Shown here: positions 1 through 59,097 of the stretch, piece after piece
How the letters are laid out: every line of letters begins with the position of its first letter
How positions within the stretch are numbered: the first letter of the stretch is position 1
Assembly: GCA_964485905.1 (NCBI GenBank)
Contig: CAZAJY010000001.1
Span: 1-59,097, forward strand
Reading direction: 5' to 3'
Origin: an uncultured Candidatus Saccharibacteria bacterium
GTDB lineage: Bacteria; Patescibacteriota; Minisyncoccia; Phycocordibacterales; GWA1-40-21
DNA length: 59,097 nt
Position numbers and translations under genes: made by a program
The notes under the pieces: model-generated
Database searches by the model: none
Seen by the model: only the letters and a program-made list of their open reading frames with translations
Told to the model about the DNA's origin: nothing

Positions 1-131
1 TGGGTGTCCGCAGATAAACGACCAAGGTCGCTACCGATATAGAACTCCCTTAAAAATTATTTAAGCTAGAAAATACCTTAAATAACTCCTACCTTAATTA
101 TAGTCTCACATCAGTCAAAAGCAAGTAGACT

Positions 132-752
132 TTATTCCAAAATCCCGTCCAAATTTACATCATATAAAATGGCATCTTGAATCAAGCGGTAATTGAGAAC
201 TTCCTCTGGTTTAAGCCATAAGTTAATCTCATTCTCAGCTTCTTCCACTGAGCCAGAGGCATGAACAATATTACGAACAGCCCGATCATCTAAATCACAA
301 ACCTGATAAGAATCAATCATAAAATCCCCCCTAATTGTACCCACATCGGAAGTTAGCGGTTCTGTGCCGCCAGTCATTTTTCTAACGATACCAACGGCAT
401 GAGTTCCCTGCCAAACCATAGCAACAACTGGGCCACTAGTTAAATACTTGACCAGTCTCTTTAAAACCTGATCACCAATTACCAATGGATCCTCCGATGG
501 TGGCACCAGATTTTTTGCTTTATAACCAGCGATAGATTTTTCACCTACTTTTCTCAACCATTCTGGATCAAGAGTATAATGCTTTTCTGCTTGTTCGGCT
601 GTTGGCACCACCATCTTTAAAGCCACTAATTTAAGACCCATTCTTTCATAACGGCCAATCACTTCGCCAATTAAGGTTCGCTGAACGCCGTCAGGTTTGA
701 TAATGACGAATGTCTTTTCCTTTTTTATTTTTCTCGCTAATTCTGTAGTCAT
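132..752 (-). CDS. ndk: nucleoside diphosphate kinase, long form with an internal insertion
   Basis: 206-aa ORF. NDK motifs FVIIKPDGVQR and NIVHASGS are present. An insertion of about 40 aa makes it longer than the usual ~140-150 aa enzyme. Confidence 0.85.
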   Translation of the reverse strand: MTTELARKIKKEKTFVIIKPDGVQRTLIGEVIGRYERMGLKLVALKMVVPTAEQAEKHYTLDPEWLRKVGEKSIAGYKAKNLVPPSEDPLVIGDQVLKRLVKYLTSGPVVAMVWQGTHAVGIVRKMTGGTEPLTSDVGTIRGDFMIDSYQVCDLDDRAVRNIVHASGSVEEAENEINLWLKPEEVLNYRLIQDAILYDVNLDGILE

Positions 753-790
753 TCGAGTATTATACAGAAAATTTAAATTAATACAACCTA

Positions 791-3610
791 TTAAATCTTA
801 AACGGTGACATTGGTGGTACTGCTGGTGGAACTTCTTTCTTCTCATACTTCTTCATAATTTCTTCTTCTACTAAAGCTCTCTCCTTACCATATTTTAAAT
901 ATGACAATTCTTTAACCTTATCGATATGAGAACTTTCGCCTCGAGGTGGAAATGGCACAAATAAGTTAAATGGTCTAACCGGTCGGCCCGCTGACAACAG
1001 CTTGGCATAACAGTTCAAATTATCAATATTCATTAAATCTTTAGCGGAGAAGGTTGGTAAAAACTGTTTTTCTAGATATTCAGCATCCTCCGAACTGACA
1101 CGGAAAGAGGCAATAGAGCCTACGTTGCCAAAGACTGAATCCCGAATCTTTTCTTCTAATTGAGCAATAAATTGATGGGCAACAGTTAATGATAATTTAT
1201 ATTTTCTTGCTTCAGAGAAAATTGTGGAAATGGAATCGGTGGTGACATTTTGAAATTCATCAATATAAAGGTAGAAAGGTGGCAAATCTTTGCCTAATGA
1301 GTCTACTCGGGATAGTGCAGCCATTAAAATCTTACCAACAATAATTAGACCAATTAAGTTAGCATTAATATCTCCTAATCTTCCCTTAGAAAGATTCACG
1401 AGAAGAATTTTTTTATTATCCATTATCTCTCGAAAGTTGAAAGCTGATTTTTCTTGAGCAATAATTGGTCGCATAATATCATTCTGCAAAAACACATCAA
1501 ACTTGCTAACAATATAGGGCACAATATTAGCCAGTGAAGCTTCACCCCCGGCTTTTTCTGCAATTTCCTTCCAGAACTGTACTACCAAAGGATTCTTGCA
1601 CTGGGAAATTTTCATATCTCGAAATTGCTTATTAGATAAAACGCGAGACACGTCCAATAAAGTATTGCCACTGGTAGGATCTTCCAAAACCAACATCACC
1701 GAATTTCTAAAATATTGCTCAAACATCGGACCACCGGCTACTTTCATATCAAACAACTTGTTAAAAATAGAAAGCATCTCATTCACGACAAAAGTTTTCT
1801 GCTCCGGATATCTGACATCATATTCCAACATATTAAGCCCCATTGGTCTGGCTGTATAACTTGGATCAAAATAAACTAAATCATCTAACCTTTCTTTTGG
1901 AACATAAGAAATAACATCCTGAATATCCGAACCATGGGGATCAATCATACAAACTCCATCACCATTTAAAATATCTTGCCGAATCATTCTTTTTAATAAA
2001 GTCGTTTTACCAGTACCAGTCTGGCCAATAATATAGAAATGACGCAAGCGATCTTCTGGCGACATAAAAATCTCCGTCTCAATATTGCGATGAATATTCT
2101 GACCAAGTGAAATACCAATTTTTTGCAAATCCAATGGCGCTTGACCGGTGCCCGCCTTACTCTGTTTAAGTTGTGAAGTGCCCAAAATCTCATTCTCCGG
2201 TAAATGCATAATGGTCGTAATTTCCCGTAAATTTAATGGCATTTTTTGTCCATCCCGAAATACACGAAAGGAAAACTCCCGAAATAACTGCCTTAATTCT
2301 CCTCCTTGAGGCCTGTTGAAAGAAATTTTATTACTACCAGTATTTTCAAATTGATTAAATGCGGATTCTAAATCTGATAAAATGGATGTTGCCTCAGCTT
2401 CGGTCCTAGCCGAAGCAATAATTCTAATATTTGTCTCCACGGTTGGGGCAGCAATTTTATTATTCATATTTTCCAAAACCTTTTTATCCATTTCCAAAGA
2501 TTTTTGATCAGCTAAACCTTTTTCTTTATCTTTCTCTTTCTTCTGACCAGAAAAACCATCGGCGATTTCCTTAAAAACTTTTTTTGTTTCTCCAAAGAAT
2601 GATAAACGATTCATATCAATCGCCTCTTTTAATTTCATGCCCTTAGAAAAATCCTTCAAAGCCCGTTTATAAAAACTGGTATATTTTTCTCCCACCGGCT
2701 TAAAGATAATTTGGATACCGGCCCCTTCGCCATCACGATCAATTTTAGAAAAACTATTGAGGAGAACATTTAATGGATCATAATCAAATTGCTCATAGGT
2801 CTTAAGCGGGTAGATATGATTACTATCTTGTTTAGCATAGGAACCAACCGAGATTCCTCCCTCGTTAAAAATATTATAATCATCTTTCTTTTCAAAAATC
2901 TTCGCTTCGGGGAAAATAGATAATATCTGTTTTTCAAATAAAGCCTTCTTGGTATCTGGTACAGAAATATAAAAAATAAATTCCTCACTTTTATGAGCAT
3001 TCGCTAGCTCAATAGTAAAATAATCAGGGCCATTTTTCTCAGCAGAAACTGATAACATACCCGCATAAAACTGTTCCATTTTGGAAACCAATTCTTTTAA
3101 GTTTTTCTGTTTATTCCCATTCTCATCATCATTCTGTGGTAAAGCGACTTCAAATAAAGTCATTTTTAATGCTTTGAAAAAAGGGCTCTTTTCTTGCTGA
3201 CCAGTTAAGGGTAAACCAGCTTTAATATATTGTACTAAAAAGCGATGAAAATCATCATCTAAATGAGCGTCTTTTAATCTTTCAACAATGGTCAAGGCAT
3301 TCATCAAGCCTTTGGTCTGAAGTACACCAACTAATTCTTCCATTTTACTATCATGTTCTTCGGGAGATAAATCTAGAACAATCGATTCAACTTCTTTTTT
3401 GTCTAATTTATAATCTGGATGAAGAACTTCCTCTGGTCTAGTATTCTTATAATCAATAATTTTATCGGTGATTATTTCTTCTTGAGGAACTGTCTCCCCT
3501 TTCTCCAATAAAGTTTTTTCATGCTTGGCCACCTCCCCACGCAAATAATCAAGCTCCTCTTGTGGTGAACTAAACTTCTGCTCAATTTTTTCAAATGATC
3601 CTTCTACCAT
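791..3610 (-). CDS. large P-loop NTPase of the TraD/VirD4/HerA-FtsK type, with an unassigned N-terminal half
   Basis: 939-aa ORF. Walker A is GQTGTGKTT, Walker B-like is YLYIDEFQN, followed by AHQF. No obvious N-terminal TM segment. The family call is from motif recognition only. Confidence 0.5.
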   Translation of the reverse strand: MVEGSFEKIEQKFSSPQEELDYLRGEVAKHEKTLLEKGETVPQEEIITDKIIDYKNTRPEEVLHPDYKLDKKEVESIVLDLSPEEHDSKMEELVGVLQTKGLMNALTIVERLKDAHLDDDFHRFLVQYIKAGLPLTGQQEKSPFFKALKMTLFEVALPQNDDENGNKQKNLKELVSKMEQFYAGMLSVSAEKNGPDYFTIELANAHKSEEFIFYISVPDTKKALFEKQILSIFPEAKIFEKKDDYNIFNEGGISVGSYAKQDSNHIYPLKTYEQFDYDPLNVLLNSFSKIDRDGEGAGIQIIFKPVGEKYTSFYKRALKDFSKGMKLKEAIDMNRLSFFGETKKVFKEIADGFSGQKKEKDKEKGLADQKSLEMDKKVLENMNNKIAAPTVETNIRIIASARTEAEATSILSDLESAFNQFENTGSNKISFNRPQGGELRQLFREFSFRVFRDGQKMPLNLREITTIMHLPENEILGTSQLKQSKAGTGQAPLDLQKIGISLGQNIHRNIETEIFMSPEDRLRHFYIIGQTGTGKTTLLKRMIRQDILNGDGVCMIDPHGSDIQDVISYVPKERLDDLVYFDPSYTARPMGLNMLEYDVRYPEQKTFVVNEMLSIFNKLFDMKVAGGPMFEQYFRNSVMLVLEDPTSGNTLLDVSRVLSNKQFRDMKISQCKNPLVVQFWKEIAEKAGGEASLANIVPYIVSKFDVFLQNDIMRPIIAQEKSAFNFREIMDNKKILLVNLSKGRLGDINANLIGLIIVGKILMAALSRVDSLGKDLPPFYLYIDEFQNVTTDSISTIFSEARKYKLSLTVAHQFIAQLEEKIRDSVFGNVGSIASFRVSSEDAEYLEKQFLPTFSAKDLMNIDNLNCYAKLLSAGRPVRPFNLFVPFPPRGESSHIDKVKELSYLKYGKERALVEEEIMKKYEKKEVPPAVPPMSPFKI

Positions 3611-3619
3611 TTGAAGGAA

Positions 3620-4393
3620 TTATACCATAGTCAAAATTTCAGCACCATCTTTAGTGACGACAATAGTATGTTCAAAATGGGCGCTACGTTTACCATCAGC
3701 TGTCTTATAAGTCCAACCATCAGCATCTAATTTTATATGTTTTGATCCTTCATTCAACATCGGCTCCAGAGCCAGCACCATTCCAACCTTTAATCTCTCC
3801 CCCTTATCTTCTAAACAATAGTTGGGGACGTAGGGATCTTCATGAACTTTATAACCAACCCCATGTCCACATAATTCTTCTACAATTCCCAATCTTTTCG
3901 GCCGAACAAATCTTTCAATAGCATAACTAATATCCCGAATGTGTTTACCCTCTTTAATTGCTTTAATTCCGACCACTAAAGCCTGTTTTGTCGTTTCAAT
4001 TAAATTTTTTCCCACTTCATTTACTTCGCCCACCCCGACAGTAATAGCATGATCAGTAAAAAGTCCTCTATGTTCTAAGCCCATATCCAAAGAAACAATG
4101 TCACCATCTTTCAAAATCTTGGGTGATTCATTTGGTATGCCGTGAACAATTTCATCATTAATAGAAACACAAAGAGAGGCTGGATAGGGTCGCTTCATCC
4201 CTGCCGGTTTATAATTCAAAAAAGCGCTTTTATCTCCACCTTCCTCTACCAACTTTTGAGCTAAATCATTTAAATCAGAGGTAGAGATACCCGGCTTAAT
4301 GGCCTTAGCAATTTCACTCAAAATAAGGGCTAATCTCTTGCCCCCCTCCCTTAATATCTCTATTTCCTCTTTAGTCTTAATGGTTACGGACAT
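3620..4393 (-). CDS. map: methionine aminopeptidase type I
   Basis: 257 aa with the metal-ligand context DIVSLDMG, HGVGYKVHEDP, LEPM, FEHTIVVT. It sits after adk as in spc-alpha clusters. Confidence 0.9.
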   Translation of the reverse strand: MSVTIKTKEEIEILREGGKRLALILSEIAKAIKPGISTSDLNDLAQKLVEEGGDKSAFLNYKPAGMKRPYPASLCVSINDEIVHGIPNESPKILKDGDIVSLDMGLEHRGLFTDHAITVGVGEVNEVGKNLIETTKQALVVGIKAIKEGKHIRDISYAIERFVRPKRLGIVEELCGHGVGYKVHEDPYVPNYCLEDKGERLKVGMVLALEPMLNEGSKHIKLDADGWTYKTADGKRSAHFEHTIVVTKDGAEILTMV

Positions 4394-4434
4394 AGCATTA
4401 TAGTATAGTTTTTTGCTAAAATATCAAGTAAAAT

Positions 4435-4481
4435 ACAACCTCACCCCTAACCCCTCCCCTTGACTCATGGGAGGGGAAAAA
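4435..4481. repeat. GC-rich palindromic intergenic element, copy A (hairpin GGAGGGG/CCCCTCC type)
   Basis: Sequence acaacctcacccctaacccctccccttgactcatgggaggggaaaaag. It resembles the copies at 23568, 29128, 33697 and 43568. Confidence 0.7.
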
Positions 4482-4500
4482 GAAAAAACTATCCACATAA

Positions 4501-4550
4501 ACCCTCTCCTTTTCTAAGGAGAGGGTGGCATTCTGATGACGGGTGAGGTC
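4501..4550. repeat. GC-rich palindromic intergenic element, copy B (CTCTCC-ttttctaa-GGAGAG subtype)
   Basis: Contains ccctctccttttctaaggagaggg ... gggtgaggtc, nearly the same as the copy at 27319-27362. Confidence 0.7.
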
Positions 4551-4554
4551 ATAC

Positions 4555-5151
4555 TTACCGATTTAGGCCTAATTTAGCAAGGAGCTCGCTCTGGACCTCC
4601 TCAATCGACTGCTCACCATTTATTTCAATCACATTGTAATAGGGATCACTTTTATAATAATCTACCACCGGTAAAACATCAGTTTCATACCAAGCTAAGC
4701 GACGATTAATTGACTCAACCGTATCATCTTTTCTAGCGCGACCAACTAATCTTTTTTCTGCCCAATCACGACTAACATTTACGCAAATAACGTTTGGTTT
4801 TTCAATTTCAAAAAACCTTAGAGTATCATTCAAAAGTTGTGCTTCTCTTAATTTTCTTGGAGCACCATCAAAAACTAAATTCTCTACTCCTGTAAAACTC
4901 TGTGTTAAACGATTCATCCACAATGAGACAATCACGGCCTCAGGGGCTAGGATTCCGTTTTCAATGGCAAATTTGGTCTTCTTTTGAGTAAAAGTATCGC
5001 CAGGAGCAAACTCTCTAAGCAAGGTTCCACTTTCAATATGAATTGTCTGTAGGTCTGGGTTCTGTTTAGCCAGCTCATCAATTAATAATTTGACCTGTGT
5101 CCCCTTACCACATCCACTCCGTCCAAGAAAAATAAAAGTTTTGTTTTTCAT
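4555..5151 (-). CDS. adk: adenylate kinase (short, no Zn lid)
   Basis: P-loop GRSGCGKGTQ, then DGAPRKLREAQ and RKDD motifs. I chose the internal ATG at 5151 (MKNKTFIFLG) because the longer ORF overlaps the rplE 3' end. Confidence 0.8.
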   Translation of the reverse strand: MKNKTFIFLGRSGCGKGTQVKLLIDELAKQNPDLQTIHIESGTLLREFAPGDTFTQKKTKFAIENGILAPEAVIVSLWMNRLTQSFTGVENLVFDGAPRKLREAQLLNDTLRFFEIEKPNVICVNVSRDWAEKRLVGRARKDDTVESINRRLAWYETDVLPVVDYYKSDPYYNVIEINGEQSIEEVQSELLAKLGLNR

Positions 5152-5209
5152 AATTTGCCCATTATAACATAAAAGAATCACCCAACAAGGTGATCTTTTT
5201 ATTTTTAAA

Positions 5210-5767
5210 TTATTTAGCCTTCTCTTCTTTTTTAAACGGAAAGCCAATGTAAGATAAATAGGCTTCGGCTTCTTGCTTAGTGGAAGCTGTCGTGCCGACA
5301 GTAATGGTCATACCAAAAACATCCTTTAAATCTTCATCGGCTGTTTCAGGAAAAATAGTATTTTCTTTAATTCCAATAGAATAATTCCCCATTTCATCAA
5401 CTCCCTTCTTAGACAAACCTCGAAAGTCTTTGGTTCTTGGAAAAGCCACCAAAACTAATTTATCAATAAAAGCAAACATCCCGGCTCCACGCAAAGTTAC
5501 AGTTAATCCTACTGGATCACCTTCTCTAACTTTAAAAGCCGCGATACTCTTTTTAGATCCTTTCAAGGTTGGCTTTTGACCAGAAATTTTAGTTAAACGA
5601 TCAATAATTATGTCAATTTTCTTTTTATCTTTTAGGGAGCCAATACCAACATTAATTACCACCTTAGTAAATTTAGGGGCCTGCATTGAATTTGTATAAT
5701 TCTGAGCTTCTTTTAGATGCTCAAAGGCTTTAATCTGTTTTTCTTTGGTGTTTAAAATTTTAGTCAT
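5210..5767 (-). CDS. rplE: 50S ribosomal protein L5
   Basis: 185-aa ORF in the conserved order after L24, with L5-like sequence (VVINVGIG..., FRGL...GNYSIGI). Confidence 0.92.
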   Translation of the reverse strand: MTKILNTKEKQIKAFEHLKEAQNYTNSMQAPKFTKVVINVGIGSLKDKKKIDIIIDRLTKISGQKPTLKGSKKSIAAFKVREGDPVGLTVTLRGAGMFAFIDKLVLVAFPRTKDFRGLSKKGVDEMGNYSIGIKENTIFPETADEDLKDVFGMTITVGTTASTKQEAEAYLSYIGFPFKKEEKAK

Positions 5768-5815
5768 TTCCTTTATTTATTTATCGATTCTTATGATTAG
5801 TATAATTTTTGTTTA

Positions 5816-6115
5816 TTATATTTCTTTACCGGTTTTTCGACTGATTCTAACTTTTTTATCACCCATTATTTTTTTACCAACTCTTACCCCCTTTTTTCCT
5901 TCCACGAGCATAACATTGGAAACATGAATCGGCATGGCCTTTTCAATGATCTGCCCCTTGGAATTTGATTTATTAGCTCGCTGATGCTTCTTCTTTAAAT
6001 TAATACCCTCAACTACAATCAAATTAGTCTTAGGAAAAGCCCGCACAACCTTAGCGCTTTTACCCTTATCCTTTCCAGCAATCACTATTATATTGTCATT
6101 CTTTTTAATTTTCAT
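5816..6115 (-). CDS. rplX: 50S ribosomal protein L24
   Basis: 99 aa with KOW-like motif (KKNDNIIVIAGKDKGK). Position is between L14 and L5. Confidence 0.9.
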   Translation of the reverse strand: MKIKKNDNIIVIAGKDKGKSAKVVRAFPKTNLIVVEGINLKKKHQRANKSNSKGQIIEKAMPIHVSNVMLVEGKKGVRVGKKIMGDKKVRISRKTGKEI

Positions 6116-6147
6116 TTTATTTTTTACTCTATACTCATACTAAATAC

Positions 6148-6519
6148 TTATACTATTTCGGGCGCCTTAGATGCAATACCTTGAAAACCTTTTTCAGCAA
6201 TTTCTCGTGGAATTGGACCAAAGATTCGGCCAGCTAATGGCTCCCCCTTAATCTTATCAACTATAACCACAGCGTTCTCATCAAAACGAATATATGAACC
6301 ATCCTTTCGACGATAAGCGGCACGTTGTCTAACAACGATAGCATGTAAGATATCCTTCTTTTTTACGGTCTTTCTTGGTTCAGCTTTTTGTACTGATAAA
6401 ATAACTCTCTCACCCAATTGGGCATATCTCTTTTTAGATGAACCGAGCACTTTAAAAATTCTACCAATTTTGGCTCCGGTATTATCAGCGATTATGACGA
6501 TGGATCTTGGTTGTATCAT
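6148..6519 (-). CDS. rplN: 50S ribosomal protein L14
   Basis: 123 aa starting MIQPRS..., ADNTGAK motif, operon position. Confidence 0.93.
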   Translation of the reverse strand: MIQPRSIVIIADNTGAKIGRIFKVLGSSKKRYAQLGERVILSVQKAEPRKTVKKKDILHAIVVRQRAAYRRKDGSYIRFDENAVVIVDKIKGEPLAGRIFGPIPREIAEKGFQGIASKAPEIV

Positions 6520-6531
6520 AAAATTTAAAAA

Positions 6532-6789
6532 TTATCTCTCAACAATCTTGAATCTCTTATCTTTTGATATTGGTCGAGTCTCGACTATCTCAACGATCTC
6601 ACCTAACTGGTGTTTATTACCAGCATCATGAGCCTTAAATTTCTTCTGTCTCTTTAAAAACTTACCGTATTTAGGATGTTTCGTATATCTCTCAACCAAA
6701 ACAACAGCTGTATCTTTCATTTTGATTGAAACAATTTTACCGGAAAAAATCTTACCTTCTTTATTCTTTTTTTCTGCTTTTATTTCCAT
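6532..6789 (-). CDS. rpsQ: 30S ribosomal protein S17
   Basis: 85 aa, S17-like (GKIVSIKMKDTAVVLVER...HPKYGK), operon position. Confidence 0.9.
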   Translation of the reverse strand: MEIKAEKKNKEGKIFSGKIVSIKMKDTAVVLVERYTKHPKYGKFLKRQKKFKAHDAGNKHQLGEIVEIVETRPISKDKRFKIVER

Positions 6790-6790
6790 A

Positions 6791-6967
6791 TTATTTTGTA
6801 TTTAAAACTGTCATAATTCTGGCAATATCTTTTTTAATATTTTGGCCTTCTTTTAAATTTTTAGTTTTACTTCCTGACATAGCAAAACGAAAAGTTCTCA
6901 AAGCTTCCTGTTTATCTTTTAGCATTTGCTCCAATTCTGATTCTGTTTTTTTATTTAATTCTTCCAT
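6791..6967 (-). CDS. rpmC: 50S ribosomal protein L29 (below the ORF-track length cutoff)
   Basis: Hand translation of the minus strand gives MEELNKKTESELEQMLKDKQEALRTFRFAMSGSKTKNLKEGQNIKKDIARIMTVLNTK*, 58 aa. It fills the L16-S17 gap exactly. Confidence 0.85.
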   Translation of the reverse strand: MEELNKKTESELEQMLKDKQEALRTFRFAMSGSKTKNLKEGQNIKKDIARIMTVLNTK

Positions 6968-6971
6968 AAAA

Positions 6972-7397
6972 TTATACTATTTCTCGGCTAACAACTTTAG
7001 TGTGAACCTGAATTTTTGTACCACCCTTTCTTAAAACTTCACGAGCAGCTTCTTCTGAAATACCATCAACTTCAAATAAAACACGACCGGGTCTAATTAC
7101 CGCCTGATAACCCTGTGGGTCACCCTTTCCCTTACCCATCTTCACTTCAGCTGGTTTTTGCGTATAAGGTCTATCTGGAAAGATTCTTGTCCACAGTTTT
7201 CCTGTTTTTCCTAGAGAGTGAGCTATTGTTTTTCTTGCGGCCTCAATTTCTGGTGAACGAATTCGTCCAGCAGAAATAGCTTTCAAACCAAAAGATCCAA
7301 AAGATACGAGGGTGCCCCTGGTTTCATTCCCTATTTTCTTAGGGTTTTCTCGGCCAGTCTGCCACTTTCTAAATTTTACTTTTTTGGGTAATAACAT
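6972..7397 (-). CDS. rplP: 50S ribosomal protein L16
   Basis: 141 aa starting MLLPKKVKFRK..., operon position. Confidence 0.93.
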   Translation of the reverse strand: MLLPKKVKFRKWQTGRENPKKIGNETRGTLVSFGSFGLKAISAGRIRSPEIEAARKTIAHSLGKTGKLWTRIFPDRPYTQKPAEVKMGKGKGDPQGYQAVIRPGRVLFEVDGISEEAAREVLRKGGTKIQVHTKVVSREIV

Positions 7398-7407
7398 ATT
7401 GTTTTAT

Positions 7408-8091
7408 TTATTTCATGCCTGAATTAGATCCACCTTTGACAGCAAAAATCTCTCCTTTATAAATCCAAACTTTTATACCAATATCACCATAGGTCATATG
7501 GGCTCTTTCCTGAGCATAATCAACATCGGCGCGTAAGGTCTGAAGAGGGATACGCCCTTTTTTCAAATCTTCTGATCGGGCCATTTCGGCCCCACCCAAT
7601 CTTCCACCTAAATAAATTCTTACGCCCTGCACATCGCGATTAGCCATTACTTTCTCCATAGTCTGCTTCATCACCCGACGGAAAGGCATTCTTTTTTCTA
7701 AACCTTCAGCTAACATATAAGCTACTACAGCAGCATTAGATTCTGGTGATTTTACTTCTTCAATATCTAATTTAAAGTCTAGAGGAATCTCCAACTTATT
7801 CTTGGTCATAAACTTTACAATATCATTTCTAAGTTTGACCGAACCATCACCACTACGACCAATAATTACACCCGGACGTGAAGTTTTTATAATAATACGG
7901 AAAGATTTTTGATTTCTCTCCATTTCGATTGAGGCAATGTAAAAACCACGCATTTTCTTTTCTAAATATTCACGCAATAGGATATCAGCTTTCAGAGCCT
8001 CACGAAAATTCTTATTAGAAGAAAACCATCGAGATTTCCAATCTCTAATAATTCCTAATCTATGTGAATATGGGTGAACGGAATGTGACAT
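7408..8091 (-). CDS. rpsC: 30S ribosomal protein S3
   Basis: 227 aa with a KH-domain region and GRLGGAEMAR motif. Confidence 0.93.
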   Translation of the reverse strand: MSHSVHPYSHRLGIIRDWKSRWFSSNKNFREALKADILLREYLEKKMRGFYIASIEMERNQKSFRIIIKTSRPGVIIGRSGDGSVKLRNDIVKFMTKNKLEIPLDFKLDIEEVKSPESNAAVVAYMLAEGLEKRMPFRRVMKQTMEKVMANRDVQGVRIYLGGRLGGAEMARSEDLKKGRIPLQTLRADVDYAQERAHMTYGDIGIKVWIYKGEIFAVKGGSNSGMK

Positions 8092-8095
8092 AATA

Positions 8096-8470
8096 TTATT
8101 TTTTATTTACCTTACCTTTTATCTTTTTAACTTCAGTTTCTTTGACGCCTAAAACTAAACTAATGTGGCTAGTTCTCTTTCTAATTGGAAAAGCGATGCC
8201 ACGTGCTCTTGGCATTCGACGATAAAGAATTGCGCCATTATCTACTGTTAATGATTTAACAAATAAATCCTCAACTTTCAAAGAAAAATTTGTTTTAGCA
8301 TTAGCAATTGCTGACCTAAGTAAAGAAATAATTGGATCTGAGGCTCTCTTAATTGTAAAAGTTAAAATATCAATCGCCTCTTCTGCTTTTTTACCACGAA
8401 TAAGACCGGCCACTAAACGGACTTTTCTTGGAGACTGTCTATAATCATTTAATTGGGCTGTGATATTCAT
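8096..8470 (-). CDS. rplV: 50S ribosomal protein L22
   Basis: 124 aa with SPRKVRLVAGLIRGK motif. Confidence 0.9.
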   Translation of the reverse strand: MNITAQLNDYRQSPRKVRLVAGLIRGKKAEEAIDILTFTIKRASDPIISLLRSAIANAKTNFSLKVEDLFVKSLTVDNGAILYRRMPRARGIAFPIRKRTSHISLVLGVKETEVKKIKGKVNKK

Positions 8471-8502
8471 TTTGTTTTTATACTAAATACTTATACTATA
8501 TA

Positions 8503-8856
8503 CTACTTCTTCGCTTCACCCTTAGCCTCAACAGACGCCTTAGCTGACTGAGCGGCGCTAATTTCAGCCTCCTTCAATTTAGTATCTATATCTTTCTGCA
8601 TCTTTCCTCCATGACGATGGAATTTCTTTGTATGAGAAAATTCACCTAATCTATGACCAACCATATCTTCTGTAACCAAAACCTCTAAATGCTCACGGCC
8701 ATTATGAACACCAAAGTTGAAACCAACCATTTCAGGAGCAATTTGAGCTCGCCTTGACCATGTCTTAATTACGCCAGTTTCAATAGGCTTTTTACCCTCT
8801 ATTTTTTTTAGAAGTCTTTCATCTACATATGGGCCTTTTTTGATTGATCGTGGCAT
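8503..8856 (-). CDS. rpsS: 30S ribosomal protein S19 with a C-terminal Lys/Ala/Glu-rich tail
   Basis: Starts [12 protein letters not shown] and contains HNGREH...GHRLGEF. About 25 extra C-terminal residues. Confidence 0.9.
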
Positions 8857-8909
8857 ATTTTTTATTTAAACATGAAGCGTTATATTAACAAAATTTCGTA
8901 AAAAGTCAA

Positions 8910-9761
8910 TTATTTTCCACCTTTATTCTTTCCAACTTTCCGTCTGGTCACAATCCATTTATTGGAATATTTCTTTGGTGTTCGAGACTTTTGACCCTTA
9001 CCAACTTGCTTACCCCAACGAGTCTTAGCACGTTTAATACCTCGGCCTTGTCTTTGTTCTCCTCCACCGTATGGGTGATCAACTGGGTTCTGAGCAGTAC
9101 CTCTAACTGTTGGTCTAATACCCAACCAGCGACTTCTTCCGGCCTTACCAATGTTTATAAGTCTATTTTCATTATTTGATACTTCTCCAATACAAGCATA
9201 ACAATTATCCATTACTTTTCTGACTTCGGTTGAAGGTAATTTTAAATGAGTATAACCAGAATCATTAGCTACCACCTGCACAAAGTTACCACCGGCACGG
9301 CCCAATTTACCACCACTTCCTGGCTTAAGTTCAACATTATAAACAAAAGTACCTACACCGATTTTTTTCAAAGGCATTCGATTACCAACTTTAATTTCTG
9401 CATTTTCTGAAACCAAAAAAGAATCTCCAACCTTCATAGAATTAGGAATAATTATATATCTCTTCTCACCATCAGCATATAAAGCCAAACCAATAAAAGC
9501 TGTTCGATTTGGATCATATTCTACCGAAACAATTCGTGCTGGAATATCAATTTTATTATAAGAAAAGTCTACTTCACGAAATAATCGCTTATGTCCACCG
9601 CCTTTATGTCTAGTCGTTAAACGACCATAATTGTTTCGGCCAACATGTCTCTTACGCCCAAAGGTTAAGGCCTTTAATGGTTCGGATGCTGTAATAACCT
9701 TTCGGAATTCAATTCCGGTCATTTGTCGACGACTAGCGCTGGTTGGTTTATAATGCTTCAT
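8910..9761 (-). CDS. rplB: 50S ribosomal protein L2
   Basis: L2 motifs (GRNNYGRLTTRHKGGGHKR, NPVDHPYGGGEQ). Start set at MKHYKP (9761) to avoid overlapping the rplW stop; the ORF extends to 9773. Confidence 0.9.
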   Translation of the reverse strand: MKHYKPTSASRRQMTGIEFRKVITASEPLKALTFGRKRHVGRNNYGRLTTRHKGGGHKRLFREVDFSYNKIDIPARIVSVEYDPNRTAFIGLALYADGEKRYIIIPNSMKVGDSFLVSENAEIKVGNRMPLKKIGVGTFVYNVELKPGSGGKLGRAGGNFVQVVANDSGYTHLKLPSTEVRKVMDNCYACIGEVSNNENRLINIGKAGRSRWLGIRPTVRGTAQNPVDHPYGGGEQRQGRGIKRAKTRWGKQVGKGQKSRTPKKYSNKWIVTRRKVGKNKGGK

Positions 9762-9765
9762 AATT

Positions 9766-10041
9766 TTATACAAATTCTATTTTATCTCCCTTTTTCAAAT
9801 ACACGATAGCTTTCTTAACACCTGACTTCATTCCTTTCTTACCCCGAGTAAATACTTTCTTGGCTGGTAAGTTAATGATATTTACCTTAACTGGTGTAAC
9901 TTTATAGATTTCACTAACCGCCTTAGCAATATTTTTTTTATTAGCTTTAGCTGTCACTTCAAAAGTATAAACACCTAAAAGATCAGCTTGTAAACCGGAC
10001 TTTTCCGTAATTCTTGGTTTTTTAATAATTAATTCATTCAT
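9766..10041 (-). CDS. rplW: 50S ribosomal protein L23
   Basis: L23-like sequence (ITEKS...YTFEV) and operon position. Start taken at MNELII; the ORF extends to 10071. Confidence 0.85.
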   Translation of the reverse strand: MNELIIKKPRITEKSGLQADLLGVYTFEVTAKANKKNIAKAVSEIYKVTPVKVNIINLPAKKVFTRGKKGMKSGVKKAIVYLKKGDKIEFV

Positions 10042-10070
10042 ATTTTTATTTCTTTGCCCGATTAAAATCA

Positions 10071-10889
10071 TTATTTTGATTTAGGGATTTTTGCCTCCAA
10101 AAATTTAAAGGCTTCAGTTGGATTATCAATAATCAAATATTTATAATTCAAAACATCTAAGGGGTTAATATTTCTGAATTCATCTAATTTGACATTACCA
10201 AAATTTCCAAAAGCCCGATCCAAATTAATATCTTTAACACTAGTCGTAATATAAATAGAATTATTTTTCTTAACTAAAATCTGTTCCCCGCCCTTAATCT
10301 GGCTTAAGCCCTTTAAAATTGCCAATCCTTCCTTCGCTTTTGGAGCAGAAGTCTTTAAAGTATCTAGGAAAAAAACTTCTCCATCTCTAAATTTCTTAGA
10401 TAAAATAGTGAAGAGAGCCTTAGCTTTCATTTTTTTATTAATCTTACGATCAAAATTCTTCTCTTTTCTTGGACCATGAGCGACCCCTCCTTTTACCCAG
10501 ATTGGGGAACGAGTGGAACCATGACGAGCACGTCCCAAACCCTTCTGTTGCCAAGGCTTCTTACCACCTCCAGATACTTCTGATCGATCCTTAGTATGAG
10601 CCAAATTAGTCCTTTTATTAGACATTAAAGAAACAACAACTTGATGAACAAGATCAGCTTTCCATGCTAAACCAAAAATATCAGCCGGTAATTTTACCAT
10701 CTCCACCTTCTTACCTTCCTGACTATAAACCTGTGCTTCTAAAGCTTCAGTATTTTTGACTTCTTTATCCCGGGCCTCCTTTTTCTCCTTTCTTACTTTT
10801 GTCTTTACTTCGCCAGTTTTAACTACCTTGGCGACTTTACCGGCAATTTTGGAAGCTTTCAAATTTTTCTTCGTTGTCTCGTTTTTCAT
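10071..10889 (-). CDS. rplD: 50S ribosomal protein L4 with a Lys-rich N-terminal extension
   Basis: L4 core (GGGKKPWQQKGLGRARHGS). Start taken at MKNETT (10889), just after the rplC stop; the ORF extends to 10916. Confidence 0.88.
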   Translation of the reverse strand: MKNETTKKNLKASKIAGKVAKVVKTGEVKTKVRKEKKEARDKEVKNTEALEAQVYSQEGKKVEMVKLPADIFGLAWKADLVHQVVVSLMSNKRTNLAHTKDRSEVSGGGKKPWQQKGLGRARHGSTRSPIWVKGGVAHGPRKEKNFDRKINKKMKAKALFTILSKKFRDGEVFFLDTLKTSAPKAKEGLAILKGLSQIKGGEQILVKKNNSIYITTSVKDINLDRAFGNFGNVKLDEFRNINPLDVLNYKYLIIDNPTEAFKFLEAKIPKSK

Positions 10890-10899
10890 AATATTAAAA

Positions 10900-11523
10900 T
10901 TAACCGACAATTTCAATTAAAGTTCCGCGTCGGCCAGCCATTGCTCCTAAAACCAAGATTTCATTACTTGCTTGATCGATTTGCACAATCTTTAAACCAG
11001 AGATGATCACTCTATCAGAACCTGTTCGGCCTGCCATTCTCATTTTCTTTGGTACGCGACCTCCCTCTCTAGTACCGCCAGAGATAGAACCCGGCTCACG
11101 TTCGGAATGCTTTTGACCGTGGCTTCGTGGACCACCTTTAAAATTATATCTCTTAACAACGCCTTGGAAACCTTTACCTTTAGAAATAGAAGAAACGGTA
11201 ATTTTATCTCCTTCCTTAAAATTAGCCAGATCAATCTTATCGCCAACCTTTAAATTAGCTAAATCTTTTTCATCTTTTAATCTAAATTCTTTAATGAAAC
11301 GAAAATTGCCTAAATCTTTTATCTGGCCTTTTATAGCCTTATTAATATTTTTCTCTTTCTTAGTACCAAAACCCACCTGCACAGCATTATAACCATCAGT
11401 TTTCTCTGTTTTGATCTTAGTAATGATAACTGGGCCCGCTTCTAAAATCGTAACGGGTTGAACATTACCCTGATCATCAAACACCTGAGTCATATTCTTT
11501 TTTACTCCAAGAAGAAATTTCAT
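10900..11523 (-). CDS. rplC: 50S ribosomal protein L3
   Basis: 207 aa, L3-like (GKGFQGVVKRYNFKGGPRSHGQ). Confidence 0.92.
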   Translation of the reverse strand: MKFLLGVKKNMTQVFDDQGNVQPVTILEAGPVIITKIKTEKTDGYNAVQVGFGTKKEKNINKAIKGQIKDLGNFRFIKEFRLKDEKDLANLKVGDKIDLANFKEGDKITVSSISKGKGFQGVVKRYNFKGGPRSHGQKHSEREPGSISGGTREGGRVPKKMRMAGRTGSDRVIISGLKIVQIDQASNEILVLGAMAGRRGTLIEIVG

Positions 11524-11640
11524 CTCATTAAAAAATAAACACTGGCGATATGAGTAAATCTTTTTCTTACTCCTATCCCCATATTCCGCGTATTTTTACA
11601 CGTTCCAAGAGTCTAGCAAATTAACACAAAAAAGGCAAGC

Positions 11641-11672
11641 AAAAACGCCCCGATATTAATCGGAGCGTTTTT
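11641..11672 (-). terminator. intrinsic terminator-like hairpin between rpsJ and rplC
   Basis: The minus strand reads AAAAACGCTCCGAT-taat-ATCGGGGCGTTTTT, 7 nt after the rpsJ stop. A 117-nt spacer follows before rplC. Confidence 0.6.
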
Positions 11673-11678
11673 GTCTTT

Positions 11679-12047
11679 CTAAATCATCTTCACATCAATA
11701 TTTACTCCCGAAGGTAGGGACATATTTGTCAGTGCCTCCACCACCTTAGCGGAAGGGCTGAGAATATCAATCAACCTTTTGTGTACTCTCATCTCAAACT
11801 GTTCTCGCGCATTTTTGTAGACGAAAGAAGCTCGGTTGACCGTATATTTCTTTATCTCTGTAGGTAAAGGAATAGGTCCCAGAACTTTAACGTCAAACCG
11901 CAAGGCAGTATCAATGATTTGTTTCACTGATGCATCAAGAATTTTACTATCATAGGCCCTCACACGAATTCGTAATTTTGGTACGACTTCCTTAGGAGCT
12001 ACTTTAGCAACTTTCTTGGCAGTCTTTTTAACTATTTTTTCTTCCAT
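11679..12047 (-). CDS. rpsJ: 30S ribosomal protein S10 with a short Lys-rich N-terminal extension
   Basis: 122 aa, S10 core (LRIRVRAYDSKILD...), located between tuf and rplC. Confidence 0.9.
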   Translation of the reverse strand: MEEKIVKKTAKKVAKVAPKEVVPKLRIRVRAYDSKILDASVKQIIDTALRFDVKVLGPIPLPTEIKKYTVNRASFVYKNAREQFEMRVHKRLIDILSPSAKVVEALTNMSLPSGVNIDVKMI

Positions 12048-12104
12048 GATTGTATTTATTCTTTCAAACGAGGGACGTACCTCTTTTGAAATGTTATTCT
12101 AACT

Positions 12105-13298
12105 TTAAGCGATTATCTTTGTTACTGCACCAGCACCAACGGTCTTACCTCCTTCACGAATAGCAAATCTTTGCTTTTCCTCAAGAGCAACTGGGGCTAC
12201 CAATTTAACCTTAAAGGTAGCAGTATCTCCTGGCATAACCATTTCAACCTTCTCCGCCAAGGTCACATCGCCGGTCACGTCAGTTGTTCGCATATAGAAT
12301 TGTGGCTTATAACCAGAGAAGAATGGAGTGTGGCGACCACCTTCCTCTTTCTTCAAGATATAAACTTCAGCTTCAAATTCAGTATGGGGGGTAACAGAAC
12401 CAGGCTTACAAATAACTTGACCACGGTGAACATCTTCTTTCTTAGTACCGCGGAGTAAGATACCAGCATTATCTCCTGCCTGGCCTTCATTTAATTGCTT
12501 ATTGAACATTTCAATACCAGTCACGGCTGTCTTAGCTGTTGGCTTGATACCGACGATTTCAATTTCTTCATTTAGTTTAACAATTCCTCTTTCAATTCTA
12601 CCAGTTACCACGGTTCCTCGGCCTTCAATTGAGAAAATATCCTCAATTGGCATAAGAAATGGTTTAGAAACATCTCGCACTGGTTCTGGAATATAATTAT
12701 CAAGAGCATCTACCAAGGTCAAAACGGATTTTGACCATTCGTCATTATTATCCTTAGCTTCCAATGCTTTTAAGGCGGAGCCACGGATCACCGGAGCATC
12801 CTTACCATCAAAACCCTGCTTTGTTAATAATTCACGAACTTCTTCTTCCACCAAATCAATTAATTCCTTATCAGGCACCATATCGCACTTGTTTAAGTAA
12901 ACGATAACCTTTGGCACACCCACCTGCTTAGCCAGCAAAATATGCTCTCGGGTCTGAGGCATAACACCATCAGTCGCGGCAACCACCAAGATCGCACCGT
13001 CCATTTGGGCAGCACCAGTAATCATGTTCTTAATAAAGTCTGCGTGTCCTGGACAATCTATGTGGGCATAGTGTCTCTTGTCCGATTCATACTCATTGTG
13101 AGAAAGAGCAATGGTAATACCACGTGCCTTCTCTTCTGGAGCACAATCAATATCGTCAACCCCTCTTAATTTAACGGTCTTGCCAGCGCGACTTAATACA
13201 TTAAGTATTGCGGCGGTCAAGGTCGTCTTGCCATGGTCAACGTGGCCAATAGTACCAACGTTAACATGTGGCTTTGTTCGATTAAAAACTTCTGCCAT
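12105..13298 (-). CDS. tuf: elongation factor Tu
   Basis: 397 aa with [14 protein letters not shown] and NKCD motifs. Confidence 0.97.
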
Positions 13299-13457
13299 AA
13301 TTTTATTTTTAATTGTCTAGATGGAGTGCGCGAGAACGCTGACTCAATCCAGCCAACTAATAATTAAACTACTAATAAATGCTACCTGCTTTTTAGATTT
13401 AGGCAGGTAAACTTTCGACGTTTAACAATATTAACAAATTAGAAAATAAAGTCAACT

Positions 13458-14363
13458 TTATAGTCCAGTAGAAATCCAGAAAAAATTGTCACTGATGTCT
13501 TCAATCTCTACCTTATCATCACTGGTGGTAGTTACTAATTTAATTTTATAAGCACCAGCCGAAAGAGATGACGGCAAATCTAAACTGTAAGTACCATCAG
13601 TCCTTTTTACTTTATGAGAATTATAGGCTGTACTACCATTACTATCTAGCAAATAAAGATAGATCAAATTATTAACAACATTGGTAACATTGGTTAATTT
13701 ATATTTAACCTCATATTCACGATTACGAACTAACTGATCGCCTCCATTGGGATAAGTGACTTTAATACTAGGAATCGGTTTCGGTAAAATTTTAAATGTG
13801 GCGTCACTGTCGTCACTAATTGTTGTTCCTACAGCATCGGTATAATAAATCCTTGCTTTATATGTGCCATCTACCAAAGGGGTAGAGGTGCCAGTGCTTA
13901 AGTTATAACACTGCGCAGTTTTTAATAAGGTTTTAAATTCGTGATTACCATTTTTTGAAGCAACTGGTAATTGACTAAGTTCGCAGGTCCCAATATTTTT
14001 AGCAGTGGAAACTAAAGCTACTCTAACTTGAGTCAAACCCGATGAGCCCCAGGTAATCGATTGGGCTATATCCAAATCAATATCCCAACTCTGTCCTCCA
14101 TTTGGTGTTAAAACCTGAATATAGGAAGTACTAGTGGCAATTACATCGGTCACTGTCGTCGTTTGACTTAGTGTTGTCGCCACCGCACGGGCCGCTACCA
14201 CCTTATCAGGAGCAATTGCCCCGATGGTAATTAAGAGTTCCACCAATTGCGATATCGTCATAGACTGAGCATTAACTCGAGTAACATTTACCACCGCTAC
14301 AAAAACAAAGACTGTAGTGATAACACATGTAACAATAAGAGATCTTAAAAAATATTTTTTCAT
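13458..14363 (-). CDS. hypothetical secreted or membrane-anchored protein with two Ig-like PNGG repeats
   Basis: 301 aa with an N-terminal hydrophobic segment. Two internal repeats (VLTPNGGQSW..., VTYPNGGDQL...). It lies between fusA and tuf with its own flanking hairpin and -10-like box. Confidence 0.6.
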   Translation of the reverse strand: MKKYFLRSLIVTCVITTVFVFVAVVNVTRVNAQSMTISQLVELLITIGAIAPDKVVAARAVATTLSQTTTVTDVIATSTSYIQVLTPNGGQSWDIDLDIAQSITWGSSGLTQVRVALVSTAKNIGTCELSQLPVASKNGNHEFKTLLKTAQCYNLSTGTSTPLVDGTYKARIYYTDAVGTTISDDSDATFKILPKPIPSIKVTYPNGGDQLVRNREYEVKYKLTNVTNVVNNLIYLYLLDSNGSTAYNSHKVKRTDGTYSLDLPSSLSAGAYKIKLVTTTSDDKVEIEDISDNFFWISTGL

Positions 14364-14473
14364 TAGACTAAAAATTTTAATTAGTAAAACCCGACTCCTT
14401 TTATTATAGCATATATTAAAATAACCCCAATCAATAAGATGGGGATTATTTTAATTTAGTATACTTTTAAGAC

Positions 14474-16624
14474 TTACTTCGTAGCACCCCTAGTTTCGGC
14501 GATTTCTTTGGCAATATTTGGTGGCACGATGGCATAATGATCGAATTCCATGTTAACTGAAGCTCGGCCTTCGGTCATGGAGCGCAAAGTTGTAATGTAA
14601 CCAAACATTTCTGACAATGGAACTTTAGAATCAATCACTTTATTCATCCCGCGCTCGCCCATTTCTTCAATCACTCCACGTTTGGAATTCAAATGACCGG
14701 CCACATCACCCATAAATTTCTCTGGCACCACTACTTCCACTTTCATAATCGGTTCCAAAATAACTGGTCGCGCTTTCTTGGCAGCTTCTTGGAAGGCCAT
14801 GGAAGCTGCAATTTTATAAGCGATTTCTGAGGAGTCCACATCGTGATAAGAACCGTAAGTCAATTCACAGGAAATATCGGTCATTTTATAACCAGCAACA
14901 ACACCGCGTTCCATTCCCTCTACAATACCTTTCTCAACAGCTGGAATAAACTCCACTGGAATCACTCCACCTTTAATAGAATCAATAAATTCAAAACCTT
15001 CTACCCGATGAACATTTTTCGGAATCTTTGCTCCCTCTTCCAGTGGTTGTAACGGTTTGATATTAATTTTCACATGACCATATTGACCCTTACCTCCAGA
15101 CTGTTTGATATATTTGTGTTCCGCCTCGGCTGTACCAGTAATGGTTTCTTTATAGGCCACCTGTGGCTTACCAACATTAGCTTCTACACCGAATTCTCTT
15201 TTCATGCGATCTACTAAAATTTCCAAGTGTAATTCACCCATTCCCTTCATAACGGTCTCACCAGTTTCTTGATCAGATTGAATTTTAAAGGTTGGGTCTT
15301 CATCAGATAATTTTTTCAAAGCCATACCCATTTTCTCTTGGTCGGCCTTCGTCTTTGGTTCAATACGCAAAGAAATAACTGGCTCAGGGAAAACAATTTG
15401 GTCCAAAACAATTGGATTTTCTTCATCACAAAAAGTATGAGAAGTCTTAGCCTCTTTCAAACCCACGGCGGCAGCAATTCCACCGGCATAAATAGTCTCC
15501 ACCTCTTCTCGTTTATCGGCTTGCATTCGAACGATACGGCCCAATCTTTCTTTTTTACCAGTCGTGGAATTATAAAGATAAGTACCCGAAGTTATGGAAC
15601 CAGAATAAACTCGGAAATAAGTTAATTGTCCAACAAAAGGATCAGTCTGTAACTTGAAAGCTAGAGCAGAGAATGGCTCTTCATCTGAAGCGTGTCGGAT
15701 AATTTCTTCACCAGTATTAGGATCGATACCCTTAACTGGCGGAACATCCAAAGGTGATGGCAAATAATCAATCACTGCATCCAAAACTAATTGGACTCCT
15801 TTATTTTTTAAGGCTGAACCAGTCATCACTGGGACTAAAGTGTTATCAATGGTTCCTTTACGAACAAGCTTTTTCAAAACATCTAAAGGAATTTCTTTTC
15901 CGTCTAAATAATCGCTCATGACCACCTCATCTTGCTCCACAATTTTTTCTATAGTCTCAGCTCGGTATTTTTTTGCTGTTTCTAAATATTCAGCAGAAAT
16001 TTCTTTTTCCACAATATCTTTGCCCATCTGTCCTTCAAAATAAAAGGCTTTCATCTTAAGTAAATCAATCACTGCTTCAAATTTTTCTTCCTCACCAATT
16101 GGAATTTGCATTCGAATAGCATTCTTGGTTAAGCGATTTAAAATACTTTGATAGGAACGCTCAAAAGAACCGCCGGTACGATCCAGTTTATTAATTAAAC
16201 AAATTCTTGGCACCTTATCTTCATCAGCATAACGCCAGTTAGTTTCCGACTGTGGTTCAACGCCCGCCACGCCATCAAAAACCACTACGGCACCATCTAA
16301 AACTTTTAGTGATCTTTTTACTTCAGCCGTAAAGTCAATGTGCCCGGGGGTATCAATGATGTTAAACATCATTTTTCGGCTTAAATCAGTTCCCATATAA
16401 GATGGGTTCCAATAACAAGTAATGGCAGCGGAACAAATAGTAATTCCTCTTTCTCTTTCCTGTTCCATCCAGTCGGTCACCGTATCACCTTCATGCACTT
16501 CTCCTATTTTGTGTGATTCACCAGTATAAAACAAAATACGCTCTGATGTAGTAGTCTTACCGGCATCAATGTGAGCGATAATTCCGAAGTTACGAATTTT
16601 ATCTAATGGATATGGTCGAGGCAT
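14474..16624 (-). CDS. fusA: elongation factor G
   Basis: 716 aa with AHIDAGKTT, DTPGH and NKLD motifs. Confidence 0.97.
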   Translation of the reverse strand: MPRPYPLDKIRNFGIIAHIDAGKTTTSERILFYTGESHKIGEVHEGDTVTDWMEQERERGITICSAAITCYWNPSYMGTDLSRKMMFNIIDTPGHIDFTAEVKRSLKVLDGAVVVFDGVAGVEPQSETNWRYADEDKVPRICLINKLDRTGGSFERSYQSILNRLTKNAIRMQIPIGEEEKFEAVIDLLKMKAFYFEGQMGKDIVEKEISAEYLETAKKYRAETIEKIVEQDEVVMSDYLDGKEIPLDVLKKLVRKGTIDNTLVPVMTGSALKNKGVQLVLDAVIDYLPSPLDVPPVKGIDPNTGEEIIRHASDEEPFSALAFKLQTDPFVGQLTYFRVYSGSITSGTYLYNSTTGKKERLGRIVRMQADKREEVETIYAGGIAAAVGLKEAKTSHTFCDEENPIVLDQIVFPEPVISLRIEPKTKADQEKMGMALKKLSDEDPTFKIQSDQETGETVMKGMGELHLEILVDRMKREFGVEANVGKPQVAYKETITGTAEAEHKYIKQSGGKGQYGHVKINIKPLQPLEEGAKIPKNVHRVEGFEFIDSIKGGVIPVEFIPAVEKGIVEGMERGVVAGYKMTDISCELTYGSYHDVDSSEIAYKIAASMAFQEAAKKARPVILEPIMKVEVVVPEKFMGDVAGHLNSKRGVIEEMGERGMNKVIDSKVPLSEMFGYITTLRSMTEGRASVNMEFDHYAIVPPNIAKEIAETRGATK

Positions 16625-16650
16625 AAAAAAATAATTAACCTATTAAAAAA

Positions 16651-17121
16651 TTACCAAGCAAAGTGGGCAAAGGCTTTGTTGGCTTCGGCCATGCGGAGAG
16701 TGTTTTCTTTCTTCTTGATTGCTTCGCCTTCATTCTTAGAAGCGGCGATTATTTCATCAGCTAACTTTTTATGCATAGGGGCACCTTTCTTGGAGCGAGC
16801 CGCATCAATAATCCATTTCATAGAGAGGGCGGAACGGCGAGCCGGTCGAACTTCTACTGGCACCTGATAATTAGCTCCTCCCACTCTCTTAGATCGAACC
16901 TCAACATTTGGAGCAGTATTAGATAAAGCCAATTCAAAAATTTCCAAAGGATTAGTAGACTTTGTCTTTTCTTTTATATCATCAAACATATTATAAACGA
17001 TCTTTCGAGCGATCGTCTTTTTACCTTTTTCCATAATATAGTTCACAAATTTACTGACCTTAACGGACTTATAAACTAAATCTGGGACTAAAGCTGGTTT
17101 TGTTTTTAATTTTCCTCGCAT
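16651..17121 (-). CDS. rpsG: 30S ribosomal protein S7
   Basis: 156 aa, S7-like, str operon order. Confidence 0.93.
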
Positions 17122-17157
17122 TTTTTTATACTTTATATTTAATACTTATACTCAATA

Positions 17158-17574
17158 CTACTTCGCTGTTTTTGGTTTTTTAGCTCCGTATTGACTTCTC
17201 CCCTTCATTCTCTTCTCTACTCCACCGGCATCAAGCACACCACGGACAATAGTATAACGAAGTCCGACATCTTTTACACGCCCACCACGCAACATGACAA
17301 CTGAGTGTTCCTGTAAATTATGTCCCATACCTGGAATATAAGCCGTGACTTCCATACCGTTAGTTAAACGAACCCTGGCAATCTTTCGGATAGCAGAGTT
17401 TGGCTTCTTTGGAGTTTTGGTAGTGACCTTAACACAGACGCCTCTTTTAAAAGGGGCATTATAATAGGTCGGTCGATTTTCCAAAGCATTAAAACCTTTG
17501 GTCAAGGCAATAGACTTAACCTTTCTTGGTACATTTTTTCGATTTTTCTTAATTAATTGATTTATTGTCGGCAT
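17158..17574 (-). CDS. rpsL: 30S ribosomal protein S12
   Basis: Starts MPTINQLI and contains PKKPNSA. Confidence 0.95.
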
Positions 17575-17623
17575 TTCTTTTGTCTCGGCAATATACTACA
17601 AAGCAGAAAAAAAAGCAACTGTA

Positions 17624-17710
17624 GCGAGAGAAAATTAAAATTATTCGTCGCGTCGGAGCCCACCCGTACTCGGGAAGGGTGAAGCGCGAATAATTTTAAT
17701 TTTCTCTCGC
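17624..17710. repeat. 87-nt long-hairpin element with a conserved 39-nt apical core, copy 1
   Basis: A perfect 24-bp stem (gcgagagaaaattaaaattattcg / cgaataattttaattttctctcgc) encloses tcgcgtcggagcccacccgtactcgggaagggtgaagcg. The same core occurs at 58813-58851 with different arms. Confidence 0.75.
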
Positions 17711-17712
17711 GT

Positions 17713-18318
17713 CTAGACGATCAGTTGAAACAGCCAACTGACGATATCGCCAATAATCCAACCAAAAAAGACAATAAAAATGATCACGAGATAAATACCA
17801 TATTTTTCCAAAGTAATTAAATACTTTTCAAAATAACGCGGGGCCAGAGTAAATAAAATTTTTGAACCATCAAGTGGTGGCACTGGAACCAAATTAAATA
17901 CCCCCAAAGTAATATTCAATAAAATAATATAGGCCAATAAGGTGATGGTCGCTTCAGAAAAATTAAGAGTGACAGCAAAACGAATAATAAAAGCAAAAAT
18001 AATTGCAATCAAAAAGTTTGTTAAGATTCCAGCAATAGAAACACAAAACTCGCCCAACCGTCGATTCTTTAAATTATAGGGATTATAAGGTACCGGCTTA
18101 GCCCAACCAAAAATAAAACCAGAGTGTGTAATAAATAAGATAAAGGGCAAGATAATTGAGCCAAATAAATCAATATGTTTAAGAGGATTCAAGGTCAAAC
18201 GACCCTGATTTTTAGCCGTTGGGTCACCAAAAGCATAGGCAGTGGCCCCATGAGCGACTTCATGCGCCATCACCGAAATAATTAAGATGACAATTTGAAA
18301 AATAAAATTTATCTGCAT
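17713..18318 (-). CDS. site-2 protease family (M50) membrane metalloprotease
   Basis: 201 aa, multi-TM, HEVAHG (HExxH) motif and NLVPVPPLDGSK motif. Confidence 0.8.
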   Translation of the reverse strand: MQINFIFQIVILIISVMAHEVAHGATAYAFGDPTAKNQGRLTLNPLKHIDLFGSIILPFILFITHSGFIFGWAKPVPYNPYNLKNRRLGEFCVSIAGILTNFLIAIIFAFIIRFAVTLNFSEATITLLAYIILLNITLGVFNLVPVPPLDGSKILFTLAPRYFEKYLITLEKYGIYLVIIFIVFFGWIIGDIVSWLFQLIV

Positions 18319-18368
18319 ATAAGTTTACAAAATTACTTTACTATGATAGCATAGCACAACTGATATTA

Positions 18369-18396
18369 ATAATCTCTCGACATAACTCGAGACAAG
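18369..18396 (+). promoter_or_regulatory. conserved 5' leader hairpin (TAATC-TCTCGA-loop-TCGAGA-CAAG) immediately upstream of rpmB
   Basis: taatctctcgacataactcgagacaag ends 7 nt before the ATG. A near-identical element precedes hup at 46565-46592. Confidence 0.55.
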
Positions 18397-18403
18397 GAAA
18401 AAT

Positions 18404-18649
18404 ATGGCAAAAGTCTGTGCAATAACAAAAAAAGGATCAATTGTGGGTGGTGGTTATTCTAACCGCACTCGTGCGACTAAATTCAACCCAACTGGTATGG
18501 TCCGCAAATATCCAAACCTTCAGAAAAAGAAGGTTTATGTTCCTGAACTCAAAAAATCTTTTACCTTAACTCTCTCCACCCGCGCCATCAAAACTATTCA
18601 AAAAAACGGCGCCTATGCCACTCTCAAAAAAGCGGGAATTATAAAATAA
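18404..18649 (+). CDS. rpmB: 50S ribosomal protein L28
   Basis: 81 aa starting MAKVCAITKKG..., L28-like. Confidence 0.85.
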   Translation: MAKVCAITKKGSIVGGGYSNRTRATKFNPTGMVRKYPNLQKKKVYVPELKKSFTLTLSTRAIKTIQKNGAYATLKKAGIIK

Positions 18650-18657
18650 GTAGAAAC

Positions 18658-18687
18658 AAAAAAACAACTCCCCCGAGTCGTTTTTTT
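18658..18687. terminator. hairpin with flanking A/T runs between convergent rpmB and the pilin gene
   Basis: aaaaaaacaactc-cccc-gagtcgttttttt, with one mismatch in the stem. Confidence 0.5.
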
Positions 18688-18700
18688 ATTTGTTAATTTT

Positions 18701-19876
18701 CTACTCCTCTTCAGTCCCGGCTGCCAATTCTATTATTTCATCTTCCGTCAAGACTCGGTTGTAAATACGAACATCGTCTATAGAGCCAGCAAAATAATAT
18801 GGGTAACCGGCTTTGTTATTTTTTCCGATGGTTATATTTTGTGTGCTTACACCGAGTGAAATTACTGGGTCTTGAACGCCAGTAAGGGCGATGGTTTGGT
18901 TGTTTCCATCAACATAGATTGTTGCGGTGTTGCTTGCAACATCCAGTGTTCCTATTATGTGGTGCCAGTTGTTGTCACTTATTAATCCAGCTGCTACTGT
19001 GTAATAAGCTCCTCCATTGTAAAGAACATAAAGTTGGTCACTGACGTACCACAAACCAAAATTGGCACCACCAAAAAAGCGATTGTCGAACCAGTCATAA
19101 AGTTTTCCTACTATAGCGTGCATGCCTGTTGTGCTTGTTGTTTTAACCCAAGCTGACATTGATACTGCTGTTGTCATGTTAACAGCAGTACTACCTGGAA
19201 TATCAACCCAATCACTACTTCCGTTAAAAGCAAGGGCTGTGTTTATTTCACCAGCTACCGTTAATAACGATGTATTTCTCACTGCTGTTCCGTTGTAATT
19301 ACTAAGATTATCTAAAACATTTGTCGTCGCCAGGTTATCATTCATCAAATAATGCACTACTAGCCCATCACCCAAAGTACTTCCTTCTTCCTCCTCCGCT
19401 GGTGTAGTCGTACCAATAGCAATAAAGGCGGACAGTTCGGCTTCAGGGGCGGTAGTGATGATTTTGTTGGTAGGATCGATCATTACTTTGTAACCAGCAC
19501 CGTCAGTTGTGGAGGCTTGGGGATCAACGGGAATAGCCGTGATATAGGTAGGGACTAAAGCCGTTAGATCAACTAAGCCAGTGCAATCAATTTCAGAGTC
19601 GGTGGTGGTTGATAAGGAGCCGGTGTCACAGACTTCGGTTAGAGAACTGATACCAGTTAGAGAGATAGGATAACGACCCACACTAATATAATACTGCTCA
19701 ACAGCACTTTTGATTTGTTTGATGTCTGACCGACGTTCTGTGTTACGGACCTGAGCTAATTGTTTACCGGGATTGATGGCAATAATCACTATACCGGCGA
19801 GAAGGGAGATGATACCAACGACGAGGAGGATTTCCAATAAAGTGAAACCCCTTTTCTGTTTTCTGAGATTTTTCAT
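18701..19876 (-). CDS. prepilin-type N-terminal cleavage/methylation protein with a C-terminal LamG/concanavalin-like domain
   Basis: KRGFTLLEILLVVGIISLLAGIV pilin N-terminus. The C-terminus contains GSIDDVRIYNRVLTEDEI, typical of LamG domains. Start taken at MKNLRKQKRG; the ORF extends to 19954. Confidence 0.75.
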   Translation of the reverse strand: MKNLRKQKRGFTLLEILLVVGIISLLAGIVIIAINPGKQLAQVRNTERRSDIKQIKSAVEQYYISVGRYPISLTGISSLTEVCDTGSLSTTTDSEIDCTGLVDLTALVPTYITAIPVDPQASTTDGAGYKVMIDPTNKIITTAPEAELSAFIAIGTTTPAEEEEGSTLGDGLVVHYLMNDNLATTNVLDNLSNYNGTAVRNTSLLTVAGEINTALAFNGSSDWVDIPGSTAVNMTTAVSMSAWVKTTSTTGMHAIVGKLYDWFDNRFFGGANFGLWYVSDQLYVLYNGGAYYTVAAGLISDNNWHHIIGTLDVASNTATIYVDGNNQTIALTGVQDPVISLGVSTQNITIGKNNKAGYPYYFAGSIDDVRIYNRVLTEDEIIELAAGTEEE

Positions 19877-19987
19877 TCTAAGATTTAAATTTTTAATTTT
19901 CTCTATTATACCCCCCCCCACATACTTCTTGCAAGGGAAACACACTAAAGGCAATCTTCATTATCAAAATAAATCAAAAGATGTAAT

Positions 19988-20009
19988 CAAGTACGCCATG
20001 GCGTACTTG
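19988..20009. repeat. perfect 22-bp palindrome CAAGTACGCCATGGCGTACTTG
   Basis: Read directly. It lies 8 nt downstream of the 20018 ORF stop. The 20-bp core is identical to the palindrome at 20441-20462. Confidence 0.9.
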
Positions 20010-20017
20010 GCTCTTAT

Positions 20018-20404
20018 CTACATATTCTTTTCTTCCCGGGAATAAGGTTTGGCTAATTTTAAAGTCCGTAATTGTTCCGACAGGCCAATCTTTTTCACGT
20101 AATTAAGAAAATCTCTTGGTAAAGGCGAAGGGCCGACCCAAACACTTTTTTGTACCATTACATAATCAAATCCCTTTAGTTGCCGCAGAAGCCACTCTCT
20201 CTCCTTTTTCTTATCACTAGAAATATCATACATGACAATCAAATTTTTAGGTGAATTATTTCTATAATTATGATTAAAACATTTATATTGAAAATATCTC
20301 CTTCCGAGTTCCCCCTTTCTCACAGTATTACTTTTACCTGAATTAAATACTGGTACACCAAAAGCATTTACAGTAACTCCTTTATATTTTAGATATCTTT
20401 TCAT
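20018..20404 (-). CDS. PaaX C-terminal / Cas2-fold-like small protein (orphan; no CRISPR array nearby)
   Basis: Segment LIVMYDISSDKKKEREWLLRQLKGFDYVMVQKSVWVGP matches the ferredoxin-like PaaX_C/Cas2 pattern (DI...R..L...GF...Q.SVW). Start taken at MKRYLK; the longer ORF start (20452) lies inside the palindrome. Confidence 0.5.
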   Translation of the reverse strand: MKRYLKYKGVTVNAFGVPVFNSGKSNTVRKGELGRRYFQYKCFNHNYRNNSPKNLIVMYDISSDKKKEREWLLRQLKGFDYVMVQKSVWVGPSPLPRDFLNYVKKIGLSEQLRTLKLAKPYSREEKNM

Positions 20405-20440
20405 ATTTTTTATTACATTATATATTATATCACTAATCTG

Positions 20441-20462
20441 TAAGTACGCCATGGCGTACTTA
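20441..20462. repeat. perfect 22-bp palindrome TAAGTACGCCATGGCGTACTTA
   Basis: Read directly. It lies 23 nt downstream of the 20485 ORF stop and upstream of the PaaX/Cas2-like ORF. Confidence 0.9.
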
Positions 20463-20484
20463 TATCAATACAAAATTAGTCTAT

Positions 20485-21327
20485 TTAAATGATCTCCAAA
20501 CTTTTTCCATCAGATTCGAATTTGATCATCCCTCCACCTAAAGTCTGGAGGATTTTTTCTTGAAATTGAGTAAAGATATCCAGCGCTTCCTGATTAGGAT
20601 GACCATATCTATTATTCAAACCAGCCGAGATAACCACAAAATCAGGAGAAACCGTACCAACAAATAATTCGGCGTTAGAAGTCTTGGATCCATGATGCCC
20701 GGCCTTCAGGACATCACTATCTAAAAGATCTCCGTACTTCCCCACCAAGTATTTTTCAATAATCTGTGGCGAATCGCCAGTTAAAAGAAAAGAATTTTCG
20801 CCGTAAATTAATTTACCAACAATGGAAGATTCATTGGTTTCCCAACCGGCCGTATCTTGAGTTGGAAATAAAATATCAAATTCGGTGGCTGGTCCCAGGG
20901 TTAGGACTTCCGGCGAAATGATTACTTCCGTCTGAATATTCTTTTCTTTAATTAAATTCATTAATTCAGTGTAAACATCCGAAGAAGAAGTGGTATTGGT
21001 TAAAATAAATAAACTGACCTTAAATCTTTTTAGCACTTCTACCAAACCACCGATATGATCCTGGTCAGCGTGGGTGGCTAAAACCACATCAATGGACCGA
21101 TCATAAAATGGCATCACCTTTCCCAGCTCGCGTAAAACGCTATTATTAGCTCCGCCATCAATCAGCATCTGCCGACCACCGGGTGCTTTAATAAAAATTG
21201 CATCACCCTGCCCTACATCCAAAAAAGCGACAGTTAATTTTGGATTACTAATATGAAAAAGGCAAGAAAAGAGAAAAACATTTAGAATTAACAAAAATAG
21301 GAGAAAATAAAATTTAAATTTTTTCAT
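20485..21327 (-). CDS. ComEC/Rec2-type metallo-beta-lactamase domain protein (separate ORF)
   Basis: 280 aa with a signal/TM N-terminus. Contains DVGQGDA, HADQDHIGG and AGHHGS motifs. Confidence 0.8.
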   Translation of the reverse strand: MKKFKFYFLLFLLILNVFLFSCLFHISNPKLTVAFLDVGQGDAIFIKAPGGRQMLIDGGANNSVLRELGKVMPFYDRSIDVVLATHADQDHIGGLVEVLKRFKVSLFILTNTTSSSDVYTELMNLIKEKNIQTEVIISPEVLTLGPATEFDILFPTQDTAGWETNESSIVGKLIYGENSFLLTGDSPQIIEKYLVGKYGDLLDSDVLKAGHHGSKTSNAELFVGTVSPDFVVISAGLNNRYGHPNQEALDIFTQFQEKILQTLGGGMIKFESDGKSLEII

Positions 21328-22786
21328 ATTTTTTCGAATTATAATGCGCTCGCCAAATTATAACAAAAAGGATTATATAGACGAGGACCATCAAAAATAG
21401 CGGAAAATTTTTAAAGCCGATTGAAGATAAAGGTAAATGAGAGAAAAGATAAATTATCCTTAAGACATAGGATAATAATAGAGAACAAATAAAAGCGACC
21501 GGAGCGCCGAGTGGAACAAAAATAAAGGCCAGTAATCCGGCTAAGAAACCAAGAAACATTATGATCGGAATAACGGGTAAAATTAAAACGTTTGTCGGTA
21601 AGGCAAAAATAGACAATAACCCCATCTTATAAATGATAAATGGTAAAACAAATATCTGAGTAGAAACTGTGGCCACAATTAATTCTCTCAATTTATATTT
21701 GGGTGTAATAAAATATAATCTTTTTTCGATTAAGGGTGAAACCCAGATTAAAGCGATAGTGGCTAAAAAAGATAATTGAAAGGAAATATCAAAAACCAAA
21801 ATTTTTGGATTTTGAATTAACATAAAAACTCCCGCTAAAAGCAAAGCGCGACTAACGTCATATTTTCGCTGAGTCGTCTTGGCTAATAAAACCAATAAGG
21901 CCATAATGGACGCTCGCATGACGGTCGCAGAAGCACCAGTCATGATAGCAAAAGCCAGAATACCAAAAACACCAAAAGATAGGGCTAGAACTCTCGGCAA
22001 AAAAGATAAAACAATCATAATTCCATCAGCAATAATAGTAATATTATAGCCAGACAAAGCGACAATATGAGAGACGCCAGCCAGACGGAAATCATTTTGT
22101 AATTCTTTGCCCAAAGAATTTTTGGCCCCCAAGATTAAACCGTTTAACAAAGCTGACTCTGGTTCTTTAATTAATAAATTTATTTTACCAATAAAAGCAT
22201 TTTTAAATGTGAACAATTTATTTTTGATGAAGGAGCCATGACCGGAGGAAATTATCTTGGCTTGAGCAAAACTAATTTGATAAAAAATATCATCCTTAGC
22301 TAAAAAACCAATATAATCAAAATCTTTGTCAGTGTCAGTAGAAAAATTTTCAGGTTTCTCTAGTTTTCCTTCAGCTGAAATAAAATCCCCATATTTAAAT
22401 TCCGGGAATAAGCCGGCGGTTACTAAAACTTTTTCATTATGGCTAAGAACAACTAATTGAGTACTTTGATCTTTAATACTTGGCTCAGCCACAATTATTC
22501 CCTCGAGAACTATTTTCTCACCAACTAAATTAGTAAAAAAACTATTTTCATTTCTTAGATCTTTTATTTCATAGCGCAAAATTCCCAGAGCCGAGGCTAA
22601 AATAAAAACAGCCGTCAAGATGATGATGACTTTTTGGGATGCAAAAAATCGACCCCAGATGAAAATCAGGAAAGACAGAAATAACAAGAAAAGGAAGAAA
22701 GAAAAACCGAGCTTAAGAAAAGAACTGACAAAAATACCAAGACTAAAACCAGCGACCAAACAATAAAAAATTTTATTGTTGGTCAT
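21314..22786 (-). CDS. comEC: ComEC/Rec2 competence channel (polytopic membrane) domain protein
   Basis: 490 aa, many TM segments, an OB-like N-terminal part then the competence-domain pattern. It overlaps the downstream MBL ORF by 14 nt. Confidence 0.75.
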   Translation of the reverse strand: MTNNKIFYCLVAGFSLGIFVSSFLKLGFSFFLFLLFLSFLIFIWGRFFASQKVIIILTAVFILASALGILRYEIKDLRNENSFFTNLVGEKIVLEGIIVAEPSIKDQSTQLVVLSHNEKVLVTAGLFPEFKYGDFISAEGKLEKPENFSTDTDKDFDYIGFLAKDDIFYQISFAQAKIISSGHGSFIKNKLFTFKNAFIGKINLLIKEPESALLNGLILGAKNSLGKELQNDFRLAGVSHIVALSGYNITIIADGIMIVLSFLPRVLALSFGVFGILAFAIMTGASATVMRASIMALLVLLAKTTQRKYDVSRALLLAGVFMLIQNPKILVFDISFQLSFLATIALIWVSPLIEKRLYFITPKYKLRELIVATVSTQIFVLPFIIYKMGLLSIFALPTNVLILPVIPIIMFLGFLAGLLAFIFVPLGAPVAFICSLLLSYVLRIIYLFSHLPLSSIGFKNFPLFLMVLVYIILFVIIWRAHYNSKKYEKI

Positions 22787-23546
22787 ACTCTCCCCAATTT
22801 CTTATAATTTCTTGCTCATCCTCGGGAGAAATCGCCTTTTTATATTTAACATTCTTCACCCCCTTCACTCTTTGTTCGCATTCCGGCCAAGTGGCGTCAC
22901 GATAAATAATATTATTAATCAAACTTAAATAACAGTAGGCCTTAGCTTTGGAAGAAGTCTTTTTTACTTTCTTTTTATCTTCTTGCCCTAAATTTAAAAT
23001 ATCTAATTTATAACTCTCTATATTTCCTTTAAACAATTTAACTTTTTCTCCAGTCGCTAGATCCGAAGCAATTTCATCACAACGCTCATTCCCCACAATT
23101 CCGATATGACCGCCAACATATTCCCAATTAATTTTTCTTGACCGATCATTCTTATGATTTAGGCCTGCCAAATCTGCAAGTTTCTTCCACAAGTCCTGAT
23201 TTAAAACTTCTTCTGGTTTTTTATGAGGGTCATTTGAGGCCTTTTTCCAATTATTTTTCTGCCAACCATAAACCCATTTAGTAATTCCGTTTATTAAATA
23301 GCTAGAATCAGTATAAATTAAAATATCTCCTTTTTCCTTTTTTATTTTTTCTAAGGCTTTTATCGCGCCCATCAATTCCATCCGATTATTAGTTGTATGT
23401 TTCTCACTTCCGCCCAATTCTAGGATTTTTTCTCCGTCACCCTTCGATAGAACCTCAGGGTAAACAATCACCGCGCCATAACCCCCCGGCCCCGGATTCC
23501 CCTTCGACGCCCCATCTGTAAAAATTATTATTTTATTTTCTATCAT
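22773..23546 (-). CDS. rnhA: ribonuclease HI fused to a C-terminal hybrid-binding (Cauli_VI/HBD-like) domain
   Basis: RNase H core (IFTDGASKGNPGPGGYG, NNRMEL, YTDSSY, HIGIVGNERCDE). The C-terminus TWPECEQRVKGVKNVKYKKAISPEDE resembles the RNase H1 HBD motif TWxEC...V.G....(F/Y)KKF. Start taken at MIENKI. Confidence 0.8.
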   Translation of the reverse strand: MIENKIIIFTDGASKGNPGPGGYGAVIVYPEVLSKGDGEKILELGGSEKHTTNNRMELMGAIKALEKIKKEKGDILIYTDSSYLINGITKWVYGWQKNNWKKASNDPHKKPEEVLNQDLWKKLADLAGLNHKNDRSRKINWEYVGGHIGIVGNERCDEIASDLATGEKVKLFKGNIESYKLDILNLGQEDKKKVKKTSSKAKAYCYLSLINNIIYRDATWPECEQRVKGVKNVKYKKAISPEDEQEIIRNWGEYDQQ

Positions 23547-23567
23547 AAAAAAGATTATATCACAAAA

Positions 23568-23610
23568 CACAACCGCCCCTAACCCCTCCTTGACTAAGGA
23601 GGGGAAGAAA
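23568..23610. repeat. GC-rich palindromic intergenic element, copy C
   Basis: cacaaccgcccctaacccctccttgactaaggaggggaagaaa. It borders the low-coordinate edge of the DGR cassette. Confidence 0.7.
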
Positions 23611-23621
23611 CAAAATAAAAA

Positions 23622-23720
23622 ATGACCCCCCGATCCACCCCATTCGTTTGCACGAATGAAATGTATCGGAGGGTCAGAGGATCAAAGTTTCAAAGAATCA
23701 AGAGCAGAGATTCAGATAAA
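23622..23720 (-). repeat. 99-nt conserved 3' flank of VR1, including a terminator-like hairpin (23624-23675)
   Basis: Identical in 99 of 99 nt to 26337-26435. In the minus sense the hairpin is GACCCTCCGAT...CATTCG-tgcaaa-CGAATG...ATCGGGGGGTC followed by a T-rich run. Confidence 0.85.
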
Positions 23721-24341
23721 CTACAGTTGCGGAACGACGATCCGACGCCCGTACCCGGCACCCCAGACAAAGTCGTTGGACAAACGGCGCACGCGCACCT
23801 CGAGCCGGCCAACGTACCAGAACACATGGGCGACGAAAAACTCGTCGCCCTTCTTCAATAAGAAGAAGTTGGCACTACCATTCTGAATGAGCAGGTCAGG
23901 GCGATTCTCCACCACCCAGAGGACTTGCTCGTCAGTCAGGACCAACTTGTTCAGGTCCGCGCTGTAGGCGGTGAAGAAATCGTTGAATCTGCCGTTCTTG
24001 GCCAGTTCCAACGATTCCACCAGACAGGCGGGCTTAACTTTATCATTGGCTCCGATATTCCAGTTGCGGAAATCGGTGTCAAGGTAACCGGTGAAGAGGA
24101 TCTTCATCGAACTGATAGTCCTCTTGCCAGTCGTGGCCGGGATGGTGGCCAAAAGACCGAGGCGACGGAAGTAGCCGACAATCATCTTCGTGCGGTTTTT
24201 CACCGCTTCCACGAAGAGACTGATGGCCTCCACCGTATTTTGTATCACCCACTGACCATCCTCGGTCGTGAACGACGCAAAACCATCCTGATGCTCCACC
24301 AACCGTGCTGCTATTACCGGAATCTGTGGTTCAGTAGCCAT
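23721..24341 (-). CDS. DGR variable target protein 1 (small, no obvious signal peptide)
   Basis: The C-terminal 40 aa are encoded by VR1. It is a paralog of the 26436-27107 ORF. Start taken at MATEPQ (24341), preceded by GGAGAG; the ORF extends to 24401. Confidence 0.85.
   Translation of the reverse strand: MATEPQIPVIAARLVEHQDGFASFTTEDGQWVIQNTVEAISLFVEAVKNRTKMIVGYFRRLGLLATIPATTGKRTISSMKILFTGYLDTDFRNWNIGANDKVKPACLVESLELAKNGRFNDFFTAYSADLNKLVLTDEQVLWVVENRPDLLIQNGSANFFLLKKGDEFFVAHVFWYVGRLEVRVRRLSNDFVWGAGYGRRIVVPQL
23724..23842 (-). repeat. DGR variable repeat VR1
   Basis: 119 nt colinear with the TR. There are 16 differences, all where the TR sense strand has A (T on the plus strand), and 0 at the other 92 positions. 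Confidence 0.9.
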
Positions 24342-24399
24342 TTTGGCTCTCCTGTTTTTACAGATCTTCACCCACTGTCTCAAAACGTTATGTTTTGCC

Positions 24400-24439
24400 A
24401 CAGCTTTTAATATATTTTAATAAACACACTAAAAGCTGT
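24400..24439 (-). promoter_or_regulatory. conserved 5'-leader hairpin of target 1 (10-bp stem ACAGCTTTTA/TAAAAGCTGT, 20-nt AT loop)
   Basis: A homologous hairpin with a similar loop lies upstream of target 2 at 27204-27251. Confidence 0.55.
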
Positions 24440-24489
24440 AGCAAAACTTCTATTCCGCACTTATATCAAATATCTACTTTCTACCTCCT

Positions 24490-24518
24490 ATTATACACCT
24501 ACTGAACTTTTTTGTCAA
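24490..24518 (-). promoter_or_regulatory. consensus sigma70-type promoter for target 1 (TTGACA-17-TATAAT)
   Basis: The minus strand reads gcTTGACAaaaaagttcagtaggtgTATAATagg. Confidence 0.7.
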
Positions 24519-24568
24519 GCACAAAAAATGCACAAATTTTATTCTCAAATAAAGGCCTATTTATAAGA

Positions 24569-25564
24569 CTATTTTATAGTTTTCTGATTTAAGACTATAA
24601 TTTTAATTTTCTTTTGTAATTGCTTAGCGTTACCATGTTTTAATAAACCTAAATAGGAATTTACCACTTCTTTTTTCATATTAACCGCTAGATTTCTGAA
24701 CATCCTTCTCTTGGTGGCTGTTCTCAATACTCGATGATTAATAAAATGCACCCAACCTAAAAAATCCACGCCAGAAGCAAAAGTCTTAATGTATACTTTA
24801 TCGGGATGCAAATTTAATTTCAACTTTATCTGAAGAAAATTATCAACCAGTATTAGTAAGGATTCCAGATATTTCTTTTTATCACTTAATATCACGAAAT
24901 CATCAGCATATCTGACATAATATTTTACTTTAAGAATATGCTTCAGATATTGATCAAATTCATTTAAATAAATATTTACTAACAATTGTGAAGTTAAGTT
25001 ACCCAATGGTAATCCCTTCCCTTTTTGCGTACTATTAAAACTTTCCACCACTTTTTCTATCAGCCATAAAGTATCTGTATCTATATTGTGCCTTTTTATC
25101 ACTGTATATAAAATTTGATGATCAATAGAAGCAAAAAATTTCCGAATATCACACTTCAAGGCCCAGAGTGTTCGGCTGTGATTAAAAGAAGCTTTCCAAC
25201 CAAAATGTCTGAGACGATTCATGGCCCGATGTGTTCCTTTCATATTCCGACAAGAATAAGAATCCCCAATAAATCTGGTGTCAAAATACGAATATAAAAT
25301 CCTATAAATAGCACGGTGGAGTAGTCTGTCTCGAACTTTAGCTTTATGAATAATTCTCGGTTTAGGATCATTAATAGAAAATTGTTCATAATTTCCATGT
25401 TTATAAGTCTTATTTTTTAAATCTAAATAAAGATCATAAATATTTTTAGATAAAAAAATCAAAAAATTGCCGACGTCTTGCTTGTTTTTCTTATCACAAA
25501 TAAATTCCCGCCAGGCCAGGTGTAGATTTTCCAAAGATATGATATATTTATAATTATGATTCAT
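24569..25564 (-). CDS. DGR reverse transcriptase
   Basis: RT motifs including GLPLGNLTSQLLVNIYL (the DGR-typical xGNLTSQ) and YVRYADDF (YADD). No maturase, endonuclease or retron-like extras. Start taken at MNHNYKYIISLENL (25564); the ORF extends to 25615. Confidence 0.9.
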   Translation of the reverse strand: MNHNYKYIISLENLHLAWREFICDKKNKQDVGNFLIFLSKNIYDLYLDLKNKTYKHGNYEQFSINDPKPRIIHKAKVRDRLLHRAIYRILYSYFDTRFIGDSYSCRNMKGTHRAMNRLRHFGWKASFNHSRTLWALKCDIRKFFASIDHQILYTVIKRHNIDTDTLWLIEKVVESFNSTQKGKGLPLGNLTSQLLVNIYLNEFDQYLKHILKVKYYVRYADDFVILSDKKKYLESLLILVDNFLQIKLKLNLHPDKVYIKTFASGVDFLGWVHFINHRVLRTATKRRMFRNLAVNMKKEVVNSYLGLLKHGNAKQLQKKIKIIVLNQKTIK

Positions 25565-25957
25565 AAGCAAGATAAAGTTACATTTCAATATGAGACACCA
25601 AAAGTCCTTATCCAAGAAAAAGAACTATACCGCCTTTGGCTGACAATTCATAGGGATTTTCCAAAAGTGGAGAGATTAGGTATTGGCCAGAAAATAGAAC
25701 AATCCTTCTTGACTGTCTTAGAACTTACCTTCGCCTCGGTTTATTTAGTAGCTGAAAGTAAAATACTGATGTTAAATAAAACAATCGCTAAACTAGATAA
25801 TTTAAAATTTTTTATGCAACTAGCTTGGGAAAACCAACTGATACCAACAGAAAAATATTCAGAGATAGCTGGAAAACTTGAAGAAATCGGTCGTGGGCTT
25901 GGCGGTTGGAAAAAGGGTTTGCAAAAAAGTTTGGAACAAAAAACTCCCGCCAAATAG
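25556..25957 (+). CDS. avd: Avd-like accessory variability determinant (four-helix-bundle family)
   Basis: 133 aa. The helical pattern FPKVERLGIGQKIEQSFLTVLE...IAKLDNLKFFMQLAWENQLI...EEIGRGLGGW is typical of the 23S-IVS/Avd family. It lies next to the TR and RT but on the opposite strand. Confidence 0.75.
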   Translation: MIHKQDKVTFQYETPKVLIQEKELYRLWLTIHRDFPKVERLGIGQKIEQSFLTVLELTFASVYLVAESKILMLNKTIAKLDNLKFFMQLAWENQLIPTEKYSEIAGKLEEIGRGLGGWKKGLQKSLEQKTPAK

Positions 25958-25964
25958 ACGGGAG
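25938..25964 (-). terminator. terminator-like hairpin plus U6 immediately 3' of the TR (minus sense), overlapping the avd stop codon
   Basis: The minus strand reads CTCCCG-tctatttgg-CGGGAG followed by TTTTTT. Confidence 0.5.
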
Positions 25965-25972
25965 AAAATTTG

Positions 25973-26091
25973 CAGTTTCGGAACGACGATCCGATGCCCG
26001 TACCCGGCATCCCAGACATTGTCGTTGGACAAACGGTTCACGTTCACCTTGAGCCGGCCATCGTACCAGTTCACATTGGCGACGAAAATTT
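25973..26091 (-). repeat. DGR template repeat (TR)
   Basis: Noncoding copy of the VR with 27 adenines in the sense strand, several in AAC/AAT codons. Its conceptual translation is FVANVNWYDGRLKVNVNRLSNDNVWDAGYGHRIVVPKL. Confidence 0.9.
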
Positions 26092-26336
26092 GTGCTATCA
26101 ATCATCTAGCTCACCACCTGCCAAATCATGACAGATTGAATAGTATTTGAGACCTAAAAGTCTCTATAATTGATAGCACCAACTGTTAATATTTTTTGAA
26201 GGATATTTTTCTACACGCTTGCGTAAGGCGTACCCAACGCAATTCTGATATTAAATATCCTAAAATAATGACAGAAAAGCCTTGACCGTTCTGTAACACA
26301 TCATTCCAAAATTAGTATAGCAGATTTAAAATGAAA

Positions 26337-26435
26337 ATGACCCCCCGATCCACCCCATTCGTTTGCACGAATGAAATGTATCGGAGGGTCAGAGGATCAA
26401 AGTTTCAAAGAATCAAGAGCAGAGATTCAGATAAA
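26337..26435 (-). repeat. 99-nt conserved 3' flank of VR2, including a terminator-like hairpin
   Basis: Identical to 23622-23720. Confidence 0.85.
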
Positions 26436-27107
26436 CTACAGTTGCGGAACGACGAGCCGATGCCCGTACCCGGCATCCCAGACAGTGCCGTGGGACAAAC
26501 GGCGCACGTACACCAGGAGCCGGCCAGCGTACCAGTACACATCGGCGACGAAAAACTCGCCCTTACCTTGCAACTTCTCCTTGAACAGGAAGAAGGTGCC
26601 GTAGCCATCCGTTCGAAGCCACTTACTATGATCCTTCACGAAACGGATGATCTGGCTTTGCGTCAGGCACAAACTCTCCCGACTCCGGCCGAAGCCATCG
26701 TAGATCTGAGCAAAAGTCCCGTCCTTGACTAGCTCCAGAACCTCTACCCTCGTCTTCTTCGTCGGCTGACCCGGGATATTTATCCCGTAGTTCACGAAAT
26801 CACCGTCAATGTAGCCCGGGAAGATGTCCTTGGCTTCAGCAATCGTCGCCCGACCATTCGTCGCTCCGATGATCACCTTCTTGCCTTTGGACAACGATCG
26901 ACAGTAGCCCACTACCGGTTTCGGCTTGAGTACAAGCTCTCCTCGACCGAGAGTGAGCAAGGCCATATCGTTGGCCAACACTGGGTCACTCACGATCTTC
27001 GTGGCGTCAGAATCTGTTCCACCACTGTCCACAACCGCGTGAACATAGGCCTGCCCAATCTGAGCTAATGTCATTCCTTTTTCCGCCAACTCGCTTTTAC
27101 CACTCAT
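26436..27107 (-). CDS. DGR variable target protein 2 (paralog of target 1)
   Basis: 223 aa whose C-terminus is encoded by VR2. It shares VGY..., F.GY.D.DF.N and FFVA...WY.GRL motifs with target 1. A purine-rich RBS precedes the ATG. Confidence 0.85.
   Translation of the reverse strand: MSGKSELAEKGMTLAQIGQAYVHAVVDSGGTDSDATKIVSDPVLANDMALLTLGRGELVLKPKPVVGYCRSLSKGKKVIIGATNGRATIAEAKDIFPGYIDGDFVNYGINIPGQPTKKTRVEVLELVKDGTFAQIYDGFGRSRESLCLTQSQIIRFVKDHSKWLRTDGYGTFFLFKEKLQGKGEFFVADVYWYAGRLLVYVRRLSHGTVWDAGYGHRLVVPQL
26439..26557 (-). repeat. DGR variable repeat VR2
   Basis: 119 nt colinear with the TR. There are 15 differences, all at TR adenines, and 0 elsewhere. Confidence 0.9.
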
Positions 27108-27203
27108 CTCTTTCTTCTCCCTGTGGCCTGCCTAGTATAATACTTTGGCCTACCACCTTGCTTGTTGGCGATTATCGCCTTTTCGACTTCACCTATTTGG
27201 TTT

Positions 27204-27251
27204 AGTCACAGCTTTTAATAAATTAAATTAAACATACTAAAAGCTGTGACT
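27204..27251 (-). promoter_or_regulatory. conserved 5'-leader hairpin of target 2 (14-bp perfect stem, 20-nt AT loop)
   Basis: agtcacagctttta ... taaaagctgtgact. It is homologous to 24400-24439. Confidence 0.55.
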
Positions 27252-27288
27252 AATTCCGCATTTTTTAATGTCCTACTTTCTACCCCAT

Positions 27289-27317
27289 ATTATACACCCA
27301 AGCATTTTAAAAGTCAA
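27289..27317 (-). promoter_or_regulatory. near-consensus sigma70-type promoter for target 2 (TTGACT-17-TATAAT)
   Basis: The minus strand reads ccaTTGACTtttaaaatgcttgggtgTATAATatg. Confidence 0.7.
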
Positions 27318-27318
27318 T

Positions 27319-27362
27319 GGCAACCAATTTCCCCCTCGCCTTTTCTAAGGAGAGGGGTTGGG
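27319..27362. repeat. GC-rich palindromic element, copy D (overlaps the recJ 3' end)
   Basis: ttccccctcgccttttctaaggagaggggttgggggtgaggtcc. The recJ ORF reads through it (...DLTPNPSP*). Confidence 0.7.
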
Positions 27363-29114
27363 GGTGAGGTCCACTATCCTTAATCTCAACTCTTTTCGTC
27401 CCGCAAAAAAGGATAATTCAAGATTGGCCAATAAATTTATTTTATTCCCCTCTTTTAATTCCCCTTGATCTCGAAAGAAGCCAATCGCCTTAATGTTTAC
27501 ATTCTGAGAATTTTTAAAAGTTAGTTCTAAATGATTATTTTCTTTCCCAAACATTTTAATTTTTTCAATCATTACTTTTTCAAATAAAAATAATGGTTTA
27601 GGATTTCCTGTTCCAAAAGGAGCTAATTTTTCTATCAATTTATAGTTCGCCGATGTAACTTCGTCTAAAATTAATTTTAGATCTGACTCCACCAGACAAG
27701 GCGAGGCTTTTGGAGTACCAAAGGCCTCGCCTTGTCTTTCAACTTTTTCATAGGCCTGTTGTAATTTTTCCTCTAATAGATGGACTTTTTCTTCGATCAC
27801 CGAAAAGCCCCCGGACATTTGATGACCACCAAATTCTTGGAGAATTCCCGGTTCCACTTGTTGCATCAAATCTAAAACACTCATACAGCCATCTCCGCGA
27901 CAAGACCCCTTTAAAATATTTCCACCGTCTCGTCCCCACAAAAAAACTGGCCGATTATGATCATCCACCAGAGAATTAGCCACCAAACCCAGTAAAGATG
28001 GCTTCCAATCGGGGTTACCGATAACAATCACCTTCTTTTCCAAAGCCCCTTTGCACTGAGCTTTGTCGAGAGGGTTATCATCATAACGCTTCTTCATTAT
28101 CTTTCTAACTTCTTTAACTAAACTGGCGACAATTCCTTTTCTTTCATTATTAATTTTATCTAAATGTCGAGCATGGAGATCAGCTTCCACTTCGTCTTGA
28201 GCAATAAAAAGTTTAAAAGCGTCGTCAGGACTCCCCATTCTAGAAGCCGCATTAATTCTGGGCGAAATAGAAAAAACGATATCATCTTCCGTAATGTTTC
28301 TTTGATCTATTTTTAATAAAGAAAATAATTTCAATAGACCGACGCGAGGCGATTTCCGCAAAACTTTTAAACCGTAATAGGCCAGGGCGCGATTCTCGCC
28401 TACCAAAGGCACCATGTCCGACAAAGTCGCAATCCCCACCATATCTAAGAGCCACTTTTCCCAGCCTAAAGGAACAGAAATTTCCTCGGAGCGATTAGTC
28501 TGCGTTAAGCGTAGAGGATTTTTTTGTTCCTTTAGGCTGATTAGTATCGCCTGCACTAATTTATAGGCCACACCAGCGCCACATAAATCTTTAAAGGGAT
28601 ATTGTGAGTCCTCTCTTTTGGCATCAACTACCGCTACGGCTTCAGGTAAACCAGCCTGCGCAGGTAAATGATGATCGGTTATAATTAAATCAATTTTATG
28701 TTTTTTAATTTCCTCCGCTTCAACTAAATCAGTAATGCCACAGTCCACCGTAATAATTAATTTAACTTTATCTTTCTTAAATTGGTCAATGGCTTCATGA
28801 TTCAAACCAAAACCTTCATCATGGCGATGTGGAATATAATTAGTAAAATTCTCATGACCGATTTTCTGAAAAAAATCATACAAAATAACTCCGCCGGGAA
28901 TACCATCGGCATCATAATCACTAAAAATCACAACTCGTTCTTTTTTTTCTACGGCCTGTAGAATTCGCCCCACCGCCTTATCCATATCGGGCAAAAGAAA
29001 TGGGTCGTGCAAATCCTGCTCATAATCCGGATTCAAAAAATCCTCGGCTTCTTCGACGGTTTTAATACCTCTTTTCTCTAACAGGGTCTTCAAAAGCGGT
29101 GGGTATTTATCCAT
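27345..29114 (-). CDS. recJ: single-stranded-DNA-specific exonuclease RecJ
   Basis: DHH family motifs (IFSDYDADGI, TVDCG, ITDHH) and a DHHA1-like GGHQMSGG. Start taken at MDKYPP; the ORF extends to 29138. Confidence 0.88.
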   Translation of the reverse strand: MDKYPPLLKTLLEKRGIKTVEEAEDFLNPDYEQDLHDPFLLPDMDKAVGRILQAVEKKERVVIFSDYDADGIPGGVILYDFFQKIGHENFTNYIPHRHDEGFGLNHEAIDQFKKDKVKLIITVDCGITDLVEAEEIKKHKIDLIITDHHLPAQAGLPEAVAVVDAKREDSQYPFKDLCGAGVAYKLVQAILISLKEQKNPLRLTQTNRSEEISVPLGWEKWLLDMVGIATLSDMVPLVGENRALAYYGLKVLRKSPRVGLLKLFSLLKIDQRNITEDDIVFSISPRINAASRMGSPDDAFKLFIAQDEVEADLHARHLDKINNERKGIVASLVKEVRKIMKKRYDDNPLDKAQCKGALEKKVIVIGNPDWKPSLLGLVANSLVDDHNRPVFLWGRDGGNILKGSCRGDGCMSVLDLMQQVEPGILQEFGGHQMSGGFSVIEEKVHLLEEKLQQAYEKVERQGEAFGTPKASPCLVESDLKLILDEVTSANYKLIEKLAPFGTGNPKPLFLFEKVMIEKIKMFGKENNHLELTFKNSQNVNIKAIGFFRDQGELKEGNKINLLANLELSFFAGRKELRLRIVDLTPNPSP

Positions 29115-29127
29115 TAGCTGATTATAA

Positions 29128-29171
29128 CACAACCTCACCTAGCCTCTCCTTGACTAAGGAGAGGAAGAGGG
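29128..29171. repeat. GC-rich palindromic element, copy E
   Basis: cacaacctcacctagcctctccttgactaaggagaggaagaggg, between recJ and the HIT gene. Confidence 0.7.
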
Positions 29172-29196
29172 AGAATAAATATGTTATTATATAATT

Positions 29197-29526
29197 ATGA
29201 AGGATAAAGATTGTATATTTTGTAAGATTATAAAAAAAGAAATTCCGGCTCAGATCTTATTTGAAAATGAGAACCTTATTGTAATACAAGATATAAAACC
29301 GGCGGCCCCCTTTCATCATTTAATCATCCCCAAAAAACATATAAAATCTATTATGGATCTAGAGGATATAGATAAAGAAATTACTTCCGAACTTATCTTT
29401 GTGGCAAAAGAAGACGCAAAAAAGACAGGTCTTAAGGGATACCGTTTAAGTTTTAATGTCGGCCGTGAGGGTGGGCAAATGATTGATCACATACATTTGC
29501 ATTTGATGGGGGGGTGGTTTAAATGA
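29197..29526 (+). CDS. HIT (histidine triad) family protein
   Basis: 109 aa with the HIHLHLMGG triad motif. Confidence 0.88.
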   Translation: MKDKDCIFCKIIKKEIPAQILFENENLIVIQDIKPAAPFHHLIIPKKHIKSIMDLEDIDKEITSELIFVAKEDAKKTGLKGYRLSFNVGREGGQMIDHIHLHLMGGWFK

Positions 29527-30280
29527 TTTCTACTATTTTTAATAATTCCCCAAACTTTTTCGGATTCAAACTTTCATGACCAACTAACAGTCCTTGTACT
29601 TCACCAGAAGTAATAATATCATTAGCGTTTTTATAACTAACCGAACCACCATAAAGTATCGGCACTTTAATTACTGAATCTTTTTTATAGATCTCCACCA
29701 AAACTTTTTTAATAAATAATGTGGTCTCATGGATATCCGCTGATTTCATTGCCTTATCCTCAGTTTTACCAATAGCCCAAATTGGTTCATAGGCAATCAC
29801 CAATTTATTTAAATATCTCTTCTGTAATTTACCCAAAGAATTTATAATCTGCGCTCGTAGAAAGTGTAGATAATTTCCGTGTTCATCTCTCTCTTTTTCC
29901 CCCACGCATAAAATTGGTCGCAGACCAGCCTTAATAGAAGAAATTATCTTTTTAGCAATCATCTCATCATTTTCACCCAATTCTCGTCTTTCCGAATGTC
30001 CGATAATGACATAACTTTCGCCTTTTAACATTCTAGTACCGATTTCTCCAGTAAAAGAACCTGTCTTCTCCCAAAAAACGTCCTGAGCTCCTAAAATAAC
30101 AGATTTATCAACCAATTTTTCCAAATCATTCAAATAAATATAGGGTGGACAAACTATTACTTTAGTATTTTTTAAAATCTTAGTAATCTTTTTTGTCTCT
30201 AAAAAAATTTTCTTAGCTTTCTCTAAGCTCTCTGGATTCATCTTCCAATTTGCTATGACTAATATCTTATTTTTCATCAT
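29519..30280 (-). CDS. tpiA: triosephosphate isomerase
   Basis: ANWKMN, GHSERR and YEPIWAIG motifs. Confidence 0.9.
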   Translation of the reverse strand: MMKNKILVIANWKMNPESLEKAKKIFLETKKITKILKNTKVIVCPPYIYLNDLEKLVDKSVILGAQDVFWEKTGSFTGEIGTRMLKGESYVIIGHSERRELGENDEMIAKKIISSIKAGLRPILCVGEKERDEHGNYLHFLRAQIINSLGKLQKRYLNKLVIAYEPIWAIGKTEDKAMKSADIHETTLFIKKVLVEIYKKDSVIKVPILYGGSVSYKNANDIITSGEVQGLLVGHESLNPKKFGELLKIVEII

Positions 30281-30322
30281 TAAATTATAACATTTTATAT
30301 GATATAATTATAGCTAGAATTT

Positions 30323-31666
30323 ATGAACTTTCTAATAAATAAAAAAAGGCTGTGCGGCTTTACTTTAATAGAAGTTCTCGTTGGTACGGCCGTCTTTATG
30401 GTTTTAGCAATAAGTGTTTACCAAACATATACTATTGTTTTAAATACAGTGAGTAATTCTCGTGCCAAAATTACTGCTACGGCACTAGCTAATGAGCAAT
30501 TTGAAATTATCAGAAACTTACCCTATAGCGACGTCGGTACAATCAGTGGCGTTCCTAATGGTAAAATTTCTGCGTCTCAAGACTTAATACGTGATGGAAA
30601 AGATTTTATTGTAAAAACAACGATTAGAAGTATCGACGATGTTTTTGATGGAAATATAGGTAGTAGCACTAACAATGATTTATCTCCGGCCGATTATAAA
30701 ATAGCTGAATTAGAAATTTCTTGCGAAAATTGTAAAAACTTTTCTCCGCTTACTTTTACAACTCAAATCGGACCTAGAGATTTAGAAAGTGAATCTACAA
30801 ATGGTTCATTATTTGTAAGAGTTTTTGATGTTGATGCTAAACCACTACCAGAAGCCGATGTTCATATCTTTAATAATGATATTTATCCATCTCTAGAAAT
30901 AAACGACACAACAAATAATGATGGCTTATTACAAATCGTGGATGCGCCACCAGCTGTGGATACTTATTATGTAACCGTTTCCAAAACTAGTTATGCTACT
31001 GAACGAACATATCAAACTGGTGAATTAGGAACTTCAACACCGATTAATTCAAATCCGACGGTGGTCATCAGACAATTATCTCAGATTAGTTTCTTCCTTA
31101 ATTATGTCAGTGATTTAAATATTTTTAGCCAAGATGAAAACTGTGATCCAATATCAGATATTACTTTTACACTTCAGGGAACAAGATTAATTGGAACAGA
31201 GCCAGATGTTTTAAAATATAATGCTTCTAGCACAACCGATATCTCTGGTGAAAAAATAATTGAGGACTTAGATTGGGATACTTATACAATGACATTAGAT
31301 ACCCCATCTTATGCCCTACTTGGAACAGCGACTTCAACTATTATAACTTTAAATGCTAGCTCAACTCCGGATTATAAATTAACCTTAGCACCCAAAGAAT
31401 CAAGTAATTTATTAATCACAGTAAAAGATGACACTGGACTAGCGCTATCTGGGGTAACGATAGAATTAATACAAAATGCTTCAAGCACAATAGAAGTTAC
31501 CGGGCCAGGTATTGCCGCCTGCCGAGCAGAAGGTCAAGCTTTGTTTACTGATTTAATCCCCGAAAATTATGACTTAATGATAACTAAACCAAATTATCAA
31601 GATTATACTGAAAATTTAGATCTCGGTTCTGCATGGACGGAAAAAGAAATAACTTTAAACCCTTAA
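30323..31666 (+). CDS. prepilin-type N-terminal domain protein (minor pilin-like) with Ig/CarboxypepD_reg-like repeats
   Basis: Starts with CGFTLIEVLVGTAVFMVLAI; 447 aa. Confidence 0.7.
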   Translation: MNFLINKKRLCGFTLIEVLVGTAVFMVLAISVYQTYTIVLNTVSNSRAKITATALANEQFEIIRNLPYSDVGTISGVPNGKISASQDLIRDGKDFIVKTTIRSIDDVFDGNIGSSTNNDLSPADYKIAELEISCENCKNFSPLTFTTQIGPRDLESESTNGSLFVRVFDVDAKPLPEADVHIFNNDIYPSLEINDTTNNDGLLQIVDAPPAVDTYYVTVSKTSYATERTYQTGELGTSTPINSNPTVVIRQLSQISFFLNYVSDLNIFSQDENCDPISDITFTLQGTRLIGTEPDVLKYNASSTTDISGEKIIEDLDWDTYTMTLDTPSYALLGTATSTIITLNASSTPDYKLTLAPKESSNLLITVKDDTGLALSGVTIELIQNASSTIEVTGPGIAACRAEGQALFTDLIPENYDLMITKPNYQDYTENLDLGSAWTEKEITLNP

Positions 31667-31668
31667 AA

Positions 31669-32286
31669 ATGAAAAATTTATTCGTTAAAAAAAATAGAGG
31701 TTTTACTTTAATAGAAATATTAATAGCTATTTTTATCGTTACATTAATTGGAATAATAATAATTAATTTTCAAATTGATGTCTTCTCTATAAACAAAATA
31801 TCTTCTGATAATCTAAATGCTCAAACTGATGCTCGTAATGCCCTTAAAACAATGAGCGCAGAATTACGTTCCATGTCTCCTTCTAATAATGGTTCTTATG
31901 CGATTGCGATAGCAGCCACTTCCTCCATTATCTTTTATACAGATATTGATAATGATACCCTGAAGGAACAGATTCATTATTTTCAAGATGGTTCTAATTT
32001 AAAAAAGGGCGTAATAAAACCAACTGGTCTACCGTTAACTTATAACCCAGCTAATGAAGATATCAGTAATCTGGTTAGCAATTTAGCAAATGGAACTTCT
32101 TCTCTCTTTTATTATTATGATAAAAATTATGATGGTACCGGTGAAGCATTAACCGACCCAATAAATATTCCTCTGATTCGTTTAATTAAAATAAATATTC
32201 TAATTGATAAAGATATAAATAAAGCTCCAGACGCTTTAACAATTACGACTCAAGTATCTCTAAGAAATCTAAAGGATAATTTATGA
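31669..32286 (+). CDS. prepilin-type N-terminal cleavage/methylation domain protein
   Basis: NRGFTLIEILIAIFIV N-terminus. Start taken at MKNLFVKK; the ORF extends to 31633. Confidence 0.7.
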   Translation: MKNLFVKKNRGFTLIEILIAIFIVTLIGIIIINFQIDVFSINKISSDNLNAQTDARNALKTMSAELRSMSPSNNGSYAIAIAATSSIIFYTDIDNDTLKEQIHYFQDGSNLKKGVIKPTGLPLTYNPANEDISNLVSNLANGTSSLFYYYDKNYDGTGEALTDPINIPLIRLIKINILIDKDINKAPDALTITTQVSLRNLKDNL

Positions 32287-33686
32287 TTACAAACAATTTA
32301 AAAAATAAAAAACAAAGTGGTTATATCCTGATTCAGGTAATTGTTTTTGCCGCCATCTCTGTTTATATCTTAGGGGCTTTAGTGGGCTGGGCAGTAATCA
32401 ATATTAAAGCTTCTGGACAAAATTTCAATCGCGAACAGGCTTTACAAATTGCTGAAGCTGGAATTGATTATTATCGTTGGCATTTAGCTCATGCGCCAAC
32501 AGATTTTCAAGATGGTATGGCTACTTCTGGTCCTTATATTCATGATTTTAATGATAAAAATGGAAATACTATTGGTACTTTTACTTTAAATATCACTCCA
32601 CCAAGTCTGGGTTCAACTTTAGTTACAATCGAGTCTGTTGGAAAAGTAAACGCTAATCCAAATATTTCTCGAAAAATAAAGGCCCAATTGGCCAAACCAT
32701 CAATGGCTAAATATGCTGTCGCGGCTAATGCTGATATGCGTTTTGGCGCCGGTACGGAAATTTTTGGCCCAGTCCACTCTAATGGTGGAATTCGTTTTGA
32801 TGGCTTAGCTCATAATATTGTGTCTAGTAATAAAACTACTTATACCGACCCTGATGACCACACCAATGAATATGCTGTCTATACAACGTTAAGCCCCCGA
32901 GACCCTTCACCACCTACCCCTCTATCAGAAAGACCAGATGTTTTTATAGCTGGACGACAATTTCCACTTCCACTAGTTGATTTTAGTGGTATTACCGCTG
33001 ATTTGGCTATAATGAAAACTGATGCCATAGCCAATGGTTTTTGGCGGTCAGGTTCAGACAAAAGTGGTTATCATCTAACTTTAAAAAATAATAATACTTT
33101 TGATTTAAAAAAGGTAAAAAAACTTATTTCTGATTGTTCTGGTACGGCCTGGAGTATTGACACGGAAGATTCTGGTGATAATTATCCTATGCCGAATAAT
33201 GGAATAATCTTTTTGGAAGATAATGTTTGGGTGGATGGACAAATAAATGGAGCTCGTCTGACAATTGTGGCTGCGGTTTTGCCGTATGAAATTGCCACTA
33301 GCAAAAATATCACCATTAATAATGATTTGCTTTATACTAATTATGATGGTACTGATGTTATTGGTTTAATTGCTCAAAATAATATTAATGTAGGCCTTCG
33401 TAGTGAGGATGATTTAAAAATTGATGCTGCTTTAATTGCCCAAAAAGGCCGAGTAGGAAGATTTTATTATACTAGTGGTTGTTCCTCCACTTATTATAAA
33501 AGGCAAACGATTACTCTTTATGGAATGATTGGCACAGCCTTACGTTACGGTTTTGCATTTACAGACGGTACTGGTTATCAAATTCGTAACTTAAATTATG
33601 ATGCTAATCTGCTTTACGCTCCACCACCCAGTTTCCCATTAACTTCTGATCAATATGTTACTCTGTCTTGGGAGGAAGTGAAATAA
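32283..33686 (+). CDS. PilX-like / pilus-associated membrane-anchored protein
   Basis: 467 aa with an N-terminal hydrophobic helix (GYILIQVIVFAAISVYILG). It is translationally coupled to the upstream pilin-like ORF (ATGA overlap). Confidence 0.5.
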   Translation: MITNNLKNKKQSGYILIQVIVFAAISVYILGALVGWAVINIKASGQNFNREQALQIAEAGIDYYRWHLAHAPTDFQDGMATSGPYIHDFNDKNGNTIGTFTLNITPPSLGSTLVTIESVGKVNANPNISRKIKAQLAKPSMAKYAVAANADMRFGAGTEIFGPVHSNGGIRFDGLAHNIVSSNKTTYTDPDDHTNEYAVYTTLSPRDPSPPTPLSERPDVFIAGRQFPLPLVDFSGITADLAIMKTDAIANGFWRSGSDKSGYHLTLKNNNTFDLKKVKKLISDCSGTAWSIDTEDSGDNYPMPNNGIIFLEDNVWVDGQINGARLTIVAAVLPYEIATSKNITINNDLLYTNYDGTDVIGLIAQNNINVGLRSEDDLKIDAALIAQKGRVGRFYYTSGCSSTYYKRQTITLYGMIGTALRYGFAFTDGTGYQIRNLNYDANLLYAPPPSFPLTSDQYVTLSWEEVK

Positions 33687-33696
33687 TCTTCATTTC

Positions 33697-33737
33697 TCTT
33701 CCCCTCCTTAGTTAAGGAGGGGCTAGGGGCGGTTGTG
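33697..33737. repeat. GC-rich palindromic element, copy F, between convergent genes
   Basis: cttcccctccttagttaaggaggggctaggggcggttgtg. Confidence 0.7.
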
Positions 33738-34955
33738 TTAAATATTATCCATCACGGAGTAGATGGGGGTGACCATGGAGAGAGCGAAAAAACCGACAGC
33801 GGCGCCGATAATGACCATTAAGACAGGTTCAATAATAGTAGATAAATCTTTGGTCCTTTCTTCTACATCATTTTCATAGAAAACCGCCACCTCACCGAGC
33901 ATAGATGCCATATTTCCCGTCTCCTCTCCCACACTCATCATTTCACCAACAAAAGTTGGATATAAATCGGGGTTCCTCATAAAAACACTGGAAATATTTT
34001 CTCCTTTTTCTACAATGGTCGCCGCCTCCTCTAAAATCTGACGATAATAATAATTATTAACAATGCCCTTAGTAATAGCGATTGACTGTGCAACAGGCAC
34101 CCTGGCCATTAACAAAGATGAAAGTGTCCGAGCAACGCGTGCGGCATTAGCTTCCTTAATTAAATCTGCGATCAACGGTAATTTAATAACTATTTTATCT
34201 CGGGTCCTTTTACCAAGAGAGGTTTTAAGAGAAAAATATAGGCCAAAAGAGATAGCCAGGATAATTAAAATCGTCAAAAACCAATGACCAGTAAGAAAAT
34301 CACTAATAAAAATAATTAATTTGGTACTGGCGGGCAATTCTGTATTTAATTCCCTAAAAGTTTCCACAATTCCCGGAACCACAAAAATAAACATTAAAAT
34401 TCCGACCACAATCATAACAGAAATAATTACAGCTGGATAAATCATTGCACCCTTAACCTTTTTTTGTAAACGATAAGTTTTATCCATTTGCAAAGCCACA
34501 TTTGCCAAGGCGTCAGATAGACCACCGCTTTCCTCGCCCGCTTTTGCCATAGAAACAAAAAGGTTGGAGAAGATATTAGGGTAAATTTTTAAAGCCTCAC
34601 TTAAGGTTTTACCTTTTTTAATTTCCAAATTAATTCCCTCCACTATGGACTTAAAACGTGGGCCATTACTTTGCCGTTCAATAACCGTCAGAGCCCGACT
34701 TAAAGATAAACCGGCTTTCATCATGGCCGATAAATTCCTGGCAAAAGCAATTTTCTGGGCCATGGATACTCGATTTAAAAAACCAAACGAATTCAAAAAA
34801 TAATTTTGCCACTTCGCTTTATTTAATTCTTCCGCCGAAATTAGCATACTACCTTCAGCCTTAAGTTCATTATATAGACTAAATTTGTTTTGCGACTCCA
34901 AAACTCCCTCATAACGCTGACCATTATTTTTTATCGCTTTAAATTTTAATTTCAT
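33738..34955 (-). CDS. pilC: type II secretion system F family / PilC platform protein
   Basis: 405 aa with two GspF-type repeats and three TM regions, adjacent to the PilB ATPase. Confidence 0.85.
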   Translation of the reverse strand: MKLKFKAIKNNGQRYEGVLESQNKFSLYNELKAEGSMLISAEELNKAKWQNYFLNSFGFLNRVSMAQKIAFARNLSAMMKAGLSLSRALTVIERQSNGPRFKSIVEGINLEIKKGKTLSEALKIYPNIFSNLFVSMAKAGEESGGLSDALANVALQMDKTYRLQKKVKGAMIYPAVIISVMIVVGILMFIFVVPGIVETFRELNTELPASTKLIIFISDFLTGHWFLTILIILAISFGLYFSLKTSLGKRTRDKIVIKLPLIADLIKEANAARVARTLSSLLMARVPVAQSIAITKGIVNNYYYRQILEEAATIVEKGENISSVFMRNPDLYPTFVGEMMSVGEETGNMASMLGEVAVFYENDVEERTKDLSTIIEPVLMVIIGAAVGFFALSMVTPIYSVMDNI

Positions 34956-34956
34956 A

Positions 34957-36732
34957 TTATTCGGAAATAACTCTTAGGACTTCCTCAATTGTAGTAATAC
35001 CTTGTGCCGCTTTGAAAATTCCGTCTTCAATCATCGTCATCATCCCCTCTTTTTTAGCCTGTTCATTAATAACGTTATCTGGTTCGCCACGTACGACCAA
35101 ATCTTTAATCGCCTGAGACATTTTCATAACTTCATTAATACATACTCGCCCACTATAACCATCTTTCGCTTCGGCTGATTCTTTTGGTTTATAAAATGGG
35201 ATTGTTTCTAGAGTTTCTTTATCCCCAATAATTTTTTCTTTTTTCAAAAATTTTAATACGCTGTCTAGATCAATCGCCTTTGACAAAGATCCAATTTCTG
35301 ACTTTGATAAGAAATATTTTTCTTTATTTCCATGTAAACGTCTAATTAATCTTTGGGCGATAACTACTTTTGTAGTAGAGACAATTAAAAAAGGCTCAAT
35401 TTTCATATCAATTAAGCGAGGCATGGCACCAGCTGCTGAATTAGTGTGCAAAGTAGAAAGCACCAAATGACCAGTTAAAGCCGCATTGATCGCTAAAGAA
35501 GCTGTTTCATTATCTCGAATTTCACCAACCATAATAATGTCTGGATCTTGTCGAACAAGAGAACGAAGGCCGTTAGCAAAAGTAAAACCAATTTCTGGCT
35601 TAACCTGTGTTTGATTTATTCTATCCATTTGATATTCCACTGGATCCTCAATGGTAGAAATATTTACATTTGCCGTATTCAAAAGATCTAATAGTGTATA
35701 CAGGGTTGTAGTTTTACCAGAACCGGTGGGACCAGTCGTTAAAATCATACCAGTAGTTTGTTTGATTGCTTCATGCAAAATTTCCAGAGCTTCCCCATGA
35801 AAGCCCATTGCTTCTAAAGTAAATCCTGAAGCATTTTCCCGCAATAAACGCATGACGGCTTTCTCTCCAAAGTAAGTTGGTAAAATAGATACGCGGAAAG
35901 AAACATTCTCATCGGCTACCTCAACTTTAAATCTCCCGTCTTGTGGCAAACGCTTCTCATCTAATTTCAAATTAGCTAAGACTTTAATTCGGGCGATAAT
36001 GCTAGACGCAACACTTTTTGGTAAAACCATAGCATCATGCAGGATACCATCAATACGATAACGAATTAATAATTCATTTTCCAAAACTTCAATATGAATA
36101 TCGGAAGCATTTTGTAAAATTGCGTGTTTGAGTAAAGTATCCAGAATTCTCACCACGGGTAAATCCTCGGCCATCTTTTTTAAATCTTCCCCAGCTTGAT
36201 TCATCATTCCCGTATTACTTCCACCACGACCCTCAATCAAATTTTTTAGAGCGGTCGCATCTTTTTGAATAATATCTCCAAACTCAGCACGTAAACTTTT
36301 TTGATATTGCAACAAAGCGCTTTTAATTGATTCACTGTCAGTTAAGCGTGGTAAAATCTTTAATCCGACTTTCTTTTTAATAAATTCGATGGATGATAAA
36401 TCTTTAGTATCTAACATCGCTACCTCCAAAGTATCCCCGACTCTTCTAAAAGCTATGGCATTATTTTTCCTTGCTACCGGCTCTGGGATTAAAGCTAAAA
36501 CATCAGCATCAATTTTTTGATCTTTCAAACTAACAAAGGGAATACCAAGCACATATGCTTCAGCGCGACGAAAATCGTTTTCGCTAATTTTGCCATTATT
36601 AATTAGAACGTGACCAGCTGTTAATTTTCCCTTACTTTTTAATGCCTCGGCAATGGCTCCATTATAATCAGCTTCCGTAATTAAACCGGAGTCCAATAAA
36701 AATTCTTTTAATTGCTTTTCTTGAACGATCAT
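34957..36732 (-). CDS. pilB: type IV pilus assembly ATPase (GspE/PilB family)
   Basis: N-terminal GSPII_E_N-like domain, Walker A GPTGSGKTTT, and the Asp box / Walker B region GEIRD. Confidence 0.9.
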   Translation of the reverse strand: MIVQEKQLKEFLLDSGLITEADYNGAIAEALKSKGKLTAGHVLINNGKISENDFRRAEAYVLGIPFVSLKDQKIDADVLALIPEPVARKNNAIAFRRVGDTLEVAMLDTKDLSSIEFIKKKVGLKILPRLTDSESIKSALLQYQKSLRAEFGDIIQKDATALKNLIEGRGGSNTGMMNQAGEDLKKMAEDLPVVRILDTLLKHAILQNASDIHIEVLENELLIRYRIDGILHDAMVLPKSVASSIIARIKVLANLKLDEKRLPQDGRFKVEVADENVSFRVSILPTYFGEKAVMRLLRENASGFTLEAMGFHGEALEILHEAIKQTTGMILTTGPTGSGKTTTLYTLLDLLNTANVNISTIEDPVEYQMDRINQTQVKPEIGFTFANGLRSLVRQDPDIIMVGEIRDNETASLAINAALTGHLVLSTLHTNSAAGAMPRLIDMKIEPFLIVSTTKVVIAQRLIRRLHGNKEKYFLSKSEIGSLSKAIDLDSVLKFLKKEKIIGDKETLETIPFYKPKESAEAKDGYSGRVCINEVMKMSQAIKDLVVRGEPDNVINEQAKKEGMMTMIEDGIFKAAQGITTIEEVLRVISE

Positions 36733-36745
36733 TTGCTTTACCTGT

Positions 36746-37006
36746 CTAAATTTTAGCTGATAAGGTTTGTAATAATGTTTTTCTTAAATAACTTCTACCC
36801 CAACCAGTCTTTAAATATTGTTCTCTTGCAAAAGCGTCATGCTTATTTATAAACCCTTCATAATATATCAAAACAAGCGGGGTTCTTTTTGCAGTCGCTA
36901 CTACCTTTTTAGAATTATGCATTACAAACCTTCTCTTTAAGTCGTTAGTACAACCAGTATATAACCATGAATCTTTTTTACTTCGTAATACGTAGACGTA
37001 ATGCAT
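36746..37006 (-). CDS. GIY-YIG nuclease family protein
   Basis: 86 aa containing YVYVL...YTG.T.DL..R...H. Confidence 0.8.
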   Translation of the reverse strand: MHYVYVLRSKKDSWLYTGCTNDLKRRFVMHNSKKVVATAKRTPLVLIYYEGFINKHDAFAREQYLKTGWGRSYLRKTLLQTLSAKI

Positions 37007-37058
37007 ACTTCAGCTAAAACTTTGACAGGTTAATTATACCGCAAATTCTTTTTGATTA

Positions 37059-38945
37059 CTATATCTCCTGAGATCCTCCCCCAGTTTGAACAATAGTTAT
37101 AGTACCGGTACAAGTACCGTATTTATTAGCACTAAGATCCGTCTGTTTAAAAGTAATATTTTTTACCCCGACCGTCGTAAAGATTTTAGGCCAAGGGTTA
37201 TTGCCGGAAACAAAGTCTCCATCATTCACGGACCATGAATTTACGCAAGTTGGACAAAGTGAAGAAGTCTCTGCGGTTAAATTAACCATAGTATTTACAT
37301 TCACCGGACTAGAAAGATCAGAACTTATTGCAGTACAATCAAGCTCAGGATTGTGCTCGGGGTCAATTGGCTTTAAAACGAAACAAGAAACATCATCGGT
37401 GATTATCGTATCATCAGAACCAAGACAATCCCAAATATAAGTTGTGTCTGTTTCTGCTGGATTTGCCGGTGTTCCAGGGGAACAAGTGTTCCGGCCAGAG
37501 TCACAAACTCCGTTAAATTCTTCATCACAATCTCCTATACAAACACCACAATTGTCAGTGCAAGTCTCTCCACCGTTAGTTACTGATCCATAACAATTAA
37601 CAGAAGTAGTAGCTGTCCCAGAAGTAACTAAAACAGTAGCTTGCTTAGTACCGGTGGCCACATAGGTCTTTGCTAAAGAATCACCTGTTCCACTTAATCC
37701 ATCAGTTCCGCTCCAAGAATAAGTCGGTGTAACCGTTCCACCAGTAGACGTCGCGATCCAATTCACGGTATATGGAGGATCATTAACTGGATTGGGGGTA
37801 CCGTAACAAGAAGCGGTGAGATCTTCTTCCTCTTCACAAGTATCTTTGTAAAAATCCATTTCATCGATCCTCCAACGAATTGCTGGCGCCGGCACAACAG
37901 CAAGAGAACTAACGGTGATATTAGAAATCATTTTAGGGTTTGGTAGATTTATTTCTATTGGCGCACTTTGACCTGGCCCTCGATAAATCTCTGTACCGTC
38001 AGAAGTAGTTACCTTCATTAACGGGGGATAATCTTGACCTGCACCATGTTTAATAACTACTTTTGATATTTTTTGAGGAGTATTAAAAGTAAAAGAAACA
38101 TCACACAACTTTGAATCTCCTATATTATTACATCCTCCCTCAGCACAGCATTTACTGCTCCAACCTCTCAATGTATCACCATCTATAGCACAACAAGGTA
38201 AAGTCTTCCCGACCGAAGAGGTATAGCAAGCGTAAGACTGATCCGGAGATGGGCAGGTACCTCCTGAATTGGAAAAATATGGGGTGATTAATTCTAAACT
38301 CTTTGTAATCGGGACTTGACTACAACTTGATTCGCAAGAAACTGAACATGGGCCACCACAATCAATTCCAGTTTCACCTTGATTCTGAATACCATCAACG
38401 CAAGAGAGGCAACCTTCATCAATTTGTCCGTTACAATTATCATCAATTCCATTACGACAAACTTCTGAAGGATTTTTGCAAGTCCAATATCTAACAGAGC
38501 CATTATCACAATATCGTCTTTCTAGACCAGAGACTTTATTTGGATCAGCGACCGTATTTGTTCCGGGCTTAAAACAGGCCCCACCTTTTTCTGGTATTAT
38601 CTCAGCATTATTTCGACACTGACCAATTGTGGGTGCAACCATTTCAGTAACACCAGCAAGACCACACTCTGCACTATTTCCAATATCATCTTCTGAATGA
38701 TCAAATTTACTATTATAATTAATATCAACAGATTTGGTACAATTTCGAACGAGATCAGGAGTTGCTGGGCAAATTGATAAATCACTAAAATTAAGAGCTG
38801 TGGCTTCTTGGATTCCATTACTATCATTACAAATACTCCAATCTTTAACACTGACCGGACATGATTCGGCCGAAACATCGGTGGCCATTGATAAAGCTGA
38901 AACAATTAAGATAAAACCAAATAAAAATAATGATAATTTTTTCAT
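37059..38945 (-). CDS. large secreted Cys-rich surface protein (MopE-like metal-binding motif, discoidin-like and PKD-like segments)
   Basis: Signal peptide MKKLSLFLFGFILIVSALSMATDVSA, a CRNGIDDNCNGQIDEGC motif, and repeated T/S-rich beta segments. The ORF extends to 38996. Confidence 0.6.
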   Translation of the reverse strand: MKKLSLFLFGFILIVSALSMATDVSAESCPVSVKDWSICNDSNGIQEATALNFSDLSICPATPDLVRNCTKSVDINYNSKFDHSEDDIGNSAECGLAGVTEMVAPTIGQCRNNAEIIPEKGGACFKPGTNTVADPNKVSGLERRYCDNGSVRYWTCKNPSEVCRNGIDDNCNGQIDEGCLSCVDGIQNQGETGIDCGGPCSVSCESSCSQVPITKSLELITPYFSNSGGTCPSPDQSYACYTSSVGKTLPCCAIDGDTLRGWSSKCCAEGGCNNIGDSKLCDVSFTFNTPQKISKVVIKHGAGQDYPPLMKVTTSDGTEIYRGPGQSAPIEINLPNPKMISNITVSSLAVVPAPAIRWRIDEMDFYKDTCEEEEDLTASCYGTPNPVNDPPYTVNWIATSTGGTVTPTYSWSGTDGLSGTGDSLAKTYVATGTKQATVLVTSGTATTSVNCYGSVTNGGETCTDNCGVCIGDCDEEFNGVCDSGRNTCSPGTPANPAETDTTYIWDCLGSDDTIITDDVSCFVLKPIDPEHNPELDCTAISSDLSSPVNVNTMVNLTAETSSLCPTCVNSWSVNDGDFVSGNNPWPKIFTTVGVKNITFKQTDLSANKYGTCTGTITIVQTGGGSQEI

Positions 38946-38949
38946 TTTT

Positions 38950-39321
38950 TTAATTAATAATTGAATCTGGTAAAGATTGACCTTTATGTTGTTCAATAAA
39001 ATTATTACGATCTTGAATTAAGTTAAGACAATTTTCTTTAGTGCTCGTCGCGATAATTTGACTACAAAGTGTCGGGTCAAAGGTCTTTGGGATTTGATTG
39101 TAAATAATCATATCTTTTAAAATGATCTGACAACTTTTAATTTTTACCTCTTCGTTCAAACAATCACAACTATCAATTTTGCCAGAGGCAATGACTGATT
39201 CAATATTTAAATATGGATCGCAAATCTTGGGTTCTTTATTTACCAACCAATAAGACACAGATACAGCAATTAAAACTAAACACATAACGATTAAACTGAT
39301 CCACAGAATTTTCTTATTCAT
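38950..39321 (-). CDS. hypothetical membrane-anchored Cys-containing protein
   Basis: 123 aa with an N-terminal TM helix. Confidence 0.5.
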   Translation of the reverse strand: MNKKILWISLIVMCLVLIAVSVSYWLVNKEPKICDPYLNIESVIASGKIDSCDCLNEEVKIKSCQIILKDMIIYNQIPKTFDPTLCSQIIATSTKENCLNLIQDRNNFIEQHKGQSLPDSIIN

Positions 39322-39471
39322 TTTTTTAATAAAATTAGATTAATAAATTTACCCGGTAAAGTTTTTATTTAATAAAAATTTTTATGGGTAGCTTTTTAGC
39401 TTAGATTAATTATACCACATACAAGCTTGACCCGGTAGTAGATCTTGTGGATAACAAGATTCACTACCGGG

Positions 39472-39499
39472 TTGACAGCAAGTAAAGATTTGCTATACT
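39472..39499 (+). promoter_or_regulatory. sigma70-type promoter upstream of nusA (TTGACA-16-TATACT)
   Basis: Read directly. The -35 box lies in the right arm of an imperfect inverted repeat whose loop carries TGTGGATAA. Confidence 0.6.
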
Positions 39500-39515
39500 C
39501 CTTGATAAGGATGTT

Positions 39516-39544
39516 GGTTCGCTTGAAAGCGAACCCTTTTTATT
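39516..39544 (+). terminator. promoter-proximal intrinsic terminator/attenuator in the nusA leader
   Basis: GGTTCGCT-tgaa-AGCGAACC followed by CTTTTTATT, 28 nt before the nusA ATG. Confidence 0.6.
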
Positions 39545-39571
39545 AAAAAATCGTTATAATTAAATAATATC

Positions 39572-40717
39572 ATGGTTGACTTAAAGGTTCTCAATGCAGT
39601 TTTAGAACAATTAGAGCAAGAAAGGGGTATTCCTAGAGAAAAAATGCTAGAGGCTATTGGCTTATCTTTAGCAACCGCTTATAAGAAAGAGTATGGCAAA
39701 AGAGGCCAGATTATTCGGGCTAAATTTGATTTAAATAGTGGTAAAACTGAATTTGAACAAGTAAAAGAAGTCGTAGAAAAAGATAAAGTCGTGATGAGAG
39801 AGGAAGGAGAAATAGAAGATAAAAAAGAAGGAAAAGAAAATGTAGAAGATGAAGTAATTTATTTTAATCCCGAACATCATATTTTTCTTGAAGATGCGAA
39901 GAAAATTAAGAAAAATGTCGAAGCCGGTGAAGAAATTGTCTTTCCGCTAGAAACTAAAGACGATTTTAGCCGAATTGCCGCTCAAACAGCTAAACAAGTC
40001 ATCATTCAAAAATTACGCGAGGCTGAAAAGGTATCGGTCTTTAGTGAATATGGTAAAAAAGAAGGTGAAATCGTTACTGGAACAGTTCAAAGAATGGAAC
40101 GTGGAAATATTTTTATTGATATGGGCCGAGCAACCGCAATTTTACCTTATGAAGAGCAAATCCCCGGTGAAAAATATAAACAAGGAGAGAGAGTGCGTGC
40201 TTATCTTTATCGAGTAGAAGAAACCCCGAAAGGAATCTTTCTTAAACTATCACGTTCTCATCCAAAATTTTTGGAAGAATTATTTAAAATTGAAGCACCA
40301 GAAATGGCTAGTGGCACAGTGTTGATGAAAGCTGTCGCGCGTGAAGCAGGATCTCGTTCAAAAGTCGCAGTCCAATCAATTGATGATCATATTGATCCAG
40401 TCGGTTCCCTCGTTGGACAAAGGGGCGTACGTGTCGCCACGGTTATGAGTGAATTAGGTGGAGAAAAAATTGATATTATTGAATGGTCTGATGATCAGAA
40501 AAGATTTATTGAAGATGCTCTGTCTCCCGCTAAGGTTTTAAGCATTGAAACAGAAGACCTAGAAAAGAAGGCTGTTGTTGAAGTATCACCAGACCAACAG
40601 TCCTTAGCTATCGGTAAAGGAGGCCAGAATGTTCGTCTGGCTGCCAAATTAACCGGTTGGAAGATAGACATCCATTCAACTGATATATCTACAGTGGAAG
40701 AGAAAGTCGAGGATTAA
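39572..40717 (+). CDS. nusA: transcription termination/antitermination factor NusA
   Basis: 381 aa with an N-terminal domain, S1 and two KH domains (GQRGVRV, GKGGQNVRLAAKLTGW). Confidence 0.92.
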   Translation: MVDLKVLNAVLEQLEQERGIPREKMLEAIGLSLATAYKKEYGKRGQIIRAKFDLNSGKTEFEQVKEVVEKDKVVMREEGEIEDKKEGKENVEDEVIYFNPEHHIFLEDAKKIKKNVEAGEEIVFPLETKDDFSRIAAQTAKQVIIQKLREAEKVSVFSEYGKKEGEIVTGTVQRMERGNIFIDMGRATAILPYEEQIPGEKYKQGERVRAYLYRVEETPKGIFLKLSRSHPKFLEELFKIEAPEMASGTVLMKAVAREAGSRSKVAVQSIDDHIDPVGSLVGQRGVRVATVMSELGGEKIDIIEWSDDQKRFIEDALSPAKVLSIETEDLEKKAVVEVSPDQQSLAIGKGGQNVRLAAKLTGWKIDIHSTDISTVEEKVED

Positions 40718-40756
40718 GTTTAAGCTATCTTAGCTTTTACTTCATATAAGATGTAT

Positions 40757-40800
40757 AATAAACACTAGAGATAGTCTCTCTAGTGTTTATTATTTTATTA
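40757..40800 (+). terminator. strong intrinsic terminator after nusA
   Basis: Perfect 15-bp stem AATAAACACTAGAGA/TCTCTAGTGTTTATT followed by a T-rich tail. Confidence 0.8.
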
Positions 40801-40816
40801 AATAATTAAAAAAATT

Positions 40817-41458
40817 ATGAAAAAACAAATATTTATTGGCGTCATCGTGTTATCATTAATTATTCCAATTTTATCTTCAGCTAAAGCTGATGTGGCTCAA
40901 ACAGAAAATAAGGGAATTAAAATAGAGAATCGCGAGCAAAAAATGGAAAATATTATGGTTCGAGCTAGTACAACACAGTTACAGTTGGAAAATAGAGAAA
41001 ATATTATGGAAAGGATACGAGCTAGAATTGCTTCCTCAACGGCATCAACATCTGGGAAAAAAATGGAGCAATATAATGTAAGATTACAAAAACAATATGA
41101 GCAAAGAGAAAGAGCTAGAGAAAGATTACTGGGAAAAGAAACAAAGATAATAGAAACGATCGGGAAAATTGCTGATAAAATAGCCGAAAGAATAAATATT
41201 TTAGAAGCAAAGGGATTAGATATGGCAGTAGCTAGTGCTAAGTTAATTGAGGCTGATACAAAAATTGCTGAATTAACAAACGAAGCAAATGATTTAAGCT
41301 CTCTATTAGAAACTGAGATAACTGAAGAAAATAAAGAAACTTTATTCCAAGAGATTAGAGCGTCTCAAGTGATAATTAGAGATTTAGCTAGGGCAACTCA
41401 TGCCTTATTGGTCGACACAATAAAAGAGATAACAAAAGTATTACCAAAAAATAATTAA
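40817..41458 (+). CDS. hypothetical secreted coiled-coil protein
   Basis: 213 aa with a signal-like N-terminus and heptad-like E/K/R-rich sequence. Confidence 0.5.
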   Translation: MKKQIFIGVIVLSLIIPILSSAKADVAQTENKGIKIENREQKMENIMVRASTTQLQLENRENIMERIRARIASSTASTSGKKMEQYNVRLQKQYEQRERARERLLGKETKIIETIGKIADKIAERINILEAKGLDMAVASAKLIEADTKIAELTNEANDLSSLLETEITEENKETLFQEIRASQVIIRDLARATHALLVDTIKEITKVLPKNN

Positions 41459-41466
41459 TTAAATTT

Positions 41467-41730
41467 ATGGAAAACGAAACAATAAATACAACTAATAATT
41501 TACCAACCGAATCAAAATCAAGTGGTTGGGGTGCACTTATCGGAGTTATTATTATCATTATTCTCTTAATTGCTGGTGGCTGGTATTTTATTAGTAATAG
41601 AGTTGAAAAAATACAAGAACAAAAGGAGGCTAATGAAGTTTTAGATGTCAGTACTGGCTCTTCAACAGAAGTTGAAGATATTCAATCTGACTTAGATAAT
41701 CTTAATCTAGACGCTTTGAACTTGGAATAA
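41467..41730 (+). CDS. hypothetical small single-pass membrane protein
   Basis: 87 aa with a central TM (ALIGVIIIIILLIAGGWYFI). Confidence 0.45.
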   Translation: MENETINTTNNLPTESKSSGWGALIGVIIIIILLIAGGWYFISNRVEKIQEQKEANEVLDVSTGSSTEVEDIQSDLDNLNLDALNLE

Positions 41731-41738
41731 ATTCTACC

Positions 41739-42335
41739 TTGTTAAATTTAATTTTAACTTATAAGTATCTTCTGATTTTTCCCTTCGCAATTGTTGATGG
41801 AACAACAACATCTTTAATCTGTGGTTTCTTTATTTCTTTAGGTACTTTAAATTTTGTTTGGGCATATTTAATTTTACTTTCTGGTGATTTATTTCCAGAT
41901 ATTTTTTTATACTGCGTCGGCCGATATAGTAGTGAAAAGAATTTCATAAAAAAATATGGGGTAAAAATATTTGCAACTGCCAACCTCCATAAGACATTAG
42001 AGCATCTCTGGAATAATCATGGAATAAAAACTTTTATTTTTACTAAGTTATCTTATGGTATGGCTATCCCCTTTTTAATTAGTGCCGGCCTAATTAAATA
42101 TCCAGTAAAAAAATATTCGGCCATGTGTTTGATTATCTCAGCAATAAAAGCTTTCATAATCATAATGATTGGTTATCACCTTGGCAGTTCCTATAAAATC
42201 GCCAGCCATTATATTGAATATTTTTATATTGTCATGGCGGTAATCTTTATCTTAATTATTATTTTTTATTTCCTTCTCAGTAAAAAAATAGAGAAAAAAA
42301 TTCAAGCCCTTGAAAAAGAAGAAGAAATTCGCTAG
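41739..42335 (+). CDS. DedA/VTT (SNARE-associated) family membrane protein
   Basis: 198 aa with a TTG start. GDLFPDIFLYCVGRY resembles the DedA GD...D...Y..GR motif. Confidence 0.55.
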   Translation: MLNLILTYKYLLIFPFAIVDGTTTSLICGFFISLGTLNFVWAYLILLSGDLFPDIFLYCVGRYSSEKNFIKKYGVKIFATANLHKTLEHLWNNHGIKTFIFTKLSYGMAIPFLISAGLIKYPVKKYSAMCLIISAIKAFIIIMIGYHLGSSYKIASHYIEYFYIVMAVIFILIIIFYFLLSKKIEKKIQALEKEEEIR

Positions 42336-42344
42336 ACTCAAGGA

Positions 42345-43397
42345 ATGAAAAAATATAAAATTTTAAAGTCCAAGGACTTAGCTGATTCAGAGGTAGAAAT
42401 AGAGTGCGAATTAGAAGTGGAAACAGTTTTGGCTCAACGGGCTAAAGCTATTGCTAAATTCCAAAAAAATTTAACCTTACCGGGTTTCCGACCAGGTCAT
42501 GTGCCAGAAAATATTCTACTTAAACAAGTCGGTGAATTAAATTTATGGAATGAAATGGCCGAACAGGCTATTAATGAATCTTTTGGAGAAATCTTGGCTG
42601 AGACCAAAACTAATTTCATCACCATGCCCCAAATTCAAATTACCAAACTGGCACAAAACAATCCAGTGCAATTTAAAATTATCGGCCCCGTCATGCCAGA
42701 AATAAAGTTAGCTGATTATAAAAAAATCGCCAAAAAAGAAAATGGGGAGAAAGCCGAGCCCGCCGAAGCCACTGATAAAGAATTGGAAGAGACCATTGAA
42801 GAGATTAGAAAAAATTATGCCTTAAAAAATCACACTCATGCCGAAGGAGAAAAGCATGATGATAAAGAAAAATTAGATTTGCCAGAGGTGAATGAAGAGT
42901 GGGTCAAAAAACTCGGAAAATTTGAAACCGTAGAAAATTTCAAAAATAAAATCCGCGAAGGGATAAAGAAGGAAAAAGAATTCAAAACCAAAGATAAAAA
43001 AAGAATGTCGATTATCGAAAAGATTTTAACCGACACCAAGGTGGTAATGCCTAAGATTCTAGTGGAAGGTGAACTCCGAAAAATGCAGGCTCAATTTGAG
43101 GACGACATTACTCGCGCTGGATTGAAGATAGATGACTATTTAAAACATTTAAAAAAGACGAGGGAAGATTTGGCCAAGGAATGGATGCCTGATGCTGAGA
43201 AACGAGCAAAAGTTCAGCTTATTATTACCAAAATCGCTCTAGAAGAAAAAATTGAAGCCGATCCAGAACAAGTTAAAAAAGAAGTGGAAAATCTCTTAAA
43301 GGTTTACAAAGAGGCTAAAGAAGACCGTACCAAGGCCTATGTCGAAATGATGCTCGTCAATGAGAAGGTATTTGAGTATTTGGAAAATTTAAATTAA
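42345..43397 (+). CDS. tig: trigger factor lacking the PPIase domain
   Basis: Ribosome-binding signature LPGFRPGHVP. The N- and C-domains are recognisable, and about 15 residues (HTHAEGEKHDDKEK) replace the ~90-aa FKBP domain. Confidence 0.75.
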   Translation: MKKYKILKSKDLADSEVEIECELEVETVLAQRAKAIAKFQKNLTLPGFRPGHVPENILLKQVGELNLWNEMAEQAINESFGEILAETKTNFITMPQIQITKLAQNNPVQFKIIGPVMPEIKLADYKKIAKKENGEKAEPAEATDKELEETIEEIRKNYALKNHTHAEGEKHDDKEKLDLPEVNEEWVKKLGKFETVENFKNKIREGIKKEKEFKTKDKKRMSIIEKILTDTKVVMPKILVEGELRKMQAQFEDDITRAGLKIDDYLKHLKKTREDLAKEWMPDAEKRAKVQLIITKIALEEKIEADPEQVKKEVENLLKVYKEAKEDRTKAYVEMMLVNEKVFEYLENLN

Positions 43398-43404
43398 AAA
43401 ATAC

Positions 43405-44112
43405 TTAATCATTTAGACCCTTCCAGATGGCTACTATTGCCGCGGTTTCGGCACGAAGAATATTTGAGCCAAGAGAGAGAATCTTAAAATTATTTTGTTT
43501 AAATAGATTTACTTCAGCTTCGCTCCAGCCTCCCTCTGGTCCAACAAACACGCAAACATCTTTGGGGCTCTCCTCCTCATTAGATAAGGAGGGGCTAGGG
43601 GTGGTTGAGGTGTGAAACACCACTCCCACCCTGCCCTCTTTTACCACCTGTGAAACGGCTTCTCCCAAACTTACAATGTCACAAACCTTCGGTAGGGTCA
43701 CTCGCCCACTTTGTTCACTCGCTTCTTTCACAATTTTATTTAATCTTTCTAAATTTAAATCTTTTTTTTCTGATCGTTCAGAAATAATTGGATGAATTTC
43801 TGCCACACCAATTTCCGTACATTTTTCCGCAGCTAATTCAAAGTTATTTTTTTTAATTAGTGACAAAAATAATGAAATATTTTTGTCCCGCAGATCTTTA
43901 GCGAAATGGGATAGAATTTTTAAACTTAATTCTTTTTTAGAAATCAAACTAATTTCTGCTTCATATTCAAAACCACTACCATCAAACAAAATTACTTTAT
44001 CCCCAACTTTAAACCGAAAAACATTCAGAAACTGATGAATTAACTCCTTGTCGGAGATAATGATTTCCTTCTGTTCCCCTATCTTTTGTTCAATATAAAA
44101 TCTATGTAATCT
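43405..44112 (-). CDS. rsmE: 16S rRNA (uracil1498-N3)-methyltransferase RsmE, carrying an in-frame palindromic-element insertion
   Basis: Starts MRLHRFY and contains the GPEGGWSEAE motif. The segment TSTTPSPSLSNEEES is encoded by repeat copy G. Confidence 0.8.
   Translation of the reverse strand, partial: RLHRFYIEQKIGEQKEIIISDKELIHQFLNVFRFKVGDKVILFDGSGFEYEAEISLISKKELSLKILSHFAKDLRDKNISLFLSLIKKNNFELAAEKCTEIGVAEIHPIISERSEKKDLNLERLNKIVKEASEQSGRVTLPKVCDIVSLGEAVSQVVKEGRVGVVFHTSTTPSPSLSNEEESPKDVCVFVGPEGGWSEAEVNLFKQNNFKILSLGSNILRAETAAIVAIWKGLND
43568..43612. repeat. GC-rich palindromic element, copy G, inside the rsmE coding sequence
   Basis: ctctcctcctcattagataaggaggggctaggggtggttgaggtg. Its right half matches copy F (taaggaggggctaggggYggttg). 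Confidence 0.7.
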
Positions 44113-44161
44113 CATGTGAAACATTATTGCATAATTTCCACTTTTAATATAGACTTTATTT

Positions 44162-44740
44162 ATGTCATATTTAATCCCAACAGTTATAGAAAAGTCACAA
44201 AATGGCGAACGCGCCTACGATATTTATTCGCGCTTATTAAAAGAAAATATTATTTTTCTTGGTGGAATAATTGATGATGACACTGCCAATATTATTATCG
44301 CCCAACTTTTATTTTTACAAAGCGAGGACTCAAAAAAAGATATTAAAATTTATATCAACTCCCCCGGTGGTTCTGTCACTTCCGCTCTCGCGATTTTGGA
44401 TACAATGAATCATATTAAAAATGATGTTTCCACAGTCTGTGTTGGTATGGCCGCCTCGGCTGCCGCCCTCCTCCTCTCCGCTGGCAAAAAAGGCAAGCGC
44501 TATTCCCTACCAAATTCCGAAATTATGATTCATCAGCCAATAGGCGGCGCCCAAGGCCAAGCTTCTGATATTGAAATCACCGCTAAACAAATAGTGAAAT
44601 TAAAGGCTAAATTAAGCCAAATTATGGCTAACAATACCGGCAAAACACTAGCTCAAATCGAAAAAGACGCCGACCGCGACTACTATATGTCTGCCGATGA
44701 AGCCAAAAAATATGGTATCGTGGACAAAGTCTTGCAATAA
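44162..44740 (+). CDS. clpP: ATP-dependent Clp protease proteolytic subunit
   Basis: 192 aa with [11 protein letters not shown] (catalytic Ser context) and IHQP. Confidence 0.93.
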
Positions 44741-44917
44741 AAGAAAAAATAAGGTAATATAAATAAGTTACTAATTAATTTATATGACCCTGTTTTTTAT
44801 CCATTTGAAATCAAAATATTTAGCGCTTGGGCAAAATCTGCCTTTATTAAATTTTCCTATGGGAAATTAATAACTTTGTTTTCAATCACATAAAAAGCGG
44901 AGCATATTCGCAAATTT

Positions 44918-46447
44918 ATGTCATTAAAAATTGTATTTTTGTTAGCCGGTGTGGCGGGTCTAATTGGCATCGCTCTTGGTTATTTCTTGCGTATGATTAT
45001 TTCCCTAGGTAAGAGAGGCTCTATGGAGCTGGAGATAAAGGGAATGATGCTTCAAGCTAAGGAGGAAGCAAAAAAGGTTATCTTGGAAGCAGAGAATAAA
45101 GCGGTTGAGACCTTAAAAGATATAAAAAGAGAAGCAAAAGAAAAAGAGGATGCAGCTAAAATTGTTGAGGCTCGCTTAATCAAAAAAGAGGATCTTTTGG
45201 ATCAAAGACAAATTGATATTGATAAAGAAGTAGAAAATATCAAAAAGAAAATCGATGAGATAAAAGAGATTAGGGCCAAAACGGATAAAATTGAGGAAGA
45301 AAAACTTCAGCAATTAGAAAAAATTGCTAATTTAAGTGTGGAGGAAGCAAAACAAGAAATTTTGAAGTCCACAGAAAAAAAATATGAGGAAGATATTCTA
45401 TCTCGTATTCAAAAACTAGAAATGTTTGGTGAGGAAAAATATGAGGCCAAAGCTAAAGAAATTTTGACTACCGCGATTCAAAGATTGGGTAATTCTGTCG
45501 CATCTGATGTAATGTCTACCATTGTAAATATTCCATCCGATGAAATGAAGGGAAAAATTATCGGAAAAGAAGGAAAAAATATTAAAGCATTTGAAAGGGC
45601 AACGGGGGTAGAAGTTTTAGTGGATGATACTCCAGGCGCTGTAACTATTTCTTCTTTCGATCCTGTGCGCCGACAAGTCGCTCGTGTTGCTTTGGAAAAT
45701 TTACTTATTGATGGCCGTATTCAACCAGTAAAGATTGAAAAATTGGTTGAGGAAGCCAAATTAAGTATTAATAAAATTATTAAGGAAAAAGGTGAGGCCG
45801 CCGCTTATGAGTGTGGGGTTTTCAATATGGATCCACGTATTGTGGCTATTCTGGGACGTCTACATTTCAGGACTAGTTTTGGTCAAAATGTTTTACAACA
45901 TTCTATCGAAATGGCTCATATTGCTGGTATGATTGCCGAAGAAATGGGTGCTAATGTGGCGGTCGCCAAAGCTGGTGCCCTCTTACATGATATTGGTAAG
46001 GCAGTGGATCATGAAGTTGCTGGAACACACGTGGAAATCGGTAAAAGAATTTTGCAAAAATTCGGTGCGAGTGAAGATATTATCAAAGCCATGCAAAGTC
46101 ATCATGAGGAAACCCCTTATGAAACCGTTGAATCTATTATTGTACAAGTCGCTGATGCTATCTCTGGTAGTCGTCCAGGTGCACGCCGAGATAATATTGA
46201 AAATTATATTAAAAGATTACAGGAACTTGAGGCCTTAGCCAATTCTTTCAAGGGCGTAGAAAAATCATATGCCCTACAAGCTGGTCGTGAAGTGCGTGTC
46301 TTTGTTACCCCTGAAGATATTTCCGACCTAGAGGCCAAAGAACTCGCTCATGATATCGCTGCCAAAATCGAAACTGATCTAAAGTATCCAGGCGAAATCA
46401 AGGTGAATGTGATAAGGGAGCTCCGAGTTATAGAATACGCAAGATAA
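44918..46447 (+). CDS. rny: ribonuclease Y
   Basis: N-terminal TM, coiled coil, KH domain (GKEGKNIKAFE) and HD domain (LLHDIGK). Confidence 0.92.
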   Translation: MSLKIVFLLAGVAGLIGIALGYFLRMIISLGKRGSMELEIKGMMLQAKEEAKKVILEAENKAVETLKDIKREAKEKEDAAKIVEARLIKKEDLLDQRQIDIDKEVENIKKKIDEIKEIRAKTDKIEEEKLQQLEKIANLSVEEAKQEILKSTEKKYEEDILSRIQKLEMFGEEKYEAKAKEILTTAIQRLGNSVASDVMSTIVNIPSDEMKGKIIGKEGKNIKAFERATGVEVLVDDTPGAVTISSFDPVRRQVARVALENLLIDGRIQPVKIEKLVEEAKLSINKIIKEKGEAAAYECGVFNMDPRIVAILGRLHFRTSFGQNVLQHSIEMAHIAGMIAEEMGANVAVAKAGALLHDIGKAVDHEVAGTHVEIGKRILQKFGASEDIIKAMQSHHEETPYETVESIIVQVADAISGSRPGARRDNIENYIKRLQELEALANSFKGVEKSYALQAGREVRVFVTPEDISDLEAKELAHDIAAKIETDLKYPGEIKVNVIRELRVIEYAR

Positions 46448-46564
46448 AATACCAGCTTTTGTCAAGTTTTTCCCCCTCTTGCCCTTTATTTATAAGGGTA
46501 TATAATGAAATGGTATAAATAAGGTCGAAAAATTATTAAAAGTTTGCTTGCTCGCGCGAGCAAT

Positions 46565-46592
46565 TAATCTCTCGATGAAAACTCGAGACAAG
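46565..46592 (+). promoter_or_regulatory. conserved 5' leader hairpin (TAATC-TCTCGA-loop-TCGAGA-CAAG) immediately upstream of hup
   Basis: taatctctcgatgaaaactcgagacaag ends 8 nt before the ATG. It is a homolog of 18369-18396. Confidence 0.55.
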
Positions 46593-46600
46593 TAAATAAT

Positions 46601-46873
46601 ATGAATAAACAAGCAATTGTAGAAGCCGTACATGGCATTCTAAATACTACAAAAGTTCAAGCTGAACAAATTGTGGATAAGGTTTTTGATTCAATCGTCG
46701 CTACTTTGAAGAAGGGTGAGGAGGTATCGGTCGCTGGACTTGGTATCTTCTCAGTCAAGCAAAGAGCCGCTCGAGATGCTAGAAATCCTCGAACTGGTGA
46801 GACCGTTAAGGTCGCCGCCATGAAGGTTCCTAAATTCCGCGCCGCTAAGGCCTTGAAGGAAGCGGTTAAATAA
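46601..46873 (+). CDS. hup: HU family DNA-binding protein
   Basis: 90 aa containing GFGIF-like GLGIFSVKQRAARDARNPRTGE. Confidence 0.92.
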   Translation: MNKQAIVEAVHGILNTTKVQAEQIVDKVFDSIVATLKKGEEVSVAGLGIFSVKQRAARDARNPRTGETVKVAAMKVPKFRAAKALKEAVK

Positions 46874-46925
46874 GAAAAGTATAAGTATCTGGTATAAGTA
46901 TTTAGTACAAATACAAATATCAAAC

Positions 46926-46959
46926 AAAAACCATTCGCCTGATTAGGCGAATGGTTTTT
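46926..46959. terminator. bidirectional intrinsic terminator after hup
   Basis: AAAAACCATTCGCC-tgatta-GGCGAATGGTTTTT. Confidence 0.8.
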
Positions 46960-46974
46960 GAATTCTCAAATAGA

Positions 46975-47007
46975 AATAGGACCGGCCACCACTGGCTCGG
47001 TCCTATT
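46975..47007 (-). terminator. hairpin terminator overlapping the stop of the 47003 ORF
   Basis: Perfect 10-bp stem AATAGGACCG/CGGTCCTATT. Confidence 0.6.
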
Positions 47008-47299
47008 CAGTACAAACAAAGAAAAGTTCCTCCTTCTCCTGCCCTCCAACGACAGTCTTCAGCTTTACGGGGATCTTGAAGATCTCCTGAACATCTTTCC
47101 GTTCCAAAAAAGCTTTTGTACCATATCTGACAAGCACCTGTTCCTGAGTTCCAGGAATTACTACAGCCTCATTACTTTCCCCCATGGAAAGAGCAATTTT
47201 AGCAGCTTCTTCAGCTACTTCTGGGGCAAGTGTAAAACCCATAAGGGCCTCGCTTTCTTGTTTTTCATTTTTGATCATTTCCATATAATATATTAACAA
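47003..47299 (-). CDS. hypothetical acidic small protein downstream of the kinase-like gene
   Basis: 98-aa ORF (likely start MEMIKNEK), 1 nt after the kinase ORF stop. No family recognised. Confidence 0.45.
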   Translation of the reverse strand: MLIYYMEMIKNEKQESEALMGFTLAPEVAEEAAKIALSMGESNEAVVIPGTQEQVLVRYGTKAFLERKDVQEIFKIPVKLKTVVGGQEKEELFFVCTE

Positions 47300-47300
47300 A

Positions 47301-47906
47301 TTAATTATTAACTGTCAATTTTGTTCTTAATTTTTTAATAACAGCTCTAACCATTGATTCATCGGAAGTTAAAATTATATCTCGTCCATTTTTAGTAATA
47401 TGATATGGGCCTCGCTCCCCGGGCTCTGGTTGACCAAAAAATCTTGCGGACGCTCCAAAATCGATCACATAAACTTGCCCGGTTTCTTTATCAACCATAA
47501 TATTTCCTTCGTGCAAATCTCGATGATAAATATTTTTTTGATGCATTTTTTCTACAAAATCCATCAGATCTTTTTGAAAATTTACTAAATCAAAATTAGC
47601 TGGCAATTCAGCTCGCCCTTGTAATATATCATCAATACTAACTGCTGGTAGGGCTTCCATCATTAAAAAATCATGTCCGTTTTTATCATCATCCTCAAAG
47701 GCTGAATAAACTACTGGTACTCTAGCCTTTGTTGGTAACCTTTTGAGATCAGCTAAAAATTTTTCTTCCTTGGCTGGTGCTAAATAGAAACCAACGCCAG
47801 ATATTTGCTCTGGCTTTTTAAAAATTTTAATACAAATCATCTCTTTAAAATTAAGAAAAGAAACATGAGCCGTCCTTCCTTCCCCAAGTCTAGAGGTGGT
47901 ATCCAT
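47301..47906 (-). CDS. small protein kinase-like protein (ePK/Kdo/RIO-like fold)
   Basis: 201 aa with catalytic loop HRDLHEGNIMV, a DFG motif (VIDFGAS) and an upstream Lys (ICIKIFKK). Confidence 0.65.
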   Translation of the reverse strand: MDTTSRLGEGRTAHVSFLNFKEMICIKIFKKPEQISGVGFYLAPAKEEKFLADLKRLPTKARVPVVYSAFEDDDKNGHDFLMMEALPAVSIDDILQGRAELPANFDLVNFQKDLMDFVEKMHQKNIYHRDLHEGNIMVDKETGQVYVIDFGASARFFGQPEPGERGPYHITKNGRDIILTSDESMVRAVIKKLRTKLTVNN

Positions 47907-48025
47907 TAATAAAGACTATACTTCTGCCTCATGACCACGAAGCACGTCTTTAATATATTCATCATACTCTGGATTAGTCACCATTTTCTCTGTTTCAAAT
48001 GTCATAATTTTTATTTTAATTTAAG

Positions 48026-48096
48026 TGCGGGCGGCGGGAGTCGAACCCGCGACACCAGTTTGGAAAACTGGAGTTTTACCGTTAAACTACGCCCGC
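48026..48096 (-). tRNA. tRNA-Gly (anticodon UCC), no encoded CCA
   Basis: Hand fold: acceptor GCGGGCG/CGCCCGC, anticodon stem CCAGT/ACTGG with loop TTTCCAA, T arm GCGGG-TTCGACT-CCCGC. Confidence 0.85.
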
Positions 48097-48152
48097 ATTT
48101 TACCCCGAAAGAACCCTCATATTATACATAAAAAGTCGATAAATAAAAGTGG

Positions 48153-48452
48153 TTAGATACCCTTAGCAATTTTAAGAACTTCATCAAAATTATCATCCTT
48201 CTCTACTTTCTTTCGGCGAATAAAAGAGCACTTCTCACAACGATAAGTTAAAAAATATTCTCCATGTTCCGCGTCCACTCGAATTGGTCGCATCATTCCC
48301 TGACAATCAGAAGCACGGTCACCAGGATTCAGGTCCACATGTTTGCTCCATAAACATTTTGGGCAATGATTAGTATAGCCATCCCCTATCACCTTAGCCC
48401 CGCAGTGTTCACAAATAAAATCTTCTACTGTCTTTTGAAAAAGTTTACCCAT
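48153..48452 (-). CDS. RNHCP domain protein (Zn-ribbon)
   Basis: 99 aa with CEHCG...YTNHCPKCLWSKH...CEKC. Confidence 0.7.
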   Translation of the reverse strand: MGKLFQKTVEDFICEHCGAKVIGDGYTNHCPKCLWSKHVDLNPGDRASDCQGMMRPIRVDAEHGEYFLTYRCEKCSFIRRKKVEKDDNFDEVLKIAKGI

Positions 48453-48459
48453 GCAATGA

Positions 48460-48828
48460 TTATAACCCTTGGTTAGGATTAGAGAAAATAGTTTTAGCTA
48501 AACCCTTAACGTCTTGAACAAAGAATTCTAATTCTCTCATAGAGAATTTAGGCAAACCACCAGGTTGAACTGTTCCATAATCTCTAGATATCTCAGTATA
48601 TCTTTTTCGTTTTTCTATCTCTGATGTTTCATTATAAAAATCATTCATATCACCATCTTCTAAAGATTTTCGTAATCTCATATACCACTCCAGTTCATTA
48701 ATCACCCTAGATAATTCTTCCTCTCGAGTTTTGTCATCCTTGCCCCCATTCCAAACTCTTATCTTTATTTCTGCTAAATAATCTTTGGTCAAGGGCGACC
48801 GCTCATCATTATTATTTAATGTTTCCAT
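48460..48828 (-). CDS. hypothetical protein
   Basis: The ORF extends to 48966. The start METLNNND is preferred, since a hydrophobic, low-complexity N-terminal extension seems unlikely. No family recognised. Confidence 0.4.
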   Translation of the reverse strand: METLNNNDERSPLTKDYLAEIKIRVWNGGKDDKTREEELSRVINELEWYMRLRKSLEDGDMNDFYNETSEIEKRKRYTEISRDYGTVQPGGLPKFSMRELEFFVQDVKGLAKTIFSNPNQGL

Positions 48829-49063
48829 ACCCCCTATTCTTCCATAAAAAAGAAAGAAAAGAAAGGCGCCGGGATACGTGAATACACATTTGACCTCGGC
48901 TAAAACGGGAATTTTGAAACTTACAGTTTCAGTACAGGTTTCCCATTTTTTCGTGATAAGAATCACTTAAAAATATGGGAGAACTTTTTCAAATCCCTAA
49001 AAATGCTTAGTCGCATTTTTACGCCCAGCAAATTAAAAACGGCCTTAATGCCGTTTAAATTTG

Positions 49064-49134
49064 TCGGGGCGCCGGGATTTGAACCCGAACTGCATGCTCC
49101 CAAAGCATGTATGCTACCGTTACACCACGCCCCG
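49064..49134 (-). tRNA. tRNA-Pro (anticodon UGG), no encoded CCA
   Basis: Hand fold: acceptor CGGGGCG/CGCCCCG, anticodon stem CATGC/GCATG with loop TTTGGGA, T loop TTCAAAT. A terminator hairpin AAACGGC/GCCGTTT follows at 49040-49059. Confidence 0.85.
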
Positions 49135-49183
49135 ATATATTTACTAACTAAAAGATATTAGCATAGTTTTCTAATATCTCAAA

Positions 49184-49567
49184 CTACAATATTATATCCT
49201 CCAGCCAATTCACCTTAGCTTGCATGGTTTTGAGGTCCAAATATACGGTCATCACATCAAATTGCCAGTCGGGATTGCCCCGCTGTCCAAGCAAATACGT
49301 CTGAATTACTCGGCTTAATCTTTTCAATTTCCACGGGTGCAAATTATCCTCCGGCCTATAATTATCCTCTTCATATCCTTTTCCATCATTTTTAGCCTTA
49401 ATATACAGCATATGAGACACCGACTTTACTTCAATAAAGTGCAACTTCTCATTTTTTCTAGAAATGATGTCAATTTCTCCCCATTTCTTTAAATAATTCT
49501 TCTCCACAATCTCAAAACCACGTTTCACAAGAAACTTACAAGCCATATTTTCCCCCAAATCCCCCAT
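49184..49567 (-). CDS. yraN: YraN family (UPF0102) endonuclease-like protein
   Basis: Contains GDLGENMACKFLVKRGFEIVEKNY...GEIDIISRK...FIEVKS. The ORF extends to 49618. Confidence 0.75.
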   Translation of the reverse strand: MGDLGENMACKFLVKRGFEIVEKNYLKKWGEIDIISRKNEKLHFIEVKSVSHMLYIKAKNDGKGYEEDNYRPEDNLHPWKLKRLSRVIQTYLLGQRGNPDWQFDVMTVYLDLKTMQAKVNWLEDIIL

Positions 49568-49624
49568 TTTTCTCTTTTCTGTCCGATTATCTTGTTTAGT
49601 ATCTCCTTTTTGTTTCATGTGTAA

Positions 49625-50242
49625 CTATATTTTTCTCAAAGCTATCTCAAACCAACTTTGCCCCCTAATATCTTGTACATTCTTATAAACCACAAAAAAC
49701 TTATATGGGCAAAGTTTTTCAATATCCTCTGGTTTATAAAAATAATAATATTTCTCATCCCCTAAATTCGTTATTTTTTCTTCTTTATACTCCCCATATT
49801 TGGTTGAAATATATAAAATACCCCCAGTTTTAAGGCTTTTATAACATTTCTCAAGAAGACTCTCTAACTCCTCCCGTTTCATGTGTAACATTGAAGCAAA
49901 ACTAAATATTACTCCAAATGTTTCAGTTTCATATGAAACATCTCTTATATCTTTCACGTGAAACTCCCCTTCAAAAACTTTCTGCTTAGCTAACTTAACT
50001 AAACCTTCTGAGGCATCAATTCCCAAATAATTCCCCTTCCCCACTTTAGAAATTATATATTGAGCGTCTCTTCCATTTCCGCAACCAAGTTCCAACACTT
50101 TATTTGATCCACTTTCATTTAATTTCAATGCCCGATCAATATCCTCAAATCTAACGCCATAACTATTAAATTTATCTGCGTAAAACTGCGGATTTTTATC
50201 ATAGGCTTCTACCGTTTTCTTATTTTTGTCTTTTTCGATCAT
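49625..50242 (-). CDS. class I SAM-dependent methyltransferase
   Basis: 205 aa with motif I VLELGCGNGRDA. Confidence 0.75.
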   Translation of the reverse strand: MIEKDKNKKTVEAYDKNPQFYADKFNSYGVRFEDIDRALKLNESGSNKVLELGCGNGRDAQYIISKVGKGNYLGIDASEGLVKLAKQKVFEGEFHVKDIRDVSYETETFGVIFSFASMLHMKREELESLLEKCYKSLKTGGILYISTKYGEYKEEKITNLGDEKYYYFYKPEDIEKLCPYKFFVVYKNVQDIRGQSWFEIALRKI

Positions 50243-50555
50243 GTTTGTTTCACGTGAAACGTTTATTTGCTATTTATAAGACATTTAGTCTGTTTCTTAG
50301 TTTTGTCTGTTTAAAATATCTATATTCTGAGCCGTATTTTAGTAAAAGACTAAATTTTAAGACAAAAACTGACATTTTTGATGATTTTCTAAAAGACGTC
50401 TTTTATACACATATACACATAGTTATCCACATTTTATGAACTCTTTGACCTTTATAAAATAAGCCTTTTGGACGAAAAACTATCTGTAGAGATGTTAAAT
50501 TGTGTCGAAATTTTATCTATCAAAATTTGTAATGTCTGTTAGAAAAAATTAACGC

Positions 50556-50629
50556 TGGTGCGGGCAGGGAGAATCGGACTCCCGTCTGATCCTTGGCAAG
50601 GACCTGTTCTACCACTAAACCATGCCCGC
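50556..50629 (-). tRNA. tRNA-Gly (anticodon GCC) with encoded CCA and an unusual T loop (TCCGATT)
   Basis: Hand fold: acceptor GCGGGCA/TGCCCGC, anticodon loop TTGCCAA, T stem GGGAG/CTCCC, 3' ACCA. Confidence 0.8.
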
Positions 50630-50684
50630 TTTTTGAAAGAACAAAAGTATCATATCAAAAAACTAAAACTCCTGCAAATTTGTG

Positions 50685-50756
50685 CGCCCCCGGCAGGACT
50701 CGAACCCACAATACGACGTCCGAAGCGTCGCGTGATATCCATTTCACTACGGGAGC
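50685..50756 (-). tRNA. tRNA-Arg (anticodon UCG), no encoded CCA
   Basis: Hand fold: acceptor GCTCCCG/CGGGGGC (one G-U pair), D stem GTGA/TCAC, anticodon stem CGACG/CGTCG with loop CTTCGGA, T loop TTCGAGT. Confidence 0.8.
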
Positions 50757-50816
50757 AATAAGCATATAATACATTATATTAGCTAAAAATCAAAATTTAT
50801 ACTAAAATAACAAGAT

Positions 50817-52328
50817 ATGACACCCGATCAATATGAAATAAAGAAACTAGAGATCCCAAAAGAGGTCTTAGAAGCTTCAAAAACCTTGAAAAATAACGGT
50901 TTTGAGGCATATTTGATTGGTGGTTGTGTGCGAGATATTTTATTAAATAGAAAGCCAAAAGATTGGGATCTTACTACAAATGCCAAGCCAGAAGAAATTA
51001 TTTCTATTTTCCCTGATACTTTTTATGAAAATAATTATGGAACGGTTGGTGTAGTTTTTGATAATACTACTGATGAAAGTTTAAAGGTAATTGAAGTTAC
51101 ACCCTATCGTTTGGAATCAGAATATTCCGATAATCGCCGACCAGATCATGTCACTTTCAGTGAAAAATTAGAAGATGACTTACAAAGACGTGACTTTACA
51201 ATTAATGCTATCGCTTTAAATATTGAACAAAATAAAAAGGGAGAAATAGTCGGCAAATTTTTAGATTATTATAAAGGACATTCTGATCTAAAGGACAAGA
51301 TAATACGAACAGTTGGTAGCCCTACTGAACGTTTTCAGGAAGATGGCTTAAGAATATTACGTGCAATAAGGATTTCTACTGAAATTGGCTTTAAAATTAA
51401 TGAAAATACCGAAAAAGCCATAAAAAGTAAAGGAAATCTCCTAAAAAACATAGCAAAAGAGCGTATTCGTCAGGAATTTCAAAGTATTATAATGTCGGAA
51501 AATCCTATGGCAGGAATTGTTTCATGTGAAAAGTTGGGTATTTTGGCATATATTGTGCCAGAATTGCGAAAAACTATCAGTATTGAGCAAAATCGCTCCC
51601 ATATTTATGATGTTTGGGAGCATAGTTTGCGGGCCTTACAGCACGGTGCTGATAAAAAATACTCTTTAGAAATACGTTTGGCGGCCTTGTTTCACGATAT
51701 AGGCAAGCCAGCCAGCAGAAGAAGGGATGAAAAACAAAATCTCTGGACTTTCTATGGCCATGAAGTAATTGGTTCACGTGAAACAGCTAAAATTCTCACG
51801 GAATTACGTTTCCCAAGTAAAATCATTGAAAAAGTGGCAAAATTAGTCAGGTGGCATATGTTTTTCTCGGATACTGAACAAATCACCTTATCGGCTGTCA
51901 GACGAATCATTTCACAGGTAGGGCGAGATAATGTTTGGGACCTGATGAATCTACGATCTTGCGACCGAATTGGTATGGGAAGGCCAAAAGAAAGTCCTTA
52001 TCGCCTAAGAAAATACCATTCCATGATTGAAGAAGCTCTAACAGCTCCAGTTTCTGTCGCTATGCTTAAAATCAATGGCAAAAAACTGATGGATGTTACA
52101 CATGAAACACCGGGACCCAAAATCGGCTATGTTTTACATGCCTTATTTGAAGAAGTTTTAGAGAATCCGGCCTTAAATACCGAGGAATATCTAAATAAAA
52201 GAAGTAAAGAATTGATTAAATTAAGTGAGAAAGCTTTGAAAAAGCTGGGGGATTCGGGAAAAGAACTAAAGGAGAAAGAGGAGGAGAAGAAAATCGAAGA
52301 AATAAGAAAGAAATACTGGGTAAAATAG
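50817..52328 (+). CDS. cca: CCA-adding enzyme / poly(A) polymerase family nucleotidyltransferase with an HD domain
   Basis: GGCVRD motif (LIGGCVRDILL), RDFTINA, and an HD region LFHDIGK. Confidence 0.85.
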   Translation: MTPDQYEIKKLEIPKEVLEASKTLKNNGFEAYLIGGCVRDILLNRKPKDWDLTTNAKPEEIISIFPDTFYENNYGTVGVVFDNTTDESLKVIEVTPYRLESEYSDNRRPDHVTFSEKLEDDLQRRDFTINAIALNIEQNKKGEIVGKFLDYYKGHSDLKDKIIRTVGSPTERFQEDGLRILRAIRISTEIGFKINENTEKAIKSKGNLLKNIAKERIRQEFQSIIMSENPMAGIVSCEKLGILAYIVPELRKTISIEQNRSHIYDVWEHSLRALQHGADKKYSLEIRLAALFHDIGKPASRRRDEKQNLWTFYGHEVIGSRETAKILTELRFPSKIIEKVAKLVRWHMFFSDTEQITLSAVRRIISQVGRDNVWDLMNLRSCDRIGMGRPKESPYRLRKYHSMIEEALTAPVSVAMLKINGKKLMDVTHETPGPKIGYVLHALFEEVLENPALNTEEYLNKRSKELIKLSEKALKKLGDSGKELKEKEEEKKIEEIRKKYWVK

Positions 52329-52655
52329 TTATCCACAGGGTGTCCATTAAATGTCCTTTACAAATGTCCGATAGAAAAAGTATAATAGGTACAGACCAAC
52401 ACAGAAGACAATTTTTCTCCAGTCATTTGTGTTGAAGAAAAAATAGTTCTTTAACGCACAAATGATGTCTGATCAACATCACACATATCACGAAGTTCGG
52501 TAACCGAAAAATAATATAACGGAACCAGCTTCAAAACCGTTCCAAATTGTTTTTCTAAACCGACTTTTGAAAGACTACTAGGAGCGGTTTTTTGATTCCT
52601 ATTTAATTATTACTTCTTAAATACGCTATAGCGTATCTTAAAATTAGAAAAATTT

Positions 52656-53432
52656 TTATTTTAACTGCAACCACACAGGGCAGTGGTCCGAGCCGAACAT
52701 ATTATCTAAAATTTTAGCAGACTTGAGGCGGGGGAGGAGGTCAGGGGAAATGAAAAAATAATCCAAACGCCAGCCGACATTGCGGTCGCGAGCGAAAGTC
52801 TTCATATCCCACCAACTATATTTCACTTCTTCAGGATGTAGATGACGAAAAGTATCAATATAACCAGTCTTTATGACCTTATCTAACCAATCCCTTTCAA
52901 TGCGCAAAAAACCAGTGTGATCAGAATTTTCTTTTGGCCGAGCCAAGTCAATTTCATTATGGGCCGTATTTATATCACCAGTAAAAATAATACTTTTACC
53001 TTGCTTCCTTAACTTTTCAATATATTTTAAAAACTGATCGTAAAATTCTAATTTATATTTCAATCGAGCCGGATCTTCGCCGCCATTAGGAAAGTAGCCA
53101 TTTAAGATCACCGTATCTTCCAAATAAATTGCAATTAATCTCCCTTCCTGATCCAATTTTTTCATCCCGGTTCCATACTCAATACTAAATACTTTATACT
53201 CACTACTCTTCTTAACATAAATCGCCGTTCCACTATATCCCTGACGCATTTTAGAATGATCAAAATAAGCTAAATAACCAGCCGGATTTCGGACCTCTTC
53301 GGGTAATTGTTCGGCCATCGCTTTAGTTTCCTGCAAACAAAAAATGTCTGGATCCAATTCAAATATAGAATCAAAAGCCCCTTTTTTATAAAAGGCGCGC
53401 AGTCCATTTACATTCCATGACAAAAGTTTCAT
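52656..53432 (-). CDS. xth: exodeoxyribonuclease III
   Basis: 258 aa with LSWNVNG, CLQETK, GDINTAH and SDHCPV. Confidence 0.92.
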   Translation of the reverse strand: MKLLSWNVNGLRAFYKKGAFDSIFELDPDIFCLQETKAMAEQLPEEVRNPAGYLAYFDHSKMRQGYSGTAIYVKKSSEYKVFSIEYGTGMKKLDQEGRLIAIYLEDTVILNGYFPNGGEDPARLKYKLEFYDQFLKYIEKLRKQGKSIIFTGDINTAHNEIDLARPKENSDHTGFLRIERDWLDKVIKTGYIDTFRHLHPEEVKYSWWDMKTFARDRNVGWRLDYFFISPDLLPRLKSAKILDNMFGSDHCPVWLQLK

Positions 53433-53440
53433 ATAATTTT

Positions 53441-53875
53441 TTACCAGACCTGATCTTTATAGGCCTCTGGATCTTGAAAACTATTAGCATAATCTAAAGC
53501 ATGTACATAAATATCATCTATAGCGTTATATTTTGCTGTTAATGCTATCTTTTTGGCATAATCAAATATTTTTTGAGCAATAACAGGGTCTTTGGTACCG
53601 ATTAATGCTCCTTTTTCCTTAGTGTATTGGGGATCGTCTGTGGCATTAGCTTGAGGAAAATTTAAAACGTAACCAAGCTCTTCATTCCACTGGCAGCCCA
53701 TTTCAACACCATTCACGGTTTCCTGTGCAAAAAATTTATCTCCCTGATTATTTTTATTAGAATTTAAATTTGAATTTAACATAGCGATTATTATAATAAT
53801 GATAATTAATATTACAATACCAAGAATACTCCATTTTCTACTTTTTGAATTATTATTTTGTTCTGAATTATCCAT
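53441..53875 (-). CDS. hypothetical membrane-anchored protein
   Basis: 144 aa with an N-terminal TM (WSILGIVILIIIIIIIAML). Confidence 0.45.
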   Translation of the reverse strand: MDNSEQNNNSKSRKWSILGIVILIIIIIIIAMLNSNLNSNKNNQGDKFFAQETVNGVEMGCQWNEELGYVLNFPQANATDDPQYTKEKGALIGTKDPVIAQKIFDYAKKIALTAKYNAIDDIYVHALDYANSFQDPEAYKDQVW

Positions 53876-53885
53876 ATCTTAATTT

Positions 53886-54749
53886 TTAAATTGATAATTT
53901 AAAAGCACTCTCAGGAATCGGCTCGTTAACTTTGAAAGACTTAATTGACATTTTGGCTGTCATCTGAAAATTTTGATTACCTTCCGTCTGTGACGTCGCT
54001 GACATTAAACCAGAAAGAGCAATAATATACTTTGGATGCATACAGGTCTCGGCTTCACTTGTAACATTATCATTAACAACTCGGTTTTTAAAACACGGGG
54101 AAACAAAACCAAGAATTTCTTTATTCCCTAGGTATTTCCAGGTCTTAATTTGTTCTTTCGGATAAAGAAAAGAATAGGTCTTAGGCGTTTCTGGCATTTG
54201 CATCCCATCAAAACACATGCCAGTCACACAAACTTTAACTGTTGAATAATCTACACGAAAATTTTTACCCTCATCATGCATCGTCCCAATTAAAAGATTC
54301 TCATTAAAGAGACGGCCAGCCGAGTACATATCAATTTTACCCTTATATTGATCCTGACCCCAACCAAAATTTAGATAAAACTTAAGAGTATCAATAGAAA
54401 ATGGAGCATCTACTTTAGAGGATAGGGAATCGCTATAAGCTAATTCCATAACTAATGAGGTTGGCATTTCCAAACCATTTATATAGTCAGCCAACTCAGC
54501 TTCTGTAAATTTCGTTAATAAATATTCACCCATTACTGGTTCTGGTTCAGTTCTTGGGCTCGGTATTGGTTGATTATTTTTATCAAAAAACTTGCTGTAC
54601 TGCCATTGACCTTCTTTTTTAAATTCAACTGGGCCAATTTTAATATCTTGAGTACCCCAGACAGCGTAGCCACAAAGACTACCGCAAGCTAGGATACAGA
54701 CACAGATTAAAAACCAAACTAGTGCTATCCCTTTTTGTGTGTTTTTCAT
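53886..54749 (-). CDS. hypothetical secreted protein or lipoprotein
   Basis: 287 aa with a signal-like N-terminus containing Cys residues (LICVCILACGSLCG). Confidence 0.45.
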   Translation of the reverse strand: MKNTQKGIALVWFLICVCILACGSLCGYAVWGTQDIKIGPVEFKKEGQWQYSKFFDKNNQPIPSPRTEPEPVMGEYLLTKFTEAELADYINGLEMPTSLVMELAYSDSLSSKVDAPFSIDTLKFYLNFGWGQDQYKGKIDMYSAGRLFNENLLIGTMHDEGKNFRVDYSTVKVCVTGMCFDGMQMPETPKTYSFLYPKEQIKTWKYLGNKEILGFVSPCFKNRVVNDNVTSEAETCMHPKYIIALSGLMSATSQTEGNQNFQMTAKMSIKSFKVNEPIPESAFKLSI

Positions 54750-54780
54750 CTTTTATATTTTAAATTAAATGGTTAATAAA

Positions 54781-55260
54781 TTACTTTTTAAGATTTTTAG
54801 TAAAAAGATCAATAAACATTTGAGTTTCTTTATTGTTAGGAATAGAAGTTGGTAAATTATTATTAGTATTAGTTGTAGAACTAGAACCTAAATTAGTTGG
54901 TATAAATTTAGAGATATCATTTAATAATTTTCCTTCTTTAAAACTTTTATAAAAATTTAGACCAATAAAAATTCCACTAGAAATTCCAAATCCTAATAGA
55001 AAGAGGAAAATTAAAAAAAAGAGACGGCCAAAAAAGGAACGCTTCTTTTTAATAGGTGTTGGATTTGTTACCACGACTGGAGCTGGGCCGTAATTAACTG
55101 GGTTAACTGGTGTTATTGGAGTAGGGGAAGTAAGTCTAAACCCTTCCTGAATATCAGCAAATAGCCATCCCTGACTAATTAGAGTTTGAGTAATAATTTC
55201 TTGCGTCTGTCCGCCAGCCAAAGCCGAGCGGATATAAGTTAGAAGTTCTTGTGTGACCAT
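54781..55260 (-). CDS. hypothetical single-pass membrane protein sharing an N-terminal module with the upstream paralog
   Basis: The N-terminus MVTQELLTYIRSALAGGQTQEIITQTLISQGW is identical to that of the 55284-56570 ORF. Confidence 0.5.
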   Translation of the reverse strand: MVTQELLTYIRSALAGGQTQEIITQTLISQGWLFADIQEGFRLTSPTPITPVNPVNYGPAPVVVTNPTPIKKKRSFFGRLFFLIFLFLLGFGISSGIFIGLNFYKSFKEGKLLNDISKFIPTNLGSSSTTNTNNNLPTSIPNNKETQMFIDLFTKNLKK

Positions 55261-55283
55261 AGTCTTATAAATTAATTGATAAA

Positions 55284-56570
55284 TTATTTTTCATAAATAT
55301 AAGTATTGTCCTTATGATCAATAAACATTTGCATTCCATTTACAGATTGAGGAGTGTTAGCATACATAGCCCTTATTTCATTAATATCTTTATTAAGCAT
55401 AAGATCATCATTGTCTTTATAATGAACGATAAAAGAATAATAATACTGTGGCAAAATGTTATCTCTAAGAATCTTTGTCGCCTCAACAAAAAAAGTATAT
55501 CCGTAGATAACACCAGACTTATCGTCTTTTATTTGCCTAATTTGTCTCTTCTCAGCAAAAAGAGCTTTGCCTAAATCAGTATCTGATTCATAAACTTTAA
55601 ACATATTCGGGGTGTCTTTCTTTTCTAAATCATTGGAAGACTTGGAAGATGTTTTATTGCAATCAAACCAATTACCTTGAGTATTCCAATCTATAGACTC
55701 TTTACATATTTGTATTGAAGCAACTCTTCCTTTAGATAAAATCTCAATAACTTGAAGGCCTGTTTGAAAAACTGACTTTGATTCAACTAAGGCGTCGGAA
55801 GAAGTGCTCCCGCGAGCAAGTAATTTCAAATCTATTACTTCTGGCCCTTGATGTTTAAAAATTTTTGTTATTGTTAAATTCTTGGCATCAAAAATTTCAG
55901 AAACTGGTGAAGACCATGTTTCTGCCACCTCAAATTCGTCGGTGGCAGTTTCTACTCTAGAATTATAATGATCAATGGTTATTTTAGAAAAATCAGAGAG
56001 ATCAGCATCTTGGGAATAATAACAAAGTAGTGGATCCAAATTTTGATTATTAAAAAAGATAGAGGCTCCGATGGTTCTCTTTAGTGTATTTCTAGCACAA
56101 CTATTCGTACTATCTGAAACTATTTTTGTATTATTGTTATTTTCATTATTATTTGTGGAAGAATTAGAAGGCTGTCCAAAAGAATCAAAAAAGGATTTAA
56201 CATTACTTAAAGATAAATTGGAAACTAATGTATTTTGACTTTTAAAAGTCTTATATGCTCTATACACTCTGTAACCCAAGATAAGGCCAGAAAGAAGAGA
56301 AATAATAATACCAATTACAATAATCCATAAAATTATTCGGCCAATGCCCCAGCCCTTTTTAGGTTCAATTACTCCTTGAGGATTTGCGACTGAATTAGGA
56401 TTAACTGGTTGGGTGTTTGTGGGCGTAGATATAGGCATAACAGCATTAAATCCTTCTTGAATATCTGCGACTGACCATCCCTGACTAATTAGAGTTTGAG
56501 TAATAATTTCTTGTGTTTGTCCGCCAGCTAGCGCGGAGCGGATATAAGTTAGAAGTTCTTGTGTGACCAT
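55284..56570 (-). CDS. hypothetical single-pass membrane protein with a large extracytoplasmic domain
   Basis: 428 aa: a shared 32-aa N-terminal module, a Pro-rich linker, a TM, then a unique domain. Confidence 0.5.
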   Translation of the reverse strand: MVTQELLTYIRSALAGGQTQEIITQTLISQGWSVADIQEGFNAVMPISTPTNTQPVNPNSVANPQGVIEPKKGWGIGRIILWIIVIGIIISLLSGLILGYRVYRAYKTFKSQNTLVSNLSLSNVKSFFDSFGQPSNSSTNNNENNNNTKIVSDSTNSCARNTLKRTIGASIFFNNQNLDPLLCYYSQDADLSDFSKITIDHYNSRVETATDEFEVAETWSSPVSEIFDAKNLTITKIFKHQGPEVIDLKLLARGSTSSDALVESKSVFQTGLQVIEILSKGRVASIQICKESIDWNTQGNWFDCNKTSSKSSNDLEKKDTPNMFKVYESDTDLGKALFAEKRQIRQIKDDKSGVIYGYTFFVEATKILRDNILPQYYYSFIVHYKDNDDLMLNKDINEIRAMYANTPQSVNGMQMFIDHKDNTYIYEK

Positions 56571-56705
56571 TTTGTTAATAATTAGTTAATAAAATTATAA
56601 TAATAATTATAACATATGCAAAAAAGAAAGGAATAGACCATAACAAAAGGACGGTTTATGAAATAAAACCGCCCTTTTGCATTTAGATAAATTAGAAATC
56701 AAACA

Positions 56706-57308
56706 TTACCAAGGATAATAATTTTGAAGTTTCTTAGAAATAGCTTTGGAGTAGAAATAATACATAATTAAGTGAGCGACAGAAGAAATAATTAATCCAA
56801 TAAATAGAAAACCTAGGAACAAGCTAGCTAATACAGGTAGAATAGCTAAAACTAAACCAATTACTGTCCAAACCAAAGTCGGAATCCAGAATAAAGTGAA
56901 TATACTATTGATGTATTTTGAGAGGAAAGCAGAACCTTTTATAAAATCTCTAATATAATTAAAGATAAAATAAAAGATAATACCACCAATAATATTAGCA
57001 ATAATGGCATAAATTACCGTTGGAACCAAACTAACAAAAGAAAAAGATCGTGAATAACCATAACCACTATAACGCATGGAGTAAGTTAACATACTAACAA
57101 GCCAACTCACAACACTAAAAATTGTACCGTAAATTGCAAACGTCTTAACGGTATCCATAAACTTAGGATTCTTGGTCAAAGAATCTAATTGGAAGCCGGG
57201 ACCCGCTGGTGCTAGATTTCCAGGATTAACTGGGGGTGGCACAGGGGCTGATGGGGGAACTTGTGTATTTTGTGGAGGCATATTTTCTTGATTAATCCCA
57301 CTTCGCAT
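56706..57308 (-). CDS. hypothetical polytopic membrane protein with a Pro-rich N-terminus
   Basis: 200-aa ORF. An alternative start MPPQNT lies at 57281. Confidence 0.45.
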   Translation of the reverse strand: MRSGINQENMPPQNTQVPPSAPVPPPVNPGNLAPAGPGFQLDSLTKNPKFMDTVKTFAIYGTIFSVVSWLVSMLTYSMRYSGYGYSRSFSFVSLVPTVIYAIIANIIGGIIFYFIFNYIRDFIKGSAFLSKYINSIFTLFWIPTLVWTVIGLVLAILPVLASLFLGFLFIGLIISSVAHLIMYYFYSKAISKKLQNYYPW

Positions 57309-57438
57309 AAAGCTTCGCGGGATAGATTAATAAACTAATAAACTTGTCCCGCGTAGTTAATTCTTATTAACGTAGTGGGAATAACGACTGTCTTACAATT
57401 ATACTACTAAGAGAAATTAAAAACAATCAAAATCAGGA

Positions 57439-57786
57439 TTATTTCAAAAAAGTAAATAATTTACCAATTACCGGCAAGGTTTTTATTTCCCGATTTAAAA
57501 CATGCTTAATTCCGGTAATTAATAGACCTATCATCACAATATTCCATAAACCCTTAAATAGAGCCATAAAACCAAGCCACCAAGGGAGAAAATCTAGGCC
57601 AAAATTGCCAATAACAGCGACTAAAAGTAGGATAATCCCTTGATTAATGTGAAAATTTAAAAAAGATGAACGATTTTTGACCGCCAGAAGGGGAATGAGA
57701 AATAAAAAATAAGCCACGATGCTCCACAATTTATCGTGATCAATTTCGTGATTAATTTCGTTGGTGTTTTGATTTTGTGTTTCCAT
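57439..57786 (-). CDS. DUF4870-like small membrane protein
   Basis: 115 aa containing LWSIVAYFLFLIPLLAVKNRSSFLNFHINQGIIL. Confidence 0.55.
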   Translation of the reverse strand: METQNQNTNEINHEIDHDKLWSIVAYFLFLIPLLAVKNRSSFLNFHINQGIILLLVAVIGNFGLDFLPWWLGFMALFKGLWNIVMIGLLITGIKHVLNREIKTLPVIGKLFTFLK

Positions 57787-57804
57787 ATTTAGATTATAAC
57801 ATCT

Positions 57805-58761
57805 TTAACTTTTATTATGAAACTTTTTATGAATGTCACGGAGATGTTTGTCGGTGATATGGGTATAAATTTGAGTTGTCCCGATATTGGCGTGACCGAG
57901 CATGGCTTGAACGGAACGAATATCAGCACCATTTGATAATAAATCTGTCGCAAAAGAATGGCGGATCGTATGGGGTGTAACGCGACTAGTGATACCGGCA
58001 AGAGTGGCGTAGCGTTTTACAATTCTTTCAATGGAACGCGGAGTCAAACCACCGTCGGGATCAGCCGATTGCTTACCTTGTTTCTTTTCATCAGCCACTT
58101 TTACAAAAAGAGCATCTGACATATCTTTACGCAAAGCCAAATAATCTTTTACCGCTTTTTTTGCTTCATCTGATAGAAAAACTACCCGAATTTTTCCACC
58201 TTTGCCCCGAATAGAAAATTCATCCATTTGCAAATCTAAATCATTTTTTAATGAACATAATTCAGCGACGCGCAAGCCGGTAGAAAATAACAATTCCAAA
58301 ATCGCATGGCCACGCGCCCTTTTTTCCGGATTTTTTTCTTGATCTGGAGCTTTTAATAAACGTTTAAGTTCATCATGAGATATAACATCAATGGAACGCT
58401 CGCCAACTTTAGCCAATTCAATATTATCAGCTGGTAGGGAAGTAATACCCCGACGAGTTAAAAATCTCAAAAAAATGCGTATGGCAATTAGATAATAATT
58501 TTGGGTTTTTTTAGTTAAATTACCACCATCAACAATTTGATTTGATCCTTTAAAAATTTTAAATTTCGCGCCCGGTTGGCGATTCAACCAGAGACGAAAT
58601 TCGCGAACTTTTTCGTTGGTAATATCTTTGGGGTCCTTGATTTTGGCTTGGGTGAAAAAAAGTGTTAAATAACGATCATAATTTGCAACAGTTTTCACCG
58701 CTCGCCCCTTTTCGATTTCAATATATTCCAGAAATTGAGTTTTGAGTTCATTTAGAGTCAT
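57805..58761 (-). CDS. tyrosine recombinase XerC/XerD-like
   Basis: RHSFATDLL, LGHANIGTTQIYTH and an ARG.. box are present. Start taken at MTLNELK; the ORF extends to 58770. Confidence 0.85.
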   Translation of the reverse strand: MTLNELKTQFLEYIEIEKGRAVKTVANYDRYLTLFFTQAKIKDPKDITNEKVREFRLWLNRQPGAKFKIFKGSNQIVDGGNLTKKTQNYYLIAIRIFLRFLTRRGITSLPADNIELAKVGERSIDVISHDELKRLLKAPDQEKNPEKRARGHAILELLFSTGLRVAELCSLKNDLDLQMDEFSIRGKGGKIRVVFLSDEAKKAVKDYLALRKDMSDALFVKVADEKKQGKQSADPDGGLTPRSIERIVKRYATLAGITSRVTPHTIRHSFATDLLSNGADIRSVQAMLGHANIGTTQIYTHITDKHLRDIHKKFHNKS

Positions 58762-58791
58762 GTCGCACAATAATTATAACATGATTTACAG

Positions 58792-58872
58792 AAAAAACAT
58801 TCGAATTTTTCATCGCGTCGGAGCCCACCCGTACTCGGGAAGGGTGAAGCGTGAAAAATTTGAATGTTTTTT
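58792..58872. repeat. long-hairpin element with a conserved 39-nt apical core, copy 2
   Basis: A 21-bp stem (aaaaaacattcgaatttttca / tgaaaaatttgaatgtttttt, one G-U pair) encloses the same core as 17648-17686. Confidence 0.75.
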
Positions 58873-58923
58873 AGGGAAATCAAAGGTATTGCAATTATAA
58901 AAGAAATGTGCTAGTATCTTCGC

Positions 58924-59097
58924 ATGCTTACAAAAACAAAGAAAGCAAAGGTTATAAAGGAAGTGGCAATTCACGAGACTGATACTGGCTCAACTGAAGT
59001 TCAGGTGGCTGTTTTGAGTAAGAGAATTGACGAATTGGCCTCACATTTAAAGAAAAATCCAAAGGATAATCACTCCCGCCGAGGCTTACTTGGTATG
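58924..59097 (+). CDS. rpsO: 30S ribosomal protein S15 (3' end truncated by the window edge)
   Basis: Hand translation: [58 protein letters not shown]... A TTGCAA-17-TAGTAT promoter-like site lies upstream. Confidence 0.85.

Follow-up and report, generated by a model that had tools for sequence, protein, structure and literature searches.

One template repeat and two paralogous targets: a very probably intact diversity-generating retroelement on a CPR chromosome

Does the region at 23.6-27.3 kb of a 59,097-nt stretch of DNA from an uncultured Candidatus Saccharibacteria bacterium (the window, by which we mean that whole stretch) hold a complete diversity-generating retroelement (DGR), and does its one template repeat (TR) feed two variable repeats (VRs) in different genes? 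The initial annotation had proposed both, from a TR colinear with the 3' ends of two minus-strand coding sequences. Both VRs do end minus-strand ORFs, each stopping one codon short of the stop codon, and the repeats and genes concerned are as follows.

25973-26091, minus strand: TR, 119 nt (A27 C28 G36 T28, minus sense), with a conservative core at 25973-26088
23724-23842, minus strand: VR1, the last 39 codons of target 1 (16/27 TR-adenine sites changed, 0/92 others)
26439-26557, minus strand: VR2, the last 39 codons of target 2 (15/27 TR-adenine sites changed, 0/92 others)
23721-24341, minus strand: target gene 1, 206 aa, downstream of the reverse transcriptase (RT) gene (ORF list; ATG at 24341, stop TAG at 23721-23723)
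26436-27107, minus strand: target gene 2, 223 aa (212 aa in the NCBI call), in the canonical position upstream of the TR (ORF list)

We compared the TR, read on the minus strand, with both VRs gap-free and in register, and every figure given earlier was reproduced. VR1 differs from the TR at 16 positions (A>G 6, A>T 6, A>C 4) and VR2 at 15 (A>C 7, A>G 4, A>T 4); tallied by TR base, all of these differences fall at the 27 adenines and none at the other 92 positions in either VR (Fisher exact P = 4.8e-13 for VR1 and 4.2e-12 for VR2). With the 116-nt TR (25973-26088), 14/24 A sites are changed in VR1 and 13/24 in VR2, and non-A sites remain at 0/92. Extension by 2 nt past either TR end immediately brings in non-A mismatches, and thus the TR boundaries are correct to ~3 nt. 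The three-copy repeat family was recovered independently by a repeat search, and an invariant 12-mer of the family occurs exactly 3 times in the 59-kb window (vs 0.04 expected). Codon positions 1 or 2 hold 24 of the 25 in-frame TR adenines, and the 16 TR codons that contain A include four AAC and two AAT, as had been described for the mutable sites; the conceptual peptides of the TR, VR1 and VR2 likewise agree with those first given.

Between the repeats lie two further genes.

24569-25564, minus strand: DGR reverse transcriptase, 331 aa (RVT_1, E 1e-23)
25556-25957, plus strand: avd accessory gene, 133 aa (Pfam bAvd, 47.9 bits, cut-off 40)

One could read the repeats as ordinary diverging paralogous sequence beside a group II intron-type or retron-type RT, as might be suggested by the NCBIfam search, in which a group II RT/maturase model ranks top for this RT, although far below its cut-off (142.7 vs 300), and by the 'retron-type' or 'group II' annotation on several phage relatives. 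The phage records with RT relatives below 60% identity number 174 (34-38% in the 15 listed) and include Bordetella, Bacteroides, Faecalibacterium and crAss-like phages. Such a reading is contradicted by the placement of 31/31 differences at adenines (P ~1e-12 per VR), and also by the RT itself, which is intact and carries the LPLGNLTSQ and YADD motifs reported initially: LGNLTSQ conforms to the DGR RT signature [I/V/L]GxxxSQ, not to QGxxxSP. The arginine equivalent to bRT R74 is retained. Of the solved relatives, 8ub7_A scores highest by a wide margin (126.7 bits, E 1.4e-35); it is a 328-aa protein entered as 'Reverse transcriptase', which we take, from its sequence, to be Bordetella phage bRT (the entry itself does not say so). 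Group II intron RTs among the solved structures score at most 60 bits and retron RTs at most 31 bits. The Avd-like ORF noted at the outset matches Pfam bAvd above the gathering score, with 55.8 bits against NCBIfam DivGenRetAVD, under the trusted cut-off of 80; to this we add that avd is divergent from RT, the two start codons overlapping within ATGATTCAT (25556-25564), with avd on the plus strand and the rest of the cassette on the minus strand. The Rfam search detected neither a group II intron RNA nor any retron msr/msd family at E <= 1. Moreover, the same cassette with A-biased TR/VR pairs is conserved in ~60 of 80 fetched related CPR loci. We regard the non-DGR reading as effectively refuted already and give it almost no credence; at the level of sequence, the comparisons establish the adenine-specific TR/VR pattern and the gene identities, and every sequence-testable defining feature of a DGR is present, which supports its identity as such.

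The DGR identified in this way is chromosomal, with RecJ, RNase H and ComEC as neighbours, and its RT has >579 close relatives; the best 80 are ~60% identical (57-67%), and almost all of these records carry the name of a CPR group or belong to unnamed bacteria, while a few are named otherwise. In its order target-TR-(avd)-RT, the locus corresponds to architecture B3 (Wu et al. 2018, PMC5758913), which as TR-(avd)-RT covers 90% of CPR DGRs; it also matches DGR clade 2, which is restricted to Patescibacteria (Roux et al. 2021, PMC8144416). The opposite-strand position of avd is common to all related loci with enough flank. Host type, RT identity and small targets without recognisable transmembrane or Pfam domains are alike between this DGR and the CPR DGRs of B3 and clade 2, which differ only in that a second target here lies directly downstream of the RT on the same strand. 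Second targets are rare among the 80 fetched loci and placed differently from target 1: one locus (L033) has two targets upstream, two (L061, L078) have an inverted VR downstream, and in one (L077) the second target is far upstream; a same-strand target downstream of the RT was found in none of these other 80 loci. A second target in this position is uncommon, not new. Multi-target DGRs (Legionella, Treponema and the three-target examples in Wu et al. 2018) likewise have one TR and several VRs diversified at different adenines, but the targets here are 41% identical paralogs (over 182 aa, E 7e-40) that share a 226-bp VR-plus-flank module, identical except at A sites.

This module bears on whether both VRs are truly served by the TR. 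Between VR1 and VR2 there are 14 differences, each at a TR-A site, and the other 92 positions are identical, which supports the proposal that the two diversified independently. They are not fully independent lineages, however, because the 105 nt past both target stop codons are 100% identical, and this flank, untemplated by the TR, needs gene conversion or duplication; its identity, set against 41% for the proteins, shows that DNA was exchanged between the two target loci. Where both VRs have changed, the same base is found at 6/11 sites (vs ~3.7 expected by chance), and the outermost A-site differences at each end are among these six, which may be fixed TR/VR (boundary) differences or shared ancestry rather than the product of mutagenesis. 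One might go further and suppose that the TR serves one VR only, the other having come from a recent duplication or gene conversion of the whole module, as the flank and the placement of target 1, unseen in the other loci, would allow. Conversion would leave the VRs identical, though, and since they now differ at 14 TR adenines, at least one VR was rewritten after conversion; each VR also departs from the TR at adenines only, and both have identical recipient signals, with no distinction between them as substrates. We therefore judge service of a single VR to be unlikely.

These recipient signals, shared by the two VRs that we think the TR serves, are:

23665-23720, minus strand: ~seven tandem 7-9-nt 'CT(n)TGA' repeats right after the target 1 stop (read from sequence)
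26380-26435, minus strand: identical copy of these repeats after target 2 (read from sequence)
23623-23676, minus strand: 24-bp hairpin 3' of VR1, with one mismatch and loop GCAA, then a T-run at 23612-23622
26338-26391, minus strand: identical 24-bp hairpin copy after VR2

An 8-nt periodicity after VRs is found clade-wide (lag-8 autocorrelation 0.397 vs 0.263 in controls), and the density of CT[TC]N?G is 4.7 per 80 nt behind VRs vs 0.94 behind TRs (paired Wilcoxon P 2.7e-11); TRF made no call on the post-VR repeats. The 8-nt CTTnG repeats are VR-specific and absent after the TR across the clade. The VR1-proximal hairpin, folded as DNA, reaches -23.6 kcal/mol (z = -6.5), and because its four G-T wobbles share one orientation, full pairing of the stem requires the sense strand or RNA.

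The TR itself is flanked by different elements, all on the minus strand, which suggest that it forms the 3' part of a putative ~370-nt RNA with an extended -10 box of its own, a 5' domain of ~215 nt, and a hairpin with U-tract.

26314-26322, minus strand: extended -10-like box TGCTATACT, putative TR-RNA promoter (read from sequence)
26092-26307, minus strand: structured 5' domain of the TR RNA (RNAalifold, 35 loci)
26272-26293, minus strand: helix P1
26208-26212 with 26251-26255, minus strand: helix P2
26219-26242, minus strand: helix P3
26092-26103 with 26168-26179, minus strand: helix P4, whose 3' strand ends at the base preceding the TR
26150-26163, minus strand: helix P5
~26116-26136, minus strand: helix P6
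25936-25964, minus strand: 8-bp GC-rich hairpin (25944-25964) and T6 tract, 8 nt past the TR (terminator scan)

A two-hexamer promoter scan did not call the TR-RNA promoter; in most related loci, a search by script located boxes of the TGnTAnnnT type 224-260 nt ahead of the TR. The 5' domain has 41 consensus pairs, with compensatory changes in 36/41; 95.5% of cells are paired, vs 39-50% with slid partners, and the covariation score is 0.916 vs 0.14-0.21, the observed values being reached by 0/500 shuffles. In the window sequence 38/41 pairs form. Covariation thus demonstrates a conserved RNA structure for the 5' domain. We also observed that the whole layout (extended -10 box, 5' domain, hairpin with U-tract) recurs across the clade.

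An Rfam search of the 5' domain returned no family at threshold, the sole similarity being to RT-9 (RF03080; Weinberg et al. 2017, PMC5737381), which matches over its full model at 26181-26296 on the minus strand. Like the domain here, RT-9 adjoins an RT gene, and its hairpin loop consensus GguUAcGgcUu matches the conserved P1 and P3 loops; however, the score is 27.4 bits vs a gathering score of 46.1, and the model covers the 5' half only, without P4-P6 or the TR. No match to RT-9 was obtained in eight related loci at E <= 1 or in eleven at the gathering score.

The hairpin and T6 tract after the TR overlap the avd stop codon, are terminator-like and, by analogy, may form an Avd-binding stem-loop. 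A hairpin with T-run follows the TR in 55/63 related loci (51 distinct stem sequences) vs 3.8% of random windows. The element fits published Avd-binding stem-loops, and 207/278 DGRs are reported to have a stem-loop close behind the TR.

What is diversified are two small, apparently cytoplasmic proteins. Neither has a recognisable transmembrane or Pfam domain: target 1 matched no Pfam or NCBIfam family above cut-off, and no Pfam domain was found in the target 2 family (391 word-index homologs, 2571 cluster representatives). The exact 206-aa target 1 product is already in public collections. In an AF2 model of target 2 (pLDDT 86.9), the variable residues lie in strands 182-193 and 196-203 and in loop 206-208; the modelled fold is weakly C-type-lectin-like, with membership in the C-type lectin fold not established. 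GC3 is 0.65-0.69 in the target genes vs ~0.3 in RT, avd and host genes, a clade-wide trend. The upstream regions of the two targets align with each other and contain:

24490-24518, minus strand: sigma-70 consensus promoter of target 1, TTGACA-17-TATAAT (promoter scan 12/12)
27289-27317, minus strand: sigma-70 promoter of target 2, TTGACT-17-TATAAT (promoter scan 11/12)
24392-24447, minus strand: palindrome CACAGCTTTTA-N20-TAAAAGCTGTG in the target 1 5' leader (repeat search, alignment)
27202-27253, minus strand: its target 2 counterpart (repeat search, alignment)

One other locus (L015) has a related palindrome ahead of its target.

The element shares with the prototype BPP-1 DGR (mtd-avd-TR-brt) the adenine-specific TR-to-VR differences, Avd, an RT with [I/V/L]GxxxSQ, YxDD and the R74 equivalent, a VR that closes the target ORF and is followed by a hairpin, and a stem-loop just past the TR. 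In contrast to BPP-1, which is phage-borne, it is chromosomal, and avd is inverted, such that what precedes the TR in the RNA is not the avd 3' end but a structured non-coding domain dedicated to it. Furthermore, the post-TR hairpin here has a U-tract; the gap from TR to next gene is ~45 nt vs ~140 nt in BPP-1; the VR hairpin is 24 bp, has G-T wobbles, lies ~45 nt past the stop and is preceded by the 8-nt repeats; and the target is no phage tail protein, its C-type lectin fold being unproven.

We considered that the DGR might be a relic, in which both VRs were diversified in the past and the A-site pattern is a fossil of a now inactive system. Over 12.7 kb, the one other assembly available for this genome is 100% identical, which fits a relic. 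Decay and orphaning do occur in this lineage, because a close relative (L085) has a T2-like gene between RecJ and RNase H on a 7.1-kb contig without RT, avd or TR, and the VR of another T2-like gene (L082) no longer fits its local TR. Here, however, neither the RT nor the avd ORF is broken, catalytic and signature motifs are in place, and the cis elements (promoter box, 38/41 RNA pairs, hairpins) are all intact; moreover, a fossil would gather non-A substitutions, and there are zero in 2 x 92 positions. Inactivity thus seems improbable to us.

We conclude that the region is very probably an intact chromosomal CPR (Patescibacteria) DGR of architecture B3, serving two paralogous targets, and that it is an ordinary member of a class already known as common in CPR bacteria. 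By analogy with the Bordetella phage DGR, from which we infer RNP assembly, cis-priming and cDNA integration as well as the roles of P4, hairpins and repeats, the ~370-nt non-coding RNA would be transcribed on the minus strand from near 26320 and bound by RT and Avd. Its 3' hairpin would probably be both Avd-binding stem-loop and terminator, and in the latter role, we propose, would prevent most TR transcripts from extending antisense into avd. The RT would copy the TR to cDNA, misincorporating opposite the 27 adenines, and the point at which cDNA synthesis ends may be set by the 12-bp P4 duplex, which adjoins the first TR base. The cDNA would then replace the homologous VR of either target; both carry the same recipient-only signals. 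In this organism, up to 16 codons would thereby be rewritten in the final three beta-strands of a C-terminal domain of ~160 aa, with a peptide diversity of ~2e14 possible per target.

We compared the template repeat (TR) with each of the two variable repeats (VR1 and VR2) of the locus, whose features are listed here.

Features of the DGR locus (window coordinates)
23623-23676, minus strand, 24-bp hairpin downstream of target 1 (T-run follows)
23665-23720, minus strand, repeat units after the stop codon of target 1
23721-24341, minus strand, target 1 (206 aa)
23724-23842, minus strand, VR1
24392-24447, leader palindrome of target 1
24490-24518, promoter of target 1
25564-24569, minus strand, RT ORF (331 aa)
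25556-25957, plus strand, avd ORF (133 aa)
25964-25944, minus strand, 8-bp hairpin 3' of the TR
26091-25973, minus strand, TR
26092-26322, minus strand, region of the structured RNA domain 5' of the TR
26322-26314, minus strand, extended -10-like box
26338-26391, minus strand, 24-bp hairpin downstream of target 2 (T-run follows)
26380-26435, minus strand, repeat units after the stop codon of target 2
26436-27107, minus strand, target 2 (223 aa)
26439-26557, minus strand, VR2
27202-27253, leader palindrome of target 2
27289-27317, promoter of target 2

In gap-free comparisons tallied by TR base, the TR and VR1 differed at 16 positions, the TR and VR2 differed at 15, and every difference fell on one of the 27 adenines of the TR (27 A, 28 C, 36 G and 28 T on the minus strand), and none of the 92 other positions was changed in either VR (16/27 and 15/27 adenines vs 0/92 other bases; Fisher exact P = 4.8e-13 for VR1 and 4.2e-12 for VR2). 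These counts reproduce exactly those of the initial annotation, including its finding of no change at the 92 remaining positions, and translation of TR, VR1 and VR2 gave the same conceptual peptides. The three copies form a direct repeat (23714-23839, 25963-26088 and 26429-26554) in register with the coordinates first assigned. The adenine-only pattern was unchanged when the TR was cut to 116 nt, and non-A mismatches appeared immediately when each end was lengthened by 2 nt. Within the window, a 12-mer that is invariant in the repeat has three occurrences (0.04 expected); thus, there is no third VR in these 59 kb. Both VRs make up the final 39 codons of minus-strand ORFs, and 24 of 25 in-frame TR adenines occupy codon positions 1 or 2. 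Several mutable sites had been said to lie in AAC/AAT codons, and indeed the 16 adenine-containing TR codons, from which ~1.9e14 peptides are possible, include four AAC and two AAT.

The proteins encoded between the two targets also fit a DGR. The RT, described earlier as having DGR-typical motifs, matches RVT_1 (E = 1e-23) and carries both LGNLTSQ and YADD. Among solved structures, 8ub7_A (328 aa, entered as 'Reverse transcriptase') is its best relative by a wide margin (126.7 bits, E = 1.4e-35); group II intron RTs score at most 60 bits and retron RTs at most 31 bits, and these scores serve as a proxy for its placement among RT types. The aligned sequence, with GIPIGSLTSQ and YMDD, leads us to take 8ub7_A for the Bordetella phage bRT, a name that its entry does not give. 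In this alignment, the window RT has L at the position of bRT I181 and retains an arginine equivalent to R74; in bRT, adenine mutagenesis is favored by both of these residues (PMC7826257). The DGR signature [I/V/L]GxxxSQ, which replaces the QGxxxSP of group II and retroviral RTs (PMC7826257), accommodates LGNLTSQ. The RT matched no trusted NCBIfam model, the top one being a group II model (142.7 bits; cut-off 300). Relatives of the RT at <60% identity were found in 174 phage records (34-38% among the 15 listed), including Bordetella, Bacteroides, Faecalibacterium and crAss-like phages, which are groups rich in DGRs.

The ORF noted initially as Avd-like matches Pfam PF22296 (bAvd) above its gathering score (47.9 bits; cut-off 40); its match to NCBIfam NF033474 is under the cut-off (55.8 bits; cut-off 80), and a sequence search gave no solved relative of Avd. 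The avd gene is divergent from the RT gene, and the two start codons overlap within the 9-nt ATGATTCAT (25556-25564), so that either each promoter lies inside the coding sequence of the other gene or the RT is expressed by read-through of the TR RNA. With adenine-only TR/VR differences, an RT bearing the DGR signature, Avd, and VRs at the 3' ends of the targets, the DGR interpretation stands.

We scanned one genome per GTDB species for RT relatives and found at least 579, the best 80 of which are 57-67% identical to the window RT and come nearly all from records of CPR/Patescibacteria groups or unnamed bacteria, with a few MAGs named Bdellovibrionales or Gammaproteobacteria. Related loci were scanned for DGRs by keeping self-BLAST pairs in which at least 80% of mismatches fell at A of one copy. 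A TR/VR pair was found in ~60 of the 80 loci, in the order target(VR), ~350 nt, TR, (avd), RT, and the TR-(avd)-RT order is common to all related loci with enough flank. The window has the same order and matches the B3 architecture of CPR DGRs, a TR-(avd)-RT core in which avd lies on the opposite strand (Wu et al. 2018, PMC5758913). It likewise fits DGR clade 2, which is restricted to Patescibacteria and has targets mostly without recognizable domains (Roux et al. 2021, PMC8144416). The neighbors of the DGR are housekeeping genes (RecJ, RNase H, ComEC, an MBL-fold protein, HIT and TIM), which indicates that it is chromosomal. Few of the 80 loci have a second target, and in none of them does it lie just downstream of the RT on the RT strand. 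DGRs with several targets are well known. Thus, the locus is a textbook case of a CPR DGR, apart from its extra target, and its class is already known.

Two further close relatives share the RecJ/RNase H/ComEC neighborhood and differ in layout. In L085, the order is RecJ-target-RNase H-ComEC, with a gene resembling target 2 and no DGR core on that contig; in L082, it is target-RNase H-X-target-TR-(avd)-RT-ComEC, with the core between RNase H and ComEC, and the VR of its gene resembling target 2 no longer fits the local TR. In the related locus L015, a LOOT RNA (RF03000, 81.1 bits; 7063-7180) lies directly downstream of the DGR RT. The window itself carries five dispersed copies (0 expected) of a 22-nt palindrome, CCYCTCCTTnnCTAAGGAGRGG, at 4503-4524, 23583-23604, 27334-27355, 29143-29164 and 33701-33722; two copies bracket the DGR island, and the palindrome resembles REP elements or a terminator that acts in both directions.

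The two VRs differ from each other at 14 positions, every one a TR adenine, and are identical at the 92 non-A positions; moreover, the 105 nt past the target stop codons (23619-23723 vs 26334-26438) are 100% identical. Since the 14 differences are confined to 27 of 224 positions, unlike ordinary divergence, one or both VRs must have been rewritten after the point at which their sequences last matched. The flanks are not templated by the TR, and their identity, despite only 41% identity between the paralogous target proteins, implies gene conversion or duplication of a 226-bp module of VR plus flank. Recombination between these two direct repeats would yield the layout seen in L085. Eleven adenines are changed in both VRs, to the same base at 6 (~3.7 expected), including the outermost site of each end. 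At the outermost 3' site, CGAAAC in the TR corresponds to CGCAAC in the VRs; the same change is present in L001 and L015, and it looks like a fixed IMH*/IMH difference. We also compared protein clusters and a second assembly for population variants, a search that was uninformative because the sole other assembly of this genome is identical in sequence.

The putative recipient signals are the same at VR1 and VR2. Past an invariant GC-rich segment (TCGTCGTTCCG), both VRs read CAACTG and the TR reads AAACTG, as would be the case for a putative IMH and IMH*, respectively. After each target stop codon, there are about seven repeat units of 7-9 nt (in order, TTTATCTGA, ATCTCTG, CTCTTGA, TTCTTTGA, AACTTTGA, TCCTCTGA and CCCTCCGA), which run into a 24-bp hairpin (z = -6.5) and then a T-run. 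The hairpin and the CTTnG repeats follow both VRs and are absent after the TR. Four G-T wobbles in the 24-bp stem all have one orientation, so that the sense strand or the mRNA alone can form the complete stem; the hairpin fits either an mRNA terminator or a strand-specific form of the DGR 'cruciform'.

The repeats are a general property of the related loci. Since they were too degenerate for TRF to call, we used autocorrelation and motif counts instead. In 65 VR flanks of related loci, autocorrelation was 0.397 (lag 8) and 0.354 (lag 16), compared to 0.26 in controls. Per 80 nt, CT[TC]N?G occurred 4.7 times after VRs, 0.94 times after TRs and 1.0 times in random windows (paired P = 2.7e-11). 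This makes the 8-nt array recipient-specific, as the IMH is.

The TR, in turn, is set between RNA structures of its own. Eight nt past its 3' end is an 8-bp GC-rich hairpin followed by TTTTTT. A per-sequence hairpin search, with random windows as the control, found a perfect hairpin with a T-run within ~45 nt of the TR end in 55 of 63 related loci, compared to 3.8% of random 80-nt windows. The stems comprise 51 different sequences; stems that differ in sequence misalign, and for this reason MAFFT with RNAalifold yielded no more than 4 pairs for the TR 3' flank. Putative Avd-binding stem-loops have been described just 3' of the TR in 207 of 278 DGRs, CPR included (Handa et al., bioRxiv 10.1101/2023.10.23.563531), so that this hairpin is known in kind. 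The U-tract points to a second role, termination of the TR RNA ahead of antisense entry into avd. We considered that TR transcription might necessarily run antisense through avd into the RT gene, but the conserved hairpin and U-tract make this less likely, with read-through a possibility.

On the 5' side, the ~350-nt gap upstream of the TR is conserved in related loci, and the extended -10-like box TGCTATACT has similar counterparts in most of them. A conserved, structured domain of ~215 nt with six helices (P1-P6) follows this box and lies directly 5' of the TR, and has an equivalent place in the 80 related loci. RNAalifold on 35 loci gave 41 pairs, 36 of which show compensatory changes. In this alignment, 95.5% of cells were paired, compared to 39-50% when partners were slid by 1-3 columns, and the covariation score was 0.916, compared to 0.14-0.21 slid (none of 500 shuffles reached the observed values). 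The window sequence forms 38 of the 41 pairs, and the 3' strand of the 12-bp helix P4 ends at 26092, one base short of the TR. The sole Rfam similarity was to RT-9 (RF03080; E 0.012 to 0.2), with which the domain shares the P1/P3 loop motif. Its score of 27.4 bits does not reach the gathering threshold of 46.1, and among 19 related loci, none of which had any Rfam match there, 8 had no RT-9 match at E ≤ 1 and 11 had none at the gathering score; we therefore did not accept the domain as a member of this family. The survey of Handa et al. (bioRxiv 10.1101/2023.10.23.563531) covered just 40 nt upstream of the TR. We found no description of the 5' RNA domain or of the VR repeat array in the searchable literature outside the key CPR paper of Paul et al. 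2017.

Each target has its own near-consensus sigma-70 promoter, followed by a conserved leader palindrome (CACAGCTTTTA-N20-TAAAAGCTGTG) that may be an operator or a leader hairpin; L015 has GCCACAGCAGA-N22-TCTGCTGTGGC in the same place. Rfam matches of this palindrome to microRNAs were spurious.

Neither target matched a family in Pfam or NCBIfam scans, and 10 longer proteins of the target family had no Pfam match above cut-off. The family is very large (391 word-index homologs; 2571 representatives of 50% clusters at E ≤ 1e-3) and has no Pfam domain. In some of these proteins, among them P0126 (560 aa) and P0127 (476 aa), the ~160-aa C-terminal domain occurs as two or three copies in tandem. 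Inspection of the target N-termini revealed no signal peptide and no hydrophobic segment; on this basis, the targets look cytoplasmic.

We examined the fold in AF2 models of the full length (pLDDT 86.9) and of the domain (pLDDT 87.5), both of them confident. The predicted domain topology, a beta strand, three short helices and four strands, is compatible with a C-type lectin (CLec). In the model, variable residues alternate on two strands (182-193 and 196-203) and also fill the loop at 206-208, and this alternating placement would put the variable residues of the strands on one face of the sheet. Foldseek found no PDB match at E < 0.1 for either the full-length or the domain model and, for the full-length model, none of significance in BFVD, and the target-family profile matched no PDB sequence below E 0.1. 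The top matches of the full-length model, to NTF2-like and de novo curved-sheet proteins, had probabilities of at most 0.28, and we did not accept either as the fold. For the domain model, the highest TM-scores were weak (0.37-0.40) and extended over 117-137 columns, nearly the full length, and all of these matches were CLec-like (6e7d, 1v7p_B, 3gpr_B and 8qmd_A). For the modeled domain, we lean, no more than tentatively, toward a very divergent CLec fold.

The targets also stand apart in composition. Outside the VRs (23843-24341 and 26558-27107), they have a GC content of 0.53 and GC3 of 0.65-0.69, compared to GC3 of 0.27-0.35 for the RT, avd and five neighboring genes. We considered that high GC might be a by-product of adenine depletion, as DGR mutagenesis could cause. 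However, the excess falls outside the VR, in the third positions of codons, and there adenine shows no depletion (0.24-0.25); the composition is therefore not explained by DGR mutagenesis. In related loci, the ~220-aa targets mostly have a GC content of 0.50-0.60 regardless of flank GC, and the RTs average 0.04 below their flanks, although imperfect frame calls make both a broad trend only. One possible explanation is that target modules are exchanged horizontally, which the variable synteny of L085 and L082 fits.

Jointly, these observations can be read as B3-type CPR DGRs that use undescribed cis elements (the 5' RNA domain and the CTTnG array), a target domain that is either a new scaffold or an extremely divergent CLec, and a mobile target module, a reading that we regard as tentative and, taken as a whole, rather doubtful. 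The 5' domain, fused to the TR with its P4 duplex next to the first templated base, would replace the avd-derived upstream RNA of the Bordetella element in RNP assembly and in stopping cDNA synthesis. The CTTnG array could be the true landing pad, an equivalent of the IMH, with one TR serving several targets. The GC3-rich targets would reflect a 'target module' that moves horizontally, independent of the RT-avd core.

Since DGRs are abundant in CPR bacteria, one more example has little news value alone, and specialist interest might be limited to the clade-wide cis elements and the composition anomaly. The locus is a clean and complete reference, with intact RT, Avd, TR and two targets whose VRs differ, and with zero non-adenine noise, and it is suited to studying how the compact CPR cassette works. 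Comparison across loci suggests that the TR lies within a discrete, highly structured small RNA, that recipient sites carry a periodic array, and that the composition of the targets is foreign to both the RT and the host. If confirmed, these features would provide testable handles on how the cDNA finds and replaces its target and on what the cytoplasmic, domain-less targets of CPR bacteria bind.

Follow-up and report, generated by a model that had tools for sequence, protein, structure and literature searches.

A CPR-type DGR with an inverted avd gene and a candidate autonomous template-repeat RNA

Introduction

How is the template RNA of a DGR produced and primed when avd, the gene for the accessory variability determinant, lies antisense between the template repeat (TR) and the reverse transcriptase (RT) gene? 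The question is raised by a cassette in a 59,097-nucleotide stretch of contig CAZAJY010000001.1 (hereafter the window) from an uncultured Candidatus Saccharibacteria bacterium. Few DGRs in nature are as abundant as those of Candidate Phyla Radiation (CPR) bacteria, yet all that is known to us of DGR mechanism derives from a single phage element whose genes are ordered differently. In the Bordetella phage, the DGR RNA consists of the 3′ end of avd, the TR, and a spacer (Sp) of about 140 nt that holds the primer, the thumb ring, and an RT-binding stem (Handa et al. 2018; Handa et al. 2024). Avd is bound by Sp3-33, the stem-loop that immediately follows the TR, and sequences upstream and downstream of the TR pair in a duplex that flanks it (Handa et al. 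2024 preprint). In the window, the corresponding 3′ spacer appears to be missing.

Results

The cassette has the gene order typical of CPR DGRs

The core of the cassette reads TR, avd, RT, with a target gene on each side:

23623-23676, minus strand: second post-VR hairpin module, after VR2 (-38.4 kcal/mol, z -7.2)
23714-23839, minus strand: VR2, from the TR alignment
23721-24401, minus strand: target gene 2 (ORF list), with VR2 at its 3′ end
24490-24518, minus strand: consensus sigma-70 promoter TTGACA-17-TATAAT (12/12) upstream of target gene 2, from a promoter scan
24569-25564, minus strand: DGR reverse transcriptase (RVT_1, 1e-23)
25556-25957, plus strand: avd, encoding a four-helix bundle (Pfam PF22296), convergent with the TR RNA and divergent from RT
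about 25963/25971-26088, minus strand: TR, from alignment to the two VRs; 25963-26088 in the core order
26338-26391, minus strand: long hairpin with a U-rich tail, about 45 nt 3′ of VR1 (-38.6 kcal/mol, z -7.1)
26429-26554, minus strand: VR1, a 126-nt match to the TR at 86.5% identity
26436-27107, minus strand: target gene 1 (ORF list), with VR1 at its 3′ end

Read in the minus sense, the mismatches between the TR and its VRs sit at TR adenines in 13 of 14 cases for VR1 and 14 of 15 for VR2 (together 27 of 29), so the TR RNA is minus-sense, co-directional with the RT and both target ORFs, as an earlier note on this DNA had read it. Each VR ends at a stop codon, that of ORF 26436-27107 for VR1 and that of ORF 23721-24401 for VR2. 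The A-to-N differences reach the A at about 25981. In DGRs, the 3′ boundary of mutagenesis is marked by an IMH/IMH* pair; in the window, the TR/VR homology closes with an invariant, GC-rich sequence, GGGTACGGGCATCGG..TCGTCGTTCCG, and fades into divergence past AACTG. Several entries in the ORF list of this AT-rich window overlap the TR and the VRs. An identical hairpin module is present behind both VR1 and VR2; the copy after VR1 is probably a terminator of the target gene and/or a DGR target-side hairpin.

The Avd-like ORF that had been noted on the plus strand, between the minus-sense TR and the minus-strand RT, checks out in all its coordinates. Its product matches Pfam PF22296 (bAvd-like) at 47.9 bits (E = 2.1e-12), above the gathering cut-off of 40, and all 116 of 116 Avd homologs carry the same domain. 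A sequence search of Avd against the PDB returned no match at E <= 1, so a fold comparison was required. The AlphaFold model of the monomer (pLDDT 88.2) contains four helices, at residues 16-32, 37-61, 66-92, and 98-129. The best solved-structure matches from Foldseek include Bordetella Avd (4dwl; TM 0.73/0.87, rmsd 1.5 Å), and the search also finds the Avd chains B-E of 8ub7. The proposed identity of the ORF as Avd thus stands on both profile and fold. For the RT, the best PDB match is the Bordetella DGR RT (bRT, 8ub7_A; 1.4e-35), which scores ahead of the retron and group II intron RTs among solved structures. RT residues 8-296 align to residues 12-288 of 8ub7_A, which supports the RT ATG at 25564.

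Judged against the Bordetella phage, the wiring had been called unusual; for CPR it is the catalogued norm. Architecture B3, TR-(avd)-RT, makes up 90% of CPR DGRs (Wu et al. 2018, NAR 46:11, PMC5758913), and the window displays each of its features, namely the TR-(avd)-RT order, a reverse-strand avd, and avd as the sole accessory gene. Surveyed relative to RT and TR, a reverse-strand avd is likewise the rule among the CPR relatives having enough upstream flank (71 of 71), and the TR is in the RT sense and adjoins the avd 3′ end in 66 related loci. The RT has 579 relatives in genome contigs, the best 80 of which all come from CPR/Patescibacteria-type MAGs, at 57-67% identity. DGR clade 2 is restricted to Patescibacteria (Roux et al. 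2021), and the B3 lineage studied here is probably that clade. The inverted avd layout is in itself ordinary.

A covarying RNA domain precedes the TR

The RNA elements around the TR are as follows:

25938-25964, minus strand: stem-loop (8 bp, loop of 5) and U6 directly 3′ of the TR, from a terminator scan and conservation
26084-26327, minus strand: conserved structured 5′ leader of the TR RNA, about 230 nt (covariance model R1)
26192-26197, minus strand: A-run in the leader, predicted from duplex energies to pair, as AAAAU:AUUUU in the window, with the linker that follows the TR
26314-26319, minus strand: predicted -10 box TATACT of the TR RNA (conserved TAnnnT), with a predicted start near 26307

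Model R1 matches the leader in the window at 176.6 bits (E = 3e-42) and gives a single match per locus in 72 loci, about 40 of them outside the seed, that always ends at the TR. The leader comprises two hairpins with a GGYYAMGGYUU loop, the A-run, and an invariant A[CG]UUGGUG, and it ends with ACAA at the TR; a 12-bp long-range helix closes a multi-helix domain. Compensatory changes are found in 34 of the 40 predicted pairs. Paired cells make up 95.8% of the leader alignment, a level matched by 0 of 500 shuffles, compared to 42-47% when it is slid, and the covariation score is 0.891 versus 0.20 or less for the slid controls.

In 69 of 69 loci, a TAnnnT box marks the 5′ edge of the leader (TATACT in 18, TAAAAT in 14, and TATAAT in 14), with an extended TGn in 27 of them. 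The post-VR1 hairpin is located just upstream of this predicted promoter, and the presence of a strong hairpin and U-tail after VR1, directly before the -10 box, suggests that transcription of the target stops at that point.

The RT-1 to RT-19 motifs are structured RNAs found beside RT genes, and RT-10 corresponds to the BPP-1 TR-brt spacer (Weinberg et al. 2017). In Rfam, the window's leader has a single, sub-threshold match, to RT-9 (RF03080; 27.4 bits versus a gathering score of 46.1), and RT-9 was not detected in 23 related loci (16 searched with the gathering score as cut-off and 7 with E <= 1). Membership of the leader in RT-9 was rejected on these grounds. The consensus hairpin loop of RT-9, GGUUACGGCU, is the loop of both leader hairpins, whereas in length the leader exceeds the RT-9 model about 2.5-fold. 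The searchable literature, outside which lie Paul et al. 2017 (Nat Microbiol 2:17045) and the RT-9 supplement, yielded no account of the leader, of the hairpin after the TR as a terminator, or of the avd repeat discussed below.

A conserved terminator-like stem-loop follows the TR

The hairpin at 25964-25938, CTCCCGTC-tattt-GGCGGGAG followed by TTTTTTG, has eight pairs (six G-C), a loop of five, and an energy of -13.9 kcal/mol, and its sequence has the features of an intrinsic (Rho-independent) terminator. It is the sole terminator-like site in a scan of the 2.1 kb from 24400 to 26500. The hairpin and U6 lie behind the TR and cover the avd stop codon (25955-25957), as the earlier note described, and the arrangement proved to be family-wide. 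Of 67 related loci, 56 have a hairpin with a T-run, where shuffles give 3.5 ± 1.9 (about 16-fold enrichment), and six of its seven consensus pairs show compensatory changes. Stems in the family span 7-12 bp (mode 8-9), and the hairpin begins at, or a few nucleotides from, the end of the TR/VR homology.

By sequence, the hairpin can be classed as an intrinsic-terminator-like element. Its conserved CUCYC/GRGAG stem base exceeds what a terminator needs and fits a termination-independent protein-binding role; by analogy, it likely corresponds to the stem-loop that binds Avd in Bordetella. Its 3′ arm and the U-tract double as coding sequence for the C-terminal, Lys/Gln-rich tail of Avd, and selection on the protein could thus account for part of their conservation.

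Past the hairpin, the picture differs from that in the leader. Across the 150 nt of antisense-avd sequence 3′ of the hairpin, an alignment of 27 loci yields 0 pairs in RNAalifold, and conservation is codon-like. The antisense-avd stretch was rejected as a structured spacer for want of a consensus structure in this alignment, and the antisense interplay between the TR transcript and avd mRNA that had been suggested for the locus gained no support from it. The puzzle of the missing 3′ spacer is probably answered by the RNA 5′ of the TR. Duplexes between the leader and the linker 3′ of the TR are stronger in cognate than in non-cognate combinations (-7.64 versus -6.42 kcal/mol; permutation p = 2e-4, n = 48), and the window's own duplex is weak, with about five A-U pairs. 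A separate candidate, a primer duplex between the invariant leader motif A[CG]UUGG and the AA[GC]U at the TR 3′ end, was rejected, the two variable bases being unassociated (Fisher p = 1.0).

These elements bear on the suggestion that the locus produces a short autonomous TR RNA. The -10 box at every locus, the covarying leader, and the 3′ stem-loop with its U-tract argue for autonomy, while a leader of about 230 nt argues against shortness.

avd and RT start within each other

Two further features lie where the two genes diverge:

25540-25548, plus strand: predicted extended -10 (TG-A-TATATT) for a leaderless avd mRNA, within RT codons 6-9 and 7 nt before the avd ATG
25556-25564, both strands: 9-nt divergent overlap of the avd and RT ATGs, ATGATTCAT, from the sequence

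The divergent overlap of the avd ATG (25556) with the RT ATG (25564), already remarked upon in the earlier note, is confirmed and comprises these nine common bases. The avd ATG is the complement of CAT, the RT His3 codon. With start codons across loci assigned by anchoring on this codon, the avd ATG is opposite an RT His in 52 of 72 loci, and the overlaps measure 9-24 nt; Avd homologs that start M-x-H have the 9-nt form. His3 is encoded by CAT in 57 of 60 RTs.

It had been reasoned that each gene's promoter must lie inside the other gene, and for avd the codons support this. RT Ile8 is ATC in 61 of 73 cases (84%), against a share of 28% for ATC when every Ile codon in these RTs is counted, and ATC at codon 8 creates TGnTAnnnT on the avd strand, 7 nt ahead of the avd ATG. 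The motif is present at the avd -10 position in 55 of 68 loci. An extended -10 promoter for avd appears to be embedded in the RT codons, a reading backed by this synonymous-codon bias. On the RT side, a -10 box lies 5-7 nt ahead of the RT start in 17 relatives. The RT promoter in the window is weak by consensus, so read-through from the TR RNA is conceivable.

Most relatives carry a repeat at the start of avd

Among 72 loci that include the window, 66 have a simple-sequence repeat at the avd 5′ end, consisting of G7-11/C7-11 or (GA)n within the 5′ coding region, with frames mixed among loci. The repeat directly abuts the RT -10 box in 17 loci. No simple-sequence repeat is present at the avd 5′ end of the window. 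Contigs with one identical Avd (P0040), all from a single field site, carry C10, out of frame, in five assemblies, and C11 in one further contig, where it arises by a base difference at the edge of the tract.

The avd repeats of the relatives may act as a phase switch. Simple-sequence switches located in 5′ coding regions or where divergent promoters overlap include the (TA)n of Haemophilus hifA/hifB and the poly-G/C tracts of Neisseria. By comparison, only the relatives have such a repeat, in the avd 5′ coding region, and the window has none. The literature searched contained nothing relevant that links DGRs to phase variation, simple-sequence repeats, a terminator, or leaderless mRNAs; if the avd-start repeat of the relatives does switch, it would be the first described case of on/off control in a DGR.

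Discussion

We judge the chances better than even that this cassette is an ordinary member of a CPR-restricted DGR lineage with architecture B3, VR-TR-(avd)-RT, and that one explanation, an autonomous TR RNA, covers it overall. The TR would be made apart from avd and RT, as a separate minus-strand ncRNA of about 365-370 nt that runs from about 26307 to about 25940 under its own -10 box. Such an RNA would contain the covarying leader, the TR, a short linker whose pairing with the A-rich leader segment has statistical support, and the conserved stem-loop and U-tract. These last elements would stop the transcript just short of an antisense run into avd, and the same stem-loop would probably double as an Avd-binding stem-loop of the Bordetella type. 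RT-Avd docking and primer positioning would fall mostly to the 5′ leader, making the DGR RNA rearranged rather than truncated. The avd gene would be expressed convergently as a leaderless mRNA from the extended -10 in RT codons 6-9, and RT would be transcribed divergently, its first 9 nt overlapping those of avd. Because the two starts overlap, the two initiation complexes would have to compete for the same DNA. RT-Avd would act in trans on the TR RNA and, by the established mechanism, yield adenine-mutagenized cDNA that replaces the VRs of both flanking targets; the bias toward adenines observed here agrees with this step.

The main alternative is a single Bordetella-like transcript, in which the hairpin binds Avd without terminating and the transcript extends past the TR and across antisense-avd to include RT, with antisense-avd as the spacer that gives the primer and RT-binding elements. 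Its precedent is the Bordetella phage itself, where TR and brt are contiguous, the Avd-binding stem-loop stands 3′ of the TR, and 140 nt of Sp are needed. Similar 3′ stem-loops occur in 207 of 278 Avd-type DGRs, CPR ones included (Handa et al. 2024). The conserved stem base suggests sequence-specific recognition, and the window RT is without a good consensus promoter of its own. We nevertheless consider a single transcript unlikely, given that the strong covariation lies in the 5′ leader and that the 150 nt past the hairpin show codon-like conservation and no consensus pairs. The hairpin also has the makings of a terminator in 56 of 67 loci, the 17 relatives with a -10 box have it 5-7 nt before the RT start, and a long antisense RNA would collide with avd expression.

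Antisense regulation could instead be the purpose of the wiring, with TR read-through across avd and the 9-nt complementary avd/RT 5′ ends tuning Avd by RNA-RNA pairing or transcriptional interference. The geometry of a convergent TR and avd and a divergent, overlapping avd and RT is family-wide, and interference would be unavoidable if the terminator leaks. A conserved terminator at this very junction, however, argues that read-through is prevented and not exploited, no conserved antisense structure is seen, and a 5′ overlap of 9-24 nt is short for stable RNA-RNA control; we regard this reading as improbable. Chance can be dismissed: many spurious ORFs are expected from AT-rich sequence, but a non-functional plus-strand ORF, start overlap, and hairpin are already refuted by the Avd HMM score above a curated cut-off, the confident four-helix model, the 116 homologs, the position and strand of avd kept in 71 of 71 relatives, and the hairpin's roughly 16-fold excess over shuffles.

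Building on the autonomous TR RNA, a fuller picture of CPR B3 DGRs can be drawn, which we offer tentatively and at somewhat less than an even chance. The DGR RNA would be a self-contained ncRNA, started by a promoter and ended by a terminator of its own, and its docking sites for RT and Avd would lie mostly 5′ of the TR, a rearranged form of the Bordetella avd-TR-Sp RNA. Leaderless avd and RT mRNAs would arise from mutually exclusive, overlapping divergent promoters located in each other's first codons. In most relatives, a hypermutable poly-G/C or (GA)n tract within this overlap would gate Avd, and perhaps RT, to give phase-variable hypermutation, and the window would represent a repeat-less, “locked” variant.

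If the TR RNA is autonomous, at about 370 nt and with a 5′ recognition domain, it would provide a defined, compact RNA for reconstitution and a test of which Bordetella RNA elements are universal. It could possibly also serve as a smaller programmable template for DGR-based mutagenesis tools.

Set beside the CPR B3 DGRs (Wu et al. 2018), the window has the same core order, the reversed avd, and a target with a 3′ VR upstream of the TR; the gene order is identical except that the window has an extra target downstream of RT. It differs from most B3 relatives in having no simple-sequence repeat in the avd 5′ end. With BPP-1 (mtd-avd-TR-brt), the cassette shares an RT closest to bRT, the Avd fold, adenine-specific mutagenesis, a stem-loop (about 8-9 bp) that adjoins the TR on its 3′ side, and a predicted duplex between sequences upstream and downstream of the TR. 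In contrast to BPP-1, avd is inverted here and placed between TR and RT, the stem-loop is followed by a U-tract, and the TR RNA appears to have its own promoter. Conserved structure is likewise absent past the stem-loop and is found instead in the domain of about 230 nt 5′ of the TR.

In the retron msr-msd RNA, the primer comes from structured RNA that lies 5′ of the template, and by analogy we hypothesize that priming here proceeds from the leader. The two systems have no sequence or structural homology, their RTs belong to different clades, and the product here is homing cDNA and not msDNA. What they would have in common is an autonomous structured ncRNA beside the RT gene, predicted for the present cassette, in which the template and the RT-recruiting structures are held together.

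Organization of the cassette and its divergent avd–RT pair

The DGR comprises the following parts in the window:
25556–25957, plus strand: avd ORF, with the TR on one side and the RT gene on the other
24569–25564, minus strand: RT gene, ATG at 25564
about 25963–26088, minus-sense: TR, from alignment to the two VRs
26436–27107, minus strand: target gene 1 ORF, VR at its 3′ end
23721–24401, minus strand: target gene 2 ORF, VR at its 3′ end

This arrangement, with avd on the plus strand and the TR and RT to either side of it, is the one described in the earlier note. Thirteen of 14 differences for one VR and 14 of 15 for the other fall on TR adenines in the minus sense; it follows, as had been argued, that the template RNA runs in the minus sense together with the RT and both targets. 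The suggested identity of Avd withstood both an HMM search and structure prediction. The ORF scores 47.9 bits against the Pfam bAvd-like family PF22296 (curated cut-off, 40), and a model predicted from 44 homologues is a four-helix bundle (pLDDT 88.2) that can be superposed on the solved Avd of Bordetella (4dwl; TM 0.73/0.87, rmsd 1.5 Å) as well as on the Avd chains in 8ub7, a DGR ribonucleoprotein. The solved structure nearest to the RT is the Bordetella DGR RT (8ub7_A, E 1.4e-35), and the alignment begins at residue 8 versus residue 12, which supports ATG 25564 as the start. In the interval separating target gene 2 from the RT stop, a perfect sigma-70 consensus (TTGACA-17-TATAAT, 12/12; 24490–24518, minus strand) points to a strong promoter belonging to the second target itself.

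To survey avd orientation, we used the RT protein to scan one genome per species, which returned 579 relatives. The best 80 of these (57–67% identity) all derive from CPR/Patescibacteria-type MAGs. Among them, every locus with enough upstream DNA (71/71) has, immediately upstream of the RT, an Avd homologue that runs on the opposite strand, and in 66 loci a TR with RT-sense adenine bias adjoins the avd 3′ end, nearly always with a VR 230–420 nt further upstream. This makes the cassette in the window an ordinary representative of a known class. This wiring, which the earlier note had taken to be unusual, is already known for the lineage and falls within the DGR cassette classification of Wu et al. 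2018 (PMC5758913). In host range the cassette also agrees with ‘clade 2’ of Roux et al. 2021, which is restricted to Patescibacteria.

The RT ATG (25564) and the avd ATG (25556) overlap divergently, as noted before, and have nine bases, ATGATTCAT, in common. Close to its N-terminus the RT has a conserved His codon, number 3 in the window, whose complement is the avd ATG. This His codon is CAT in 57 of 60 cases, and an ATG opposite this His and open towards avd occurs in 52/72 loci. Because the RT starts 4–7 codons ahead of the His in most relatives, the overlap is usually 15–24 nt; the window's exact 9-nt overlap is common to Avd homologues starting M-x-H (P0002-4, P0014, P0022, P0024 and others). 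Overlap of the start codons is thus a family trait.

From the RT codons after the His, an extended −10 shape, TGnTAnnnT, arises on the avd strand in 55/68 loci, ending 7 nt before the avd ATG. The Ile codon supplying the TG is ATC in 61/73 cases (84%), whereas ATC makes up 28% of Ile codons overall in these RT genes, so the motif is not merely a by-product of RT protein conservation. The window counterpart is:
25540–25548, avd strand: predicted avd extended −10, TG-A-TATATT, within RT codons

We infer from these patterns that avd may be expressed as a leaderless mRNA from a promoter written into RT codons. For avd, these patterns support the deduction that each gene's promoter lies inside the other's coding sequence. 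By consensus, the window's RT promoter is not convincing. The earlier observations are confirmed and their interpretation is partly supported.

A hairpin directly follows the TR

Directly after the TR lies a terminator-like hairpin, the sole such site in a consensus scan of 24400–26500:
25964–25938, minus strand: CTCCCGTC-tattt-GGCGGGAG, then TTTTTTG

It fits the sequence definition of an intrinsic terminator and, as previously claimed, the avd stop codon falls inside it. In 56/67 loci, no more than 70 nt from the TR end, there is a stem of at least 6 pairs, at least 3 of them G-C, with a T-rich tail after it, versus 3.5 ± 1.9 in shuffles (maximum 10). Family stems are 7–12 bp (mode 8–9), with a median energy of −13.2 kcal/mol (−13.9 in the window). 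The outer pairs are kept (CUCYC...GRGAG, then UUUUGUUU), and inner pairs show compensatory change.

The final avd codons (EQKTPAK*, 25938–25957, plus-strand reading) are encoded by the U-tract and the hairpin 3′ arm. Relatives differ in the stem interior, and with it in the sequence of the Avd tail, yet retain the pairing. The constrained feature at the avd end seems to be RNA/DNA structure, not the protein tail.

In Bordetella phage, all five Avd protomers hold the stem-loop Sp3-33, which lies directly 3′ of the TR, and similar stem-loops, ‘most commonly 9 bp’, lie just downstream of the TR in 207/278 Avd-containing DGRs, CPR included (Handa et al. 2024). The hairpin described here agrees with Sp3-33 in place and size, and likely serves as both terminator and Avd-binding stem-loop.

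A structured leader precedes the TR

The 150 nt beyond the hairpin, aligned from 27 loci, have zero pairs predicted by RNAalifold and codon-like conservation only. Unlike this antisense-avd stretch, the leader 5′ of the TR, about 230–240 nt, shows high conservation. For 32 aligned sequences, RNAalifold puts 40 pairs into six helices, and 34 of these pairs have compensatory changes; 95.8% of cells are paired versus 42–47% with partners slid, the covariation score is 0.891 versus at most 0.20, and 0/500 shuffles reach the observed values. A covariance model built on this structure finds exactly one match per locus in 72 loci and the window, about 40 of the matched loci being outside the model-building set; every match has RT-sense orientation and stops at the TR. 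The leader contains two hairpins with loop GGYYAMGGYUU, an A-run and an invariant A[CG]UUGGUG; a 12-bp helix closes a multi-helix region whose end, at the TR, is ACAA. A −10-like box marks its 5′ edge in 69/69 loci (TATACT 18, TAAAAT 14, TATAAT 14; TGn in 27). In the window:
26084–26327, minus strand: structured leader (covariance model, 176.6 bits)
26319–26314, minus strand: −10-like box TATACT, leader 5′ edge

The window box comes just after a very stable hairpin and U-rich tail following VR1 (−38.6 kcal/mol, z −7.1). On the 3′ side of each VR comes a duplicated module of ~100 nt (26331–26435 and 23622–23720), the two copies being almost the same in sequence. Spurious plus-strand ORFs whose N-termini are identical (23622–23861, 26331–26732) are a further product of this duplication. 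Each module carries an interrupted hairpin followed by a U-rich tail, probably a target-gene terminator and/or a target-side hairpin as in other DGRs:
26338–26391, minus strand: post-VR hairpin, −38.6 kcal/mol, z about −7
23623–23676, minus strand: post-VR hairpin, −38.4 kcal/mol, z about −7

The leader belongs to no Rfam family at threshold. In the window, Rfam gave only a sub-threshold match to RT-9 (RF03080), centred on the first leader hairpin; its score (27.4 versus 46.1 bits) rules out membership, and the GGUUACGGCU hairpin loop is all that the two have in common. A scan of 23 related loci found no match for the leader. RT-1 to RT-19 are motifs near RT genes, of which RT-10 is the Bordetella TR-brt spacer, with DGR service guessed for others (Weinberg et al. 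2017). One related locus, L015, has a LOOT RNA (RF03000, 81 bits, well above gathering) at 5063–5180 (plus strand), ~100 nt 3′ of its RT gene; no equivalent was found within the scanned 23000–27500 of the window.

Most relatives carry a simple repeat at the avd 5′ end

A simple repeat lies in the short stretch from the RT start to the avd body in 66 of 72 loci with an Avd match (window counted). It is either G7–G11 on the RT strand, read as a C-run in avd and as ‘PP/PPP/PPPP’ in the protein, or (GA)n of at most 43 nt. Examples from related loci are:
L001, 3943–3951
L010, 3963–3972
L009, 3956–3966
L053, about 3972–3994
L081, 1477–1486

The window is a repeat-less variant: the repeat is absent from 25556–25620 and from a few close relatives (Avd homologues P0002, P0003 and P0022). 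The region corresponds to Avd residues 1–11, disordered in the predicted model. Counted from the ATG opposite the RT His, the poly-C loci as assembled place avd in frame 0, +1 or +2 in 9, 19 and 8 cases, C10 being mostly +1; because of these mixed frames, protein-database gene calls split into full-length ‘M..PPPREAPKVLLKEKE’ and truncated ‘MLLKEKE’ forms. In 17 loci the G-run directly adjoins TAnnnT, followed by 5–7 nt and the RT start, so there the repeat would also sit in the RT promoter spacer.

Poly-C runs of at least 48 nt open three contigs (L045 1–48, L064 1–49, L067 1–52) exactly at the relatives' G-run position, and three more (L004, L016, L047) begin at most 22 nt from the RT start. 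Breaks in assemblies tend to fall on the repeat, reflecting a sequencing artefact and/or length heterogeneity.

The repeat looks like a candidate contingency (phase-variable) switch acting on Avd; alternatively, programmed +1 shifting or transcriptional slippage may take place there. We looked for length variation within one population and demonstrated none. A literature search, whose reach did not extend to Paul et al. 2017, found no link between DGRs and such repeats.

A model for the template RNA and comparison with Bordetella phage

We consider it probable that the TR resides in an autonomous ncRNA of about 365–370 nt, which would carry a promoter of its own, a 5′ recognition domain, the template and, at the 3′ end, a stem-loop to stop the transcript before it enters avd; RT–Avd from the divergent overlapping gene pair would act on it in trans. 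The model builds on observed conservation, covariation, positions and strand, to which it adds a putative transcription start and end, presumed protein-binding roles and predicted leaderless translation. The main rival is Bordetella-like read-through from the TR into the RT, with the hairpin merely binding Avd. It accommodates a U-tract that doubles as coding sequence for the Avd tail and a window RT that lacks a clear promoter; we regard it as unlikely. The organization of the leader–TR RNA and the relatives' repeat matter more than the wiring itself.

cDNA synthesis in Bordetella phage depends on a structured 140-nt RNA stretch 3′ of the TR, whereas in the window this spacer position is antisense avd. 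An A-rich leader segment and the short linker that joins the TR to the 3′ stem-loop are complementary (consensus AAAAAAUGAAGA versus UCUUCAUUU), and cognate pairs are more stable than non-cognate ones (−7.64 versus −6.42 kcal/mol, 48 loci; permutation p = 2e-4), with only about five A-U pairs in the window itself. This leader–linker duplex resembles the Bordetella duplex formed by sequences upstream and downstream of the TR.
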